From an uncultured Acidobacteriota bacterium (GTDB taxonomy: Bacteria > Acidobacteriota > Thermoanaerobaculia > Multivoradales > UBA5704), in contig OY969474.1 of assembly GCA_963700145.1 (NCBI GenBank), positions 4,096,001 to 4,160,000 on the forward strand: a stretch of 64,000 nt of DNA, read 5' to 3'. The translations under genes and the position numbers were made by a program. Below are positions 1-64,000 of the stretch, piece by piece. The notes under the pieces are model-generated. The model made no database searches and was not told the DNA's origin. It saw only the letters and a list, made by a program, of their open reading frames with translations. Positions within the stretch are counted from its first letter, which is position 1. Every line of letters starts with the position of its first letter.

Positions 1-1299
1 GAACGGGCTCGCCGGGTCCTCGCGCGCCGCCGCGGCGTAGGCGCGCACCGCGCCGATCTCGTCGCTCGCCGCCTCCAGGCGCCGCCCGCGCCAGTAGGCC
101 AGCTCGACCGCGTCCTCGGGGGTGCCGAGCGCCGCTTGCGCGAGCCACCCGCGCGCGCGGTCGTGGCGGCCGCGCACCAGGTCGGAGGCGGCGAGGAAGA
201 GCGCCGCGCGCGCCGCCTGCTCGCGCCATTCGCGGCGCGACTGCAGGAGGGCGTAGAGATCGAGCGCCGGGCGCTCTTGCCCGGCCAGCCAGTGGAGGCG
301 GAGGGCGGCGACGAGCGCCGCCGCCGCCCACTCGCCGTCCGGGATCGCGGCGTGGGCGGCGCGGAAGGCGGCGAGGGCGCGCCCCCGCTCGCCGAGCAGC
401 TCGTGCGCGCGCGCCTGCTGGTAGAGCGCGCTCGCCCGCGCCGCGGGCGCCGCGACGCGGGCGGCCGACTCGGCGAAGGCGGTCGCGGCGGCGGCGAAGT
501 CGTCACGGAAGAAGAGCGCGCGGCCGACGGCGTATTGCGCCTCCAGCCGCTCGGCGGCCGAGATGCCGCCGCCGGCGAGCGCCGCCCGCAGCCAGCTCAG
601 CGCCTCCTCCCACTCCCGGTGGTGGTGGAAGGTCTGGCCGAGGCGGAGCGCCGCCCGCCCGCCCGTGCCGGCCGGCAGCAGCGCCGCCAGCCGCTCGGCG
701 GCGTCGCGCGCCGTCTCGTCGCGCACGTCGCGGTCGAGGAGCGCGAGGTAGACCCCCCGCGCCGCCTCGCGCTGGCCGGCGCGCCGCGCGCAGTCGGCCT
801 GGAGGAGCGCCACGCGGCGGCCCTCCGGCGGCGGGAAGCGCGCGGGGAACAAGCCGCGCAGCAGACGGCAGTCGCCGCCCCGCGCCAGCGTGCGCTCGAG
901 CAGGCGGAGCGCCTCGGGCAGGAGCGGCGACTCGGGCTGCGCGCGGATGCCGCCGGCGATCAACCCCGCCGCGACCTCGGGGTGCCCCAGCCGCTCTTGG
1001 TCGAGCGCCATGCGGTAGCGGCTGTGGAGGGCGAGCCGCGGCGTGTGGATCATCGCCGCGCCGAAGGCCTGCATCGCGTCGGCGGGGCGGCCGAGGAGGT
1101 CGAGCAGGTGCCCGCGCAGGAAGTCGAGCCCGGCAGCGCGGGCCGCGGCCTGGCGCACGACGAGCTCGCGCTCGGCGCGGGCCAGCGCCTCGCGCGGGCG
1201 GCCGGCGAGCTGCAGGGCGACGAGGCCGGCGCGGGGATCGTCCGCGACGGGCGGCGCGGCCTGGAGGGCGAGGAGGAGGGTGGCGGCGGCGGCGTTCAT
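1..1299 (-). CDS. TPR/alpha-helical exported protein, possibly lytic transglycosylase (Slt-like) N-terminal part; runs off window edge
   Basis: Manually translated: ATG at 1299, [17 protein letters not shown] signal-like start, TPR-like helices ([21 protein letters not shown]), frame open to position 1; not in the ORF track because the stop is outside the window. Confidence 0.6.
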
Positions 1300-1379
1300 C
1301 GCGGACCGCTCGGCTGGGCAGCCGGCTCGGGGGGCGGACGCGGCGAAGCGCGGCGCGGAAGAGAGGGCGGCGGCGGCCG

Positions 1380-2651
<1,272 letters not shown>

Positions 2652-2657
2652 GGGAGG

Positions 2658-3503
2658 TTATTTTTTCTCGAACACCAGGACCCGCGGGATGCCCGCGTAG
2701 TCGGCGCGCTCGGCGACCAGCGGCAGGCCGGCCGCCTCGCCGTGGCGCACCACCGCGTCGCGCTGCCCGGCGCCGATCTCGACGATCAGGCGTGCGCCCC
2801 GCCGCATCCCGGAAGCCTGCTGCAAGAGTCGCGCGAGCAGGAGATCGCCCGCGCCGGGGGGGGAGAGTGCCAGACGGGGCTCGAAAGCGCAAACCTCGGG
2901 CGACAGCCCCCACCACTCGGCGGGATCGACGTAGGGAGGGTTGCTGACCACGAGGTCGAACGCCGCGAGGTCGAGCCCGGCCGCGAGGTCGGCGGCGAGG
3001 AGCGCGACGCGGCCGGCGGCGCCGAGGGCGCGGGCGTTGGCGGCGGCGAGCGCCAGCGCCGCGGGAGAGAGGTCGGTCGCCGCGACGCGTGCCCCTGGGA
3101 CCTCCAGCGCCAGCGTCACCGCCAGGCACCCGGAGCCGGTGCCCACGTCGAGGAGGCGCGGGCGCTCGGGCAGCCGCTCGGCGAGCGCCGCCTCGACGAC
3201 GTGCTCGGTCTCGGGGCGCGGGATGAGGACTCGGCGATCGACGCGGAACGGCCGCCCCCAGAACTCCTTCTCGCCGGTCAGGTAGGCGACCGGCTCGCCG
3301 GCGAGGCGGCGGGTGAGCAAGGCCTCGAAACGCGCCGCGGCCTCCGGCGGCACGGGCTCGCGGTTGCGCGCCAGGAGCTGGGCTTCGGAGAGTCCGAGCA
3401 CCCGCCCGAGCAGGAGCGAAGCCTCCCGCGGCGGCGCCCCGAACGGTGTTGTCAGGAGCCGCGTGCGGGCGGCGGCGAGGAGATCGCCGATGGTGAGACC
3501 CAC
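2658..3503 (-). CDS. prmC: Release factor glutamine methyltransferase
   Basis: C-terminal part of ORF 2658..6197: [26 protein letters not shown] motifs; GTG start at 3503 inferred. Confidence 0.95.
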
Positions 3504-3553
3504 GCGGCGGAGTGTACGCGGCGAAGACAAACGCCCGGCACGTGGGCCGGGCG

Positions 3554-6500
3554 CTACGTCGGGTCTTCCACGTCCGCGGTCTCGGCCGCCGGCACGAGCG
3601 GGACGTCCAGCTCGACCGTCCGCCCTTCGGGCAGCTCGACCTCCGTCGTCGCCGGCGCGAAGCCGTCGGCCGAGACGGTCAGCCGGTAGTGCCCGGGCGC
3701 CAGGCGCAGCGCGAAGAGGCCGGCCTCGTCGGTGCGCGCGCTCGGGCCGGAGTAGGAGAGGTCGAGGGCGGGGTTGACCCCCTCGACCACGACGGCGGCG
3801 CCCGCGATCGGCACGCCGCCGGCGTCGAGCACCCGGCCCGAGAGGCTCGCGCTCTCGAGGTCGATCGTCACCTCGGCGCCGTCCGGCCCTACCTCGACGG
3901 CGCGGCTGTAGCCGAACCCCTGCCGCGGGTCGAGGAGGATCAGCGTGTAGCGGCCCGGGATCACGCCGACGCGGAAGCTGCCGTCCTGCGCCGTCCGGGC
4001 GAAGGGGGCGCCGGGCCCGTGGAGCTGCACCTCGGCGCCGGCGAGCGGCCGGCCGTCGAAGGTGACGCGTCCGGTGAGCACGGGCCGCGTTTCGAGCTCC
4101 AGGTCCAGGAACGCCTCCGCCTGCCCCGGCTCGAGGGTCACCTCGCCGGACGCCTGCCGGCCGTCGGGCGTCGCGGCGACGACCTGCCAATCGCCCGGCG
4201 CCAGGTCGGCGATGCGGTAGCGGCCGTCCGGCCCTACCCGCGAGAAGCCCGCGCTGTCGTCGAGCCGCAGCGCCCGGACCTGGACACGCCGGCGGTCGGC
4301 GGGGTCGAGCCCGAGGACCTGCCCTGAGATCGCGCCGCCGGCCTCGCTCAACCGCACCTCGAGCCCGCCGACCGCGGTGCCGGCGACCTGCACCTCGCCC
4401 GGCACGTCGGCGCGGGCGTAGCCGCGCGCCTCCGCGAGCAGTCGGTACGTCCCTTCCGGCACCCAGTCGAAGGCGAACGAGCCGTCCGCGGCGCTCGTCG
4501 CCTGGAAGGCCTCGCCGCCGGAGATCATGTGCAGCCGCACGACGGCGCCGCCGACGGGCCGCCCGGCGGCGTCCACGACGCGTCCCGAGACCTCGGTCCC
4601 CGCCTCGACGACCAGGTCGAGCCGCTCCGTGCCCGCCGTCAGCCGGACGGCGGCGCGCGCCATCCGCTGCCTCCCCCCGCGCGCTTCGACCTCGTAGCGC
4701 CCCGGACGGAGCCCCTCGAGCCGGTAGGAGCCGTCGGCGTCGGTCTCGGTGAAGCCATCTTGGCGGATCCCCTCCGCCTCGGCGCCCTCGAGGTTGGGGA
4801 CCGCCTGCACGTGGAAGCCGGGCAGCGCCCGGCCCGCGTGGTCGGTCACGCGGCCGACGAGCGTGACGCCGGTGGTGCCGCGGCGGAGGACGACCTCCAG
4901 CGACCGTGTCTCGCCGCCGGCGACCTCCACGCCGGGCAGCCGCCGCGTCTCGAAGCCGGCGGCCTTCACCTCGAGAACGTGGGTGCCGGGCTCCGGCTGC
5001 GCCAGGAGCTTCCCCTCCTGGTCGGTCGCGCCGAGGCCGTACGAAGAGGACCCCATGCTGAAGACGCCCTGCCCGCTCCCGACGCGCGTCTCGACGACCG
5101 CGGAGACCTCGGCCCGGGGCACCGGCTCCCCGTCCGGGTCCACCACGCGCAGCGCCAGCGACCCCTGGAGCCGCAGCTCGAGGGTCAGCGGCGCCGCGGG
5201 CGGGACTTCGATCTCGCCCGTCTCGAGCCGCACGTAGCTCGGGTGGCCGACCGCTAGCCGCACCGGCTCGCCGCGCCGCAGGCCGCCGAGGCGGAAGGCG
5301 CCGTCGGCGTCGGTCAGCACCGGCTCGTGCCACGGCGACCAGCGCTTGAACATCGGCTCGTCGGACCGCGAGATCTGCACCTGCGCCTCCGCCACCGGCG
5401 CGCCCTTCGGCCCGACCACCCGTCCTTCGAGGACGACTCCCGGCTCCAGCACGACGTCGCCGAGGTCGACCGCGCGCGTCTCCGCCGACAAGGCTACGTT
5501 GTCTCGGCCGGTGGCGACGAAGCCCTGCCGCGTCACCTGGAGGTCGTACTCGCCGGCTTCGAGCCGCTGGAAGCGGAAGCGTCCGTCGGCGCCGGTGGCG
5601 ACGCTCGTGCCCGGCCCTGCTCTCGTGAAGCCGTAGCCGCCGGGCATGCCCGGCGGCCGCTGGACGCGCCGGAGCGTGACCTCGGCCGCGGCCACCGGCA
5701 GGCCTTCGGGGTCCACGACGCGGCCGACCACCGTCTGGCCGGCGACCAGCACCAGGCGGAGCGGCGGCGCTTCGCCGCCGGCCACCGGGGTGCGGGCGAG
5801 GAGGCGGGCCGGGGCGTTCTCCTCCGGGTGGGCGGAGACCTCGTAGAGCTGGCGCGGCAGGAGGCGGGGGAAGCGGAAGCGGCCGTCGGCGCCGCTGGCG
5901 GTCTGCGGCGAGGCGTCCCGCGGGCTGCGCCGGAAGTCCCAATCGCCGCTCGGCCGCGCCCGCACCGGCACCCCGGCGGCCGGGCGCCCGGCTGCGTCGA
6001 CGACGATCCCGGCGAGCGCGGCGGCGGGCTCGAGCAGGAGGGTCACCGACTGGGCCGAGACGGCGTCCCCCACGAACCCCGCCAGGTGGCCGGGGGCGGC
6101 GGCCTCGACTTGATAGCGCGGGTAGGGCGCCGCGGCGAAGCGGAACGTGCCGTCCTTCGCGGTGAAGGCCCAACCGAAGGGATCGCAGGAGGTGCACCAG
6201 ACGAGGGCGCCGGGGAGCGGCTGCCGCGTGGCGGCGTCGAGCACCAGCCCGGCGAGCGCGATGGCAGCGCCGGGCCCGCGCTCGCCACGCTTCCGCAGCG
6301 CGGAGGCCGTCGCCGGTCCGATGCGGCCGGCGGGCACCCAGACGGGAGGGCCTGCCTGGTCCCCCGGGAGGCGCTTGGTGTGATCGGGCCGGAGCTCCTC
6401 ACCCTCCCGGCGCAGCGCCGCCGGCACGAGCCGCGCGTCCTCGACCAGCGGCACGAGCGGCACCTCGATCGACTGCTGTCCCGGCGCCGTGACGACGACG

Positions 6501-6748
6501 CGGTAGAGCCCGGGCGCTGTGGCTGGGAGGGTGAACGTCCCGTCGGGACCGGCGGTCGCGCGCACCGGCGCCGCCGGCGGTTGCGGGCCGCCGGGGAGCG
6601 GCAGCAGCTCGACGGCGACCTCGGCGGCCGTGCGTCCCGCGCCCTTCACCTGTCCGGTGACCTGGAGCGTCGCGCCGGCGGCGGCGCCAGGGACGGCGGC
6701 GAGCGTGAGCAGCGCCGCGAGGGTGGAGCGGAGAGCGCGCGAGCGCAT
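3554..6748 (-). CDS. Exported protein of tandem carboxypeptidase-regulatory-like (transthyretin-like/Cna-B-type beta-sandwich) repeats
   Basis: Signal peptide, then many repeats of GRVVD-x-x-G-x-P-V-x-GA...T-x-x-DG-x-F-x-L...PG-x-Y; no catalytic domain seen. Confidence 0.85.
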
Positions 6749-6786
6749 GGCGAAAGTCTCCCCTGACCTTCGCCAAGTCTAAAGGA

Positions 6787-7866
<1,080 letters not shown>

Positions 7867-8070
7867 CTACGCGGACTTCGCGTAGCGCCGCTTGAAGCGC
7901 TCGACGCGCCCCTGGGTGTCGATCAGCTTCTGCTTGCCGGAGAAGAAGGGGTGGCAGGCGCTGCAGATCTCGAGACGCAGCTCGTCCTTGGTCGAGTGCG
8001 TCTGGAAGGTGTTGCCGCAGGCGCAGACGGCGGTGACCAGATGGCGGACGGGATGGATGGTCTTCTTCAC
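7867..8070 (-). CDS. rpmE: 50S ribosomal protein L31 (Zn-binding type)
   Basis: MKKTIHP...CACG...[21 protein letters not shown]. Confidence 0.97.
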
Positions 8071-8194
8071 GGTTCGGGCCCTTGTCTGAAGTGGGAGGCC
8101 CGGGCGGTCCCGGGCGAACGGCGAAGGTTAGCGCAGAGGGGCTCCCCCTGGCAACCCGCAGCGCTCTTCGTTCCTCTAAACTACGTGGCACAAG

Positions 8195-9289
8195 ATGGCA
8201 TTCCACGACGACTGTCTGGTGGCCGACGGGCACACCGACGTGCCGGCCCGTCTGCTCGAAGAGGGGGCGGACCTGTCGCGCCCCTGCCCGGACCGCCACA
8301 TCGACCTGCCGCGCCTGCGCCAAGGCGGGGTGGACGCCCTGGTCTGGGCCCTCTACGTGCCGGGCTCCCTCGACCCCGAGGCGGGGTGGAAGCACGCCCT
8401 CCGCCTGCGCGAGCTGGCCGGCGAGCAGCTCTCGGCGGACGGCTTCCGCGAGGTCGTCTCGGTGGCCGAGCTGCGGCGGGCGGTGGCGCAGCGGGCGGTG
8501 GCGGTCCTCTGGGGGCTCGAGAACGGGCGGCCGCTGCTGGTCCCCGGGGCGCTCGACGGCTGCGTCCAGCTCGGGGTGCGCTACGTCACCCTCACCCACA
8601 TGAAGACGCACGAGTGGTGCGACTCCTCGACCGACGCGCCGCGCCACGGCGGCCTGTCGGAGCAGGGGATGGAGATCGTGCACGCGATGGCGCGGCGCGG
8701 CATCGTGCCGGACGTCTCGCACGTCTCGGACGAAGCGGTGCGGCAGACGGTCGAGGTCTCGCCGCTGCCGGTCGTCGCCTCGCACAGCTCGGCGCGCGCC
8801 CTCTGCGACCACCCGCGCAACCTCCCCGACGAGCTGGTGCGCGAGATCGCGCGCCGCGGCGGCGTGGTGATGGCCGCTGCCTACCCGCCGTTCCTGTCGC
8901 CGGAGGTCGCCAAGGCGCAGCAGGAGCGGCTGGCGCAGCTGGGCGAGACGATCGAGGCGCTCGACGAGGCGTACGCCAGCCAGCCCGGGCTGGCGGCGCG
9001 CGAGGTGACGCGGCTTCTGGCCGCGCACCCGCTGCCGGCGGCGGGGCTCGACCGCCTCGTCGACCACCTGCTCCACTTCGTCAAGCTGGTCGGCGAGGAG
9101 CACGTCGGCGTCGGCAGCGACTTCGACGGCATGACCGAGGTGCTGGAAGGCTTCGAGGACGTCTCCCGCTACCCCGCCCTGACCGCCGCCCTCCTCGAGC
9201 GCGGCCTCGACCGCGCCGGCATCCGCCTGATCCTCGGCGAGAACTTCCTCCGGATCCTGGAGGCGGCGGAGAGAGCGGCGCAGACTTGA
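8195..9289 (+). CDS. Membrane dipeptidase (M19 family)
   Basis: DGHTD, ENG, YVTLTH, DVSH, SHS..RAL.DHPRN, VGVGSDFDG, ILGEN motifs. Confidence 0.93.
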   Translation: MAFHDDCLVADGHTDVPARLLEEGADLSRPCPDRHIDLPRLRQGGVDALVWALYVPGSLDPEAGWKHALRLRELAGEQLSADGFREVVSVAELRRAVAQRAVAVLWGLENGRPLLVPGALDGCVQLGVRYVTLTHMKTHEWCDSSTDAPRHGGLSEQGMEIVHAMARRGIVPDVSHVSDEAVRQTVEVSPLPVVASHSSARALCDHPRNLPDELVREIARRGGVVMAAAYPPFLSPEVAKAQQERLAQLGETIEALDEAYASQPGLAAREVTRLLAAHPLPAAGLDRLVDHLLHFVKLVGEEHVGVGSDFDGMTEVLEGFEDVSRYPALTAALLERGLDRAGIRLILGENFLRILEAAERAAQT

Positions 9290-9770
9290 GGCGAAGCTGC
9301 GGTAGCGACGCCGGCAGACAGCGACGGCATCCTCGGGCGCCGGAGGCTCAGACCGCCGAAGTGAAGGCGCTGGCGGCCGAGGTGGCGCGGCAGCTAACGC
9401 GGTAGAATCGCCGCGCCTTCCGATGGTGGACGGCCTTCCCGAAAGGAGGACTGCCCATGGCCGAGCTAATCGGCAACGTTCTGAAGGCAAGCCGGAAAAA
9501 CCCGGTGGACTAGGACAGTGGTCGTACGCGGGGAGCCACGGCACAAGACCCTGTCAGGGCCATTGTCCGACTACGCAGGGATAACCACAGTCCGCCCGGC
9601 AGGGCTCGGGCAAGGAGCCCAAAGCGGACCGCTCTAACCCTTCCGTTATGGACGGGCGGGCGAGCCTGGGCTGCGTTATGCGGCAACAGGTGTTGTGGGC
9701 GACAAGCAGGAATCCGGCCGGTGGCTTCCTTGGGCCTTGCCCGCTTAGGTGATGCCGCCGGACGGGCTCG

Positions 9771-9953
9771 TTGTTACCCCTAGTGCTATGCCAGCCAGCA
9801 CGAGTAAGCAAGCCTCCGCATCCTGAGAAGCCGCCTAGGCGCCTGCGTGACGTGAACGCATGGGCGGATCAGATCGTGGGGGCGCTGACAGGGACGGCGC
9901 CGCCGCCGAAGCCAGAGTGGCCGAAGGGCGGCAGCAGCGCGATGGGGAGATAA
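9771..9953 (+). pseudogene. Degenerate small basic protein of the type often found beside IS1/IS1595-like transposases
   Basis: RRLRDVNAWADQIVGALTG resembles the PRDVNQLA..IV..ATG motif (recalled from memory); the usual GGxKGG/ARW tail is truncated. Confidence 0.4.
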
Positions 9954-9987
9954 GGCGTAACTAAGGCGGATGTGGTAGCCTGACAGC

Positions 9988-10695
9988 ATGCCAGACGGCG
10001 GCTCAAAGGCTGATCTACGCCTTCTCGGTGTCGGCATCTACTCCATCCCAGAAGCCGCTCGACTGAGCAAGGTTCCTCCCGATTACATCCGGCGGTGGCT
10101 GTGGGGCTACCGGTACACGTTTGCTGGACGGCGCTTCGAGAAGCCCCCCTTGTGGGACCCGGAACTGCCCACCATTGGCAACGCACGAGCCGTTAGCTTC
10201 CGCGACCTAATCGAGGTGCAGTTCGTCCATCGTTTCCGGCAGGAAGGGCTAAGCCTTCAGTCGATCCGCACGACCATCGGAAAAGCCACTGAGCTGCTTG
10301 CCGAGAGCTATCCTCTTTCGTCAGTCAAGTTCAAGACGGACGGAAAGCACATTCTGGCGGAGGTTCTTGAAGATCCGTCGGAGCGAAGCTATATCTTCGA
10401 TCTTCACACCAACCAATATTTGCTCCAGTTCGTTTTGGACTACCTTTACGACGCCCTCGAATACACTAACTTCGATCAGCTCATCCGCTGGTGGCCGCTC
10501 GGCAAGAATCGGCGCGTGGTGGTGGACCCGCGAAAGAGCTTCGGCCGACCCGTCGTTGTGGAGAATGTGCCAACAGCCATCCTGGCCGGCTCGTTCAAGG
10601 CGGAGGGGTCCGTTGCTGCCGTCGCGCACTGGTTTGAGGTTGCCGAGGAGTCCGTTGTAGATGCCCTGGAGTTTGAGCGTAGCCGTGCGGCGTGA
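9988..10695 (+). CDS. HTH + DUF433 antitoxin (VapB45-like)
   Basis: GIYSIPEAARL HTH, SFRDLIE, VVDPRKSFGRPVV DUF433 motif; GTGA overlap with the PIN gene. Confidence 0.85.
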   Translation: MPDGGSKADLRLLGVGIYSIPEAARLSKVPPDYIRRWLWGYRYTFAGRRFEKPPLWDPELPTIGNARAVSFRDLIEVQFVHRFRQEGLSLQSIRTTIGKATELLAESYPLSSVKFKTDGKHILAEVLEDPSERSYIFDLHTNQYLLQFVLDYLYDALEYTNFDQLIRWWPLGKNRRVVVDPRKSFGRPVVVENVPTAILAGSFKAEGSVAAVAHWFEVAEESVVDALEFERSRAA

Positions 10696-11114
10696 GGTTC
10701 ATCCTCGACCACAACCTAGCTCCCAACCTGGCGCGCGCCTTAGGGCTCTTGGTAGAATCTTATGGCGATGAGGTAACATGTCTTAAGGATCGAGGACTAC
10801 AGGCCAGCGACGATGAGGACTGGATACCGCGACTAGCCAAGGAAGGAAACTGGGTTGTCATTACCTGCGATCTCGACATTGTTCGTAACCCGCATCGGCA
10901 ACTCGTTTTCCGCCAAGCAAACCTGACGGCGTTTTTCCTCCTGGAGGCGTGGTCGGACGGACGTGTCCGCGCGCCGCAGATCGCGCAGCGCCTCCTCAGA
11001 CTGTGGCCGGATATCACGGCGCTGGCAGACAAATACCGGCCCGGCACCTGCTTCGCTGTACCCTTCCGCGGCTCAATCAGGCGCTTCAGTCCCCAGGGCA
11101 AGAAACCAATCTAA
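10692..11114 (+). CDS. PIN-like domain toxin (VapC45/DUF5615-like)
   Basis: MRFILDHNL, DEDWI, VITCD PIN motifs. Confidence 0.85.
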   Translation: MRFILDHNLAPNLARALGLLVESYGDEVTCLKDRGLQASDDEDWIPRLAKEGNWVVITCDLDIVRNPHRQLVFRQANLTAFFLLEAWSDGRVRAPQIAQRLLRLWPDITALADKYRPGTCFAVPFRGSIRRFSPQGKKPI

Positions 11115-11127
11115 GGATGGAGGTGGA

Positions 11128-11420
11128 CTTAGACCGTCGTGGCTCGTGGGCTCGCGGAACGCGGGTTGCGCCACGGAGTTGATGCAGGACTTAGCCGGCC
11201 GGCTCCGCAACCGCGTCCACGGACGGACACCTGATGTACCTCTCGGCCGTTGAGAGCGGCTTCGGCGGCGGCGTGGACTACGCGATGCTCCAGAGCTCTA
11301 CAGTGGCGGGCCGACCGACGCCGAGCATCGCTACTCGCCTGCGAAGTGCATCGGACGGAGCGGCGGAGGATTCAGGGCGACCCTGATCCCAAGCACGCTA
11401 CGTGGAACGCCAGAGCTTCC
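11128..11420 (+). mobile_element. Frameshifted internal fragment of an IS1-family-like DDE transposase
   Basis: Across frames: PSWLVGSRNAGCATELMQDLAGRLRNRV / DGHLMYLSAVESGFGGGVDYAML / RYSPAKCIG / IQGDPDPKH / YVERQ. Confidence 0.7.
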
Positions 11421-11518
11421 AGACGCTCGCCTCTTTGCTGGCAGCTCGGTGGAGGAAGCGAAGGCGCGCAGGAGCCGCTGGCGGCAACACGAGCTGTTCC
11501 TGCCCTTTTGAGGAGTTC

Positions 11519-14179
11519 CTACCCTCGCCCGCCCAGCCCCACGCTCGGCCCGTAGAGGAGGGCGTTGAGGAGGAGCGGCGTCGTGGCACGCCAGAAGAGG
11601 CGGAAGGACGGGTCCTGGGCGAAGAGGACGAGGCTGCCGGCGCCGAGACGCTCGGTGCCGACGAGGAGGGCGCCCGCCAGCCGCTCCTCGGCCTCGGGCC
11701 AGGCGAAACCGGCGATCACCGGGTCGTCCTCGACCGCCAGCACCACGTCCTGCCGCGGCTCGCCGGTCGGCAGGAGCACCGTCGTGCCCTCGACCAGCAC
11801 CGCCGGCGGTGACTGGATGCCGAGCGTCAGCGGGTGGCTGCCGCGGATCGTCGTCGCCACCGCCGCGCCCGGGGTGAAGAGCGGCCGGTCCTCCGGGCCC
11901 TTCTGGGGATGCTCGTCGTCCCCCTCCTCGGGGTCCTTCTCCGGCGCCTTCCACTTCTGCACCTTGGTCAGCTCGTGCTCCTGGAGCCACCCGACCGCGC
12001 CGCCGATCGCCACCAGCACGCCGCCCGAGCGCACCCAGGCGGCGAGCTGCTCGCGGGTCTTCTCGCCGATCGCGCCGTCGTAGTCGAAGCCGTCGGGCAG
12101 GACCAGGACGTCGAAGCTCCAGAGGTCGAGGTCGCCCAGCCGCTCGACCTCGACCCGTCGGTGCGGCACGCCGACCTCGCGGTCCAGCAGGTGCCAGAGG
12201 AAGCCGAAGGAGGTCGGGTCCACGCCGCGGCCGGCCACCAGGCCGATGCGCGAGCGGCGGACGGCCGCCATGTCGTCGGAGCCGAGCGACAGCCCCTTGA
12301 GCTCGTAGGAGGAGCCGATGCGGTGCGCGGTCAAGCCGCTCTCCTCGATCAAGCCGGCGAGCGTCGCCTCGGCGTCGCCGGCGGCGCGCGCGCGCGGCAC
12401 GAAGAGGGTGCCGGCGGGGAAGCCGGTCCCGCCGGAGGTGAAGGACTGGAGCGCGATGCGGTGCGCGACGCCCTTCTCCTGGAGCCGCGCCGCCAGCCTG
12501 TAGGAGCCCACACCCTGCGGCGGCACCAGCCACCCCAGCTCGCCGCTGCCGCGGACGGCGCCCCGCGCCGGCGCCGCGGCGGCCGGCCGCAACCCGCGCG
12601 GCCTTCCGGCCGCCACCCAGGTCTTGACGTTGAAGGCGAGCGGCAGCGACCAGGCGGTGATGTCGTAGAACTCGGGCGAGAGGTCCTGCTCGATGCGGTT
12701 GCGCTGCCGCTCGAGGAAGACCGGCGACATCGACGCTTCCAGCTCCATGAGCGCCGCCACCAGGTCGCCGAGCGGCTGCGCGGTCGAGACCGCGTAGGTG
12801 CCGGCCGCGAACTGCCGCGGCGCCGGCTCGGCGGCGGCCGGCCCGATGAGCGGGCGCGCCGCGAGCGTGTCGTCTTGGGCGAGCTGCTCGACGCGTACGC
12901 CGTGGAGGGCCAGGAGGTCGGCGAGTGCCCCGGCCTCCTGCTGGTCGGCGGGCCAGAGGAACGTGCGCCCGTCGTCGTCGCGCGGCGCGGCGCGGCCGGC
13001 GGCGTAGTCCTCGAGCAGGCGCCGGCGGTTCTGCGCCGCCGTGCGCACGGTGGCGAGCGAGGTCGTGAGATGCCGCGCCACGCGGTCGGCGAGGGTCAGG
13101 GTGCTGCCGTCCGGCAGCGTCAGCGCCGCTCCGGCGCGGCCGCCGCCGGCCATCTCGTAGGTCATCCCCACGGCGCCGCGCAGGCTCGGGTAGGAGTCGC
13201 CGTAGCCGGGGTAGAAGAGGTCGAAGTTCTCGCCGGTGTAGTAGATCCAGCCCTGCCGCTCGAAGGCCTGGGCGTTGGCGCGGCCGAAGGTGTCGAGCCA
13301 GGAGACGAGCTGGCGGTCGATGCGCGGGTGGATCGGCTCGGCGGCCGGCGGGAAGAAGTAGGTGGACTCGGACCCCATCTCGTGGAAATCGACGTAGACC
13401 TGCGGCTCCCATTGCCGGTAGGCGGCGATGCGGTGGCGGGTCTCCTGCTGGCTCGCCCACGCCCAGTCGCGGTTGAGGTCGAGGAGGTAGTGGTTCGTCC
13501 GCCCGCCGGGCCAGGGCTCGAAGTGCTCGGCGGCGGCCGGATCGGGGTTCGGGCGGCTGCCGGTGCGCTGCTCGAAGGAGTGGACGTAGCGCTCGCGGCC
13601 GTCGGGGTTGCAGAGCGGGTCGATCAGGACGATCGCCTCGTCGAGCAGCGCCGCGACGTCGCCGCCGGCCGAGGCCAGGACCCAGGCGGTCGCCATCGCC
13701 GCTTCGGCCGAGGAGGACTCGTTGCCGTGGACGCCGTAGGCCAGCCAGACGACGACCGGCAGCTCGCGCACCAGCCGCTCGCGCTCGTCGGCCGGGAGCG
13801 CCTCGGGGTCGGCGAGACGGAGGCGCTCCTTGCGGATCGCTTCGAGACGGGCGATGTTCTCGGGCGCCGAGATCGCCAGGAGCTGCAGCGGCCGGCCCTC
13901 GTAGGTCCGCCCGTACTCCCACATCGCGACGCGGTCGGAGGCGCCGTCGATCGCCCCGAGCGCCTCGACGATCCGGTCCCAGTGGGTGAAGCGCGCGCCG
14001 AGCGGGTAGCCGAGGACCGCGGCCGGCGAGGGCACGGCGACGGCCGCCGGCGGCAGCGGCAGCTCCTGGCCTCCCGACAGCGGCGCGAGGAGCGGCGGCG
14101 GAGCGGCGGCCTGGCCTTCGGCGACCATCGGCGCGCCGAGGAGAGCGAGGAGGATGAGAGCGCAAAGGATCCGATTCAT
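11519..14179 (-). CDS. Secreted M14 zinc carboxypeptidase with C-terminal GATase-like domain
   Basis: Signal peptide; VHGNE, NPDG, DLNRDW, DFHEM motifs. Confidence 0.92.
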   Translation of the reverse strand: MNRILCALILLALLGAPMVAEGQAAAPPPLLAPLSGGQELPLPPAAVAVPSPAAVLGYPLGARFTHWDRIVEALGAIDGASDRVAMWEYGRTYEGRPLQLLAISAPENIARLEAIRKERLRLADPEALPADERERLVRELPVVVWLAYGVHGNESSSAEAAMATAWVLASAGGDVAALLDEAIVLIDPLCNPDGRERYVHSFEQRTGSRPNPDPAAAEHFEPWPGGRTNHYLLDLNRDWAWASQQETRHRIAAYRQWEPQVYVDFHEMGSESTYFFPPAAEPIHPRIDRQLVSWLDTFGRANAQAFERQGWIYYTGENFDLFYPGYGDSYPSLRGAVGMTYEMAGGGRAGAALTLPDGSTLTLADRVARHLTTSLATVRTAAQNRRRLLEDYAAGRAAPRDDDGRTFLWPADQQEAGALADLLALHGVRVEQLAQDDTLAARPLIGPAAAEPAPRQFAAGTYAVSTAQPLGDLVAALMELEASMSPVFLERQRNRIEQDLSPEFYDITAWSLPLAFNVKTWVAAGRPRGLRPAAAAPARGAVRGSGELGWLVPPQGVGSYRLAARLQEKGVAHRIALQSFTSGGTGFPAGTLFVPRARAAGDAEATLAGLIEESGLTAHRIGSSYELKGLSLGSDDMAAVRRSRIGLVAGRGVDPTSFGFLWHLLDREVGVPHRRVEVERLGDLDLWSFDVLVLPDGFDYDGAIGEKTREQLAAWVRSGGVLVAIGGAVGWLQEHELTKVQKWKAPEKDPEEGDDEHPQKGPEDRPLFTPGAAVATTIRGSHPLTLGIQSPPAVLVEGTTVLLPTGEPRQDVVLAVEDDPVIAGFAWPEAEERLAGALLVGTERLGAGSLVLFAQDPSFRLFWRATTPLLLNALLYGPSVGLGGRG

Positions 14180-14195
14180 GGGTATCCGATAAAGC

Positions 14196-14283
14196 TGTCA
14201 TCCCGAGCGTGAGCGAGGGATCTGGGGGAAGGGTGGCGCGAAACCTTCCCCCGCCCAGATCCTTCGCTGCGCTCAGGATGACA
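14196..14283. repeat. REP-like palindromic element (TGTC/CGTC-tagged type)
   Basis: TGTCATCCCGAGCG..AGCGAGGGATCTGGG ... CCCAGATCCTTCGCT..CGCTCAGGATGACA long imperfect inverted repeat. Confidence 0.8.
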
Positions 14284-14302
14284 AGGGCAAAGTTGACGCC
14301 GT

Positions 14303-15684
<1,382 letters not shown>

Positions 15685-15688
<4 letters not shown>

Positions 15689-18477
15689 TCCGGGGCGGCG
15701 GCGGGCGGCGGCGGGACGGCGCCGGGCGCGGTGGCGCGGCGCGGCAGCTCGACGGTGAAGCAGGCCCCTTCGCCGGGGCGGCTGGCGACCGAGAGGGCGC
15801 CGCCGTGGCGGCGCACGATCTCGGCGCTGATCGAGAGCCCCAGGCCGGTGCCGCCGCGCGCCAGCTTGGTCGAGTAGAAGGGCTGGAAGATGCGCTCCAG
15901 CTTCTCGGGCGCCACCCCCGGCCCGGTGTCGCGGACGTGGACGCGCGCCCGCTCGGCGTCGGCCTCGAGCTCGACGGTGAGCGTGCCGCCGGTCTCGGCC
16001 ATCGCGTCCTGCGCGTTCATGAACAGGTTGGTGAAGACCTGCTGCAGCTCCCCCTCGCAGCCGACGATCACGACCTCCTCGGCCGGCGGCCGCCAGGCGA
16101 CCTCGATCCGCCGCTTGGCAAAGCGGTCGGTGAGCAGCTCCAGGCACTCGGTCAAGACCGGCCGCAGCGCCAGCGGGCCGGCCTCGTTGCGCCGGTTGCG
16201 CGCGAACTCGAGCAGGTTGTTGACGATGCGCGCGGCGCGGAAGGTCTGGCGCTCGACCTTCTTGAGCAGGTCGTAGCGCGGGTCGGACTCGGCGGTCTCG
16301 GAGAGCAGGATCTGGGCGTAGCTCGAGATGCCGGTGATCGGCGTGTTGACCTCGTGGGCGACGCCGGCGGCGAGCATGCCGAGGGCGGCCAGCCGGTCGT
16401 TTTCCTTGAGCTGGTTCTCCATGGCGATCCGCTCGGAGACGTCGAGCGCGACGAGCACGCGGTAGCGCGCGCCCAGGCCGTGCTCGAAGGCCGAGACCGA
16501 GAGCTGCAGGTAGCGCTCGCGGCCGGCGGCGTCGCAGAAGCCGACCTCGACCGGGCCGGTGCCGAGGTCCGGCAGCGGCTCGACGGGCAGCAGCTCCCCG
16601 AGCCGCCGCCCCGCCACCCCCGCGCGCGCCACGCCGGCGAGTGAGGCGAAGGCGGCGTTGGCCGAGACGACGTGCCCCTCGGCGTCCACCACGGCGATGC
16701 CGGCCGGCGAGGACTCGAAGATCTGCTCGGCGTAGCGCTGGAGACGGGTGACCTCCTCGAGCTGGCTGTTGAGCTGCCCCAGGAGCTGCGCGTTCTCGAT
16801 CGCCAGCGCCGCCTGGTTCAGCAGGTGGCGGATGAGCTCCAGGTCCTCGCTGTTGAGCGGCTGCTGCTCCTCCTTCCAGCCGGCGAGCACCAGCCCGACG
16901 CGGGTACCGCGCACGCTGAGCGGGAAGACGTAGCGGTAGCCGGCGAGATAGAGCGCCTGGTTCGCCGAGTCCGGCTCGGTCGGGAGCGTCAGGCCGGAGA
17001 TGGGGCGGTGGCCGGCGTACCAGACCTCGTCGCCCAGCGCGTCGAGCGCCAGCGGCTGCGGCAGGAGCGGGTCGGGCCGCACCGGGCGGAGGAGCCCGCC
17101 CTGCGCCAGCAGGAGGTTGGCGCCTTCGAGCGCCACGCCCTCCTCGATCTGACGCAGCAGCGCGGCGCACAGCCGTCCCAGGTCGCGCTCGTGGAGCAGC
17201 TCGTTGCCCAGCTCCGAGAGCGCCCGCCGCTTGCCGAAGGTGCCGCGGTACTGCAGGCGCTCGAAGGCCGACGAGAGGGTCTTGCGCGTCGGCACCAGGA
17301 GCGCCGCGATCCCCAGGCCGGCGGTGAAGGAGAGGAGGTTGCGTGCCAGCGCCAGCTCCGCCGACACCCCGCGGTTGATCAGCAAGTTGACGAGCGAGAA
17401 GCCGAGGAGGCCGAGCAGCAGCGTCAGCGTCGAGGCCACCGCGCTGCGCACGACGAGCTCGATGTCCCACAGCTTGTAGCGCAGGATGGCGTAGGCGAAG
17501 GTGAGCGGCACGACGGCGAGCGGCACGACCGCCGCGGCGGTCAGCAGCTCCGGCGCGCGCAGGCCGGCGATCCACGGCAGCCCGTAGAGCGCCAGGAACG
17601 GCAGGTAGCCGCCGGCGAGCCCCACCGCCATCCAGTGCGCCTGCCGCTGCTCGTGCCAGCTCCGGTCGGCGCGCAGGCGGGCGACGAGCACGGCGACGGC
17701 GGCGAGGGCGTAGACCGCGAGCTGGGCGAGCACCAGGCGGTCGAGCGCGAGGATCGAGGCCGCGGTCGGCCGCCCGAAGAGGAACCGGCCGCCGCTCAGG
17801 CTGTAGTCGAGCTGGAGCGCCAGGAGAGCGGCGGCCGGGAGGTAGAGGAAGGGGAGCACGCGGCGGCTCCACCGCGCCGGCGCCAGCCGCGCCGGCAGCT
17901 CGAGGAAGAGGTGGAGGGTCACCGGCGCCAGCAGGATCAGCGCGCAGGCGTCCACCGTGTAGAGCAGCCGGTAGACGGCGTCGACCGGCGGCGTCGCGGT
18001 GACGAGATAGGCGGTCGCCGAGAGCAGCGTCCAGAGGTAGAAGAGGAAGCCCTGTCCCTGGCCGCGCTGCCGCACCAGCGTGTAGAGGCCGATCAGCAGG
18101 TAGATGGCGCCGATCAGCGCCATCACCAGGTACGGGATGTCGAGGTCGAGCGGCAGACGCTCGTACGGGACTTCGAGGAGCCGCTCGCCGCGCTGGACGA
18201 GGAGAGTGGTCTCCGGGCTCTCGCGCAGACGCTGGCGGAGGGCGGTCTCCGAGGCGACGTCGCCGCCGCCGGCGAGGAGGATCACGTCCCCCGGCTCGAG
18301 CCCCTGGGCGTCCGGCCCGACGGCCGCCACCCGCAGCCCGGCCCCCGCCGGCACGCCGGCGAAGCCGACCGGCTGGAAGCTCTCGACCTTGCGGTCGAAG
18401 CTCCCTGCCGCCAGCAGGACGGCGGCCAGCGCCAGCGCGAGCGCCAGCGCGAAGCGGAAGGTGCGGACTCGGGTCAT
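15685..18477 (-). CDS. Membrane sensor histidine kinase (PDZ-like, multi-TM, GAF, PAS, HisKA/HATPase)
   Basis: AHEVNTP H-box, NLFMNA, DTGPG, FYSTK, GTGLGL; ATGA overlap with the regulator. Confidence 0.95.
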
Positions 18478-18510
18478 TTAGAACCTGGGCACTACGCCGC
18501 CCGGGCTAGA

Positions 18511-18525
18511 GCACAGTCCGTGCCA
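18511..18525 (-). promoter_or_regulatory. Putative sigma54 -24/-12 promoter of the kinase-regulator operon
   Basis: Minus strand TGGCACG-GACT-GTGC, one mismatch to TGGCACG-N4-TTGC; IHF-like ATTCAAGGGGTTG at 18618-18630. Confidence 0.55.
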
Positions 18526-18642
18526 CGCCACGGAAATTTGAATCGGGCGAAAACCCAGGGAAAATGGCCATTTCGGCGGCTGAAATCCAATGAGCCGGAT
18601 CTTATCCGAGAAGGCGGATTCAAGGGGTTGAGGGGCCGAGCC

Positions 18643-18913
18643 CCGAACCGCTGGCTCCGCCGCCCGATCCAGCGGCTTCGGCGGCTGATGGGCTGGGTCC
18701 GGCCGCTGAACCAGCGGCTTCCGCCGCCGAGCCATTCGATCCGGAAACCGAACCACTCCATCAGCGGCTGAGCCGCTGGGTTCGGTCACCGAACCACTGG
18801 GTTCGGCCGCTGAGCCATTCGCTTCGGCCGCTGACCCGCTCCATCAACGGCTGAAGCGCTCGTTTCGGCCGCTGAACCACTGGGTTCGGCGGCTGCACCA
18901 CTCCTGCCGGCCT
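18643..18913. repeat. 13-unit imperfect tandem array, 20-21 bp period, palindromic units
   Basis: Units such as CCGAACCACTGGGTTCGGCCG, CTGAGCCGCTGGGTTCGGTCA, CTGAACCACTGGGTTCGGCGG. Confidence 0.85.
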
Positions 18914-18917
18914 CGCT

Positions 18918-21900
18918 TCAGTCGAGGAGCCGCACGCTCACCGTCTTCGTCAGCGGGTTAGCGGTGAAGCGCACGAGCTGGGTCAGGGCCGGCGAGCTGG
19001 TGGCGCCGCCGCTCGGGCCGGCGCCGGCCTGCGCGGGGTCGGTGACCATCTGGCGGCTGACGATCTTGAAGGGCGTCGGGCCGTTGGCGAAGCCCACCAC
19101 CCGGTAGGTGTAGGTCTTGCCGCCGGTCAACGCCCACTGCACCTCTTCGCCGGGGCCGAAGTTGCCGGAGCTGGCGATCACCCGGCCCTGGTCGTCGAGC
19201 AGCTGGAAGTCGAGGTCCGGGTAGAAGGCCACCGTCGGGTCGGCCGAGAGCGTGCCGACGACCCCGATGGCGCTCGAGCGGGCGGTGAACGGCACGTCCA
19301 CGTGATCCACCCCGCCGGCGAGCAGGTTGCCGCCGGTGCCGATCGGCACGACGCCGGTGAACTCCTCGGTGAAGTCGAAGGGCGCCGGCCGCGGCTGCGG
19401 GGTGATGGAGCCGTCCGCCGGCTGGCTGCCGTTGGCCGGCTGCGGCGCCACCTCGAGGCGCCCGGTGACCAGGGCGTCGAAGGTGAAGAGCTTGCCCTGC
19501 GGGTTGTTGAAGCGCAGGTTGCGCGCCGCCGAGGTCTGGCCGGTGGCGAGCGCCGGCGTGTAGCCGTAGTGCGCCTCGTGGCCGTTCTGCCCGCTGCCGC
19601 CGTTGTCGGCGTTGGCGGCGGTGATCGACGGGTGGCTGATCGACACGATCTTGAAGGTGATCGGCGTGTAGATGGTGCCGTCGGCCTGCCCGGCCCCGCC
19701 CTTGTTCTTGAGCGTCTGGTCGAAGGAGAAGACGCCGCCGCTGAACTGGACGTTGGCGATCCGCGTCTCGACGGCGGCGCTGACGTCGTCGAGCGCCAGG
19801 GCCACCGCGGCGGTGCCGCTCAGGTCGGAGACCCCCACCTGGCCGTCGGCGTTGACGCGCAGGGCGCGGACGACGTAGTCGAAATCCAGGGTCGGGAGAC
19901 CCAGGGCGACGCGGCTGCCGATCATCTGGCCGCGGTCGAGGTAGGAGGTCGTGCCGCCGCCGTGGACGTACTCGACGTGGGTGTAGCCGGCGAGCTGCTC
20001 GGGCCGGTCGCCGTCGAAGTACTCGCGGTCCGGCACGCCGGTGAAGAGGCGCTTGTCGGTCGAGCCGGCGCGGCGCTTGAGCACCTGGTAGGCGAAGGCG
20101 CCGTCGACCGGCTGCCAGCGCACCTCGACGCCGGTCGGCGAGGTGGGCTCGGCGACGACGCCCTGCGGCGCCGGCGGCTTCTCCAACCCGGCGGTGAAGG
20201 CGCTCACCGAGGTGGAGATGAGCTGCCGCGCTCCGAGCGGCGGCTCGGCGTTGATCCCCAGCTCGCGGGCGGCGAAGACCTGCTCGATGAGCGCGCGGTG
20301 CCGGCCCGGGGTCTCGGGGTCCGTCGGGTCGGCGGGGTAGAGCACCGAGTCGGCGATGATCAGCGCGTCGCGCGCCCGCACGAAGGTGTCGGGCGCCATC
20401 GTCCCGAGCACGTACATCGAGCCCAGGAAGATGCGCTCCCAGGTCTCCTTGCCGCGCGAGATCGGGTCGGTGGCCTCGCCGCTGATGGCGTTGGGCCGCT
20501 TGTAGGGTCCGCCGGTCTGGAACTGGGTCATGAGCTGGCGGATGTCCCAGAGCGCGCCGGCGTAGATCTCGCCGTCGCGGTGGACCTCGAAGATCGCCAG
20601 CCCGTCGACGACCAGCGTGCCGAGCTGCGAGTAGCGGAGCTGGCTGTCGGCGCTGCGGAACCACTTGACGAGGTCGGGATCGACGCCGGCGGCGCGGAAC
20701 TCCTCGCGCAGGCGCGGGGCGTTGACGATGTAGGAGCCGAGGGCGGGGTTCTCGCCGATCGAGTAGGCCCAGAGGTCCGCTTGGCCCTCGTTCAACGCGC
20801 CCGCCTCGGGCGCGCCCTCGAAGCCGGCGATCGGGGTGATCGTCGAGTGCGTCCCCTCGTGCAGCGGCACCGCGAAGTCGATCGCCAGGTCGTTGAGCGC
20901 GAAGCCGTGGCCGTAGAAGGTCGGGTTGACGACCACCTTCTGCCCCTCGACCTCCTCGGAGGCCGGGACGGCGAAGGCGTTGTCGCAGCCGAGGAGCGTC
21001 TCCATGAACAACGGGTCGGAGACCGGCGCCAGGTCGCCGCAGATGTCCTCGAGGACGTTGGGGATGTGGACGGTGCCGGTGAGCGGCGTGTCCTCGTTCG
21101 GGAAGCGGTCGGGGAAGCTCCCCTCGCCGACGCCGCGGCTGTGCACGGCGTCGCCGGCCTTGTGCAGGTAGTCGAGGTACTCGACCAGGCTCGTGATGTA
21201 GAGGTACTGCGAGATGCCGTCCTGGTGCTCGGCCGGCTCGGCGGTCTGGTCGCGCTCGTTGGTGCGCGCCTCGAGCGGCGGCGCGTCCTGGGCGAAGTGC
21301 CAGGTGCCGAGCGCGGCCTGCGGGAACGGCAGGCGGGTGGGCAGGGCGTTGAAGATCGCGGCGTGGGTGCCGGTGATGACCCCCTGGGTGCCGGTGGCGG
21401 CGCTCGTCGGGTCGATCTTGCGCGCCTGGACGCGGATCTGCCCGGCCGGCCGCCCGACCTCCAGGCCGTCGTCGTCGAGGATCGCGCCCTCGTCCTGCAG
21501 GGCCTCGGTGATCGGCGGGCTGGTGGGGAAGTAGTCGGCGGTGAAGGGCAGCGGCGCCTCCTGGGTGACGACGAGGTTGGCGCGCCGCAGCACCTCGCCG
21601 CTGCCGGCGTCGACGGTGTAGCGGTAGAGGCCGAAGGGGTTGCGCGTGTAGTAGAGGAACGTCCAGGCCAGCCGGAAGCCGCCGGCCGTGGGGTAGACGG
21701 TGAGCCGCGGATGCGGCGTCGTCAGCGGCCCGAGCTGCGACTCGATCAGCGCGTAGGCGCCGTCGAGCACCGCCAGCGCCTGCGGCGGCTGCGGCCGGGC
21801 GAAGGCGGCGAGGTTGGCGGCGGCGCGCTCGACCGCCGCGGCGCTGCCGAGCGAGGGCGTGACGTCGATCGCGACGTCGCGGTAGTAGGGGCCGGAGACG

Positions 21901-22409
21901 GCGCGCACCCGCTTCTCGCCGTCGAGGACGACGCCGAAGCCGGCGTCGGCGACCGGCACGCCGCGGTGGACCTGGTCGAAGCGCAGGAGATACCCGCCGA
22001 GGGCCGGCCCGCTGCGGTCGGCGTCGAGCACCAGCGTCGCGCCGTCCACGGCACCGAAGAGGTCGGCGTGGGCGGCCAGGAAGTCGCGCGCCGCGGTCTC
22101 GGGGGCGGCGGCGGAGGGGGTGGACGCGAAGCCGTAGACGACGTCCGGCGAGCCGCCGAAGCGGTCCCAGCGCACGACGGCGCCGGGGTGCTCGGCGGTG
22201 AAGCGGTCGACCGCGGCGCGGAGGGTCGGCGTCAGCAGGCGCGCGGGCAGGGTCCCGGGCCGCTGGTTGAGGTCGAGCGGGGCGATGCGCGGCGGCGCGG
22301 CGAGCTGGTCGGGCGGCGCCACCGGCGCGGCGGCGGCGAGCGCGGCCGGGCCGGCGGCGAGAGCAAGCGTGAGGATGGCGGCGGCAGTGATGGCGAGCTT
22401 GGAGCGCAT
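18918..22409 (-). CDS. Secreted M4/M36-type zinc metalloprotease with FTP/PepSY propeptide, Fn3-like and PPC-like C-terminal domains
   Basis: Signal MRSKLAIT..., HEGTH, GALNEGQAD, EVHRDGEI motifs. Confidence 0.88.
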   Translation of the reverse strand: MRSKLAITAAAILTLALAAGPAALAAAAPVAPPDQLAAPPRIAPLDLNQRPGTLPARLLTPTLRAAVDRFTAEHPGAVVRWDRFGGSPDVVYGFASTPSAAAPETAARDFLAAHADLFGAVDGATLVLDADRSGPALGGYLLRFDQVHRGVPVADAGFGVVLDGEKRVRAVSGPYYRDVAIDVTPSLGSAAAVERAAANLAAFARPQPPQALAVLDGAYALIESQLGPLTTPHPRLTVYPTAGGFRLAWTFLYYTRNPFGLYRYTVDAGSGEVLRRANLVVTQEAPLPFTADYFPTSPPITEALQDEGAILDDDGLEVGRPAGQIRVQARKIDPTSAATGTQGVITGTHAAIFNALPTRLPFPQAALGTWHFAQDAPPLEARTNERDQTAEPAEHQDGISQYLYITSLVEYLDYLHKAGDAVHSRGVGEGSFPDRFPNEDTPLTGTVHIPNVLEDICGDLAPVSDPLFMETLLGCDNAFAVPASEEVEGQKVVVNPTFYGHGFALNDLAIDFAVPLHEGTHSTITPIAGFEGAPEAGALNEGQADLWAYSIGENPALGSYIVNAPRLREEFRAAGVDPDLVKWFRSADSQLRYSQLGTLVVDGLAIFEVHRDGEIYAGALWDIRQLMTQFQTGGPYKRPNAISGEATDPISRGKETWERIFLGSMYVLGTMAPDTFVRARDALIIADSVLYPADPTDPETPGRHRALIEQVFAARELGINAEPPLGARQLISTSVSAFTAGLEKPPAPQGVVAEPTSPTGVEVRWQPVDGAFAYQVLKRRAGSTDKRLFTGVPDREYFDGDRPEQLAGYTHVEYVHGGGTTSYLDRGQMIGSRVALGLPTLDFDYVVRALRVNADGQVGVSDLSGTAAVALALDDVSAAVETRIANVQFSGGVFSFDQTLKNKGGAGQADGTIYTPITFKIVSISHPSITAANADNGGSGQNGHEAHYGYTPALATGQTSAARNLRFNNPQGKLFTFDALVTGRLEVAPQPANGSQPADGSITPQPRPAPFDFTEEFTGVVPIGTGGNLLAGGVDHVDVPFTARSSAIGVVGTLSADPTVAFYPDLDFQLLDDQGRVIASSGNFGPGEEVQWALTGGKTYTYRVVGFANGPTPFKIVSRQMVTDPAQAGAGPSGGATSSPALTQLVRFTANPLTKTVSVRLLD

Positions 22410-22516
22410 GGACGTTCTCCTCCCGGTCCCAGGATCGCCGCCGGCAGGCACCGGTGGAATCGGGGACGTCCCTCAGCAGGCGGAGGCGAAATCCCTCAGA
22501 CGGGAAAGGAGACCCC

Positions 22517-23032
22517 ATGTACAACCAGCCCCTGAAGTGGTCCTACAACCTCCGCGGCTCCACCCCGCAGGTGGACGTCGCCGGCGGCACCATCCAGGAG
22601 GCCAACGCCAGCACCTTCCCGGCGCTGTCGGACAACGGCCTCGCGATCTACCTCCTGGAGCTCCAGCCGGGCGCAATCCGCATCCCGCACTGGCACCCTG
22701 ACGCAGCGGAGCTCGACTACTGCCTCGAAGGCTCGGCCGTCATCTCGATCGGCTCACCGACCGGCGACTTCGTCCGCGTCGAGCTGACGGCGGGGATGAT
22801 CTCGGTCATCCCGCAAGGCTGGTTCCACTACATCGCCAACCCCGGCGACGGCCCGATGCGCATGTTGGTCATCTTCAACAACAGCCAGCCCAACGACATC
22901 GGCATCTCGGAAGGCTTCCGCGGCGTCCCCGACGAGGTTCTGGCCCTTACCCTCGGAGTGGATGCTGCTCGCTTCGCCGGCATCGACCGCAACGTCGGCT
23001 ACATCGCGCCGCAAGGAGCGGAGCCGGCGTGA
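22517..23032 (+). CDS. Cupin domain protein (oxalate decarboxylase/germin-like single cupin)
   Basis: PGAIRIPHWHPDAAEL and IPQGWFHYI motifs; AAGGAG RBS before ATG 22517. Confidence 0.88.
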   Translation: MYNQPLKWSYNLRGSTPQVDVAGGTIQEANASTFPALSDNGLAIYLLELQPGAIRIPHWHPDAAELDYCLEGSAVISIGSPTGDFVRVELTAGMISVIPQGWFHYIANPGDGPMRMLVIFNNSQPNDIGISEGFRGVPDEVLALTLGVDAARFAGIDRNVGYIAPQGAEPA

Positions 23033-23055
23033 AGGCCGAGTAGGGATCGACTGAT

Positions 23056-23463
23056 CTAGCTGGTTGCCGAAGAGCGGCGAGCACGCCCTTTGCTTCGCGT
23101 TGCCTTCGGGCGGGCAGCCACGGGCGGCGTTTGCGACCGGGCGAGCTTCACGCTCACGAGCCGATTTAGTGAGACGTTTTGCTCCGCCGCTTCGAGAATA
23201 AGGAGCCGGTGCACTTCCGGCGGGATGCGGACCTTGAAAGTGCCGCTGTAGGCGCGGGTGGCCAAGGGCTCCGGGATGGGGTCCCCATGCTCGCGTAGGA
23301 GAGCGATGCCCTCCCGGGCGGCTTGCCGGATGCCGAGAAACGTCGTCTGAGGGTCCTTGTCGAGCCAGCTCAGTCCCGGCAGCTCCGCACACACGCCGAC
23401 GTACTCCTCGTCCTCGGGAGACCAGAAGACCCGGTACGTGTACTGCTCCCACGGCTCTTTCAC
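23056..23463 (-). CDS. hicB: HicB-family antitoxin
   Basis: YTYRVFWSPEDEEYVGVCAELPGLSW, YSGTFKVRIPPEVHR..EAAEQNVSLN; GTG start overlapping the hicA stop. Confidence 0.88.
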   Translation of the reverse strand: MKEPWEQYTYRVFWSPEDEEYVGVCAELPGLSWLDKDPQTTFLGIRQAAREGIALLREHGDPIPEPLATRAYSGTFKVRIPPEVHRLLILEAAEQNVSLNRLVSVKLARSQTPPVAARPKATRSKGRARRSSATS

Positions 23464-23717
23464 TTCGAGCTTCCTTTCTTCTCGATGGCGCTCACAACTT
23501 GGCGGCACTGGTATTCCTTGGCCATCCTGCCTCGCGGTTGAACGACGAGCAGCGGCTGCTCGATCAGTCCCGTGCGGAAGATCAGGTGGCTCCCTTTGCC
23601 GCGGCGCTCGTCCGGGAAGTAGTGCCTGCAAACCCTGACCAGTTCGGCGAAGGTGACGGCAGCAGGATCTGCCCTCAGCTTCTCGAGCAGCTCCTCCACC
23701 CGCCCCAATCGCGCCAC
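23460..23717 (-). CDS. hicA: HicA-like toxin
   Basis: P..V.F.EL..VC..YF...R.KGSH..F motif and MAKEYQ.RQV; upstream of hicB. Confidence 0.82.
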   Translation of the reverse strand: MARLGRVEELLEKLRADPAAVTFAELVRVCRHYFPDERRGKGSHLIFRTGLIEQPLLVVQPRGRMAKEYQCRQVVSAIEKKGSSK

Positions 23718-23858
23718 GTCGCTATGGTGTCTCTATTGGCCCCATTCGTCAAGGCTCGGTGGGCGGGTAGGAGCCCCGGTTGGGCCGGTAAGTGCTACGG
23801 GCCAAGGTAAGGCAGGCGCCCGCGGCTCCACGGTGCGGCGTCTGCCTGCCAGCGCCGG

Positions 23859-24755
23859 CTACTTCCACACTCCGCCGATCGGCACCGCCTTGTCGTCTTC
23901 CAGTCCCAGTGTGCCTAGCTCGAACGCCTCCTCGATCGTCCGCAGGAGAGAGTAGTGGGTGTACGGGAAGTCGGACGTGGCGCCGGCCTGCACGGCGTCG
24001 CCGTAGAGCACGGTGTAGACGGGAGTCGTGTGGTGGTGGCTGCTCTCGTCGAAGGTCACGACGAAGAGCATCCCGTTCATGAAATCGGGGTCCTCCAGCC
24101 GAGGGCCGAAGGTTTCCTCGAGCCAATCGTCCGCGAACGCAACGTCTTTGGGCGAGTGGCCGTTGTTGTGGTTGTTGGGGATGAAGAGCGAGAAGTTCGG
24201 CAGCGTGTCTTTGTCGATGTCGGTCTGGAGCTCCGCCGCGCCGACCACGCGGCCGCAGCGTTCCGGGTCGTCTTGCACGTTGGTGTAGCTCAGGAAAGGC
24301 TCGTGCTTGCGCACGTAGAGACCGGACTCCTTTTTAAGGAAGCAGCCGCCCGGGTAGTCCTCCGCATACGACTTCCACGTCAAACCCTTCGCTTCGAGCA
24401 GGTTGCCGAGATGCCGGACATCCAGGTCGACATTCTTGTTGGTGTCCACGCCGTGGGTGCTGCCCGAGGTCAGCGCAAGGTAGTTCGGTTGGGAGGGTCT
24501 CGCGACAAATAAGTACTGGGTAAGGAATGCTCCCTTCTTCGCAAGCTCGCTTAGGAACGGCTGCTTCAGGGCGTCCTCGGCATCCGTATTCTCCAGGACG
24601 ACGATGAAGACTTTCTGGAAGGGGGCCGGATGCGGGAAAGCGGGCGGACTCTTCAAGAGCTCTAGCGCCGGCGGGGGCACCGGCGGCGGCGTCGAGCTAC
24701 ACCCGACGAGCAAAAGGACCAGGATTGCCAGACCGGACGGGACGAGGCGTCTCAT
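23859..24755 (-). CDS. Phosphoesterase-family (acid phosphatase-like) lipoprotein
   Basis: Lipobox LVGC, IVVLEN, PSQPNYLAL, VTFDES, THYSLLRTIE. Confidence 0.88.
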   Translation of the reverse strand: MRRLVPSGLAILVLLLVGCSSTPPPVPPPALELLKSPPAFPHPAPFQKVFIVVLENTDAEDALKQPFLSELAKKGAFLTQYLFVARPSQPNYLALTSGSTHGVDTNKNVDLDVRHLGNLLEAKGLTWKSYAEDYPGGCFLKKESGLYVRKHEPFLSYTNVQDDPERCGRVVGAAELQTDIDKDTLPNFSLFIPNNHNNGHSPKDVAFADDWLEETFGPRLEDPDFMNGMLFVVTFDESSHHHTTPVYTVLYGDAVQAGATSDFPYTHYSLLRTIEEAFELGTLGLEDDKAVPIGGVWK

Positions 24756-24833
24756 TGCCCTACCTCCAATGGCTTAGACGGACAGGGGCCAGGGGCTTCC
24801 GCCAATGACCGCAACCCGTGTGCCCCGAGGGCG

Positions 24834-24848
24834 TGGCACGCGCCTTGC
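24834..24848 (+). promoter_or_regulatory. Putative sigma54 promoter upstream of PBP1b
   Basis: TGGCACG-CGCC-TTGC, exact consensus. Confidence 0.65.
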
Positions 24849-24862
24849 GCAACGGCGGTCGC

Positions 24863-27652
24863 GTGGACGAGCGGCGACCCCCGATCCGCCAGCGTGCCTC
24901 CTGGGCGATGGTGCGCAGCGACCTCGCGGCGATGGAGCGGCGGCAGAAGATCGCCGTCATCGGCGGCTTCGCGCTGCTCGCGCTCTCCGTGCTGGTCGGG
25001 CTCTGGCTCGCCGGCTACCTGGTCCAGGTCTCCCGCCAGTTCCCCGAGGCGCCGTTCCGACAGCCCTCCCGCCTCTACGCGCGCCCGACGCTCCTAGCCG
25101 TCGGCCGGCCGGCCGGGCCGCGATCGGTCATCGGCGAGCTGCGCGCGGCCGGCTACCGTGAGTCGGAGGACGGCGGCCCGCTGCCGCAGGGCACCTTCCG
25201 CCGCTCGGGCGAGCGGCTGGCGATCCACCTGCGCAGCTTCCCCGACCGCGCGCGCGGCGGTCTCCCCGGCGGCGGCCGGCAGGTGCTCGTCGATTTCGAC
25301 GGCGGCCGGGTCGCGCGCATCCTGATCGCCGGCAGCCCGGCGCAACGGGTGCAGCTCGAGCCGGCCCTGCTCGCCACCTTCTACGGCCCGGAGATGGAAG
25401 AGCGGCGGCCGGTGACGCTCGAGGAGCTGCCCGACGACGTCGTCGAGGCGGTGCTCGCCGCCGAGGACCACGCCTTCTTCAGCCACCCCGGGCTGTCGCT
25501 GGTCGCCATTGGGCGCGCCGCCTGGGCCAACCTGCGCGGCGGCGGGGTGCAGCAGGGCGGAAGCACGCTCACCCAGCAGCTGGTCAAGAACCTCTACCTC
25601 TCGCCCGAGCGGACGCTGGCGCGCAAGGCGCGCGAGGCGGTCATCGCGGTGCTGCTCGAGGCGCGCTACGGCAAGAAGAAGATCCTCGAGGCGTATCTCA
25701 ACGAGATCTACTGGGGGTCGGCCGGCTCGACCAACCTGATCGGCCTCGGCGCCGCCTCCCGCGCCTACTTCGGCAAGGACGCCCGCGCCCTGCGGCTGGA
25801 GGAGGCGGCCACCCTGGCCGGCATGATCCGCGCTCCGGCCACCTACTCGCCGCTCGCCCACCCGGAGGCGGCGGTCGAGCGGCGCAACTGGGTGCTCGGA
25901 CGGATGGCGGAGCTAGGCTGGGTCGAGCGCGAGCGCGCGGCGGGGCTCGCCGCGCTGCCGCTCGCGGTCTCGCCGGAGCCGCCATCGCCGCGGCGCGCAC
26001 CCTACTTTGCCGACTACGCCGCCGCCGAGGCGCGCGAGCGCTTCGACGTCGACGACCTGGCCGGCGGCGGCTACGTCCTCTTCGCCACCCTCGCCTGGCG
26101 CGAGCAGCGGCTCGCCGAGGAGGCGGTCGGCGAGACCCTGCCGTCGCTCGAGCGGCGCTGGGAGCGGCGGCGGCGCAAGGAGCCGCTCCAGGCGGCGCTC
26201 GTCTCGGCCGACCCGCGCGACGGCGCCATCCTCGCCTACGTCGGCGGCCGCGACTACAAGGAGAGCCAGTTCGACCGCGTCGCCCAGGCCAAGCGCCAGG
26301 TGGGGAGCGCCTTCAAGCCGGTCGTCTACGCCGCCGCCTTCTCCGAGGGCGTGGCTTACCCCGCGAGCGTGCTGCGCGACACGCCGATCGTGGTGCGCTA
26401 CGGCACCACCGAATGGCGGCCGCAGAACGACGACCGCCGCTTCCGCGGCCCGGTGACGGTGCGCCGCGCGCTCGAGCAGTCGCTCAACATCCCGACGGTG
26501 CGGCTGGCGATGCAGATCGGGCTGTCGCGCGTCGCGACGCTGGCGCGGGACATGGGAATCTCCGAGGCGCTCGACCCGGTGCCGGCGCTGGCGCTCGGCG
26601 CCGCCTCGGTCACCCCCTGGGACCTGGCCGAGGTCTACGCCACCCTGGCGAGCGGCGGCGCCCGCCCGCAGCTCCACGGCCTGGCCGCGGTCTTCGACCG
26701 CTTCGGCGAGAACGTCCTCGGCGAGGACCTGGCGGCGCCGCAGCGGGTGCTCCACCCGCAGCCGGCGTACCTGGTCACCGCGCTCCTCCAAGGGGCGATG
26801 GACCACGGCACCGGCGCCTCGGCGCGCAGCTTCGGCGTGCGCGGGCCGCTGGCCGGCAAGACCGGCACCACCAACGGCCGGCGCGACAGCTGGTTCGCCG
26901 GCTACAGCGGCGACCGGGTGACGGTCGTCTGGGTGGGCTACGACGACAACGCCCGTACCCGCCTCTCCGGCGCCCGCGCCGCGGTGCCGCTGTGGGCTCG
27001 CTTCGTCAGCGCGGTCCGCCCGCCGGGCGGCTTCCGGCCGGTGCCGCAGCCGCCGGGGATCGTCACCGCGGTGATCGACCCGATGACCGGCGAGCTGGCG
27101 TCCGACTTCTGCCCGACGCGCGTCACCGAGGTCTTCGCCGACTGGCAGGTGCCGAGCCAGCCCTGCCGCCTCCATTCGTGGCAGACGCAGATGGCCTGGA
27201 TGGACCCCTCGTACGACCCGACGCTCTACGGCGGCGCCTGGGACCCCGCGACGGGCGAGCCGGTCTACGCCGGCGGCGGCTACGCCGGCTACGGCTACGG
27301 CGACCTCGAAGGGGCGCCGCTCGAGGCCGGCGCGGAAGGCGTGGCGCCGCCGGACGAGGGGACCTTCCGCCGCATGCTCCGCCGCTGGCCGCCGGCCGGC
27401 GAGCCGGAGCTGGAAGAGGGCGAAGGGGAGATCGACATCCGCCCGAGCCGGCCGTCGCGCCGGATCGAGCCCGTCCCGGTGCCGGCCGAGCCGGAGACGC
27501 AGGCCGCCGGGACGCTGGAGCCGGTCGAGCCGGTCGTTGCCCCCGAGCCGGTCGAGAACGGCGCCGATCCGCCGCCGCCGGTCGGGACCGACGGCGGCGA
27601 GCCGCCGGCGTTCGAGTCGGCCCCTCCCGACGCGCCCCCGCCCGCCTGGTAA
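24863..27652 (+). CDS. mrcB: Class A penicillin-binding protein 1B (UB2H, transglycosylase, transpeptidase)
   Basis: AEDHAF, GGSTLTQQLVKN, YLNEIYWG, SAFK, SLN, KTGT; start uncertain (24863 GTG or 24908 ATG). Confidence 0.92.
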   Translation: MDERRPPIRQRASWAMVRSDLAAMERRQKIAVIGGFALLALSVLVGLWLAGYLVQVSRQFPEAPFRQPSRLYARPTLLAVGRPAGPRSVIGELRAAGYRESEDGGPLPQGTFRRSGERLAIHLRSFPDRARGGLPGGGRQVLVDFDGGRVARILIAGSPAQRVQLEPALLATFYGPEMEERRPVTLEELPDDVVEAVLAAEDHAFFSHPGLSLVAIGRAAWANLRGGGVQQGGSTLTQQLVKNLYLSPERTLARKAREAVIAVLLEARYGKKKILEAYLNEIYWGSAGSTNLIGLGAASRAYFGKDARALRLEEAATLAGMIRAPATYSPLAHPEAAVERRNWVLGRMAELGWVERERAAGLAALPLAVSPEPPSPRRAPYFADYAAAEARERFDVDDLAGGGYVLFATLAWREQRLAEEAVGETLPSLERRWERRRRKEPLQAALVSADPRDGAILAYVGGRDYKESQFDRVAQAKRQVGSAFKPVVYAAAFSEGVAYPASVLRDTPIVVRYGTTEWRPQNDDRRFRGPVTVRRALEQSLNIPTVRLAMQIGLSRVATLARDMGISEALDPVPALALGAASVTPWDLAEVYATLASGGARPQLHGLAAVFDRFGENVLGEDLAAPQRVLHPQPAYLVTALLQGAMDHGTGASARSFGVRGPLAGKTGTTNGRRDSWFAGYSGDRVTVVWVGYDDNARTRLSGARAAVPLWARFVSAVRPPGGFRPVPQPPGIVTAVIDPMTGELASDFCPTRVTEVFADWQVPSQPCRLHSWQTQMAWMDPSYDPTLYGGAWDPATGEPVYAGGGYAGYGYGDLEGAPLEAGAEGVAPPDEGTFRRMLRRWPPAGEPELEEGEGEIDIRPSRPSRRIEPVPVPAEPETQAAGTLEPVEPVVAPEPVENGADPPPPVGTDGGEPPAFESAPPDAPPPAW

Positions 27653-27744
27653 ATCGCCGCGCCGGCTTGCAAAAAGGGAGCTGCGTCGAGCGCGCGCGGC
27701 GCTGCACCGCGGTCCTTTCCCCCGGGGGCATGCGCCGCGGCGCA

Positions 27745-27759
27745 TGGCACATCTCTTGC
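27745..27759 (+). promoter_or_regulatory. Putative sigma54 promoter upstream of ECF sigma factor
   Basis: TGGCAC-ATCTC-TTGC. Confidence 0.6.
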
Positions 27760-27919
27760 CATTACAGAAGCGCAGAGGCGGGTCGGCGGCGCGAGAGTCG
27801 CAACACCAGGAAGTGCAATAGCAGCCGCTGACCCGGGCCTCTCTTCTCCTTCCCCATCCGAAACTCCGGCGGGCGCGTAGAAGTGGCAGCCGCGGGTACG
27901 CCCGCAGCGAGAGCCTGCC

Positions 27920-28573
27920 GTGCAAACCACCGACAGCGGCGCCTACGCGCTCCCCGCGCCTCCGCCCCCTCTGGCGTATATTCCGAGGCCACCACCGGAG
28001 AGGACATCGCCGCTGGAGTCGCCACGCCCGGCCGCCGCGGAGCCGAGAGACGCCACCCTGCTCGAGCGGGTCGCCGCCGGCGACCTCGACGCCTTCCACC
28101 TCTTCTATGAGCGCTACGCCGGGCGCGTCCACGCCTACGTCCAGCAGCTGAGCCGCAGCCGCGAAGGGGCGGAGGACGTGGTGCAGGAGGTCTTCCTCGC
28201 CGTCTGGCGCAAGGCCGCGAGCTTCCGCCCCGAGCGCGGCGACGCCGCGGGTTGGCTCTACACGATGACCCGCAACAAGCTGGTGGACGGCTGGCGCCGC
28301 GCTGGCCAAGGCGCGGAGGCGGTCGAGGCGCTCGACTTCCAGCGCCTGCCGGCGGAGCGGCCGGAGGCGACCGAGCTGCTGCTGACCGTGCGCCAGGCGC
28401 TGGCGCGCGTCGCCCCCGACCAGCGGCGGGCGATCGAGATGGCCTACTTCGGCGGCCTGACCTACGAGGAGACCGCCGACCGGCTGAACCTTCCGCTCGG
28501 CACCCTCAAGTCGCGCATACGCACCGGGCTGCGCGCCATGCACGGCGTGCTGCAAGGGCGGCTGGGGGCGTAG
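27920..28573 (+). CDS. ECF RNA polymerase sigma factor (SigK-like)
   Basis: AEDVVQEVFL.VW, YFGGLTYEE.A..L..PLGTLKSRIR. Confidence 0.92.
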   Translation: MQTTDSGAYALPAPPPPLAYIPRPPPERTSPLESPRPAAAEPRDATLLERVAAGDLDAFHLFYERYAGRVHAYVQQLSRSREGAEDVVQEVFLAVWRKAASFRPERGDAAGWLYTMTRNKLVDGWRRAGQGAEAVEALDFQRLPAERPEATELLLTVRQALARVAPDQRRAIEMAYFGGLTYEETADRLNLPLGTLKSRIRTGLRAMHGVLQGRLGA

Positions 28574-28575
28574 CG

Positions 28576-29208
28576 ATGCACCCACCCGAAGAGACGCTCC
28601 TCTCGGTCGCCGCCGGCGAAGCCGACGTCGCCCACCGGGCGCTGGTCGAGGCGCACGCCGCCTCCTGCGCGGCCTGCCGCGAGGAGCTGGCCGCGCTCTC
28701 GGCGCCGGGCGGGTTGCTGCTGCGCGCGGTCGGCGAGACGCCGCCGCCGGCGGCGCTCTGGGAGCGCCTGGTGGCTCGCCTGCCGCCGCCTGCCGCCGCG
28801 GCGCCCTCGCCCTTGGCCGGCACCCCGGTGCCGCCCGCCGCGCGCGCCGAGCTGCCGGAGCTCGACGCGCTCGCCTGGCGGTGGCCGCTCGTGCGCGGCG
28901 CCCGCATCGCCACGCTGTGGACCGACCCCGACGCCGGCACCACGCTCCTCCTCGGCCACATGCCCGGCGGCCGCCCCTTCCCGCGCCACCGCCACCCGGG
29001 CGGCGAGGACGTGATGGTCCTGGCCGGCGCCTACGCGGACGACTACGGCCGCTGGGAGAGCGGCGCCTACGGCGTCTACGCCCCGGGCTCCGAGCACCGC
29101 CCGCTGACCGAGCCGCTGCACGAGTGCTGGATCCTCACCCGCCTGCCGCGGCCGGTCGAGCTCACCGGCTGGCGCGGCCTGGCGCAGAAGGCGCTCGGCG
29201 CGGCCTAG
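28576..29208 (+). CDS. ChrR-like anti-sigma factor (ZAS + cupin)
   Basis: HAASCAAC zinc motif, FPRHRHPGGED, EHRP cupin motif. Confidence 0.88.
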   Translation: MHPPEETLLSVAAGEADVAHRALVEAHAASCAACREELAALSAPGGLLLRAVGETPPPAALWERLVARLPPPAAAAPSPLAGTPVPPAARAELPELDALAWRWPLVRGARIATLWTDPDAGTTLLLGHMPGGRPFPRHRHPGGEDVMVLAGAYADDYGRWESGAYGVYAPGSEHRPLTEPLHECWILTRLPRPVELTGWRGLAQKALGAA

Positions 29209-30149
29209 CGGCGCTGGCCGGTGAACTGCCGGTGGTAGCGGATGTAGCCGCCCCTGGCACCGTAGCGCACGGCCCGTTGCAGCGACGAGGGGTGCATCCC
29301 CACGGCCGCCAGCAGCGCGTAGACGGGGTAGGCCAGAGTGCGCAAGATCGCCCTGCCGGGCCGGTGGTAGAGGTCGCTCAGGGCGACCTCCGCGCCGTGG
29401 ATCGCCGCCTCCTCGAGCATCCGCTCGCGGAAGCTCCCGTCCTCTTCCATCCAGCGCGCCAGGAGCTCGTGATCGGGGCTCTCGCGCATGGCGTAGCTGC
29501 CGCGCCGCTCGCCGCTCCACAGGACGATCACGCCGACCCGGGGAATGAACTTGAGGCGGGCGCCCGAGCGCCAGGCGCGAAAGAGCCAGGCCTGCGAGGG
29601 GGTGACGTACACGGAATCGGCCGCCGGCCAGGGGCCCACGGAGCCCGCCAGCTCGCGCCGGAAGACCCAGGTCGAGGCGCTGTAGAACGCGAACGGGCTG
29701 TAGCCGCCCGGCGGCGGGACCCCGGCGAGCCCGAAGCTCAACGGCGTCTGGCCGGCCCCGCGCTCGGGGGCGCCGTGGGCGACGGCGGCCGGCGCCCAGA
29801 CGAGGTCCGCTTCCTCCCGGTCGAGCTCCGCGACGCAAGTCGCCAGATGGTCCGGCAGGTGGATGTCGTCGTGATTGAGAAACGCGACGTAGCGGCCGCC
29901 GGCCAAGGCGATGCCGTGGTTGTTGGGCCCGCTCTGCTCGCCCGTGTTGCGCGGCAGGTTGACGAAGCGGATGCGCGGGTCCCGGAACGACGCCACGACC
30001 TCTGCGCTGTCGTCGGTGCAGCAATCCCCGACGACGATCAGCTCCCAATCGGTGAAGGTGGACGCGACGACGCTGCGGACGGCGTGTTTCAGCACCTGAC
30101 TGCGGTTGTAGGTCGCGACGACGACCGAGACCCTGGGGGGCCGGCTCAT
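29205..30149 (-). CDS. Glycosyltransferase family 2
   Basis: VSVVVATYNR, VGDCCTDDS, AFLNHDD. Confidence 0.9.
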   Translation of the reverse strand: MSRPPRVSVVVATYNRSQVLKHAVRSVVASTFTDWELIVVGDCCTDDSAEVVASFRDPRIRFVNLPRNTGEQSGPNNHGIALAGGRYVAFLNHDDIHLPDHLATCVAELDREEADLVWAPAAVAHGAPERGAGQTPLSFGLAGVPPPGGYSPFAFYSASTWVFRRELAGSVGPWPAADSVYVTPSQAWLFRAWRSGARLKFIPRVGVIVLWSGERRGSYAMRESPDHELLARWMEEDGSFRERMLEEAAIHGAEVALSDLYHRPGRAILRTLAYPVYALLAAVGMHPSSLQRAVRYGARGGYIRYHRQFTGQRR

Positions 30150-31369
30150 GACAGGCCCAGGATCCTCTCGGCCGTCTTCATCCCCATGTACGGCGTCATG
30201 GTGTACTTGCCGGTGTTCACCGAATGGTAGTTGCCGGCCGAGTACACGCCGATCTCGTGGCGCTCGTGGAGCTTGCTCCCGGGATCGTCGACGTCCGTGT
30301 CGCCCCAGGCGAAGATCACGCCGCCGCCCGGATCCACGTCCGCGAGGCGGAAATCCAGCGACTTGAGCAGCGGACACCGCTTCAGCCACTCCGCGTGGCT
30401 GCGGCGAAACACCTCGTACCGGCGCTCGGGCGTGAGCTCGCGCTCCCAGTCGGGCGGCTGGAGGGCGCGCGAGGTGCCGATCATCCCTTCCGGGTACCAC
30501 GAGAGGAAGAGCCCGTTCCTGCCGTAGTTGACGATGTCCCCGAAGGGTCCCAGGACGCAGGTGATCGACGGGATGTCCCCGTTGGACAGCGGCACCAGGA
30601 TCCGGTTCGCGAACTTGTACCGGTAGAGCCAGGGGTGGTCCTGACCCAGCCCCATCTGCGCGTCGATGTGCAAGCGGCCGTGCCAGAGGGCATTGGCGAC
30701 CTGGTCGTAGCGCTCGACGTAATCGTCGCCGTCCTTCTCGAACGACACGGCGAGCCCGCCACCGTCGCGGCGGGCCACCTCCGTTACCCGGGCGCCCCAC
30801 ACGCAGTGGATCCGCGGATGCGCGAGCGCGGCCGCGCGCAGCAGCCCGGCGACGGTCCGCGGGTCGACGGCCCGCTCGGAGGTGCGGAACATGGTCACGA
30901 AGTGCTCGGCGGCGACCGTGGACTCCATCTCCGTCCGGCTCAGCTCCTCGATCTCCAGCGCGCGATCGAGGCCGAGGTAGGGGGCGCCGCAAGCCCGGTG
31001 AAGCTCCTCGAAGAGCCGCTGGCAGCTCGCGTAGTGCGCCCGCAGCCCGTCGACGTCCACCATCGTCCCCACGTGCACGGCGTAAAGGAAGGGCGTCGAG
31101 ATCTCCAGCCGGGCGCGGTCGAAGCCCACCCAGCGGTCGAGGAGCGGGGCGAAGGAGAGGGCGCCGCGGATCATCAGCTCCGCCGTCCGCAGCGTGCGGT
31201 CCTTCGCGTAGAGGATCCCGAGGTGGACCTTGCCCTCGTTGTGGAAGCTGGCCCTGCGGATCGGCTCGTCGCACTGGTCGTAGAGATCGACGTCGAGCCC
31301 GCGGCCGGCCAGCTCGAGGGCGGCGCAGGTGCCGGTGTTGCCGGCGCCCAGAATGGCGATTCTCATCAT
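30146..31369 (-). CDS. FAD-dependent oxidoreductase (DAO-like)
   Basis: IAILGAGNTG Rossmann motif, ASFHNEGKVHLG, GKYT. Confidence 0.85.
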   Translation of the reverse strand: MMRIAILGAGNTGTCAALELAGRGLDVDLYDQCDEPIRRASFHNEGKVHLGILYAKDRTLRTAELMIRGALSFAPLLDRWVGFDRARLEISTPFLYAVHVGTMVDVDGLRAHYASCQRLFEELHRACGAPYLGLDRALEIEELSRTEMESTVAAEHFVTMFRTSERAVDPRTVAGLLRAAALAHPRIHCVWGARVTEVARRDGGGLAVSFEKDGDDYVERYDQVANALWHGRLHIDAQMGLGQDHPWLYRYKFANRILVPLSNGDIPSITCVLGPFGDIVNYGRNGLFLSWYPEGMIGTSRALQPPDWERELTPERRYEVFRRSHAEWLKRCPLLKSLDFRLADVDPGGGVIFAWGDTDVDDPGSKLHERHEIGVYSAGNYHSVNTGKYTMTPYMGMKTAERILGLS

Positions 31370-31447
31370 CGGGGGTCGTGGCGGCGAGTATATTTCGAGC
31401 CCTCCTGGCCCGCCGGTTGCACAGAGGCCGGGCCAGGAGGGGGGACC

Positions 31448-31999
31448 ATGGAACGAGTCCTCCGTACGTTCGAAGACCCGGTCGTCAGCCAGGAGGGCAC
31501 CCGGTACTTCGCCCGCGCCTGCGGGCGCGCAGTGGACAACCACTGGGAGGGCTGGCTCGAGTTCGAGCCAGCGGGCGAGGACGCGGTGCTACGCTCCGAG
31601 CGCGAGACGACGCAGCCCAACCAGACCGCCACCGAGTACTGGGCCGGCGGCCTCACCACGGTCTACCTCGAGGGTGCGCTGGAGCGCGCGCTCGAGCCCG
31701 TGGCGCCGGCGCCGCCGCCGTCACCCGTGGCCAGCCCCGCCTTCGGCGGCCCCGCGCCTCCGCGGCGCCCGCCGGTACCGCCGGCGCGGCCGATCCTCGA
31801 TCCGTTCTCGGTCTACGCCAAAGGCGAGGAGCTGCTGCGCAGCGAGCTCGGCGCGCTCGACGGCCGCCACCTGCGTGCCATCGCGCGCGGCTACCGGCTG
31901 GTGGACGAGCGGCGGCTGGACCTGGAGGTGCTGCCGGAGCCGGAGCTGGTGGAGCTGATCGTCACGGGAGTTCGCGCCGCACCTCTCCCTGGTGGGTGA
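31448..31999 (+). CDS. Hypothetical protein
   Basis: GGAGG RBS, ATG 31448, WEGWLEF...ETTQPN...YWA.GL..VYLEGAL; coding-like codon usage. Confidence 0.7.
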   Translation: MERVLRTFEDPVVSQEGTRYFARACGRAVDNHWEGWLEFEPAGEDAVLRSERETTQPNQTATEYWAGGLTTVYLEGALERALEPVAPAPPPSPVASPAFGGPAPPRRPPVPPARPILDPFSVYAKGEELLRSELGALDGRHLRAIARGYRLVDERRLDLEVLPEPELVELIVTGVRAAPLPGG

Positions 32000-33077
32000 G
32001 GAGGCAGCCGGCGACGACTTCGTCGGCGGGGTCGATCTCCAGCTTCCCGTCGCGCAGGAGGAGTTGGAAGAGGGCCTGGACGTTGCGCGCGTAGAGCGTG
32101 CTCGCGTGGTGCGGCACGGTGGCGGCGAGGTTCGATGGCGCCAGCACCAAGACGCCGCCGTGGACGACCTCGCGGTCGGCCTCCGACAGCTCGCAGTTGC
32201 CGCCCTGCTCGATCGCCAGGTCGACGACCACCGACCCCGGCCGCATCGCCTCGACCATCGCGGCGGTGACCAGCCGCGGCGCCGGGCGCCCGGGCACCAG
32301 GGCGGTGGTGACGACCGCGTCGGCGGCGGCCACCCGCTCGGCCACGATCTGCCGCTGCCGCGCCAGGAACTCCTCACCCATCTCGCGCGCGTAGCCGCCG
32401 GCGCCTTCGCCGCTCTCGGCCTGCGGCAGCTCGATGAAGCGGCCGCCGAGCGACTCGACCTGCTCCTTGACCGCGGCACGCACGTCGGAGACCTCGACCA
32501 CCGCGCCGAGCCGGCGCGCCGTGGCGATCGCCTGCAGGCCGGCCACCCCCGCCCCCATCACCACCACCCGCGCCGGCGGGATGGTGCCGGCGGCGGTCAT
32601 CATCAGCGGGAAGTAGCGCGGCAGGCGGGCGGCGGCGAGGAGCGCCGCCTTGTAGCCGGCGATCGAGGCCTGGGAGGAGAGGGCGTCCATCGGCTGGGCG
32701 CGGGTGATGCGGGGCACCAGCTCCATGGCGAGGGCGGTGACGCCGCCGGCGGCGAGGCGCTCGACCGTCTCGCGCTCGCGGTAGGGGGCGAGGAAGCCGA
32801 CGACGACCGCCCCCGAGCGCAGCGCGGCGGCCTCCTCGGCGGTGAGCGGCGCGACCTTGAGGACCGCGTCGGCGCTCCGCCAGGCGCCGGCGGCGTCGCG
32901 CTCGAGGCGCGCGCCCGCCGCCTCGTAGGCCGCGTCGGCGAAGTACGCAGCCTCGCCGGCCCCGGCCTCCACCGCGACCTCCAGGCCGGCCGCCGTCAGG
33001 CGCTTCACGGTCTCGGGAGTGGCGGCGACCCGCTTCTCCCCCGGCCGGCTCTCCTTCGGCACGAAGACCTTGGCCAT
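31962..33077 (-). CDS. pntA: NAD(P) transhydrogenase subunit alpha, part 1 (dI)
   Basis: PKE...EKRVA.TP, PRITRAQ.MDALSS, GAGVAGLQAI, GGYA, QGGNCE. Confidence 0.93.
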   Translation of the reverse strand: MAKVFVPKESRPGEKRVAATPETVKRLTAAGLEVAVEAGAGEAAYFADAAYEAAGARLERDAAGAWRSADAVLKVAPLTAEEAAALRSGAVVVGFLAPYRERETVERLAAGGVTALAMELVPRITRAQPMDALSSQASIAGYKAALLAAARLPRYFPLMMTAAGTIPPARVVVMGAGVAGLQAIATARRLGAVVEVSDVRAAVKEQVESLGGRFIELPQAESGEGAGGYAREMGEEFLARQRQIVAERVAAADAVVTTALVPGRPAPRLVTAAMVEAMRPGSVVVDLAIEQGGNCELSEADREVVHGGVLVLAPSNLAATVPHHASTLYARNVQALFQLLLRDGKLEIDPADEVVAGCLLTHQGEVRRELP

Positions 33078-33089
33078 CTCCCCTCCCGC

Positions 33090-34139
33090 TCAGCGGCGCG
33101 CCGCCGTCTCCTCTTCCTTCTTTTCCTTCTTTTCCTTCGCCTTCTCCTCGCGCAGCATGTGCGCCGCCTCGGAGTGCTCGAAGTCGCCCACCGTCTGCTC
33201 GGTCGGGTCGGGGATCGACTCGGGCGGCGCCGGCCGGGCGAGCGAGACGAGGACCGAGACCAGCAGGATCCCCAGCACCACGCCGAGCGACAGCAGGTTC
33301 GGGATCTCGAGCCAGTCGTGGATCACCATCTTGACGCCGATGAACATCAGCACCAGTCCGAGGCCGTAGGAGAGGTAGCGGAACTTGTGCATCAGCCCGG
33401 CGAGCAGGAAGTAGAGGGCGCGCAGGCCGAGGATGGCGAAGATGTTCGAGGTGAAGACGATGAAGGGGTCGCGGGTGACGCCGAAGACGGCGGGGATCGA
33501 GTCGACGGCGAAGACCACGTCGGTGGCCTCGACGACGATCAGCACCAGCATCAGCGGCGTGGCGAAGAGCTTCCCCCCCTCGCGCACGAAGAAGTCCTTG
33601 CCGGAGTAGTGCGAGGTCAGCGGCACGAAGCGCTGGAAGAGCTTGACCGCGGGGTTCTTCTCCGGGTGGACCTCGGTCTCGTGCCCGCGCAGCACCTTCC
33701 AGCCCGTCCAGACGAGGAAGACGCCGAAGACCAGGATGATCCACTCGAAGCGCTCGAGGAGAGCGACGCCCAAGGCGATGAAGATGCCGCGGGAGATGAG
33801 CGCCCCGAGGATGCCCCAGAAGAGGACGCGGTGCTGGAACTCCGCCGGCACCGCGAAGTAGTTGAAGATGACGATGAAGACGAAGATGTTGTCGAAGGAG
33901 AGCGAGCGCTCGATGACGTAGCCGAGCAGGAACTCGAGCCCCGGCGTGCCGCCGTACTCGAAGTAGATCCAGCCGTTGAAGACGAAGGCGAGGAGGGTCC
34001 AGACGATGCTCCAGAAGACCGCCTCGCGCAAGCCGATGCGGTGGCTCTTGCGGTGGAAGACGCCCAGGTCGAGCGCCAGCATGACGAAGACGAACCCCAG
34101 GAAGAGGAACCACTGCAGAGGGGAGCCGAGGTCGCGCAT
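33090..34139 (-). CDS. TerC/Alx family membrane protein
   Basis: ERSLSFDNIFVF, QHRVLFWG, DVVFAVDSIPA, SNIFAILGLRALYF. Confidence 0.93.
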   Translation of the reverse strand: MRDLGSPLQWFLFLGFVFVMLALDLGVFHRKSHRIGLREAVFWSIVWTLLAFVFNGWIYFEYGGTPGLEFLLGYVIERSLSFDNIFVFIVIFNYFAVPAEFQHRVLFWGILGALISRGIFIALGVALLERFEWIILVFGVFLVWTGWKVLRGHETEVHPEKNPAVKLFQRFVPLTSHYSGKDFFVREGGKLFATPLMLVLIVVEATDVVFAVDSIPAVFGVTRDPFIVFTSNIFAILGLRALYFLLAGLMHKFRYLSYGLGLVLMFIGVKMVIHDWLEIPNLLSLGVVLGILLVSVLVSLARPAPPESIPDPTEQTVGDFEHSEAAHMLREEKAKEKKEKKEEETAARR

Positions 34140-34222
34140 GGAGGAAGGAAGACGGTCCGCGCCGGCCGCCGCCGGCGGCGCGGCGCGGAGTCTAGCAGGG
34201 GGTCTGTTGCTCTACGGCTGGA

Positions 34223-34501
34223 TCAGCTCTGCTTCAGGTGGTTGTTCACCAGGCGGGTCATCTCGAACATGCTGACCGTGTCCTTGCCGCCGAAGATGGG
34301 ACGCAGCTTGTCGTCGGCGCGGATCATCTGCTTGTTCGCCGGGTCCTGGAGGTTGTTCTTCTTGATGTAGTCCCAGATCTTCTTGGTCACCTCGGTGCGC
34401 GGCAGCGGCTCGCTGCCCACCACGGCGGCGAGCGCGTCGTCCGGCTGCAGCGGCTTCATGAACTGCGGGTTGCTCCTCCCCTGCGGTTTCTTGTTCGCCA
34501 T
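34223..34501 (-). CDS. Stand-alone SWIB/MDM2 domain protein
   Basis: FMKPL.P...LAAVVG..PLPRTEVTKKIWDYIKKNNLQD; AGGAG RBS. Confidence 0.93.
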   Translation of the reverse strand: MANKKPQGRSNPQFMKPLQPDDALAAVVGSEPLPRTEVTKKIWDYIKKNNLQDPANKQMIRADDKLRPIFGGKDTVSMFEMTRLVNNHLKQS

Positions 34502-34630
34502 GAGTCCTCCTGTCCTCCAAGGTAGCGGTCTGGCTGCGTTGGGGACGCGCGGTCCGCGCGCGCCATCCCGAGAAGATGCAATTTCCCGGCCCGTCCGGGA
34601 GCCGATGAGGCCAATGTTATCGTCTTCGCG

Positions 34631-35272
34631 ATGCCGCCGCTCTTCGTCACCTTCGAGGGCATCGACGGCAGCGGCAAATCGACCCACCTCAAGCGCGCCG
34701 CGGCGCGTCTGGAGTCCCTCGGGGTGCCCCTCCGCGTCACCCACGAGCCCGGCGGCACGCCGCTCGGCGACGCGGTGCGCCGCGTCTTCCTCGACCCGCG
34801 GCTCGGTACGGTCGACGGCCGGGTCGAGCTGCTGCTGGTCTTCGCCTGCCGCCGCCAGCACCTCGAGGAGGTGATCGAGCCGGCCCTCGCCGCCGGCCGC
34901 CACGTCCTCTGCGATCGTTTCACCGACTCGACGCGAGCCTACCAGGGCTACGGCCGCGGCGTGCCGCTGCCGCTGATCGACGAGGTGGACCGCCTGGCCA
35001 CCGGCGGCCGCGTCCCCGACCGCACCCTCCTCTTCGACCTCGACCCCGAGGCGGCGCAGGCGCGCGGCCAAGCGCCGGGACGGAGCGGCGGCGTCGATCG
35101 GCTCGACGGCGAGGCGCTCGATTTCTACCGCCGCGTACGGGAAGGGTATCGCGAAATCGCCGCCCGCGAGCCGGGGCGGTTCCGGGTCATCGACTCGGCG
35201 CGCGAAACGGCGGCGACGGCGGCCGCGGTGGACGCGGCGCTCGCCGAGCTGCTGGCGGGGAAGGGGACGTGA
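34631..35272 (+). CDS. tmk: Thymidylate kinase
   Basis: FEGIDGSGKST, EPGGT, DRF.DS..AYQG. Confidence 0.96.
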   Translation: MPPLFVTFEGIDGSGKSTHLKRAAARLESLGVPLRVTHEPGGTPLGDAVRRVFLDPRLGTVDGRVELLLVFACRRQHLEEVIEPALAAGRHVLCDRFTDSTRAYQGYGRGVPLPLIDEVDRLATGGRVPDRTLLFDLDPEAAQARGQAPGRSGGVDRLDGEALDFYRRVREGYREIAAREPGRFRVIDSARETAATAAAVDAALAELLAGKGT

Positions 35273-36090
35273 TCCCGGCGCAGGTCCTCGAGTCGGCGCG
35301 CGCCGGCCGCCTCTACCCGGCGGTCATCCTGCACGGCGGCGAGGAGACGGCGCGCCGGGAGGCGGCGATCGAGCTGGCGCGCGCTCTCCTCTGCACGGCC
35401 GAGCCCGCGCTGCGCCCGTGCGGCGCCTGCCGCCACTGCCGGCGGATCGCCTGGCCCGGCGGCGCCGACGCCCCGTTCCATCCCGACGTGCAGGTGCTGG
35501 AGCGCGACCTCAAGACCGCGACCTCGGTCGACGCCACCAAGGAGCTGCTCCGGACCGCGCAGCTCTCGCCCTTCGAGGGGCGCGGCCAGGTCTTCGTCCT
35601 GGCGAGCGCCGAGAGCCTGACCGGCGAGGCCGCCAACGCCCTGCTCAAGATGCTCGAGGAGCCGCCGGCGAGCGCGCCGCGCCACTTCCTCCTCCTGGCG
35701 CCGTCGCGTCTCGACCTGCTGCCGACGTTGCGCAGCCGGTCGCTGTCGGTCTTCCTGGGCGGTGCCGAGGCGGCCGACGCGGCAGCGGTCGCCGGCGCGG
35801 CGCGCGCCTTCGCGGCGGCGGTCGCGGCATGGACCGCGAGCGGCGCGCCGGTCTACCTGCTGGCCGCGGCCGAGGCCCTCCTCGGCGACCCCAAGGCCTG
35901 GGAAGATCCGCGCGCCGGCCGCCCCTGGGCCAACGCCGCCGCCGCGGTCCTCGCCGCGGCCGAGGAGGCGGGGGAGCGCCGCCGGCTCCTGGCCCTCGCC
36001 GAGGCGCTCCTCGAAGCCGCCCCCTGGCGCCTCCGCGGCATCCCGCCGGAGCGCATTCTCGAGGGGCTCGTGGCGCGCCATCTGGGCTGA
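35269..36090 (+). CDS. holB: DNA polymerase III delta' subunit-like
   Basis: C..PCG.C..C zinc motif, HPDV, AANALLK.LEEPP, LLPTLRSR; follows tmk. Confidence 0.85.
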   Translation: MIPAQVLESARAGRLYPAVILHGGEETARREAAIELARALLCTAEPALRPCGACRHCRRIAWPGGADAPFHPDVQVLERDLKTATSVDATKELLRTAQLSPFEGRGQVFVLASAESLTGEAANALLKMLEEPPASAPRHFLLLAPSRLDLLPTLRSRSLSVFLGGAEAADAAAVAGAARAFAAAVAAWTASGAPVYLLAAAEALLGDPKAWEDPRAGRPWANAAAAVLAAAEEAGERRRLLALAEALLEAAPWRLRGIPPERILEGLVARHLG

Positions 36091-36186
36091 GCCCCGCCTC
36101 GCGGATGTGCTAAACTCCGCGTTCCGTTTTCGCCGCCCGCACGGGTGCCGCACCGATCCCACTGATAGGACGCAAGGAGTTCGACG

Positions 36187-37302
36187 ATGAGCGTATTCGA
36201 CCGTACCCCCCGCGCCGCGCGGCTGGCCGCCGCCCTGACGGCCCTGCTCGCGCTGGGCGCCTGGCTTCCCGCCTGCGCGGCGGCGGAGCCGCAGCAGGCT
36301 GCCGGCGCCGCCGAGGAGGCTAGCGACCCCAACCGGGTGCTCGCGACCATCGACGGCCAGCCGGTGACCGAGGCCCAGGTTCGCCAGGAGGCGGCCGACA
36401 ACTTCAAGATGCTGGAGAACCAGCTCGCGCAATGCCAGGCCCAGTACGAGAAGGGCAAGCACGAGGTCCTCGAGTCGAGCCTCGAGCAGGTCATCCAGAA
36501 CCGGATGATCGACGCGGCGGCCAAGGCCAAGGGGGTGTCCAAGGAGGACTACCTCAAGACCGAGGGGGCGGTGGTCGAGGTGACCGACGCCGACGCCGAC
36601 AAGTTCTACGAGGAGAACAAGGCCCGCATCCCCCGGCCGAAGGACGCGCAGCTCGTCGGGCAGATCAAGCAGTATCTGACCGCGCAGCGCCAGCAGGAGG
36701 CGCGCGAGAAGCTGCTCGCCCAGCTCGCCTCCCAGCACGAGGTCAGCTACAAGATCGAGCCGCGGCGCGTCGAGGTGACGGCGGTCGGTCCGGCCAAGGG
36801 GCCGGAGTCGGCGCCGGTGACGATCGTCGAGTTCTCCGATTTCGACTGCCCCTACTGCGCGCGCCTGGCGCCGACGCTCGACCAGGTGGTCGCCAAGTAC
36901 GGCGACAAGGTGCGCCTGGTGTTCCGCCAGTTCCCGCTCGACATGCACCCCAACGCCCGCAAGGCCGCCGAAGCGGCGCTCTGCGCCAACGACCAGGGCA
37001 AGTTCTGGCAGATGCACGACGCCATGTTCCAGAACACGGGGAAGAACGCGGTCGACACCCTCAAGGCCAAGGCCGCCGAGCTGGGGCTCAACGGCGAGAC
37101 GTTCAACGCCTGCCTCGACTCCGGCAAGCACGGCGAGCAGGTGACCACCGACCTGCAGGCCGGCTCGCAGGCCGGCGTCTCCGGCACCCCGGCTCTCTTC
37201 GTCAACGGTCGCTTCATCAACGGCGCGGTGCCGTTCGAGGAGATCGCCAAGGTCATCGACGACGAGCTCAAGCGCAAGGGCGTCAACACCGCCTCGAAGT
37301 AG
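36187..37302 (+). CDS. DsbA/thioredoxin-fold protein with SurA-N-like domain
   Basis: Signal peptide, EFSDFDCPYC, GTPALFVNG. Confidence 0.92.
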   Translation: MSVFDRTPRAARLAAALTALLALGAWLPACAAAEPQQAAGAAEEASDPNRVLATIDGQPVTEAQVRQEAADNFKMLENQLAQCQAQYEKGKHEVLESSLEQVIQNRMIDAAAKAKGVSKEDYLKTEGAVVEVTDADADKFYEENKARIPRPKDAQLVGQIKQYLTAQRQQEAREKLLAQLASQHEVSYKIEPRRVEVTAVGPAKGPESAPVTIVEFSDFDCPYCARLAPTLDQVVAKYGDKVRLVFRQFPLDMHPNARKAAEAALCANDQGKFWQMHDAMFQNTGKNAVDTLKAKAAELGLNGETFNACLDSGKHGEQVTTDLQAGSQAGVSGTPALFVNGRFINGAVPFEEIAKVIDDELKRKGVNTASK

Positions 37303-37385
37303 CGCCCGGCCTACGTGCCGGGCGTTTCCCCGGCTGCGAACCCAAGGGGGCCGCCCCGGCGGCCCCTGCTTCCCTCTTCCTCCCC

Positions 37386-38852
37386 TTGCCCGGCGACCTC
37401 CCTCCCGACCAGTTCCGTAGCGCGATGCACCGGGTGGCCGACCTGGCCGCCGACTACCTGCAGCGGGTGGAGGAGTACCCGGTGCTGCCGCGCCTCGAGC
37501 CCGGCGCGGTGGCGGCGGCGCTGCCGGAGTCGCCGCCCGCCGCGGCCGAGCCGCTCGAGCGCGTCCTCGACGACTATCGCCGTCTCATCGAGCCGGCGTG
37601 CACCCACTGGAACCACCCCGGCTTCCTCGCCTACTTCGCGATCACCGGCTCCGGCCCCGGCATCCTCGGCGAGACGCTGGCCGCGGCGCTCAACGTCAAC
37701 GCCATGCTCTGGAAGTCCGGGCCGGCGGCGACCGAGCTCGAGGAGCGGGTCTGCGACTGGTTGCGCCAGATGCTGGGGCTGCCGGCGGGGTTCCACGGCC
37801 ACATCAACGACACCGCCTCGACCAGCACGCTGGTGGCCCTCGCCGCGGCGCGCCACCGCGCGGCCGCCGCGACGGGCGAGCCGCTCGACGTCCGCGGCCG
37901 CGGGCTCGCCGGCCGGCCGGAGGTGCCGCCGCTCGCCGTCTACGCCAGCGACCAGGCGCACTCCTCGGTGGACAAGGCGGTGATCCTCCTCGGGCTCGGG
38001 CACGAGAACCTGCGCCGCGTGCCGGTGGACAACGCGTTCCGCATGGACCCGGCGGCGCTCGCCGCGATGGTGGCGCGCGACCGGGCCGCGGGGCGGCTGC
38101 CGATCGCGGTGGTGGCGACCGCCGGCACCACCTCCTCGACCAGCGTCGATCCGATCGCCGCGGTCGCCGCGGTCTGCCGGCGCGAGGGGCTCTGGCTGCA
38201 CGTCGACGCCGCCTACGCCGGCAGCGCCGCGGTCTGCCCCGAGCTGCGCCCCCTCTTCGCCGGCTGGGAGCGGGCGGACTCGATCGTCGTCAACCCCCAC
38301 AAGTGGCTGTTCACGCCAGTGGATTGCTCGGTGCTCCTGGTACGCGAGCCGGCGGCGCTCAAGGCCGCCTTCTCGCTGGTGCCGGAGTACCTGCGCACGG
38401 AGGAGAGCGGCGTCACCAACCTGATGGACCTCGGACCGCAGCTCGGCCGGCGCTTCCGCGCGCTCAAGCTGTGGATGGTGATCCGCGCCTTCGGGGTGGA
38501 GGGGCTGGCAGAGCGCATCCGCGCGCATTGCGAGCTGGCGCGCCGGTTGGCCGGCTGGATCGCGGCCGAGCCGGGGTGGGAGCTGTCGGCGCCGGTGCCC
38601 TTCTCGACCGTCTGCTTCCGCGCCCTGACCGGCGGCGCGCCGGCGGACGAGGACCGCTTCAACGAGCGGCTCCTCGCCCGCGTCAACGCCGCCGGGCCGG
38701 TCTTCCTCTCGCACACCGCGCTCGCCGGCCGCACCGTGCTGCGCGTCGCCATCGGCAACCTGCGCACCGAGGAGGAGCACGTCGCCACCGCCTGGCGGCT
38801 GCTGCGCGAGGGGGCGGTGGCGCTGCGCGACGAAGCCGGGCCCAGCGCGTGA
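37386..38852 (+). CDS. Group II PLP-dependent (aromatic L-amino acid-type) decarboxylase
   Basis: THWNHP, AHSSV.KA, WLHVDAAYAG, NPHKW, RRFRALKLW; start TTG 37386 or ATG 37425. Confidence 0.92.
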   Translation: MPGDLPPDQFRSAMHRVADLAADYLQRVEEYPVLPRLEPGAVAAALPESPPAAAEPLERVLDDYRRLIEPACTHWNHPGFLAYFAITGSGPGILGETLAAALNVNAMLWKSGPAATELEERVCDWLRQMLGLPAGFHGHINDTASTSTLVALAAARHRAAAATGEPLDVRGRGLAGRPEVPPLAVYASDQAHSSVDKAVILLGLGHENLRRVPVDNAFRMDPAALAAMVARDRAAGRLPIAVVATAGTTSSTSVDPIAAVAAVCRREGLWLHVDAAYAGSAAVCPELRPLFAGWERADSIVVNPHKWLFTPVDCSVLLVREPAALKAAFSLVPEYLRTEESGVTNLMDLGPQLGRRFRALKLWMVIRAFGVEGLAERIRAHCELARRLAGWIAAEPGWELSAPVPFSTVCFRALTGGAPADEDRFNERLLARVNAAGPVFLSHTALAGRTVLRVAIGNLRTEEEHVATAWRLLREGAVALRDEAGPSA

Positions 38853-38896
38853 GCGGCTGCGGCCGGCTGGTGTAGCAATCGTGCTACGCTCTCTTT

Positions 38897-39160
38897 GTGA
38901 AGACCATCGCTCAGCGCGAGCTGCGGAACCGCAGCGGCGAGGTGCTGCGGGAGGTGGAGCGGGGCGAGCAGTTCCTCGTGACCGTCGGCGGCCGACCGGT
39001 GGCGCAGCTCGGGCCCTATCAGCGGCGGCGGTGGGTGCCCAGAGCGGAGGTGGTGGCCCTGCTGCGCGCCGGCGCTCCGGATCCGACCTTCTTCCAGGAC
39101 ATCGCCGAGGTCGGGGGCACCGCGGACCAGCTCGTCGACCCCTGGGAACGGCGCCGGTGA
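38897..39160 (+). CDS. Phd/YefM antitoxin
   Basis: MKTIAQRELRN...VLREVE.GE...VT..GRPVA. Confidence 0.9.
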   Translation: MKTIAQRELRNRSGEVLREVERGEQFLVTVGGRPVAQLGPYQRRRWVPRAEVVALLRAGAPDPTFFQDIAEVGGTADQLVDPWERRR

Positions 39161-39326
39161 GCCGAGGCCTGCTCGACACCTCCGTGCTCATCGACGCCAG
39201 CCCCGCGCACGAATCATGGACCTGTGGATCGCCGCGACCGCGCTCACCCACGGCCTGCCGCTCTACACCCGCAAGCTCGACGATTTCGCGGCGCTCAGCG
39301 AGCTCGTCGAGGTGCGCCCGGTCTGA
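39157..39326 (+). pseudogene. vapC: VapC PIN toxin with internal deletion and frameshift
   Basis: GLLDTSVLID N-terminus joined out of frame to MDLWIAATALTHGLPLYTR C-terminus; only 170 bp. Confidence 0.85.
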
Positions 39327-39402
39327 GCAGCCCGCCAGTCCGCGCCAAGTCGCTTCATAGCGAATCATCTATATTCGTTCACCTCTTTCATGGAGGTGCA
39401 CG

Positions 39403-42400
39403 ATGTCCAAGCCGTATGCCGTCACCGCGCTGGCCTTCGCGGCCATCGTCGTGGCAGGGACCGGAGCGGTCCGCGCGGACCGCCCGGCGCCGTACCAGAT
39501 CCGCCTCCTGGCGGGGAGCTTTACGCCCCCGGCAGGAACTTCCCAGCCGGAGCAGAAGAAGCTCGCCCGTGCCGCCGCGACCGCCGCGGCGCAGGGCCAG
39601 GAGCGCGTCCACGTGCTCCTCCAGCTGCACGCCATCCCGTCCGCCGCGGAGAAGCACGGCCTGCGGCGCGACGGCATCGACCTCGGCGCCTACGTCCCGG
39701 ACCGCGCCTGGATCGCCGCGGTGCCGCCGGGGCTCCTCAACGCCATTTCCCACCGCCCCGACGTCCGCTTCGTCACCGCCTGGGACCCCGCCCGCAAGCT
39801 CCATCCGCGGGTGGCCGCCGGCAGCTGGGCCCCCTGGACCCGCGACCCCGAGCGGCCGGGCCTGGTGATGGCCTTCGTCCTCCTCCACCACGACGTGCCG
39901 CTCGAGGCCGCCGAGGCGGTGGCGGCGGCGGCGGGCGGCGTGGCGATGCCGCCGGTCGCCGGCCTCCACGGCGCGACCGTCTGGCTCCCCGAGACGCGGG
40001 TGGCCGAGCTCGCCGCCCGCGAGGAAGTGCTGTGGATCGAGGAGGGGCCGCCGCCCCTGACCCCGACCAACGACGGCGTCCGCGCCACGATGCGCGTGGA
40101 CCAGGTCAACAACCCGCCCTATAGCCTCGACGGCACCGGCGTCCGCCTCTTCGTCTTCGACGGCGGCACGGCGCGCGCCACCCATGAGACCTTCAACCCC
40201 GGGACCGGCAGTCGGGTGACGCTCCTCGACGCCGAGCCGTCCGCCGACCACCCGACCCACGTCGCCGGCACCGCGGCCGGCGACGGCAGCGGCAGCTCCG
40301 GCGGGCGCGGCCGCGGCGTCGCCCCCGGCGTCTCGATCCTCTCGGCCGGCTACGAGCAGACCCTCGGCACGATGCTCTTCTGGGACAACGCCGGCGACAT
40401 CGAGGACGACTACGATCTCGCCCGCAACACCCACGACGCCGACCTCGGCACCAACTCGATCGGCAGCAACACGGCCTCCAACGGCTACCCCTGCGAGCGC
40501 GAAGGGGACTACGGCGTCTCCGCGGCCCTGCTCGACGGCATCGTGCGCGGCGACAACGCCGCCGTCGGCAGCGCGGTCACGATGACCTGGGCCAACGGCA
40601 ACGAGCGCACCGGCGGCACGCCGCGCGGCCGCTGCGGCTCGAACTTCCACACCACCGCCGAGCCCTCCTGCGCCAAGAACCCGATCCACATCGGCGCCCT
40701 CAACTCCGACGGCTCGTCGATGACCTCCTTCAGCTCCTGGGGGCCGTGCGACGATGGGCGCATGAAGCCGGTGGTCTCGGCCCCCGGCTGCGAGAGCGGA
40801 CGGGTGACCGGCGAGACCGCCGTCTACTCCTCGTTCAACACCTCCAACTCCGCCTACGGCCTGTTCTGCGGCACCTCGATGTCCACCCCCGCGGTCGCCG
40901 GCCTCGTCAGCCTGCTGACCGAGGACTGGCGGACGGAGGGGCACGGCGGGGCGAACGACCGGCCGTTGCCGGCCCTGGTCAAGGCCTGGCTGGTGCACAC
41001 CGCCAAGGAGCTCGGCCACGACGGGCCCGACTACGTCCACGGCTACGGCGGCGTCGACGCGCAGGCGGCGGTGGACCTCCTGCGCGCCGGCACCGGCGCC
41101 CTGGGCGGCGCCGGGCCCGTCGTCTGGGGCACCGACGCGGTCAACGACACCGACGTGGACACCTACTCCTTCGACGTCCCCGCCGGCACCGCCGTGCTCA
41201 AGGCCACTCTGGCCTGGGACGACTTCGCGGCCGCCGCCTTCGCCGCCGTCGCACCGGTCAACGACCTGACCCTCGAGCTGGTGGCCCCGGACTCGACCGT
41301 CCACGAGGCCTGGGTGCTCGACCCGGGCAACCCCGAGCTGCCGGCCACGACCGGCGCCAACGACCTCGACAACCAGGAGCAGGTGCTGGTCGAGAACCCG
41401 GCGGAGGGGACCTGGACGGTGCGGGTGACCGGCACCGCGGTGCCCGAGGACCCGCAGGCCTACGCCCTGGTCTACACGACCGCGGCGGCGGAGTACGACC
41501 CGATCAACTGCGGCACCACGAGCTGGGGCTTCGAGAGCGGCAACGACGGCTGGACCCTGACCGGCGGCGCGGCGCGGGTGGCCGCCCCGGCGGCCGGGCA
41601 CGGCAGCTTCTCGATCCGGCTCGGCAGCACGATCAACTCCACGCACGAGGCGACGCGCGACGTCGCCATCCCCTCCGACGCCAAGAAGGCCGAGCTGACG
41701 TACTTCTGGTACATGACGACCAACGAGGGCAGCTCCGGCTTCGGCTGGGACTCCTTCCGCACCGAGATCCGCACCACCGCCGGGGTCGTCCTCGCGGTCC
41801 TCGACAACCGCAACGACGGCTGGCTGGAGGCGCTCTGGCAGCAGGCCGAGAACCTCGACCTGACGCCGTGGGCGGGGCAGACGGTGCGCATCGCCTTCCG
41901 CGCCGTCAACGACGTCTCGCTCTCCACCAGCTTCTGGGTGGACGACGTCGCGCTCGAGACCTGCACCACCGGCGAGCCCCAGCCGGTGACCGAGACCTTC
42001 ACCTCGGTGAGCACCCACGACGGCTACGTCGTCGAGTCCGGCGAGAACACCAACGTCGGCGGCAGCGCCGACAGCAACGACACCAACGCCAACGCCATCC
42101 GCGTCGGCGACACCAACCAGGACCGGCAGCAGAAGGGGGTCGTCTCCTTCGACACCTCGTCGCTCCCCGACGGCGCGACGATCCAGTCGGCCACCGTGCG
42201 CCTGCGGCGCGGCAGCCTGACGGGCACCAACCCCTTCAGCACCCACGGCAGCTGCCTGGCCGACATCGTCACCGGCGCCTTCGGCGGCTCGACGACGCTC
42301 GCGGCGGGCGACTTCCAGGCCGCGGCCACCGCCACCGGGGTGGCCACGATGACCAATCCCACGGTCAACGGCGCGCTCTCGGAAGGCGCCTTGAACGCTG

Positions 42401-42561
42401 CCGGTCTGGCGGCGATCAACAAGACCGGCACCACCCAGTTCCGCGTCTACTTCACGCTCGACGACAACGACGACACGGGTAACGACTACCTGGGCTTCTA
42501 CTCGGGCGACAACGGCACCGCGAGCAACCGGCCGGTGCTGGAAGTGACGTACCTGCCGTAG
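39403..42561 (+). CDS. Secreted S8 subtilase with C-terminal beta-sandwich domains
   Basis: VFDGG, HPTHVAG, GTSMSTP catalytic triad; signal peptide; GGAGG RBS. Confidence 0.93.
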   Translation: MSKPYAVTALAFAAIVVAGTGAVRADRPAPYQIRLLAGSFTPPAGTSQPEQKKLARAAATAAAQGQERVHVLLQLHAIPSAAEKHGLRRDGIDLGAYVPDRAWIAAVPPGLLNAISHRPDVRFVTAWDPARKLHPRVAAGSWAPWTRDPERPGLVMAFVLLHHDVPLEAAEAVAAAAGGVAMPPVAGLHGATVWLPETRVAELAAREEVLWIEEGPPPLTPTNDGVRATMRVDQVNNPPYSLDGTGVRLFVFDGGTARATHETFNPGTGSRVTLLDAEPSADHPTHVAGTAAGDGSGSSGGRGRGVAPGVSILSAGYEQTLGTMLFWDNAGDIEDDYDLARNTHDADLGTNSIGSNTASNGYPCEREGDYGVSAALLDGIVRGDNAAVGSAVTMTWANGNERTGGTPRGRCGSNFHTTAEPSCAKNPIHIGALNSDGSSMTSFSSWGPCDDGRMKPVVSAPGCESGRVTGETAVYSSFNTSNSAYGLFCGTSMSTPAVAGLVSLLTEDWRTEGHGGANDRPLPALVKAWLVHTAKELGHDGPDYVHGYGGVDAQAAVDLLRAGTGALGGAGPVVWGTDAVNDTDVDTYSFDVPAGTAVLKATLAWDDFAAAAFAAVAPVNDLTLELVAPDSTVHEAWVLDPGNPELPATTGANDLDNQEQVLVENPAEGTWTVRVTGTAVPEDPQAYALVYTTAAAEYDPINCGTTSWGFESGNDGWTLTGGAARVAAPAAGHGSFSIRLGSTINSTHEATRDVAIPSDAKKAELTYFWYMTTNEGSSGFGWDSFRTEIRTTAGVVLAVLDNRNDGWLEALWQQAENLDLTPWAGQTVRIAFRAVNDVSLSTSFWVDDVALETCTTGEPQPVTETFTSVSTHDGYVVESGENTNVGGSADSNDTNANAIRVGDTNQDRQQKGVVSFDTSSLPDGATIQSATVRLRRGSLTGTNPFSTHGSCLADIVTGAFGGSTTLAAGDFQAAATATGVATMTNPTVNGALSEGALNAAGLAAINKTGTTQFRVYFTLDDNDDTGNDYLGFYSGDNGTASNRPVLEVTYLP

Positions 42562-42569
42562 CTGGACCT

Positions 42570-42603
42570 CAGGGGCGCCGCTCTCTCGCGAGCGGCGCCC
42601 CTG
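42570..42603. terminator. Hairpin between convergent genes (likely bidirectional terminator)
   Basis: CAGGGGCGCCGCTC-tctcgc-GAGCGGCGCCCCTG, 14-bp stem. Confidence 0.75.
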
Positions 42604-42617
42604 CGTTTTCCCGCTCC

Positions 42618-45323
42618 CTACTCGCCCAGCGACTCGATCCAGTCCTCCAGCGCGCCGGTCGAGCAGCCGTGCTTGCCGTGCCCCTTGCCGAGGCCCAGCG
42701 CGGCGATGATCTGCTCGCAGGAGCAGCCGGCGGTCTGCTGCAGGGTGAAGGGCGTCGGCGAGCCGCCCGGGGTGTCGAACGTGGTGTCGCCATCGAGCAG
42801 CACCCAGTGGTTCGGCTTGAGGCCGGCGGAGGGCGCCGTCTCGGGGATGGCCGTGCCCAGGCACGCGTCGTCGCAGGCGTCGGCCAGGCCGTCGCCGTCG
42901 GCGTCCGCCTGGTCGGGGTTGGGGGTCGTCGGGCAGTTGTCGCAGGCGTCGCCCACCCCGTCGCCGTCGGCGTCGGCCTGGTCCGGATTGGGCGTCGTCG
43001 GGCAGTTGTCGGCGTCGTCGGGGTCGCCGTCGGCGTCGAAGTCGCTCATCACGAAGAGCACGAGGCCGTCGTGGTCCGCCGAGCGCAGCGGCGTCGAGGC
43101 GTCGGAGTCGAAGGAGAAGGGCGCGTCGGCGTTGCCGCGCGAGTGCTCGGCGCCGCGCATGAAGTCGTCCAGCCCCTGCGAGGTGACGCCGTGGTCGAGC
43201 GCCTGGGCGCTGCCGTCGAAGACGAAGGAGTAGCGCTGGTCGGGCGTCTCGGAGAAGGTCTGGTTCGTCAGGTCGGGGTTGACCTCGTCGGTGGCGGGGA
43301 TCATCGCCCCGGCCGGGTCGGGGTTGCCGGTCACCTGCCCCATGACGTCCACGTAGCCGTCGGTGAACTCGAAGGCGTTGAAGTCGCCGATGGCGATCAG
43401 GCGCAGGCCCGGCGTGGCGGTCTGGAGGGTCTGGATGAACTGCGACAGGCGCAGCGCCTGCTGGTGTCGCTTCTCGCGCACCCGCGGGCCGTCCGCCGGG
43501 TCCTCGATGCCGCCGAGCGAGCGCTGATGGACGGCGATGACCGTCAGCGGGAACGCCGCGCCGTTGGCGGTGTAAGAGCCTTCCAGCACCAGCGGCGGCC
43601 GGTCGTTGAGGAGGAAGGTCTGGCTGTTGAAGACGAAGGTGTCGCCCTTGCCGAACTGCGTCACCGAGTCGACGTCCACCGTGTCGCGGACCAGGAAGCC
43701 GACGTCGATGCAGCCGACGTCGTCCCCCTCCTCGAGGTAGGCGGTGTAGTTGAGGCTCGGGTCGTCGGTGTTGAGCTTCGCCGCCAGCGTCTGGAGGGTG
43801 CCGAGGTTCTCGATCTCGGAGACCGCCAGGACATCCGGGGAGCCGAGCACGTCACGGATCTGGAGCGAGAACTTGTTCAGGCGGCTGGCGAACGCGGCCG
43901 GCGTGGGCGTGACGTCCGCGCAGCTCGGGTCCTCCGTGAGATCGAAGAGGCGGAAGAGGTTCTGGCTCCCCACCGTCAGCTCGCCCGCCTCCCGCGCCCG
44001 CACCGGGGCCGGCGTGATGGTGCCCACCACGCTCAGCTCCGTCGGCCAGATCTGGTAGTCGCTGAAGGAGAAGGCGAGCGGCCCCTCGGCCTCGACGACG
44101 ATCGCGCCGGCCGCCATCTGCAGGTCGCCGAAGAAGTCGGTGTCGATCTCGAAGATCTCGGGGTTGCCGTCCCAGACCGGCAGCAGCGGCTCGCCCGGGT
44201 AGAGGATGCCGGGCTCGCGGAAGGGGCGCGTCGCCGAGGCGACGACGGAGGCCTCGCCGAACTGGTTGGTCGGGCCGGAGACGGTGCCGTTCTCGACCCG
44301 CACCAGCATCCCTTCGAAGCGCTCCATCTCGGTCGCCGGCTGCGGCTGGCTGGGCGAGGGGACGGTGGGGCTGAAGAGGACCGGGGCGGGCAGCGGGTTG
44401 CCGTGCGAGAGCTCGGCGACCGTGACGGTGCCGTCCATCTCGGTCATGTTGAAGAACTCGGAGACCTTGGCCGTGACGTCCACCAGATCGCCGGTCTCGA
44501 CCGTCGGGGCCGAGCTGGTGAAGACGAAGATGCCGTTCGAGGTCTCGGGATCGGCGTCGGGGGTCGGGTCCTGGATGAAGAAGCCGTTGAAGACGACCGA
44601 GGTGACGACGTTGTTCTCGGTCAGGATCGTCTGCCCGACGTAGGGCGAGGCGAGGCCGTTGCCCTGGATCTCCCAGATCTCCTTCTCCGTCGGAGGGGGC
44701 ACGACGACGCAGGAGCCGACCGCGTCGCCCGGGTAGCAGCCGAGCCCGTCGAAGGTGTCGGTCGCAAAGCCGTTCCACTCGATGGACGGGTCGAAGACGT
44801 TGGTGCCGTTGGTGTCGCCGCCGGTGACCGTGGTCTTGCGCCGAAGGGTGTTGTCGGCGGTCGAGGTGACCCCCGTTCCCCACTCGGTCCCCGGGTCGAA
44901 GCCGATCTGGCCGATGACGTCGAGGATCGTCGTCCCCTTGCGCAGCACGACGGCGTCGTCCCCGTTGAACCAGCCGGAGCCCTGGGTCTGGTCGGCCACG
45001 GCGATGATCGCGGGCCCGGCCGCGGCCTGGGCGATGACGTAGACGTCGTCGTCGGCGAGGCTGGTGCCGGTGAGGTTGATCGTCAGGCCGGCGACGGCGC
45101 TGCCGTTGAAGAACATCTGGATGTTGTAGCCGCCGGCCGCGAGGTTCACCGTGGAGCCGGTGTCGTTGTAGATCTCGAGCGCCTTGTTGTTGGAGCTGCC
45201 CTCGATGTACTCGGTGAAGTAGAGGTCGGTCGCGGCGGCGGCGGGAAGCGCCGCCAGCAGGAGCAGGACGGCGGGCACAATCAGGCGCGCCAGGCGCACG
45301 AGTGGGGCGCTACGGTGGTGCAT
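42618..45323 (-). CDS. Extracellular nuclease (lamin-tail, OB-fold, EEP domain) with thrombospondin type 3 Ca-binding repeats
   Basis: YIEGSSNNKALEIYN, GDFN, YSFVFDG..QALDH, ADHD, DADGDGVGDACDNCP repeats. Confidence 0.9.
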   Translation of the reverse strand: MHHRSAPLVRLARLIVPAVLLLLAALPAAAATDLYFTEYIEGSSNNKALEIYNDTGSTVNLAAGGYNIQMFFNGSAVAGLTINLTGTSLADDDVYVIAQAAAGPAIIAVADQTQGSGWFNGDDAVVLRKGTTILDVIGQIGFDPGTEWGTGVTSTADNTLRRKTTVTGGDTNGTNVFDPSIEWNGFATDTFDGLGCYPGDAVGSCVVVPPPTEKEIWEIQGNGLASPYVGQTILTENNVVTSVVFNGFFIQDPTPDADPETSNGIFVFTSSAPTVETGDLVDVTAKVSEFFNMTEMDGTVTVAELSHGNPLPAPVLFSPTVPSPSQPQPATEMERFEGMLVRVENGTVSGPTNQFGEASVVASATRPFREPGILYPGEPLLPVWDGNPEIFEIDTDFFGDLQMAAGAIVVEAEGPLAFSFSDYQIWPTELSVVGTITPAPVRAREAGELTVGSQNLFRLFDLTEDPSCADVTPTPAAFASRLNKFSLQIRDVLGSPDVLAVSEIENLGTLQTLAAKLNTDDPSLNYTAYLEEGDDVGCIDVGFLVRDTVDVDSVTQFGKGDTFVFNSQTFLLNDRPPLVLEGSYTANGAAFPLTVIAVHQRSLGGIEDPADGPRVREKRHQQALRLSQFIQTLQTATPGLRLIAIGDFNAFEFTDGYVDVMGQVTGNPDPAGAMIPATDEVNPDLTNQTFSETPDQRYSFVFDGSAQALDHGVTSQGLDDFMRGAEHSRGNADAPFSFDSDASTPLRSADHDGLVLFVMSDFDADGDPDDADNCPTTPNPDQADADGDGVGDACDNCPTTPNPDQADADGDGLADACDDACLGTAIPETAPSAGLKPNHWVLLDGDTTFDTPGGSPTPFTLQQTAGCSCEQIIAALGLGKGHGKHGCSTGALEDWIESLGE

Positions 45324-45490
45324 TCGGTCCTCCCGGGGAAGAGTCTGTGGAAATGGGGCGCAGGGATTGTACCCCGCCAGGCCGGGAGGAGGGAAGACCG
45401 GTAGGCGGAGGAGCGCTCCGCCCACCGGGATGTCACTGGGCCGTCACGGCCGGTCGCCGTTACACCCCTGTAGCTATACTCCGGCCCCGC

Positions 45491-46537
45491 ATGCGCGCGC
45501 TGATCCTGGCCGGCGGCAGCGGCACCCGCTTCTGGCCCCTGTCGCGGCGCGCCCGCCCCAAGCAGCTCCTGGCCCTCGACGGCGAGCGCTCGCTCCTCCA
45601 GGAGACGGCGGCGCGCCTGGCGCCGCTCGCCGCGCCGGCCGATCTCTGGGTCTGTACCACGCGCGAGCTGGGCGACGCGGTGCGGCGCCAGCTCCCTGAA
45701 GTTCCTCCCGAACAGGTGCTGGAGGAGCCGGTGGGCCGCAACACGGCGCCGGCCATCGCCTGGTCGGTGGCCTCGATGCCAGCCGAAGCGCGGCAGGGCG
45801 TCGTCGCCGTCCTTCCCTCCGATCATCGGATCGCCGACCCCGCCGCCTTCCGCGACGTCCTCGCCCGCGCGGCGGCGGTCGTCGAGCGCGACGACCGCGT
45901 CATGACGCTGGGCGTCAAGCCCTACCGCGTCGAGCCCGGCTTCGGCCACCTTGAGCTCGGCGAGCCGCTCACCGGCGACCCGGAGCTCCGCCGCGTCGTC
46001 CGCTTCGTCGAAAAGCCGCCGCCGGAGACCGCCGAGCAGTTCGTCCGCTCGGGCAACCATCTCTGGAACGCCGGCATGTTCGTCTTCCGCGGCGCCACGC
46101 TGCTCGAGCTGCTGGCGCGCCACCAGCCCGAGCTCGCCGCCGGCGTGGCCGAGATCGCCGCCGCCCCGGCGCGTGCCGCCGAGCTCTACCCGCGCCTGCC
46201 GGCGATCTCGATCGACTACGCGCTGATGGAGAAGCTCGACGACCTCGGCACCCTGCCGCTCGACTGCGGCTGGAGCGACCTCGGCTCCTGGGAGGCGCTC
46301 GCCGAGGTGCTGCCGCCGGACGCCGCCGGCAACGCCGCCCGCGGCGACGCCGTGGCGCTCGACGCCGCAGGCAACCTGCTGCTCGCCGACGCCGGGACGG
46401 TGGCGGTCCTCGGAGTGCGCGATCTCGTCGTGGTGCGCACCGCCGACGCAGTGCTGGTGCTGCCCAAGGAGCGCTCGCAGGAGGTGCGGCGGATCGTCGC
46501 CGAGCTGGCGGCGCGCGGCCGCGACGACCTCCTCTGA
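45491..46537 (+). CDS. manC: Mannose-1-phosphate guanylyltransferase
   Basis: ILAGGSGTRFWPLSR..PKQ, EPVGRNTAPA, PSDH, FVEKP, WNAGMF, WSDLGSW. Confidence 0.93.
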   Translation: MRALILAGGSGTRFWPLSRRARPKQLLALDGERSLLQETAARLAPLAAPADLWVCTTRELGDAVRRQLPEVPPEQVLEEPVGRNTAPAIAWSVASMPAEARQGVVAVLPSDHRIADPAAFRDVLARAAAVVERDDRVMTLGVKPYRVEPGFGHLELGEPLTGDPELRRVVRFVEKPPPETAEQFVRSGNHLWNAGMFVFRGATLLELLARHQPELAAGVAEIAAAPARAAELYPRLPAISIDYALMEKLDDLGTLPLDCGWSDLGSWEALAEVLPPDAAGNAARGDAVALDAAGNLLLADAGTVAVLGVRDLVVVRTADAVLVLPKERSQEVRRIVAELAARGRDDLL

Positions 46538-46556
46538 CGCGCGCCGCACGCCCGCC

Positions 46557-47210
46557 ATGGTCCCCGTCCACGTCGCGCTCCCCGCCGGGGACCGCCCCCT
46601 CGCCTCCCTCCCCGCTCCGCTGCCTCTCGACGCCCTCGTCCCCGGCGCCGGCCCCTGGGAGGTAGAGCTCGGCTTCGGCAAGGGCCGCTACCTCCTGCGC
46701 CGCGCGACCGAGGCGCCCGAGCGCCGCTTCCTCGGCGTCGAGGTGGCCGCCAAGTACCAGCAGCTCTTCGCGGCGCGCGCCCGCCGCCGCGGCCTCACCA
46801 ACTGGCTGGCGCTGCGCGGCGAGGCGCTCTACCTGCTGGCGGCGGTGCTGCCCGCCGGCTTTGCCGCCGCCGTCCACGTCTACTTCCCCGATCCCTGGCC
46901 CAAGGAGCGGCACCAGAAGCGCCGCCTCTTCGACCCGGCGACCGTCGACCTCGTGCTCGGGCTCCTCGCCTCCGGCGGCACCCTCGCCTTCGCCACCGAC
47001 TTCCTGGAGTACGGCGAGTGCGTCGCCGCGATCCTGGCCGGCGTGCCGGGCCTGACCGCGCGCCGCCTCGAGGCCTGGCCGGAGGGCCCGCGCACCAACT
47101 ACGAAGCGAAGTACGCCGCCGAGGGACGGCCGATCCTGCGGCTGGAAGCGACGCTCGCCGCGCCCGCGGCGCCCCTCCATCCGGAGGGCGCCGCGGCCGT
47201 CGTCGCCTGA
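46557..47210 (+). CDS. trmB: tRNA (guanine-N7)-methyltransferase
   Basis: ELGFGKG, YFPDPWPK.RH.KRRL, ATD, TNYEAKY. Confidence 0.9.
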   Translation: MVPVHVALPAGDRPLASLPAPLPLDALVPGAGPWEVELGFGKGRYLLRRATEAPERRFLGVEVAAKYQQLFAARARRRGLTNWLALRGEALYLLAAVLPAGFAAAVHVYFPDPWPKERHQKRRLFDPATVDLVLGLLASGGTLAFATDFLEYGECVAAILAGVPGLTARRLEAWPEGPRTNYEAKYAAEGRPILRLEATLAAPAAPLHPEGAAAVVA

Positions 47211-47225
47211 TAACCTCACCACCCC

Positions 47226-48983
47226 GTGGACGCCCCGCTCTACCGGCGCCTCGCCTACCTCCTCCCGTTCTTCCGCCGCTACCGCCTGAAGCTCGCCGCC
47301 GGGCTCTGCGCCATCCTCTTCGCGGCGGCGCTCGGGCTGGTGACGCCGCTCCTCGTCGGTGGCGCGGTGGACACCCTGCGCGTCGAGGTCACGCGCCAGG
47401 CCCTCCTGCGCTACGCCGGCCTGCTGCTCCTCGTCTCGGCCCTCCAGGGGGTCTTCAGCTACGCGCAGCGGATGCTCCTGGTGACGATGAGCCGCGACGT
47501 CGAGTACGACCTCCGCAACCTCTATTTCACGAGCCTCGAGCGGCAGGCGCCGGCCTACTTCCAGGAGCACCCGACCGGCGACCTCATGGCGCGCGCCACC
47601 AACGACCTGCAGGCGGTGCGCATGCTCTGCGGCCCGGCGATCATGTACGCCGCCAACACGCTCTTCACCGCCACCGGCGCGCTCTTCTTCATGACCCGCA
47701 TCAACTGGCGGCTGACGCTGGTGGCGCTCCTCGCCATGCCGCTCCTCGCCGTCGTCACCAAGGTCTTCGGCGAGCGCATCCACTCGACGTTCGAGCAGGT
47801 GCAAGGGCGCTTCTCCGACCTCTCGGCGCGCGTGCAGGAGAGCCTGGCGGGCGTGCGCGTGGTGCGCGCCTATGCCCGCGAGCGGGCCGAGGAGGCCGAC
47901 TTCGCCCGCGCCAACGAGGAGTACGTCGAGCGCAACCGCCAGCTCATCGCCTGGTCGGCCGCCTTCCACCCGGCGATCCAGGGCCTGGTCGGCGTCGGCT
48001 TCGTGGCGGTGCTCTGGTACGGCGGAATACTGGTGACGCGCGGCGCGCTGACGCTGGGCGAGTACGTGACCTTCAACTTCTTCTTGGGCAAGCTGATCTG
48101 GCCGATGATCGCGATCGGCTGGGTGGCGAACCTGGCGCAGCGCGGCAGCGCCTCGCTGGGGCGCATCCGCGAGGTGCTGGAGGCCGAGCCGGCGATCAAG
48201 GACGAGGAGCCGCTGGTCGATCCCGGCGCCATCGACGGCGCCGTCCGCTTCCTCGACCTCCACTTCAGCTACGGCGAGGGCCTGCCGCCGGCTCTCGCGG
48301 GCATCGACCTGCGGGTGGCGCCGGGCGAGCGGGTGGCGCTCGTCGGCCGCACCGGCTCGGGCAAGAGCACGCTCCTGGCGCTCCTGCCGCGGCTCCTCGA
48401 CCCGCCGCCGGGGAGCCTCTTCATCGACGGCGCCGACATCCGCCGCCTGCCGCTGGCGCGCCTGCGCGGCGCCATCGGCATGGTGCCGCAGGAGACCTTC
48501 CTCTTCTCGGCCTCGGTGCGCGACAACATCGCCTTCGGGCGGCCTGAGGCGACGGCCGAGGAGGTGCTGGAGGCCGCCGAGCTGGCCGGCCTCGGCCCCG
48601 ACCTCGCCGACTTCCCGGCCGGCCTCGACACGCTGGTGGGGGAGCGCGGGCTGACGCTGTCGGGCGGCCAGAAGCAGCGCGTGGCGCTGGCGCGCGCGCT
48701 CCTCGTCCAGCCGCGCCTGCTGCTGCTCGACGACTGCCTCTCGGCGGTGGACACGCAGACCGAGGAGCGCATCCTGCGCAACCTGCGCCGCGTCTTCCAG
48801 GGGCGGACGGTCTTCCTCGTCTCGCACCGCATCTCGACGGTCAAGGACGCCGACCAGATCCTGGTCCTCGAGCGCGGGCGGATCGTCGAGCGCGGCAGCC
48901 ACCAGCAGCTGCTCGCTCAGGGCGGCCTCTACGCCGACCTCCACCAGCGGCAGCTGCTGGAAGAAGAGCTGGCGGCGGTCTAG
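47226..48983 (+). CDS. ABC exporter, fused TMD-NBD (MdlA-like)
   Basis: TM helices, [27 protein letters not shown]. Confidence 0.95.
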
Positions 48984-48991
48984 GAGGCTCC

Positions 48992-49921
48992 ATGCGGATC
49001 ATCGTCACGGGCGGGACGGGGCTCATCGGCTCGGCGCTGGCGCGCGACCTCGCGGGCTCCGGGCACGAGGTCGTGGTGCTGACGCGCGATCCGGCCAAGG
49101 CCGGCGGCCTGCCACCCGGCGTCACCGCCGCCGGCTGGGACGGCCGCACCGCCGAAGGCTGGGCGCACCTGGCGAGCGGTGCCGGCGCGATCGTCCACCT
49201 GGCGGGCGAGAACATCGGCGCCGGCCGCTGGACGGCGGAGCGGAAGCGGCGCATCCGCGACAGCCGCGTGCGCTCGGGCGAGGCGGTCCTGGCGGCGATC
49301 CGCGCGGCCGAGCCGCGGCCGGCGGTCCTGGTGCAGGCCTCCGCGGTCGGCTACTACGGCCCGCGCGGCGACGAGCCGGTGGACGAGAGCGCGCCGGCCG
49401 GCGACGACTTCCTCGCCCGCGTCTGCGTCGACTGGGAGGCCGCGACCGCCGAAGCCGAGGCGCTCGGGGTGCGGCGGCCGGTCATCCGCAGCGGCGTCGT
49501 CCTGGCGCGCGGGGGCGGCGCGCTGCCCAAGATGCTCCTCCCCTTCAAGCTCTTCGCTGGCGGGCCGGTGGGGAGCGGACGCCAGCCGCTCTCCTGGATC
49601 CACCTCGCCGACGAGGTCGGGGCGATCCACCACCTGCTCGAGCGGGACGAGGCGCTCGGCCCCTTCAACCTGACGGCGCCCGAGCCGGTCAGCAACCGGG
49701 AGTTCGCGCGCGCCGCCGGGCGGGTGATGGGGCGGCCGAGCTTCCTGCCAGCGCCGGCGCCGGCGCTCCGGCTGGCGCTCGGCGAGATGGCGGACATGCT
49801 CCTTACCGGCCAGCGGGCGGTCTCCAAGCGCCTGCTCGAGCTCGGCTACGCGTTCCGCTTTCCGCGGATCGAGGCGGCGCTCGCGGACCTTTTCGGCAAG
49901 CGCCGCCCGCACGCCGCCTGA
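48992..49921 (+). CDS. TIGR01777/YfcH-type NAD-dependent epimerase
   Basis: [16 protein letters not shown]...[14 protein letters not shown]. Confidence 0.92.
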
Positions 49922-49926
49922 GCCCG

Positions 49927-50310
49927 ATGGAGGCGATCCGCCAGGGGGACATCCCCGGCGTCCAGCTCCGCCGCCGGCAGCGCCTGCCTCTGCCCTGCGG
50001 CGAGGCGTGGGCATGGCTCGTCGAGCCCGAGCGCCTCGAGCGCTGGCTCCCTGCTGCGGCGGGCGAGAGCCGCCGCACCCTCGAGACCGCCCCGTCCGAT
50101 CGCGTCGTTCTCGCCTGGGAGGAGGCCGGCTGGCCGGCGCCGACGCGCGTCACGCTGCAGTTCCATCCCGCGGCCGGCGGCTGCGAGCTGGACGTCCTCC
50201 ATCAAGGCTTCGAGCGCCTGCCGCTCTCGGCCTGCCTGACCGTCTGGGAGGCCTACCGCCGCCGCTGGCGGGAAGCCCTCGAGCGGCTCGCCGCCGCCGT
50301 CGTCGCCTGA
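49927..50310 (+). CDS. SRPBCC/AHA1-like domain protein
   Basis: AWAWLVEPERLERW, R.VLAW, T.V...F, W...L..L pattern. Confidence 0.7.
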   Translation: MEAIRQGDIPGVQLRRRQRLPLPCGEAWAWLVEPERLERWLPAAAGESRRTLETAPSDRVVLAWEEAGWPAPTRVTLQFHPAAGGCELDVLHQGFERLPLSACLTVWEAYRRRWREALERLAAAVVA

Positions 50311-50342
50311 AAAACAAAGGCCCCGGTCTCGAGACCGGGGCC
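50311..50342 (-). terminator. Intrinsic terminator of the TonB receptor gene
   Basis: GGCCCCGGTCTCGAGACCGGGGCC palindrome followed on the minus strand by TTTGTTTT. Confidence 0.8.
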
Positions 50343-50367
50343 CAGGTGGACGACGGCAGGCTGGAGT

Positions 50368-53300
50368 CTAGAAGCGGAACCCCACCGAGATGCGGTAGGT
50401 ACGGGGCACCTGCAGGTCGAGCTCGTTGGTGGACTTGCCGAAGTTCGCTCCCTTCCGCCAGTGCACGCCCTCGACGGGCTGCGTGGTGAAGGGGTTGAAC
50501 GCCGTCAGGCCGCTGCCGGCGTTGGCCGCGGTGAGCACCGTCTGGTTGACGATCTCCGAGCCGTCGTCGTCCAACACGTTGAGGACCTCGGGCTGCAGGA
50601 AGATCTCCACTTCCTTGCCGAAGGCCCCGAAGGTGAAGCCGTAGTTCAGCGACAGGTTCGTGCTGGTGATGTCGTCGGTGTGGAACTCGTCGCGGTCGGT
50701 GAAGAAGTAGGCCACCGTCGCCGGCGCGATGGCGTAGCCCGGGTTGGTGCGGAAGGTGGCCGGGATGTTCGCCGCAGCGCCGTAAGGCGAGCCGGAGCTG
50801 TAGGTCTGCAGCAGCCCGACGTTGAGCGAGTGGCGCTCGGTGCGGAAGACGTCGTAGGTGCCGAAGAGGCGCAGGCGGTGCCGCTGGTCGATCGACAGGT
50901 CGCCGTGCGGGATGTTCCAGCTGGCCTGCTTGTACTCGGGGAAGGCCAGCGCGTCGGAGCGGATCGGGCCGGAGGTGCCGATCTCCCCTTCCCAGTTCCC
51001 CTCGGCGTGCGACAGCGTATAGACGCCGCCGATGTTGAGCTTGTCGGTGAAGCGGTACTGGAACTGGGTGTGGAGGCCGTCGTACTTGCGCTCGAGGACG
51101 TCGTCATTGTTCTCGACGACCTCGAGGTTCGCCGGCCTGCCGGCCGGCGTGATGACTCTGCCGGTCTGCAGGTCGATGCGGCCGACGTAGAAGTCCTGCG
51201 CGTCGCGGTGGACGAGGTCGGCGCGGACGAGCCCCTTGCCGCCCAGCCGCTTGGTGGCGCCGACCGAGTACTCGATGGTGTGCGGCGAGTCGAGCGAGCC
51301 GCCGCCGATGATCGTGGTGCCGCCCGGGATGTCGACCGTGCGGATGACCAGCGGATCGGTCGTGTTGACGTTGCCGACCGAGTCGAACCAGTCCCACAGC
51401 ATCTGCAGCGCCGTGTCGGCCGGGATCAGCGGCTGGCCGCTTCCCGGCACGTTGATCGCCGGGCCGCGGTACCAGAAGGTGAACGCCGCCGGGTTGCCGC
51501 CGAGCGAGGTGGAGTCGCCCTGCGTGTTGGCGAGCGCCGCGACGTAGTGGCCGTAGCTGGCGTTGAACAGCCAGTCGCCGTCGCCCTTGGGGTCCCAGGT
51601 GAGGCCCAGGCGGGGGCTGACCTTGCTGTCGCTCGCCACTTCCTGCCCGGCGCCGTTGACGCCGTCGTTCTCGTCGAAGCGCACGCCGAGGTTGAAGCTC
51701 CAGCGGTCGTTGAGCCGCCAGCGGTCGTTGAGGAAGATCGAGTTGGTGGTGAAGTCGGTGCCCTGGCTGGAGACCAGGATCGGGTTGAACTGGATGATCG
51801 TGCCGCCGGCGGGCGCCGGGGGGTTCGGCCGCGGGACGAAGGTCGGGAAGAGCTGGCCGTTGGCGAGGATCGTGTTGGAGAGCAGGATGCGGAAGTCGCT
51901 CCCCGACTGATGGTTGTCGGCGGCGCGGATGTCGCTGAAGGTGTCGTAGCCGAGGACCAGGTCGTGCGAGCCGAGCGTCTCGGTGGTCAGGAAGTAGGAC
52001 GCCTTGGCCAGCAGGTTCTCGTTGTCCCGCTCCTCCGGCCGGCAGACGCCGCAGAAGGTCGGGCTGTGCCAGCGCGCCGCCGTGGGCACGTCGACGAACA
52101 GCGTCCCCAGGATCCGGTCGGTGAAGCGTGAGCCGGAGCCGATGAAGGTGAACTCGCGCTCCGAGTACTGCGCCTCGATGAAGAAGTTCTCGGTGATGAC
52201 GCCGTTGTAGTTGAGGGCGCGCAGCTCCTGCGGCGTCTCGCGGTTGTTCAGGCTCGCGAGGTCGAGGACGTTGGTGATGAAGCGGTTGCCGGCCTCGGAG
52301 TCCTCGATCTCGAGGTAGGAGGCGGTCAGCCGGTGGCCCTGGAAGGGCGAGAGCGTGAGCTTGCCTTCGTAGCGCCGCTGGTCGCGCCCCTCGGGGAAGG
52401 GGATGCCGGGGGTGGTGACCAGAGCGTTGGTCGGGCTGCGCACGTTGACCTGGCCGGTGGTCCGCGTCAGCACCCGCTCGAGGTCGCGGCCGGCGAGGAA
52501 GTACCAGGCCTTGTCGCGCCAGAGCCAGCCGCCGAGCGTGGCCTCGTAGGTCTTGTTGAGCTCGTCCGTGCGCTCCGGGTGGAGCGGGTTGCTGCTCGAA
52601 ACCCAGTCGTCGTTGGTCAGGTTGCTGCGGAACGAGCCGTGCAGCTCGTTGCCCCCCGACTTGGTGATCGTGTTGATCACGCCGCCGGCGAAGCGCCCGT
52701 ACTCGGCCGAGACCGACGAGGTCGAGGTGGTGGTCTCCTCGATCGAGTCCTCGATGAAGAGGTCGAAGGGCTGGCCGCGCAGGTTCTCGGTGACGACCAC
52801 GCCGTTGACCAGGAACAGGTTCTCGTGCGACTGGGCGCCCGAGACCGAGATGCCGCTGTCGCGCGAGGCGCCGGCGCGCGGGCCGGTGGACGACACGCCC
52901 GCGGTCAGCAGCACCGCGTCGCGGATGTCACGGTTGACCGGCAGCTTCTCGATCACCTCTTTGTAGTTGTAGGTGGTCGAGGCCTGGCCGCCGGCCGAGA
53001 TGGTCTCGTAGCTGCCGGTGACGACGATCTCCTCGGTCACCCCTTCGAGCACCATCTCCTGGTCGAGCGTCGTGGTCTGCGCCGCCGACAGCTTGACCGT
53101 CTTCTCGGCGTTGGCGAAGCCCTGCATCTCGAAGGTGATGCTGTAGTCCCCCGGCGGCAGCAGGGGGATGATGTACGAGCCGTTCTCCTCCGAGGTGGTC
53201 GAGCGAGTCCCCTGCAGCGAAGGCGACGAGACCGTCACCGTGGCGCCGGGGAGCGCCGCGTCCTCCGCGGTGGTGACCCGGCCGCGCAGCGTCGCCGTGG

Positions 53301-53376
53301 GGAGCCCCTGCCCGAAGGCAGGAAGCGCCGCCAGCAGCACGCCGGCCAGCACGAGGCAGGTTCTGGTCGGTTTCAT
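50368..53376 (-). CDS. TonB-dependent receptor (Oar-like, N-terminal carboxypeptidase-regulatory domain)
   Basis: Signal peptide, SAEYGRFAGGVINTITKSG plug motif, C-terminal GFRF; AAAGGAG RBS. Confidence 0.93.
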   Translation of the reverse strand: MKPTRTCLVLAGVLLAALPAFGQGLPTATLRGRVTTAEDAALPGATVTVSSPSLQGTRSTTSEENGSYIIPLLPPGDYSITFEMQGFANAEKTVKLSAAQTTTLDQEMVLEGVTEEIVVTGSYETISAGGQASTTYNYKEVIEKLPVNRDIRDAVLLTAGVSSTGPRAGASRDSGISVSGAQSHENLFLVNGVVVTENLRGQPFDLFIEDSIEETTTSTSSVSAEYGRFAGGVINTITKSGGNELHGSFRSNLTNDDWVSSSNPLHPERTDELNKTYEATLGGWLWRDKAWYFLAGRDLERVLTRTTGQVNVRSPTNALVTTPGIPFPEGRDQRRYEGKLTLSPFQGHRLTASYLEIEDSEAGNRFITNVLDLASLNNRETPQELRALNYNGVITENFFIEAQYSEREFTFIGSGSRFTDRILGTLFVDVPTAARWHSPTFCGVCRPEERDNENLLAKASYFLTTETLGSHDLVLGYDTFSDIRAADNHQSGSDFRILLSNTILANGQLFPTFVPRPNPPAPAGGTIIQFNPILVSSQGTDFTTNSIFLNDRWRLNDRWSFNLGVRFDENDGVNGAGQEVASDSKVSPRLGLTWDPKGDGDWLFNASYGHYVAALANTQGDSTSLGGNPAAFTFWYRGPAINVPGSGQPLIPADTALQMLWDWFDSVGNVNTTDPLVIRTVDIPGGTTIIGGGSLDSPHTIEYSVGATKRLGGKGLVRADLVHRDAQDFYVGRIDLQTGRVITPAGRPANLEVVENNDDVLERKYDGLHTQFQYRFTDKLNIGGVYTLSHAEGNWEGEIGTSGPIRSDALAFPEYKQASWNIPHGDLSIDQRHRLRLFGTYDVFRTERHSLNVGLLQTYSSGSPYGAAANIPATFRTNPGYAIAPATVAYFFTDRDEFHTDDITSTNLSLNYGFTFGAFGKEVEIFLQPEVLNVLDDDGSEIVNQTVLTAANAGSGLTAFNPFTTQPVEGVHWRKGANFGKSTNELDLQVPRTYRISVGFRF

Positions 53377-53503
53377 TCGTGCTCCTTTCCGTATCCGTTC
53401 CTCTGAAGACATGGGGCCCTTCGACGGGGAAGGGCTTCAAAGACCGCTGGCCCGCCACGAGCGGGCGGGCTCGATTCAGCGGAAAGCACTGGCTCTCGGA
53501 GCG

Positions 53504-53569
53504 GCAATTCTCATGCCGCGGTGGGAGGTTGTCAACGACCCACTTAAAGATCTTGGAATCAGCGGTTTA
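53504..53569 (-). promoter_or_regulatory. Putative sigma54 promoter plus IHF-like site for the TonB receptor
   Basis: Minus strand CGGCATG-AGAA-TTGC (53504-53518); AATCAGCGGTTTA at 53557-53569 is one mismatch from WATCAANNNNTTR. Confidence 0.6.
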
Positions 53570-53625
53570 CAGGCACCGCTCGGCACCCTCGTTCAAGTCG
53601 CCGGATTCAGCAGCTTGGACGACCC

Positions 53626-54834
53626 TCAGCCGACCGCGGCCGGCCGCTCCCACAGCTCGCGCACCGCCTCGCGCACCCGGTGGCAGAGCGGCTGCGGCGT
53701 GTAGACGCGGTAGCGGTCGATGCGCGCCAGGTGGCGGATGAACTGCGAGGCCTCCTCCAGCGGCTCGAGCGCGCCGTCGAAGCGGCGCACCAGGACGCGG
53801 CTCTCGCCGAGCCGGTGGGAGTCCTTGGCGGAGTTCGAGACCAGCAGGTTGCCGGCGCCGAAGCGCTCGCGCAGCTCCGGCAGCAGCGCCTCGAAGCGGG
53901 CCTTCTCCTCCGGCGCCAGGTGCTCGCGGGTCTCGAAGGCGAGCGGGAAGGCGTCGCGCTCGACGACGGCGCGCGCGTGCACCGAGCCGGAGCGGCGCAT
54001 CCGCCAGAGCACCGCGACGTCGTCCTCGGCGAGGAAGCGCTCGGGGTCGGCCGGCCAGCGCACCCCCTCCTCGGCGAGCCAGGCGGTCAGGTGGAGCTCC
54101 AGCGCTTTGCCGGTCAGGTTGAAGTACACCTGCGTAAACATGTAGTAGCGCGCCATGACCAGCGCCTCGACCGCGTGGACGCCGCCCTCCTCGAGGCCGA
54201 TCCCCCACTCGCCGCTCGCCGGGTCCTCGACCGGGATCAGCGTGTCAAGCAGGCGCTCCAGGTCGTAGCTGCCGTAGCGGACGCCGCAGTAGAGGCTGTC
54301 GCGCAGCAGGTAATCCATCTTGTCGACGTCCATCTCGCCGGAGACGACCTGCGCGAGCAGGCGCTCGACCGGTCCCTCGCCGCCGGCGAGCAGGCGGGCG
54401 ACGTCGGCGGTCGCCAGGCCGCGGCCGTGCCGCGCGAAGATCTCCTCCATCTCGGGCAGCGCGAGGAGGCGCAGCGTCATCGCCTCGTGGTCGAGCCCGT
54501 GCTCGAAGAGCTCCTCGGCGGAGTGGCTGAACGGGGCGTGGCCGAGGTCGTGGAGGAGAGCGGCGGCGCGCACCAGGCGGCGCTCGCGCGCGTCGCGGGC
54601 GGCGGGCAGCAGTCCCTCCCCCTTGGCGGCGAGCGCGTCGTAGACCCGCCCGGCGAGATGCATGGCGCCGAGGACGTGGCTGAAGCGGCTGTGCTCGGCG
54701 CCGGGGAAGACGAGGAAGGTCAGGCCGAGCTGGTGGATCGAGCGCAGCCGCTGCACCGCGCGGCTCCCCACCAGCGCCGCCTCCAGCGGATCGGCGCGCA
54801 CGAAGCCGTGGACCGGATCGCGGAGGGAGAGCAC
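53626..54834 (-). CDS. HD-domain phosphohydrolase (COG1078/SAMHD1-like dNTPase family)
   Basis: RDPVHG, QRLRSIHQLG, HSRFSH, LLHDLGHAPFSH, DVDKMDYLLRD. Confidence 0.92.
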   Translation of the reverse strand: MLSLRDPVHGFVRADPLEAALVGSRAVQRLRSIHQLGLTFLVFPGAEHSRFSHVLGAMHLAGRVYDALAAKGEGLLPAARDARERRLVRAAALLHDLGHAPFSHSAEELFEHGLDHEAMTLRLLALPEMEEIFARHGRGLATADVARLLAGGEGPVERLLAQVVSGEMDVDKMDYLLRDSLYCGVRYGSYDLERLLDTLIPVEDPASGEWGIGLEEGGVHAVEALVMARYYMFTQVYFNLTGKALELHLTAWLAEEGVRWPADPERFLAEDDVAVLWRMRRSGSVHARAVVERDAFPLAFETREHLAPEEKARFEALLPELRERFGAGNLLVSNSAKDSHRLGESRVLVRRFDGALEPLEEASQFIRHLARIDRYRVYTPQPLCHRVREAVRELWERPAAVG

Positions 54835-54888
54835 GCGGGGAGTCTACCGGGGCGGCGGGCTGCCGCAGAGGCCGGTCGAGGGAGTGCC

Positions 54889-55098
54889 GGGAGCGCTTCC
54901 GCGGCCGCCGCGGCGAATCCCGCGGCGCCCGGCGGATTTCCCCCGCCCGCTGCAGCATGTCCCGCAACGCCCGCGGCATTATCCGCAAACGCCGTGGTGT
55001 GTACCGCCGCCGGAAAAATGTGTATCGCCGCCGCCGCGGCATTTCCCGGAACGCCCGCGGCATCTCCCCCGGCCGCCGCGGTATTTCCCCGAGGTGCC
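54889..55098. repeat. 10-unit imperfect tandem array with exact 21-bp period
   Basis: Units such as GCGGCATTTCCCGGAACGCCC, GCAGCATGTCCCGCAACGCCC, GCGGCATCTCCCCCGGCCGCC. Confidence 0.8.
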
Positions 55099-55280
55099 CT
55101 AGGAAGCGACTTCTCGCCCCGCAAGTGCCTTAGATCATGAGACTTGCCTACACGCGCCGGGGATCCGGGTGACCGGTGTTGGGCAGAGGTGGCGCCGCAG
55201 TCCTTCGGCCTGATCGCCGTCCGGCTCAAAGTCGTCGCCGCTCATCGGGTACGTCGAGGCCGCCGTCCCACCAGTCCTGA

Positions 55281-55433
55281 GCGCTTGCACGCCTCGCCCC
55301 GGCCAAGTGCATGGCGCCGAGTTCATGGCGTGGTGGCTGCGCACGGCGGCGCGGACAAGGTAAGTCAGGCGAAGCTCGTGGATGGAGCGTAGCGGCTGCA
55401 CCGCCCGGCTGCCATCGACACCGCTCCACAGGT
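55281..55433 (-). pseudogene. Decayed duplicate of the 5' part of the HD gene
   Basis: VQPLRSIHELRLTYLV...LGAMHLAG vs VQRLRSIHQLGLTFLV...LGAMHLAG; identical 14-mer TGCATGGCGCCGAG at 54659 and 55308. Confidence 0.8.
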
Positions 55434-55556
55434 GGCGCTGTTGTTACACTAGCCACTGCGGCCGAGGAACGGGACTTCGCTACTGGTCAAAGGCCGGAGA
55501 TACATGCCAACACGGATGGGTTCAGCCTATAGACAGCCACACGAGGCGGCACCTGC

Positions 55557-57128
55557 ATGCCAGTGACCGCTCGTACGATCCTCCGGAGACTGCTTACTAC
55601 TGGGTACTTCCCGCGAGAGCTTCCTCCTACCTTTTCCACGCGCCGCTACGGACTGATCGTGTCGCGCCTATGGAATTCCAGACCAGGTCCCTTTACTTCG
55701 ACTCGAACCACAGCGTCGCCCGCCAAGCACAGCCTGGTCCGCAGCGGACCGCTTCGCCGGCAACTGTCGATACCGAACCCAATCCTCTTCCCGCAGGCAT
55801 GCGATGAGGTCGCGAGTCATTGGGCGACCCTGGAGGCGGCGGCGATGGGGTCTCCATTTACCAGGAGCCGACCAGTCCTTCATAGTAAGGGCGCACGATG
55901 CTTTCTCCCGCTGGTTCCTCGCCAGGGTGATCTAGTTCCTTACAAGGCCGCCGCACGAGCCGGAGCGCGCGTATTAGTTTCCACCGATATCGCTAGATTC
56001 TATGCCTCCATCTATACTCATAGCGTGCCGTGGGCTTTGCACGGCAAGGCTCTTGCGAAGAAGAAGCAACGTGACTACTCGCTCCTAGGCAATCGATTGG
56101 ATAGAGCTCTTCGATTGATGTCGGCCGGCCAGACTATCGGCATTCCTATCGGCCCCGACATCTCCCTCGTAATCGCCGAGACCCTACTGGCGGATGTAGA
56201 CAGGCAGCTCTCGGCGCAGTTTCCTCATGTACAGTTTCTCCGCTACGTCGACGAGTATGAAATTGCCGCAAGGAACCACGAGGAAGCTCAGGCTGCCATT
56301 GCGCAACTCCAACAACTCTTAGCGGGCTTCGAGTTGGAGCTAAATGCGCTAAAGACCTCGCTTCAGACGCTCCCTTGCCGCATCGAACTCCCTTGGGTAT
56401 CTGATCTCCGCTCCCGAAGGATTCGAGCAGCAGTGCCGGCTCAAGCCACGGATCTTGTTGCACTGTTCGATGAGGCGTTCGCCTATGCGCAGAAGCAGCC
56501 AGAGGCACCGGTACTGCGCTACTTAATGGGCAGACTGAAGAATCAACGAGTCGAGCTGCAGAATTGGCGCCTCTACCAGAACCTTCTCCTGCAGTGCATG
56601 ACGGTTGAGCCTGCCACGATTCAGGGCGCGATGACGACTTTGCTTCCACATCTAGAGAACAACTTCGGACTTGAGCGGGGCGCTTTTCTGCGGACGCTGA
56701 ACGGCATCATTGAATACCATGGCCTGCTGGGCCATGGCAATGAGGTCTCTTGGGCTTTATGGAGTCTCATGACCTTGGACCTGAGGATATCGAGGTCGGC
56801 GGTTCGCGCGCTCGAAAAGATGACGGACCCTGCTGTTACCTTATTAGCACTGCATGCGGAGAGCTTAGGGTTGCTTGAGGACCCCCTCGATAAACAGAGT
56901 TGGGTTGCACTGGCAAAGAGAGAGTCTTTGTACGACGAGAACTGGTTGTTGGTGTACGAAGGCGTCAAGAAGGGTTGGTTGCCGACAAATTCGGCTTTCG
57001 TTGAAGCGGATCCTGGATTTGGCTTTCTTTGGCGCCAGGGCGTGGTCTTCTACGACACAGCCGCGATCTTACAACCGAAACCAACAGGAGTTCCGCCCAG
57101 CATCGGAATCGCTCCGAGTTTTTACTGA
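55557..57128 (+). CDS. UG/Abi-clade (defence-associated, DRT-like) reverse transcriptase with helical C-terminal region
   Basis: GYFPRELPP, RRQLSIPNP, DIARFYASIYTHSVPWALHGK, GIPIGP, RYVDE, LELNALKT; visibly lower GC than its flanks. Confidence 0.92.
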   Translation: MPVTARTILRRLLTTGYFPRELPPTFSTRRYGLIVSRLWNSRPGPFTSTRTTASPAKHSLVRSGPLRRQLSIPNPILFPQACDEVASHWATLEAAAMGSPFTRSRPVLHSKGARCFLPLVPRQGDLVPYKAAARAGARVLVSTDIARFYASIYTHSVPWALHGKALAKKKQRDYSLLGNRLDRALRLMSAGQTIGIPIGPDISLVIAETLLADVDRQLSAQFPHVQFLRYVDEYEIAARNHEEAQAAIAQLQQLLAGFELELNALKTSLQTLPCRIELPWVSDLRSRRIRAAVPAQATDLVALFDEAFAYAQKQPEAPVLRYLMGRLKNQRVELQNWRLYQNLLLQCMTVEPATIQGAMTTLLPHLENNFGLERGAFLRTLNGIIEYHGLLGHGNEVSWALWSLMTLDLRISRSAVRALEKMTDPAVTLLALHAESLGLLEDPLDKQSWVALAKRESLYDENWLLVYEGVKKGWLPTNSAFVEADPGFGFLWRQGVVFYDTAAILQPKPTGVPPSIGIAPSFY

Positions 57129-57265
57129 CAGCTGAGTGGCACTGGCGACTCGGTAACGGCCTCCAAGGAATCCAGAAGCTCGTCCCGCCTGATGCCAGAG
57201 GTGCTCAGCAAAGAGATCCGTTCCATTAAGCGGATTGCGGTCGCCGACCGTTGACCGGCCGAGAA

Positions 57266-57961
57266 TCAGTTCTGGTCGGACTTGCCGGCCAGGTGCCGGT
57301 AGGGGCTGAGGAGGTCGACGACCTGGCGGCGGCCGCGGAGGATGGCGAGGAGTGTCAAGGCGCGCTCGGGGACGGCCTCGGTCAGCAGGTGGAGCTTGCG
57401 CAGCACCGGCAGGTCGAGCTCGACGGCGATGCGGTTGACCGTCTCCTCGAAGCCGCAGCGGCCGGCCATGTCTTCGAGCTCCTCGCCACTGAGCGGGAAG
57501 CTCTCGCCGAGGTCCTCGGCGAGGGAGTGGGCGAGCGAGAGGACGGCGCCGCGCACCACCTGAAGCCCGGCGTCCTCCTCGTTGAGCGGGGGATCGAAGA
57601 CCGGGCGCACCACGCCGTGCCGCACCGGCTCCCCTCCGGCCTCGGCGGTGACCTGGAAGCGGAACTCGCCGTAGAGCAGGACGTTGATGCGGCCGTTGGC
57701 GAGGAACTCGACGTCCTCGAGGCGCCCCGCGGTGCCGCCGGGGAAGATCTCCGGCGGGTCGCTCGCCACCCGGCCCTGCGGCGGCTTGAGCAGCACGATC
57801 CCGACGCGCCGCGACTCCTCGTCGCCGTCCACCAGCTCGCGCAGCAGGCGGCGGTAGCGCGGCTCCTCGATGTGCAGCCGCAGGTGCGTGCGCGGGAAGT
57901 GGACGACGTCGGGCAGCGGGAACAGCGGGAGGCGGGTGCCGGCGCTCGGGACCTCGCTCAT
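57266..57961 (-). CDS. Lon protease N-terminal substrate-binding domain protein
   Basis: LPLFPLPDVVHFP...LHI.EPRYR.L motif; GGAGG RBS. Confidence 0.88.
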   Translation of the reverse strand: MSEVPSAGTRLPLFPLPDVVHFPRTHLRLHIEEPRYRRLLRELVDGDEESRRVGIVLLKPPQGRVASDPPEIFPGGTAGRLEDVEFLANGRINVLLYGEFRFQVTAEAGGEPVRHGVVRPVFDPPLNEEDAGLQVVRGAVLSLAHSLAEDLGESFPLSGEELEDMAGRCGFEETVNRIAVELDLPVLRKLHLLTEAVPERALTLLAILRGRRQVVDLLSPYRHLAGKSDQN

Positions 57962-57995
57962 GGACCTCCAACATAGCAGGCGACATGCCAGGAGC

Positions 57996-58880
57996 GTGAG
58001 ACAATCCGCGGCCGTGCGTCGCACCGCCGTAGCCGCCGCCCTGCTCCTCGCGATCGCCGCTCCGGCCGCCGCCGACGACTTCGACGCGGCGATGGCGAGC
58101 GGCGCGGCGGCGTGGACCCGCCGCGCCCAGGGGCACCGCGGCAGCCGCGCCCAGCCAGCGGCGATCGAGCAGGCCGTCGCCGCCTACGAGCGGGCGGTGG
58201 CGGCCCGTCCCGGCGACGTCGCCGCCCGCTCGCGCCTGCTCCAGGCCCTCCACTTTCGCGGCGAGCACGCCGCCCCCGACCGCGACGCCCGGCGCCGCGC
58301 CTTCGAGCGCGGCCGCGAGATCGCCGAGGCCGGGCTCGACCGCCTCGCCGTCCCGTCGGGAGGGCGTGCGCGCCTCGACAAGATGACGCCGGCCGCCGCG
58401 GCCCACGCGCTCGCCGGCACCGCCGGCGCCGCCGACCTCCATCTCTGGGCGGCGGTCCACTGGGGGCTCTGGGGGGACGCCTTCGGCCGCCTCGCCGCGG
58501 CGCGCCAGGGGGTGGGCGACAAGGTGCGCCGCTACGCGGAGATCGTCGTCGCGCTCGACGAGCGGCACGAGGCCGGCGGCGGCCACCGCGTTCTCGGCCG
58601 CCTCCACGCGCTGGCGCCGAAGGTGCCGCTGGTCACCGGCTGGGTGGACCGCGAGAAGGCGGTCGCGCACCTGCGGCGGGCGGTGGCGCTGGGCCCCGAG
58701 GAGCCGTACAACCAGCTCTTCCTCGCCGAGGCGCTGCTCGAGCACCAGCCGGCGAAGAAGGCCGAGGCCGTCGCCATCCTCCGCCGACTGGTCCAGGCGC
58801 CGCCGCCCGCCGACCGCGCCGTCGAGGTCGAAAAGGTGCGCGAGGACGCCCGCGCGCTGCTGCAGCAGCACGGAGGTTAG
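57996..58880 (+). CDS. Exported TPR (TatT-like) protein
   Basis: Signal peptide, HWGLWG, HRVLGRLH..AP..P, TPR helices. Confidence 0.7.
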   Translation: MRQSAAVRRTAVAAALLLAIAAPAAADDFDAAMASGAAAWTRRAQGHRGSRAQPAAIEQAVAAYERAVAARPGDVAARSRLLQALHFRGEHAAPDRDARRRAFERGREIAEAGLDRLAVPSGGRARLDKMTPAAAAHALAGTAGAADLHLWAAVHWGLWGDAFGRLAAARQGVGDKVRRYAEIVVALDERHEAGGGHRVLGRLHALAPKVPLVTGWVDREKAVAHLRRAVALGPEEPYNQLFLAEALLEHQPAKKAEAVAILRRLVQAPPPADRAVEVEKVREDARALLQQHGG

Positions 58881-58882
58881 GA

Positions 58883-59896
58883 ATGCTCGCCCTGCTCGTC
58901 CTCCTCATGGCCACGCCGCCGGAGGCGCCGACCGAGATCACGCTCACCCCTCCCGCCGCGGCGCCGGTCGAGGCGCCCACCGCGCCCGCGGCCTTGCCGG
59001 TCGAAGAGCTGCGCGCCCGCTTCGCCGCCCTGCTCAGCGCGGCCCGCGCCGCGACCGGGCTGGCGCCCCTGGCGCCCGATCCCGCCCTCGACCAGGTGGC
59101 CCAGCGCCACGCCGACGACATGGCCGCGCAGGGCTACTTCGGCTTCACCAGCCCAACCGGCGGCAACGTGGACCAGTGGGTGAACGAGGCCGGCTATCTC
59201 GCGGCGCTGGTCGGCGAGAAGCTGGCGCAGGCCCCGCTCGCCCGCACCGCCGAAGAGCTCGTCGCGGGCTGGGACGCGGAGCGGGAGAAGAACGCCGGGA
59301 GCCTCTTCCACCCCGAAGCGCGCCACCTCGGCGTCGGCATCGCCGCGCGCGGCGAGCAGGTCACCTACGCCCTGGTCCTGGGACGCGCGGCGGGCGAAGC
59401 GGCGGCCAGCGCGTTGGACGCCAGGCTCGCCGACCGCGCGCCGGCGCGGGCGGAGTACCTGGCGCGGGTCAACTCGATCCGGACCGAACTGGGCCTCCTG
59501 CCGCTGCAGCACGATCCGGCGCTCGACCGGCCGGCGCAGGAGCACGCCGACGCCCTGCTCGCCGCCCTGCGGCGCGGCGATGCGCCGGAGTCGATCGAGC
59601 GCCTCGCCGACCGCGTGCAGGCGGCGCAGGCGGGCATCGGCAGCTATCGCGGCGTCGAGCGCGACACGTACTGGGGCGTCGGCAAGGGGCGCATCGAGCC
59701 GAAGATGGCCTCGCTCGGCAGCAGCATCGTGCTCGACGCCGCCTCGGCGACCGACGCGGTCGCGGCCACCTTCGCCCTGGAGCCGACGCCCGACCTGCGC
59801 GAGGCGGGCTACCGCCGCCTCGGCCTCGGCGTCGCCCACGGCGAGGTGGCCGGCCGCCCGCGCACCGTCTGGGTGGCGGTCCTGCTGCGCCGCTAG
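58883..59896 (+). CDS. CAP/SCP domain protein (two CAP-like repeats)
   Basis: R...GL.PL..DPALD..AQ.HA.DM motif twice, LGVG. Confidence 0.85.
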   Translation: MLALLVLLMATPPEAPTEITLTPPAAAPVEAPTAPAALPVEELRARFAALLSAARAATGLAPLAPDPALDQVAQRHADDMAAQGYFGFTSPTGGNVDQWVNEAGYLAALVGEKLAQAPLARTAEELVAGWDAEREKNAGSLFHPEARHLGVGIAARGEQVTYALVLGRAAGEAAASALDARLADRAPARAEYLARVNSIRTELGLLPLQHDPALDRPAQEHADALLAALRRGDAPESIERLADRVQAAQAGIGSYRGVERDTYWGVGKGRIEPKMASLGSSIVLDAASATDAVAATFALEPTPDLREAGYRRLGLGVAHGEVAGRPRTVWVAVLLRR

Positions 59897-59905
59897 GGCC
59901 GCGCC

Positions 59906-60667
59906 TCAGGGCACCGGCAGCGCCGGCAGCGGCGGCAGCGGCTGGGCGGAGACGGCCTGCGAGACCGCCATCGCCTGCGCCAGGACGACGGCGGCGAGGA
60001 GCGTCGCGCCGGCGAGCGCCGGGACGCGGAAGCGCCGCGGCAGGAACGGCGCGGCGGCGAAGAGCACCGCCGCCGCGGCCTGTGTGAAAACGCTCCCCGC
60101 CGCCCAGAGCGGACCGCTCACTTCAGGCGGCAGGAGCCAGGTGTAGAGCGCCACCGCCGCGCCGGCGGCGGGCGCGGCGAGCGGGCGGTGCGGCACCGCG
60201 ATCTCGCCGGCGCCGAGCGCGACGAGCAGGCGCGCGGCCGCGGCGAGCGCTACCGCGGCGACACCGCCGGCCGGCCCTTCTCCCACCCGCAGCAGCTCGC
60301 CGGTCCAGCAGGCGGCAGCGAGGAGCGCCGCGCCGAAGACGCCCTGGATGCGCCAGGCCGCCGGCGGCAGCCGCCGCCAGCCGAGGAGCGCGAGGAGATC
60401 CACCGCCAGGAGCGCCGGGAGGAGCACCGCGAGGGCCCGTCCGCCCCGCCCGGCGAGGAGCGGCAGGAGGCCGGCGGCGAGCGCGGCGTCGGGGTGGAGG
60501 CGGGCATGGAGGAGCGCGGCGAGCGCGCCGCCGAGAAGCAGCGGCAGCGCGACCAGACGCCAGCGCTCGCGCGCCGCCGGATCGCCGGCCGCGCTCCAGG
60601 GCGCCATGGCGTGCGCGCCGAGCGCCGCCAGGAGGAGGGCCAGGAGGAGCGGGTCGAGGACGCTCAC
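59906..60667 (-). CDS. Hypothetical integral membrane protein
   Basis: Many hydrophobic segments; GTGA overlap with the folK stop. Confidence 0.65.
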   Translation of the reverse strand: MSVLDPLLLALLLAALGAHAMAPWSAAGDPAARERWRLVALPLLLGGALAALLHARLHPDAALAAGLLPLLAGRGGRALAVLLPALLAVDLLALLGWRRLPPAAWRIQGVFGAALLAAACWTGELLRVGEGPAGGVAAVALAAAARLLVALGAGEIAVPHRPLAAPAAGAAVALYTWLLPPEVSGPLWAAGSVFTQAAAAVLFAAAPFLPRRFRVPALAGATLLAAVVLAQAMAVSQAVSAQPLPPLPALPVP

Positions 60668-61212
60668 TCCGGCCGCCAGCTTTCCCCCGTCCAGGTCCCC
60701 ACCCGCTCCACCCGCTCCCCGGGCGGCAGGCGTGCCAGCAGCTCGGCCACGCGCGCGCCGTCGGGCGGCACCGCCAGCTCCGGCGCGATCGCCGCCAGCG
60801 GCGCCAGCGCGAAGCGCCGCTCGCGCAGGCGCGGATGGGGGAGCACGAGCTCGGGAGAGGCGGAGAGCGCGGCGCCGCAGAGGAGGAGGTCGACGTCGAG
60901 CGGCCGCGCGGTGTGGCGCGGGCCGGCGCGCCGGCCCGCCGCGCGCTCGAGGGCCTTGGCGATCGCCAGGAGCGCGGCGGGCGGCAGCGCGGTGCGGGCG
61001 AGGACGGCGGTGTTGAGGAAGTCGGGTTGCGGCGCGCCGCCGGCGGGGACGACGGCGGCGGTGCGGTAGAGCGGGGCGACGGTCAGCGGCCCGAGCGTCG
61101 CGGCGAGGCGGGCGAGGGCGCGGCGGAGGGTGTCTTCGACCGGCCCCTCGTTGCCTCCCAGCCCGAAGGCGGCGAGGCCGGCGTCGCCCTCCGGCTCCTC
61201 ACTCCTCGTCGT
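60664..61212 (-). CDS. folK: 2-amino-4-hydroxy-6-hydroxymethyldihydropteridine diphosphokinase; start codon non-canonical or uncertain
   Basis: Manually read frame: [44 protein letters not shown]. Confidence 0.85.
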
Positions 61213-61516
61213 CGACCTCCTCCTCTTCCGCCTCTTCGACGACGGGCGTGCCGAGGTCGGCCCCTTCGAGCTCGGCCTCCAGGACCTCCATGGTCTCGGT
61301 GCTCTCCTCCTCCTCCTCGACCGGGACGCGCACCACCTCCACCTTTTTCTTCCGCCGCGCCGCCTGGGTGGCGGCCGCCGACTCCTGGTGCGCCGCGTCC
61401 TTCTGGTCGGCGCCGCACTTCGGGCAGAGGGCGCTCGACTTGCCCAAGTCGTAGAACTTGGTGCCGCAACGGAAGCACTCGAACTTGTTTCCCAGCTTCA
61501 GCTCAGCCATCGCCAT
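61199..61516 (-). CDS. FYDLN acid domain protein (TIGR02300-like)
   Basis: LG.K..C..CG.KFYDL...CPKCG plus acidic tail. Confidence 0.9.
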
Positions 61517-61632
61517 CGCTGCCCTCCGGTTCCGCGAAAATCGGTCGGCGAAGGTAACACCCGCCCCCTGGGCTGTCAACGCGCGGCGCCCTGCGGTACG
61601 ATGCCCGTTCCGTCCGCAGGAGCCCCCACGCC

Positions 61633-62375
61633 ATGAGACGTCTCCACTCGCTGTCTTCCGCCCCCGCTCTGGCGCTGCTCGCGCTGCTCGCGATCCTGTC
61701 GCCCGCCGCGGCGCAGGGCGGGAAGACGATCCCCGATCCGCGCGCCCCCGGGCTCCCGGCCGACCAGCGCCTCAAGACGCTGATCGACCGCGTCAAGCTC
61801 GAGCAGAAGAAGCTGCGCACCCTCGAGGCGCGGTTCGTCCAGCGCCAGGAGAGCTCGATGCTCCTCCAGCCCGAGGAATCGCAGGGCACCTTCTCCTACG
61901 CCGCGCCCGACCGGGTGCGCTGGGAGTACACCTCGCCGAACCCGATCTCGATCGTCATCCAGGGCGACCAGATGACGACCTGGTACCGCGACCTCAACCG
62001 CGCCGACAAGCTGAAGGTCGGCCGCTACTCGAACCGGGTCTTCGAGTACCTCGGCGCCAAGGGCTCGATGGACCAGCTCAAGGAGTACTTCACCGTCTAC
62101 CTCACCACCCCGGGCAAGCGCGGCAACCCGTTCAAGCTCCGCCTCGACCCGCGCTTCGCGCGCATCAAGAAGCGCATCAAGCAGATGGAGATCTGGATCG
62201 ACGACTCCACCTACCTGCCGGTGCGGCTGCGCTACGTCGAGGCCGACGGCGACGTCACCGAGTACGAGTTCCGCGACGTCAAGATCAACGCCGAGATCCC
62301 GCCCGAGCGCTTCGTGCTCAAGCTGCCCAAGGGCGTGCAGGTGCGGACGATCGAGGTGGGGCGGGAGTCCAAGGG

Positions 62376-62379
<4 letters not shown>
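61633..62379 (+). CDS. lolA: Outer-membrane lipoprotein carrier LolA-like
   Basis: Signal peptide, A.F.Q, P..VRWEY..P, F.L.LP motifs. Confidence 0.8.
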
Positions 62380-63493
<1,114 letters not shown>

Positions 63494-63497
<4 letters not shown>

Positions 63498-63829
63498 ACG
63501 TATACGACCTTCTCGTCTCCCCCCTGGCCTTCCAGGGGTCGCCCCCGGCGCAGAGCCCCTGGCTGGGGCTGGTGCCGATGATCGCGATCTTCGCGATCTT
63601 CTACCTCCTGCTGGTGGCGCCGATGCGCAAGAAGCAGCGCGCGCTGCAGCAGACGGTCGAGGCGCTGAAGCGCGGTGACAAGGTCGTCACCAACGGCGGC
63701 ATCTACGGCGAGATCGCCGGCATCGAGGGCAACGTCATCCTGCTCAAGGTGGCCGACAACGTCCGCCTGCGGGTGGCCAAGTCGGCGATCGCCGGCCTCG
63801 AGGAGCGTAAGGAAGAGGTGAGCTCATGA
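63494..63829 (+). CDS. yajC: Preprotein translocase subunit YajC
   Basis: IFY.LL..P..K.Q, LK.GDKVVT.GGIYG. Confidence 0.95.
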
Positions 63830-64000
63830 ACCGCAGTCTCGTCTGGCGCGGCGTGCTGATCCTGGTGATCGTCGCCGCGTCGATCTTCGCCGTCTATCCG
63901 CCCAAGGAGAAGATCAACCTGGGACTCGACCTGCGCGGCGGCATGCACCTGGTGCTCCAGGTCAAGAGCGAGGACGCCCTGCGCGCCGAGACCGACGGCG
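63826..64000 (+). CDS. secD: Protein translocase subunit SecD (5' part only)
   Basis: INLGLDLRGGMHLVLQV after a TM helix; tgt-yajC-secD synteny. Confidence 0.93.
   Translation, partial: MNRSLVWRGVLILVIVAASIFAVYPPKEKINLGLDLRGGMHLVLQVKSEDALRAETDG

Follow-up and report, generated by a model that had tools for sequence, protein, structure and literature searches.

The locus lies in a 64,000-nucleotide stretch of contig OY969474.1 from an uncultured Acidobacteriota bacterium (the window), in which a reverse transcriptase (RT) gene sits between two resident genes of the core genome. Its features, in window coordinates, are as follows:

53626..54834, minus strand: resident HD-domain phosphohydrolase gene, left flank, core genome (Pfam HD, HD_assoc_2)
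54848..55093, no strand: native GC-rich spacer of degenerate repeats (CGCGGCATTTCCC-type units), GC 0.748, with direct-repeat family D1 and inverted pair I1
55094..57250, plus strand: foreign low-GC insertion carrying the RT gene, ~2.2 kb, borders approximate, GC 0.587
55298..55413, minus strand: remnant of a diverged HD gene, 5' part only (codons ~17-62), frameshifted, oriented as the resident HD gene
55414..55556, plus strand: untranslated leader or promoter region of the RT gene, in which no structured RNA was detected
55557..57128, plus strand: RT of the DRT6 (UG12) family, with fingers, palm and C-terminal alpha-helical repeat domain; 523 aa, intact ORF
55986..55988, plus strand: Asp144, motif A catalytic aspartate, invariant in 115/115 aligned family members (codon verified)
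56019..56021, plus strand: His155, aligned to dyad residue His160 of DRT4 (UG15 entry 21ou), invariant in the family
56100..56102, plus strand: Asp182, aligned to dyad residue Asp192 of DRT4 in the same phmmer alignment, invariant in the family
56121..56126, plus strand: Ser189-Ala190, at a site before motif B that is Gln-Asp in most of the family (from the alignment)
56244..56255, plus strand: YVDE catalytic box (Tyr230-Glu233; codons TAC GTC GAC GAG), YxDD in the family
57087..57125, plus strand: disordered C-terminal tail GVPPSIGIAPSFY, pLDDT <50 at residues 511-523, conserved in a family subgroup
57103..57117, plus strand: hairpin plus T-run across the stop codon, weakly terminator-like (consensus scan)
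57266..58024, minus strand: resident Lon N-terminal (substrate-binding) domain gene, right flank, core genome (Pfam LON_substr_bdg, 9.5e-20)

The flanks had been called HD and Lon-N in an initial annotation made from the sequence alone, and the Pfam matches agree with both names; a PADLOC dGTPase match to the HD gene was weak and partial (32.5 bits). The HD gene was recovered in 29/30 relatives searched, at 68-97% nucleotide identity, with short matches only in G002. As had been noticed, the RT gene is AT-richer than its host: its GC is 0.565 and its GC3 0.618, as against GC3 values of 0.973 (HD) and 0.945 (Lon-N), and GC per 500-nt window is 0.54-0.60 over the ORF compared with 0.70-0.81 nearby. 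Insertion between the two genes is equally clear, both being adjacent in related genomes. In the same-genus genomes G004, G001 and G003, homology ends at 54847 (54980 in G003) and restarts at 57265-57268, with 72, 30 and 16 bp, respectively, separating the two alignments. The insertion is missing from all three same-genus genomes in which the locus is assembled, and from 14 further relatives whose HD and Lon-N alignments lie at most 111 bp apart; the RT gene itself occurs in 0/4 same-genus genomes and sporadically in the order. Judged from composition and distribution, which bear out the horizontal acquisition proposed for it, this is a recent transfer of the RT gene into a spacer between two core genes.

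The island had been drawn at 54889..57265. The RT island is real, but its left part, up to 55093, is native: positions 54848..55093 align to the HD/Lon-N spacer of G003, and further copies of this repeat spacer occur elsewhere in G000, G003 and G004. Since this segment belongs to the host, the foreign DNA covers about 55094-57250. No tRNA was found in the island region, no integrase-like ORF within the island, and neither target-site duplication nor terminal inverted repeats at the insertion. The HD remnant that the island carries matches positions 54649-54768 of the resident HD gene by blastn (76.7% identity over 120 nt) and the HD genes of relatives at 71-79% identity; by tblastn it covers HD residues 17-42 (65% identity, E 1e-5), with residues 32-62 in another frame. 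We considered a functional link between HD and RT and rejected it, HD being a core-genome gene that adjoins Lon-N in relatives; in 98 other loci, the RT has no HD or Lon-N homologue next to it.

The gene at 55557..57128 is, as initially described, a stand-alone RT with an intact frame, and the motifs quoted for it are all present (GYFPRELPP at residues 16-24, LRRQLSIPNP at 66-75, FYASIYTHSVPWALHGK at 148-164, GIPIGP at 195-200 and a terminal ...PSFY). Its assignment to the UG/Abi-type RTs was confirmed by profiles, by a match to a solved structure and by a tree, which place it in class 1, and the helical C-terminus was reproduced in an AF2 model (pLDDT 94.8), with helices from about residue 293 onward. 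Within this class the protein belongs to the DRT6 family. The top Foldseek match was 9wy8, entitled 'Cryo-EM structure of the hexameric DRT6' (E 1.3e-34, TM 0.89/0.93), the model aligning to 9wy8_A over 500 columns with an rmsd of 2.1 Å and 30% identity; other TM values were 0.80 for DRT4, 0.68 for AbiK and 0.32-0.34 for DRT9. In line with this, phmmer aligned residues 9-503 to 9wy8 (E 2e-73), and the PADLOC Drt6 model PDLC03748 scored 497 bits (E 1.4e-149) over residues 8-505, above the UG15 model PDLC03752 (251 bits), RT_UG30 (195) and UG14 (155). The order of Drt6 over UG15 was repeated in 8/8 close relatives and reversed in the UG15-type controls L104 and L106 (415-418 bits on PDLC03752 versus 276-286 on Drt6). 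In a FastTree phylogeny built from 43 sequences, with two UG15-best sequences as the root and group labels drawn from HMM scores rather than from a published reference tree, the query lies deep within P-series and L-series sequences that have UG12 as their best model.

By profile score, solved structure and tree, the protein therefore falls inside a characterised DRT subtype, and the undescribed defence module that the initial annotation had put forward gives way on that annotation's own terms. The resemblance to UG28/DRT9 that it suggested does not hold either: DRT9 structures appear at Foldseek rank 28 and below with 13% identity, and the best 25 of the 61 PADLOC matches do not include Drt9. 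What the two share is the palm and fingers core and a defence role, the latter putative here. DRT9 depends on an ncRNA as its template, and its product is poly-dA. An upstream template of this type was considered for our RT and rejected: a search of 54600-57500 against Rfam returned nothing at E<=1, and the leader has no excess folding energy (55414-55560; MFE -44.6 kcal/mol, versus -46.5 on average after shuffling, z +0.47). The unusual leader noted earlier is thus not a structured RNA; what lies there instead is the decayed HD fragment. A scan for the sigma-70 consensus, covering this one promoter type, gave no match near the RT gene, and the terminator scan returned 4 sites versus 1.9 expected, which makes the hairpin at the stop codon weak evidence for a terminator.

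The lack of a partner ORF was also upheld, in that six small ORFs in the island are without a PADLOC match and gave a single Pfam match far below its cut-off (E 0.08; 13 bits versus 25). Single-gene status holds across the neighbourhoods of homologues as well, where no neighbour family occurs in more than 7/80 loci. Those neighbours that do recur encode type I RM, Hma and type II RM systems, the marks of defence islands. The non-coding parts of our island showed no nucleotide similarity to the 98 other loci. As for the relatives themselves, P0002 and P0003 are 64-66% identical to the RT, the best locus of a metagenome scan 52%, and the loci from a single-protein scan of genome contigs only 26-28%. 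Carriage by plasmids or phages was examined and rejected: 10 plasmid records, all at 33.8% identity or less, and no phage record were found.

The characterised reference for DRT6 is the Sphingopyxis sp. protein PHR10625.1, solved as 9wy8. Our RT resembles it in full-length homology, fold, similar size and the combination of an RT with alpha-repeats, in being a single gene for which no ncRNA or partner was found, and in conserving the motif A Asp, the first motif C Asp, motif B and the THS.PW block. It differs in having YVDE where the reference has YVDD, at the residues of the published dead mutant, and Ser-Ala in place of Gln-Asp ahead of motif B. By hand count its tail extends ~20 residues past the aligned region as opposed to ~69, and the host here is a high-GC, soil-type bacterium carrying the gene outside a defence island. 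A more distant likeness is to AbiK and Abi-P2, which are also protein-primed, template-independent polymerases with a helical C-terminal domain (TM 0.61-0.68), but which are 14-15% identical to the RT; AbiK primes at Tyr44, according to the title of its Y44F-variant entry (7z0z), and Abi-P2 has a different oligomer state.

DRT6 has been described as a single-gene abortive-infection system that works without an ncRNA. Its ssDNA is template-independent and primed on the protein itself, and the system is triggered by an SSB-like protein from the phage. Protection by UG12 against T5 and ZL-19 was moderate, and was abolished by mutation of the RT active site (PMC9226505). According to PMC12783706, DRT6 is oligomeric, its DNA is made without a template and attached covalently to the protein, and it acts by abortive infection, with activation by T5 ORF55 and toxicity in sbcB-knockout cells. 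A hexamer with covalently attached ssDNA is described in 10.64898/2026.10.21.760695. By analogy with DRT6 and DRT4, from which we infer the oligomer state, polymerase chemistry, trigger and defence phenotype of our RT, the protein would assemble into a hexamer, use one of its own hydroxyl residues as the primer and polymerize ssDNA without template or ncRNA, and the product would normally be cleared by host 3'-5' exonucleases. During infection, a phage SSB-like protein would bind or protect the ssDNA, and the resulting toxic accumulation of ssDNA, activation of an RNase site (His155/Asp182), or both, could then bring about abortive infection.

Taken together, we put at roughly 80% the probability that 55557-57128 encodes a single-gene anti-phage DRT6 (UG12) RT, recently acquired on ~2.2 kb of low-GC DNA and acting by the mechanism outlined above. 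Its type is that of an already described one-gene RT, ordinary save for the rare Asp-to-Glu change in the catalytic box. Counted against this reading are the Glu in place of the second Asp of YxDD, the clade's loss of the Gln-Asp pair, the 30% identity to the characterised DRT6, the location outside a defence island, and the host, in which no ExoI/SbcB C-terminal domain was found, so that the control circuit of E. coli cannot be assumed here. Also counted against it is that the sole catalytic-dead DRT6 mutant reported has both Asp residues changed at once; this mutant, named there as D223A/D224A (PMC12783706), concerns the very residues to which YVDE aligns by phmmer.

The differing active site noted at the outset was confirmed. 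Among 120 sequences, residue 233 is an Asp in 113, a Glu in 4 and an Asn in 3; the catalytic box reads DD in 87/87 other loci (YxDE in 0/87), and the four YxDE sequences all fall within one six-member clade (support 100/100), in which at least three D/E changes have taken place at this position. The family's Gln-Asp pair (Q in 102/115, D in 100/115) is lost in 6/6 members of the same clade. The remaining signature residues, Asp144, Asp232, His155, Asp182 and motif B, are invariant in the family, His155 and Asp182 in 115/115 sequences. We take the Glu of YVDE to be a clade-specific substitution that is tolerated and that leaves the enzyme probably active. A literature search found no paper on D186E in other RTs.

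His155 and Asp182 bring in DRT4 (UG15), an E. coli system (PDB 9vdo/9vdv, 9l9s and 21ou), since they align to its His160/Asp192, to which an RNase role is ascribed in 10.64898/2026.10.21.760695. These equivalences were counted by hand on the phmmer alignment, a count that recovers the published Y125, Y238, D240 and D241. With the dyad invariant across 115 DRT6-family proteins, DRT6 is predicted to be an RNase too, although no report of such activity for DRT6 was found in the literature consulted. Like DRT4, our RT is a class 1 stand-alone RT of the same domain organization, and the two probably share a logic of constitutive ssDNA synthesis and phage SSB sensing. Outright membership in DRT4 is nonetheless scarcely credible. 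It would account for the similar fold and for the older PADLOC 'Drt4' models PDLC02177 and PDLC02179, whose 485 and 467 bits come near the Drt6 score; yet these two models track Drt6 on every UG12-type protein tested and are low on true UG15-type proteins, the UG15 model proper gives just over half the Drt6 score, and the NCBIfam Drt4 equivalog reaches 238.5 bits, under its cut-off of 450. Identity to DRT4 is 21%, with homology to the UG15 entries of the PDB detectable by phmmer in the N-terminal half only (residues 10-285, E 1.5e-21), and the N-terminal insertion bearing DRT4's nucleotide-positioning Gln23 is absent. The DRT4 priming residue Tyr125 falls on Leu119 and is not conserved, the adjoining column 120 being variable (H 20, Y 17 and V 15 of 115). 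Candidate priming residues in our RT are a conserved cluster of Ser and Thr at 99-104 and Tyr523 at the C-terminus.

A less improbable departure, though still an unlikely one, is that the six-member clade is a functionally shifted DRT6, in which loss of the Gln-Asp pair and the D/E flips alter metal or nucleotide handling and yield a different ssDNA product (in length, composition or metal dependence), or in which polymerization is attenuated and the defence output passes through the His155/Asp182 RNase-type dyad, with the conserved disordered C-terminal peptide, which ends in Phe-Tyr or Phe-Ser, as a possible priming or sensor element. The confinement of YxDE to one clade with repeated D/E changes, the missing pair and the invariant dyad all speak for such a shift, and the suggestion in the initial annotation that the enzyme may make a different DNA product has the D-to-E change as its sole basis. 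However, Glu preserves the carboxylate, and the other polymerase motifs are all invariant in the clade, which argues for the usual working polymerase, while an RNase-based output meets the same lack of literature reports noted above. Moreover, the sisters P0002 (DE) and P0003 (DD) sit on short branches (0.05-0.08), suggesting that D and E are near-neutral alternatives. That the gene is a non-functional passenger, transferred but inactive and decaying, with a crippled active site and no promoter, we regard as very improbable. The catalytic-box substitution, the isolated locus, the missing sigma-70-like promoter and the decayed HD fragment, by which the transferred DNA already carries a pseudogene, would fit it; against it, the gene, not yet ameliorated to this genome, keeps its frame intact over 523 codons, 108 of the 117 columns with at least 85% conservation are kept, and the promoter scan concerned a single promoter type. 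Three further full-length relatives, 54-66% identical, share Glu233, and a private inactivating mutation would not be expected to recur in this way.

On the reading we prefer, that of a working DRT6, the locus is a routine annotation, in which a high-GC, soil-type bacterium carries a defence RT of the DRT6 type; its main use is as a clean case of one-gene defence placed in a core-genome spacer with no recognizable mobility gene. The natural YxDE clade offers a ready test of how strictly the second Asp is required in class 1 UG/Abi polymerases. For annotation it should be borne in mind that the two PADLOC 'Drt4' models score UG12 proteins about equal to the Drt6 model.

The 523-aa reverse transcriptase (RT) is a member of the DRT6 (UG12) family, whose fold, architecture and most conserved residues it shares. 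When PADLOC profiles were run on the protein, the best model was Drt6 (PDLC03748; E 1.4e-149, 497 bits, residues 8-505), followed among the UG/Abi-classification models by UG15 (Drt4, PDLC03752), UG30 and UG14 with 251, 195 and 155 bits, respectively. The NCBIfam Drt4 equivalog reached 238 bits, under its cut-off of 450. A sequence search of the PDB retrieved the DRT6 entry 9wy8 at E 2e-73 over query residues 9-503, and UG15/DRT4 entries at 1.5e-21 over residues 10-285 only. An AlphaFold2 model built with 115 homologues (mean pLDDT 94.8) was compared with solved structures by Foldseek:

Foldseek comparison of the RT model with solved structures
9wy8_A, 'Cryo-EM structure of the hexameric DRT6': TM 0.89/0.93 (rank 1, E 1.3e-34, rmsd 2.1 A, 30% identity)
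DRT4: TM about 0.80
AbiK: TM 0.68
Abi-P2: TM 0.61
DRT9: TM 0.32-0.34 (rank 28 and below)

In a tree rooted on UG15-type sequences, the query fell deep inside the UG12-type sequences. The DRT6 structure is reportedly the subject of Wang et al. 2025 in BBRC. The initial annotation had proposed a DRT9-like, undescribed defence module; the likeness to DRT9 fails in the structural comparison (0.32-0.34, as opposed to 0.89/0.93 for DRT6), and profiles, solved structures and tree all place the RT in an already known family. What is unusual is only the YxDE clade to which it belongs and its solitary position in a spacer of the core genome, accompanied by an HD pseudogene fragment.

PDLC02177 and PDLC02179, two older PADLOC models that carry the name Drt4, also scored high on the query (485 and 467 bits). 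On all UG12-type proteins tested, their scores follow those of the Drt6 model, sometimes surpassing them (the RT homologue of locus L100 and the database relative P0030), and on true UG15 proteins they are low. Two genuine UG15-type RTs of the order (loci L104 and L106) were matched best by PDLC02178 and PDLC03752 (415-446 bits), with only 276-286 bits for Drt6. Automatic annotation with PDLC02177 and PDLC02179 may therefore mislabel DRT6 genes as DRT4.

A search of the order at E<=1e-30 gave an RT homologue in 14 of 300 genomes (the window's own genome, G000, counted) and in none of the four genomes of the same genus. Of the remaining matches, only five look like members of the query's family (identities of 52, 40, 38 and 35%, plus a partial match of 33%); eight lie in a single genus, g18 (8 of the 57 genomes of one family), and are 30-34% identical to the query. 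Two of the g18 loci (L104-L109) were scanned, i.e., L104 and L106, and these score best as UG15/DRT4 type. In the protein database, 671 relatives at E<=0.001 were obtained among 8000 candidates scored, with a top identity of 66%. No phage record with a relative was found, and ten plasmid records carry distant ones (<=33.8% identity).

The gene was recently acquired and sits between two core genes, in the following arrangement:

53626-54834, minus strand: resident HD gene (HD and HD_assoc_2 domains)
54848-55093: GC-rich degenerate repeat array, 246 bp following the HD gene, aligning to the spacer of G003
55298-55413, minus strand: frameshifted 5' part of a diverged HD gene (HD remnant), oriented as the resident HD gene
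55557..57128, plus strand: RT ORF of 523 codons (ORF listing)
57266-58024, minus strand: Lon-N gene (LON_substr_bdg domain)

The RT motifs noted in the initial annotation are all present in the 523-codon ORF at the checked coordinates, and domain matches bear out its description of the flanks as HD and Lon-N. The RT is indeed AT-richer than its host, with a GC content of 0.54-0.60 across the ORF versus 0.70-0.81 around it (500-nt windows) and a GC3 of 0.618 versus 0.973 and 0.945 in the HD and Lon-N genes. The RT lies on an insertion, as shown by a DNA search of 30 relatives followed by local alignment. The HD and Lon-N genes adjoin in other genomes: in the same genus, the alignments are spaced by 72 bp (G004), 30 bp (G001) and 16 bp (G003); the spacing is <=111 bp in 14 more relatives (counted from the search rows), and two additional relatives have gaps of 386 and 515 bp. 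The DNA search did not find the locus in relative G002, and the RT part had no nucleotide-level match in any of the 30 relatives. Similarity to G004 and G001 stops at 54847 and restarts at 57265/57266. The repeat array (54848-55093) is native and not foreign, and the foreign DNA therefore spans about 55094-57250. We found no tRNA, target-site duplication, terminal inverted repeats or mobility gene in this inserted DNA, and no second copy of the RT in its genome. The array itself, at 54895-55093, comprises units of CGCGGCATTTCCC type, a 64-nt family in three copies and a 42-nt inverted pair. Copies occur elsewhere in G000 (G000:C1, around 3157577, 3261687 and 3583315-3583481) as well as in G003 and G004, and the repeats look like a genus-specific intergenic family.

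The HD remnant is 76.7% identical to the resident HD gene over 120 nt, and its translation matches HD residues 17-42 in one frame and 32-62 in another. A fresh copy of the resident gene is ruled out, since the remnant shows 71-79% identity to HD genes from relatives, against 95-97% between the resident gene and its counterparts in G004 and G001. Remnant and RT most probably arrived together from a donor that had an HD homologue next to the RT gene. No such donor was found, and none of 98 other loci has an HD or Lon-N homologue adjoining the RT. The 143 nt upstream of the RT start codon (ATG) had no Rfam match and no excess of folding energy (z +0.47).

The RT stands alone, as had been noted at the outset: the small ORFs of the island have no PADLOC match, and their sole Pfam match is far under the cut-off. 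When we clustered the 518 ORFs within 3 kb of homologues at 80 metagenome loci, no cluster occurred in more than 7 loci, and the recurrent neighbours were type I restriction-modification genes, HmaA/HmaB and a type II restriction-modification pair. DRT6-family genes are therefore often in defence islands, without a fixed partner. Of note, DRT6 homologues lie within or adjacent to type I restriction-modification operons at seven loci (L029-L031, L039, L056, L076, L093) and Hma helicase/methylase systems at 3-4 (L053, L063, L066), and accompany a type II pair at three (L057-L059). The query's own locus is no defence island; the neighbouring HD protein belongs to the core genome, and its dGTPase match is weak and partial only.

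The catalytic box (YxDD) of the query reads YVDE (codons TAC GTC GAC GAG). In the alignment with 9wy8, it stands opposite YVDD, the two Asp of which, by a numbering offset counted by hand, are D223/D224 of the dead mutant described in PMC12783706. Among the best 120 database relatives, the last position holds D in 113 sequences, E in four and N in three, and it is D in 87/87 further loci. The four E sequences all fall in one six-member clade (support 100/100), in which D and E are interleaved, implying at least three changes; all 31 other sequences of the same tree have D. The clade also lacks the Gln-Asp pair preceding motif B (Gln in 102/115 and Asp in 100/115 family members). The remaining polymerase motifs are invariant within the clade, and the query retains 108 of the 117 columns that are >=85% conserved. 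We read YVDE as a tolerated, clade-specific variant of a presumed active enzyme. Our literature search found no report of an equivalent Asp-to-Glu change in other RTs.

UG12 was named DRT type 6 by Mestre et al. 2022, where it protected moderately against T5 and ZL-19, an effect abolished by mutation of the RT active site (PMC9226505). According to Wang et al. (PMC12783706; data in Supplementary Fig. 9), the Sphingopyxis DRT6 is oligomeric, acts by abortive infection and synthesizes DNA without a template as a product covalently bound to protein. ORF55, a DNA-binding protein of T5, activates it, and it is toxic to cells in which sbcB is knocked out. A 2026 preprint (10.64898/2026.10.21.760695) describes DRT6 as a class 1 enzyme, a hexamer with covalently attached ssDNA, and assigns to DRT4 an RNase site made up of His160 and Asp192, which phage SSB plus dGTP activates. 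By analogy with this DRT6 and DRT4 work, the RT would form a hexamer and carry out protein-primed, template-independent ssDNA synthesis, with host exonucleases clearing the product. The trigger would be a phage SSB-like protein, and abortive infection might follow from ssDNA accumulation and/or RNase activation. Our search detected the ExoI/SbcB C-terminal domain (PF08411) in the E. coli control and not in the G000 genome (a single contig with 95% completeness by markers). A different exonuclease would have to remove the product in this host. The E. coli exonuclease reported to restrain DRT4 and DRT6 products has no obvious counterpart in G000.

The DRT4 RNase residues His160 and Asp192 align to query His155 and Asp182, in a hand-counted alignment that reproduces the published Tyr125, Tyr238, Asp240 and Asp241. 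Both are invariant in 115/115 aligned DRT6-family proteins, from which an RNase site is predicted for DRT6-type enzymes as well. The DRT4 priming residue Tyr125 aligns to query Leu119, among variable columns. A Ser/Thr cluster at 99-104 is conserved, with S or T always at position 104 and S at position 102 in 106/115 proteins. The RT tail, residues 511-523 (window 57087-57125), is disordered (pLDDT <50), yet a tail peptide, G-V-P-P-S-x-G-x-A-P-x-F-Y, is conserved in a DRT6-family subgroup at identities as low as about 40%. Its final residues are Phe-Tyr or Phe-Ser, the last conserved residue varying between Tyr and Ser, and it might serve in docking, sensing or priming.

What the first reader, a model, noticed from the sequence alone, without database searches (positions are those of the whole stretch)
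56244..56255. RT catalytic motif is YVDE, not YxDD
Seen: TAC GTC GAC GAG = Y-V-D-E in an otherwise intact ORF with the first catalytic Asp (TDIARFY) present. Known: the second Asp of YxDD is nearly invariant in RTs. Inference: this is altered metal or nucleotide chemistry, an attenuated toxic enzyme, or a one-base sequencing error.
Basis: partly seen in the sequence, partly recalled or inferred. Interest (0 to 1): 0.7.

Follow-up and report, generated by a model that had tools for sequence, protein, structure and literature searches.

The report
DRT6 defence polymerase with YVDE motif
The gene is a recently inserted anti-phage DRT6 "reverse transcriptase" whose second catalytic aspartate is a glutamate, a real but minor natural variant that recurs in a few percent of this enzyme family.

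Summary
TAC GTC GAC GAG at 56244-56255 encodes Y230-V-D-E233, in frame, in an intact 523-aa ORF (55557-57128, +).

The protein belongs to the DRT6/UG12 family. These are single-gene class 1 UG/Abi defence enzymes that make untemplated, protein-primed ssDNA. The best profile match is PADLOC Drt6 (1.4e-149). The AlphaFold model (pLDDT 95) matches the solved DRT6 hexamer 9wy8 at TM 0.88/0.93.

The gene lies in a 2.4-kb low-GC insert. Three same-genus genomes lack the insert at the same site.

A sequencing error is unlikely. Three other proteins in the gene's closest clade of 6, from other assemblies, also carry Glu. Across 251 family proteins the position is D in 238, E in 7 and N in 6, with at least 10 changes on the tree. 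The first motif-C Asp is invariant (251/251).

The E and N forms are not decaying. Full-length variants keep 47-51 of 52 family-conserved residues, and the window protein keeps 51.

Most likely this is a working DRT6 with a conservative change at a metal ligand. Altered rate or metal preference is possible but untested. Read-level support at 56255 could not be obtained.

Interest is modest: a new member of a known kind.

The parts
55557..57128 (+). DRT6/UG12-family defence reverse-transcriptase-like gene, 523 aa, intact
   Evidence: ORF. PADLOC Drt6 PDLC03748 E 1.4e-149 over residues 8-505. Pfam RVT_1. PDB 9wy8 E 2e-73. Model pLDDT 95 with top fold hit 9wy8 'hexameric DRT6', TM 0.88/0.93.
55557..56390 (+). 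RT-like fingers and palm (about residues 1-278)
   Evidence: Secondary structure of the model. Boundaries set by analogy with DRT4 domain limits in PMC12783706 and are approximate.
55986..55988 (+). Motif A catalytic Asp D144 (TDIARFY)
   Evidence: D in 250 of 251 family proteins; the one gap is a fragment.
56019..56021 (+). H155, equivalent of DRT4 His160 (RNase 'HD' site)
   Evidence: Alignment to DRT4. Invariant in alignment A1. Role in DRT4 from bioRxiv 10.64898/2026.10.21.760695 (passages). A role here is inferred.
56100..56102 (+). D182, equivalent of DRT4 Asp192 (RNase 'HD' site)
   Evidence: Alignment. Invariant in A1. A role here is inferred.
56244..56255 (+). Motif C, Y230-V-D232-E233 (YVDE in place of YxDD)
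   Evidence: Column counts: D232 251/251; position 233 D 238, E 7, N 6; position 230 Y only 134/251.
56391..57125 (+). C-terminal all-helical alpha-Rep domain replacing the thumb (about residues 279-523)
   Evidence: Helices 279-505 in the model. Full-length superposition on DRT6 and DRT4.
54848..57258 (.). About 2.4-kb strain-specific low-GC insert carrying the gene
   Evidence: In same-genus genomes G004, G001 and G003 the flanking HD and LON_substr_bdg genes lie 72, 30 and 16 bp apart. GC is 0.54-0.62 against 0.68-0.81 around it.
55298..55413 (-). Frameshifted relic of the 5' end of an HD-domain gene, inside the insert
   Evidence: 77-79% identical to the 5' coding part of the resident HD gene and of those in G004 and G001. 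The reading frame changes within the fragment.
53626..54834 (-). Left flanking gene: HD + HD_assoc_2 phosphohydrolase (conserved in the genus)
   Evidence: Pfam. Weak PADLOC dGTPase hit, E 1.4e-08. 94% DNA identity in G004.
57266..58024 (-). Right flanking gene: LON substrate-binding domain protein (conserved in the genus)
   Evidence: Pfam PF02190, E 9.5e-20. 97% DNA identity in G004.

Best explanation
The ORF is a functional, horizontally acquired DRT6 (UG12) anti-phage enzyme. Enzymes of this kind form a hexamer, prime on their own protein, and make ssDNA without a template. The published model for DRT4/DRT6 is that a phage ssDNA-binding protein which engages or protects this ssDNA switches the system to a toxic, abortive-infection state; in DRT4 that state works through an intrinsic RNase site. 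E233 is a genuine, conservative replacement of the second motif-C carboxylate, the ligand of metal A and of a nearby third ion. This family tolerates E or N at that position and has acquired them repeatedly. The enzyme most likely still polymerises, possibly more slowly or with a shifted Mg/Mn preference. Shown here: family membership, fold, the insert, recurrence of E/N, and retention of all other conserved residues. Inferred: the activity, its consequences, and the defence role in this host.
For: Family and fold: PADLOC Drt6 E 1.4e-149. 9wy8 by sequence, E 2e-73 over residues 9-503. 9wy8 by fold, TM 0.88/0.93, rmsd 2.2 A, ahead of DRT4 at TM 0.80. Model pLDDT 95, pTM 0.93.

Real variant: E at the same column in P0002, P0005 and P0006 from other assemblies. 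Of 251 family proteins, D 238, E 7, N 6. Among the 150 representatives at 50% identity, D 141, N 5, E 4. At least 10 state changes on a FastTree of 244 full-length rows. The closest clade of 6 (SH-aLRT 100) holds 4 E and 2 D, and P0002 (E) and P0003 (D) are 87% identical.

Not decaying: the window protein keeps 51 of 52 columns that are at least 93% conserved among the 238 D-type proteins, and its only miss is D233E. The five other full-length E forms keep 50-51 and the five full-length N forms 47-51. The truncated E form P0230 keeps 46, with 4 gaps. The D-type median is 51 and the minimum 44. D144, D232, H155 and D182 are all present.

Recent acquisition: empty sites in 3 same-genus genomes. 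No full-length relative in the 40 related genomes searched. Low GC.

Mechanism from papers (passages read): DRT6 makes template-independent DNA covalently bound to the protein, is activated by T5 ORF55, and a D223A/D224A mutant was used as the catalytically inactive control (PMC12783706). DRT4 has an RNase HD site at H160/D192 (bioRxiv 10.64898/2026.10.21.760695). Mutations of the second Asp diminish activity or change the metal requirement but do not inactivate (PMC4634563). Pol A and Y families naturally carry Glu at this position (PMC3394715).
Against: No biochemical or expression data exist for this protein, and no RNA holder was listed. In true RTs and RdRps, substitutions of the second Asp usually reduce activity strongly and sometimes abolish it (PMC3394715), so E233 may cripple polymerisation. 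The only DRT6 active-site mutant in the papers read is the double Ala mutant, not D-to-E. Reads at 56255 were not seen. A mixed D/E clade could also reflect relaxed selection on that clade. Conservation was judged at protein level only; no dN/dS was possible because DNA of the close homologues was not available.
Confidence: 0.62

Rival explanations
1. Adaptive retuning. Glu (and Asn in other members) is selected because it slows the constitutive ssDNA synthesis or makes it depend on Mn2+ or high dNTP levels. This would lower self-toxicity in hosts that clear ssDNA poorly, or sharpen the trigger threshold.
For: Recurrent independent E/N origins, with everything else conserved. Birnavirus ADN is proposed to restrain polymerase activity, and Mn2+ suppresses second-Asp mutants in poliovirus RdRp and HIV RT (PMC3394715, passages). 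DRT6 is toxic in E. coli lacking SbcB (PMC12783706, passage). No SbcB-type ExoI C-terminal domain (PF08411) was found in this genome.
Against: Only about 5% of members carry E or N, and the variants are scattered rather than forming stable clades; D and E alternate between proteins 87% identical. That pattern looks more like near-neutral drift. The ExoI result does not discriminate, because only 1 of 14 control genomes has PF08411 and the hosts of the other variants are unknown. No residue covaries convincingly with E. The best candidate, A297, occurs in 7/7 E forms against 50/238 D forms, uncorrected p 2.7e-5, and 4 of the 7 are from one clade.
Confidence: 0.2
2. A polymerase-dead or decaying copy: the substitution has inactivated the enzyme and the gene is on its way to loss, or it survives only for a non-polymerase role.
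For: The second Asp is a metal ligand in DRT4 (D241; PMC12783706, passage). Substitutions there can abolish synthesis in other polymerases (PMC3394715). The insert also holds a decayed gene fragment.
Against: The ORF is intact and 51 of 52 conserved residues are kept, as good as the D-type median. The same change sits in otherwise fully conserved homologues in several lineages. In DRT4, polymerisation is required for defence and for RNase activation (both DRT4 papers, passages), so a dead polymerase would probably be useless and would decay further.
Confidence: 0.12
3. A one-base sequencing or assembly error: the true codon is GAC or GAT.
For: D to E needs a single third-position change. Read-level support at the site was not obtained. 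This exact protein is seen on only one contig.
Against: The nearest homologue P0002 and two further clade members from other assemblies have Glu at the same column. Run X1 contigs agree with the window at every base they cover, 5 pieces with 0 differences, though they do not cover the site.
Confidence: 0.05

Closest known systems
DRT6 / UG12 (class 1 UG/Abi RT; Sphingopyxis sp. DRT6, PDB 9wy8)
   Same: Best profile hit. Full-length sequence match, E 2e-73. Fold TM 0.88/0.93 at 30% identity. Same RT-plus-alpha-Rep architecture and single-gene layout. Motif A Asp and first motif C Asp are present.
   Different: Motif C is YVDE; 9wy8 has YVDD. Only about 30% identical. Activity, oligomeric state and phage targets are untested here.
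DRT4 / UG15 (E. coli; PDB 9vdo, 9vdv, 9l9s, 21ou)
   Same: Same architecture, TM about 0.8. Equivalents of the RNase HD residues H160/D192 are present as H155/D182. DRT4 and DRT6 are reported to share the ORF55 trigger (PMC12783706).
   Different: About 21% identity. NCBIfam Drt4 scores 238.5 bits, below the 450 cut-off. The DRT4 priming residue Tyr125 aligns to L119 here, so priming must use another residue.
AbiK / Abi-P2 (Lactococcus abortive-infection polymerases; PDB 7r06-7r08)
   Same: Protein-primed, untemplated DNA polymerases with an RT-like core plus a helical domain, forming hexamers. TM 0.62-0.68.
   Different: Sequence similarity is limited to the RT core (E about 1e-11 to 1e-15). 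The priming tyrosines sit elsewhere (PMC12783706, passage).
Motif C variants in other right-hand polymerases: D-E in Pol A and Y families, D-N in birnaviruses and Mononegavirales
   Same: The residue after the invariant motif-C Asp is Glu or Asn in enzymes that are fully active (PMC3394715, PMC4634563; passages).
   Different: These are unrelated families with templated synthesis. They are an analogy for the chemistry only, not relatives of this gene.

Membership tests
DRT6 / UG12 | Best and full-length match to the UG12/DRT6 profile | tested here: met
   PADLOC PDLC03748 Drt6, E 1.4e-149, residues 8-505 on profile positions 3-483 of 511. The next hits are PDLC02177 and PDLC02179, both labelled Drt4, at 5.6e-146 and 1.7e-140. 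The curated NCBIfam Drt4 model is below its cut-off.
DRT6 / UG12 | Fold of the solved DRT6 protomer (RT fingers and palm plus C-terminal alpha-Rep, no thumb) | tested here: met
   Model pLDDT 95. 9wy8_A 'hexameric DRT6' ranks first: E 3.8e-34, TM 0.88/0.93, rmsd 2.2 A over 500 columns.
DRT6 / UG12 | Canonical catalytic triad: motif A Asp plus the two Asp of YxDD | tested here: not met
   D144 and D232 are present, but the second Asp is E233. 13 of 251 family proteins share this kind of deviation, 7 E and 6 N, so the strict motif is not universal in the family.
DRT6 / UG12 | Single-gene system without an associated ncRNA or partner gene | tested here: inconclusive
   The 2.4-kb insert holds one long ORF with a family match. 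No Rfam match at E <= 1 in 53000-59000. An undescribed small RNA cannot be excluded.
DRT6 / UG12 | Template-independent, protein-primed DNA synthesis | not testable with these tools
   Known for Sphingopyxis DRT6 (PMC12783706, passage). It needs an enzyme assay.
DRT6 / UG12 | Homohexamer (dimer of trimers) | not tested
   A hexamer exceeds the complex tool's size limit, so no job was sent.
DRT6 / UG12 | Confers phage resistance by abortive infection | not testable with these tools
   Shown for other members (PMC9226505, PMC12783706; passages). Here there is only context: a strain-specific low-GC insert.
DRT4 / UG15 | Score above the NCBIfam Drt4 equivalog cut-off | tested here: not met
   238.5 bits against a cut-off of 450.
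DRT4 / UG15 | Priming tyrosine Tyr125 in the palm | tested here: not met
   The HMMER alignment puts L119 opposite DRT4 Y125. The nearby Y129 is not conserved in the family.
DRT4 / UG15 | RNase 'HD' residues His160 and Asp192 | tested here: met
   The equivalents H155 and D182 are invariant in the 67-sequence alignment A1. RNase activity itself was not tested.

The most novel reading that the evidence does not exclude
DRT6 enzymes with D-E or D-N in motif C are fully functional. They would mark a relaxation, or retuning, of the 'second aspartate' rule that holds across RNA-directed polymerases. Once an RT-fold enzyme stops reading a template, the third-ion site that this Asp builds may become dispensable, and the active site drifts toward the D-E arrangement of DNA polymerase families A and Y. 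In this reading the E/N forms have a measurably different metal preference or synthesis rate, and that sets the trigger threshold of the defence.
Probability: 0.25. Interest if true: 0.5.

Novelty: new member of a known kind. Interest (0 to 1): 0.3.

Why it matters
The gene itself is an ordinary, if divergent, DRT6 defence gene. The useful point is about the family. The residue treated as untouchable in RTs is replaced by Glu or Asn in about 5% of DRT6 proteins, and the 'Y' of YxDD is kept in only about half. Meanwhile the first motif-C Asp and the motif-A Asp never vary.

This gives natural, ready-made variants for testing what the second carboxylate does in untemplated, protein-primed synthesis: metal choice, rate, self-toxicity. 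It also warns against calling RT-like defence genes inactive on the YxDD motif alone.

Tried and rejected
Read support: only Logan contigs were served, and no piece settles base 56255. No RNA holder was listed.

DNA of close homologues for dN/dS: the one metagenome scan returned only distant relatives, at most 40% identity. One of them, L001, carries D-N. The look-up tool for encoding contigs is closed, so no codon-level test was made.

Compensatory residue: a column-by-column enrichment test found no convincing partner of E233. The best was A297, in 7/7 E forms against 50/238 D forms, uncorrected, with 4 of the 7 from one clade.

Host exonuclease idea: PF08411 (ExoI C-terminal domain) was not found in this genome, but only 1 of 14 control genomes has it, so the result does not discriminate.

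ncRNA: no Rfam match. Promoter scan: 0 sigma-70-like sites.

Literature: a whole-word search for YVDE/YMDE/YADE/YIDE/YXDE returned 954 papers, and none of the 25 listed concerns polymerases. A search for D186E/D186N/D225E/YXDD/'second aspartate' with at least 2 terms gave 2 unrelated papers. The terms YXDD, YADD and 'domain 5' do not occur in the main text of PMC9226505, and the 'motif C' matches shown did not concern the RT motif. I therefore found no printed statement on D-E or D-N variants in UG12; supplements were not read. The DRT6 cryo-EM paper (Wang et al. 2025, BBRC) and Rong et al. 2026 (Science) are known to me only from a reference list.

Earlier notes of this scan: nothing near this place.

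Full report
**Observation.** Window 56244-56255 reads TAC GTC GAC GAG. It lies in frame in the only long intact ORF of the region, 55557..57128 on the + strand, 523 aa. The four codons give Y230-V231-D232-E233. Pfam RVT_1 covers residues 131-270 (E 1.5e-09). HMMER alignments to solved relatives put YVDE exactly opposite YVDD of 9wy8 and YIDD of DRT4/UG15.

**What the gene is.**
- The best PADLOC model is Drt6, PDLC03748 (E 1.4e-149, residues 8-505). Models labelled Drt4 follow it.
- The curated NCBIfam Drt4 model scores 238.5 bits against a cut-off of 450.
- The best match among solved structures is 9wy8 (E 2e-73 over residues 9-503).
- An AlphaFold2 model built on a 67-sequence alignment has pLDDT 95 and pTM 0.93.
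- Its top Foldseek hit is 9wy8_A, 'Cryo-EM structure of the hexameric DRT6' (TM 0.88/0.93, rmsd 2.2 A). DRT4/UG15 follows at TM about 0.8, then AbiK and Abi-P2 at 0.62-0.68.
- The model shows motif C as a beta-hairpin (strands 226-230 and 233-238). An all-helical C-terminal half sits in the place of a thumb.

The protein is therefore a DRT6/UG12 member, a class 1 UG/Abi 'reverse transcriptase'.

**What the family does (papers; passages read, not whole texts).**
- UG12 was named DRT6 after it protected E. coli against T5 and ZL-19, and mutation of its RT catalytic domain abolished protection (PMC9226505).
- DRT4 makes random ssDNA without a template, primed on its own Tyr125. Its metals are held by D149, D240 and D241.
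- DRT6 likewise makes untemplated DNA covalently bound to the protein. It is oligomeric, is toxic with the T5 protein ORF55 and in sbcB-deleted cells, and a D223A/D224A mutant was used as its catalytically inactive control (PMC12783706).
- A 2026 preprint adds that DRT4 has an RNase site built from H160 and D192, switched on by phage SSB plus dGTP. It cites a DRT6 cryo-EM paper (bioRxiv 10.64898/2026.10.21.760695).
- In the window protein the aligned residues H155 and D182 are present and invariant in the 67-sequence alignment.
- The DRT4 priming Tyr aligns to L119 here, and no conserved Tyr lies nearby. Priming must therefore use another residue, which I could not identify.

**Context.**
- The gene sits in a low-GC stretch, 0.54-0.62 against 0.68-0.81 around it.
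- In three same-genus genomes the flanking HD phosphohydrolase gene and the LON-substrate-binding-domain gene are 72, 30 and 16 bp apart. Their DNA identity to the window is 81-97%. Here they are about 2.4 kb apart (gene names).
- The fourth same-genus genome gave only short matches.
- None of the 40 related genomes searched has a full-length relative. The 13 with any match have only other RTs, at most 37% identity over the core.
- No Rfam family matches in 53000-59000.

The gene is thus a recently acquired single-gene insert.

**Is Glu real, and how unusual is it in this family?**
- Among the 120 closest proteins (self included) the second-Asp column is D in 113, E in 4 and N in 3.
- After adding the 131 new representatives from an exhaustive HMMER search (251 proteins in all), it is D in 238, E in 7 and N in 6. 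The first motif-C Asp is D in 251/251. The motif-A Asp is D in 250/251, and the one gap is a fragment. The 'Y' position is Y in only 134/251.
- Counting only the 150 representatives at 50% identity: D 141, N 5, E 4.
- On an IQ-TREE of 41 rows the window protein falls in a clade of 6 with SH-aLRT 100: P0001 E, P0002 E, P0003 D, P0004 D, P0005 E, P0006 E. That tree used 37 of the first 40 hits, leaving out three fragments, plus four more distant rows. P0002 and P0003 are 87% identical yet differ at this residue.
- On a FastTree of 244 rows, with the motif columns removed and seven proteins shorter than 450 aa left out, the D/E/N states need at least 10 changes, 5 involving E and 5 involving N.
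- All eight E/N variants tested (4 E forms from the close clade and beyond, plus P0139, P0160, P0082, P0227) score as DRT6-type. Drt6 is the top model for seven of them. For P0082 the top model is PDLC02177, which is labelled Drt4.

Glu in three other assemblies of the nearest clade makes a base-calling error here improbable.

**Are the variants decaying?** I took the 52 columns that are at least 93% conserved among the 238 D-type proteins.
- The window protein keeps 51, and its only miss is D233E.
- The five other full-length E forms keep 50-51.
- The five full-length N forms keep 47-51.
- The truncated E form P0230 keeps 46, with 4 gaps.
- D-type proteins have median 51 and minimum 44.

These are not pseudogene-like sequences.

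**Chemistry (papers; passages read).**
- PMC3394715 reports that the second Asp of the GDD/YxDD position contacts catalytic ion A and a nearby non-catalytic ion. It is invariant in RTs and most RdRps, is Asn in birnaviruses, and is Glu in DNA polymerase families A and Y.
- The same paper reports that Mn2+ suppresses mutants at this site in poliovirus RdRp and HIV RT.

DRT6 does not copy a template. A weaker constraint on this residue, and on the stacking 'Y', is therefore plausible. That last step is my inference.

**Verdict.**
- Most likely (about 0.6): a working DRT6 with a real, conservative and repeatedly tolerated D-to-E change.
- About 0.2: the change is adaptive retuning, either attenuation or a metal shift.
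- About 0.12: the polymerase is dead.
- About 0.05: a sequencing error.

**What remains open.** Read-level confirmation is missing, because the contigs served do not settle base 56255. Codon-level selection could not be tested, because no DNA of close homologues was available. All biochemistry is untested. I found no printed mention of D-E or D-N forms in UG12, but I read no supplements, and the DRT6 structure paper was not available to me.

Noticed in passing
window 55298-55413 (- strand): A roughly 116-nt relic of the 5' coding end of an HD-domain gene lies inside the insert, just upstream of the RT gene. It is 77-79% identical to the resident HD gene (54649-54768) and to those of two same-genus genomes. 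The reading frame shifts within it. It may have been carried in from a donor in which the RT also sat next to an HD gene.
   Followed up: partly
window 54881-55091: GC-rich repeats with a period of about 21 nt (consensus GCCGCCGCGGCATTCCCCCG; also seen as 42/84-nt spaced copies) lie at the left edge of the insert. Similar stretches match many other contigs in same-genus genomes, so this is a dispersed intergenic repeat of the genus.
   Followed up: partly
window 56244-56246 (residue 230) across the family: The 'Y' of YxDD is Y in only 134 of 251 DRT6-family proteins: F 49, H 21, W 7, and many others. In DRT4 this Tyr stacks on the 3'-terminal base of the product.
   Followed up: partly
L001:4015-4194 (metagenome contig, 40% identical homologue): An intact DRT6 homologue with motif C reading ...AIDNYEL (Asn at the second Asp).
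   Followed up: no
window 57103-57117: A terminator-like hairpin followed by a T-run (TCGGAATCGCTCCGA GTTTTTAC) overlaps the last codons and the stop of the RT ORF. The region has 4 such sites against 1.3 expected from shuffles.
   Followed up: no
window 53626-54834 (- strand): The flanking HD + HD_assoc_2 protein has a weak PADLOC hit to the dGTPase defence model (E 1.4e-08, residues 48-129 only). It is conserved in the genus, so it is probably a housekeeping dNTP hydrolase-like gene and not part of the insert.
   Followed up: no
whole genome G000: No ExoI/SbcB C-terminal domain (PF08411) was found in the window's 5.46-Mb single-contig genome. In E. coli, DRT6 is toxic without SbcB (paper), so another exonuclease must clear the ssDNA here, if it is made.
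   Followed up: partly
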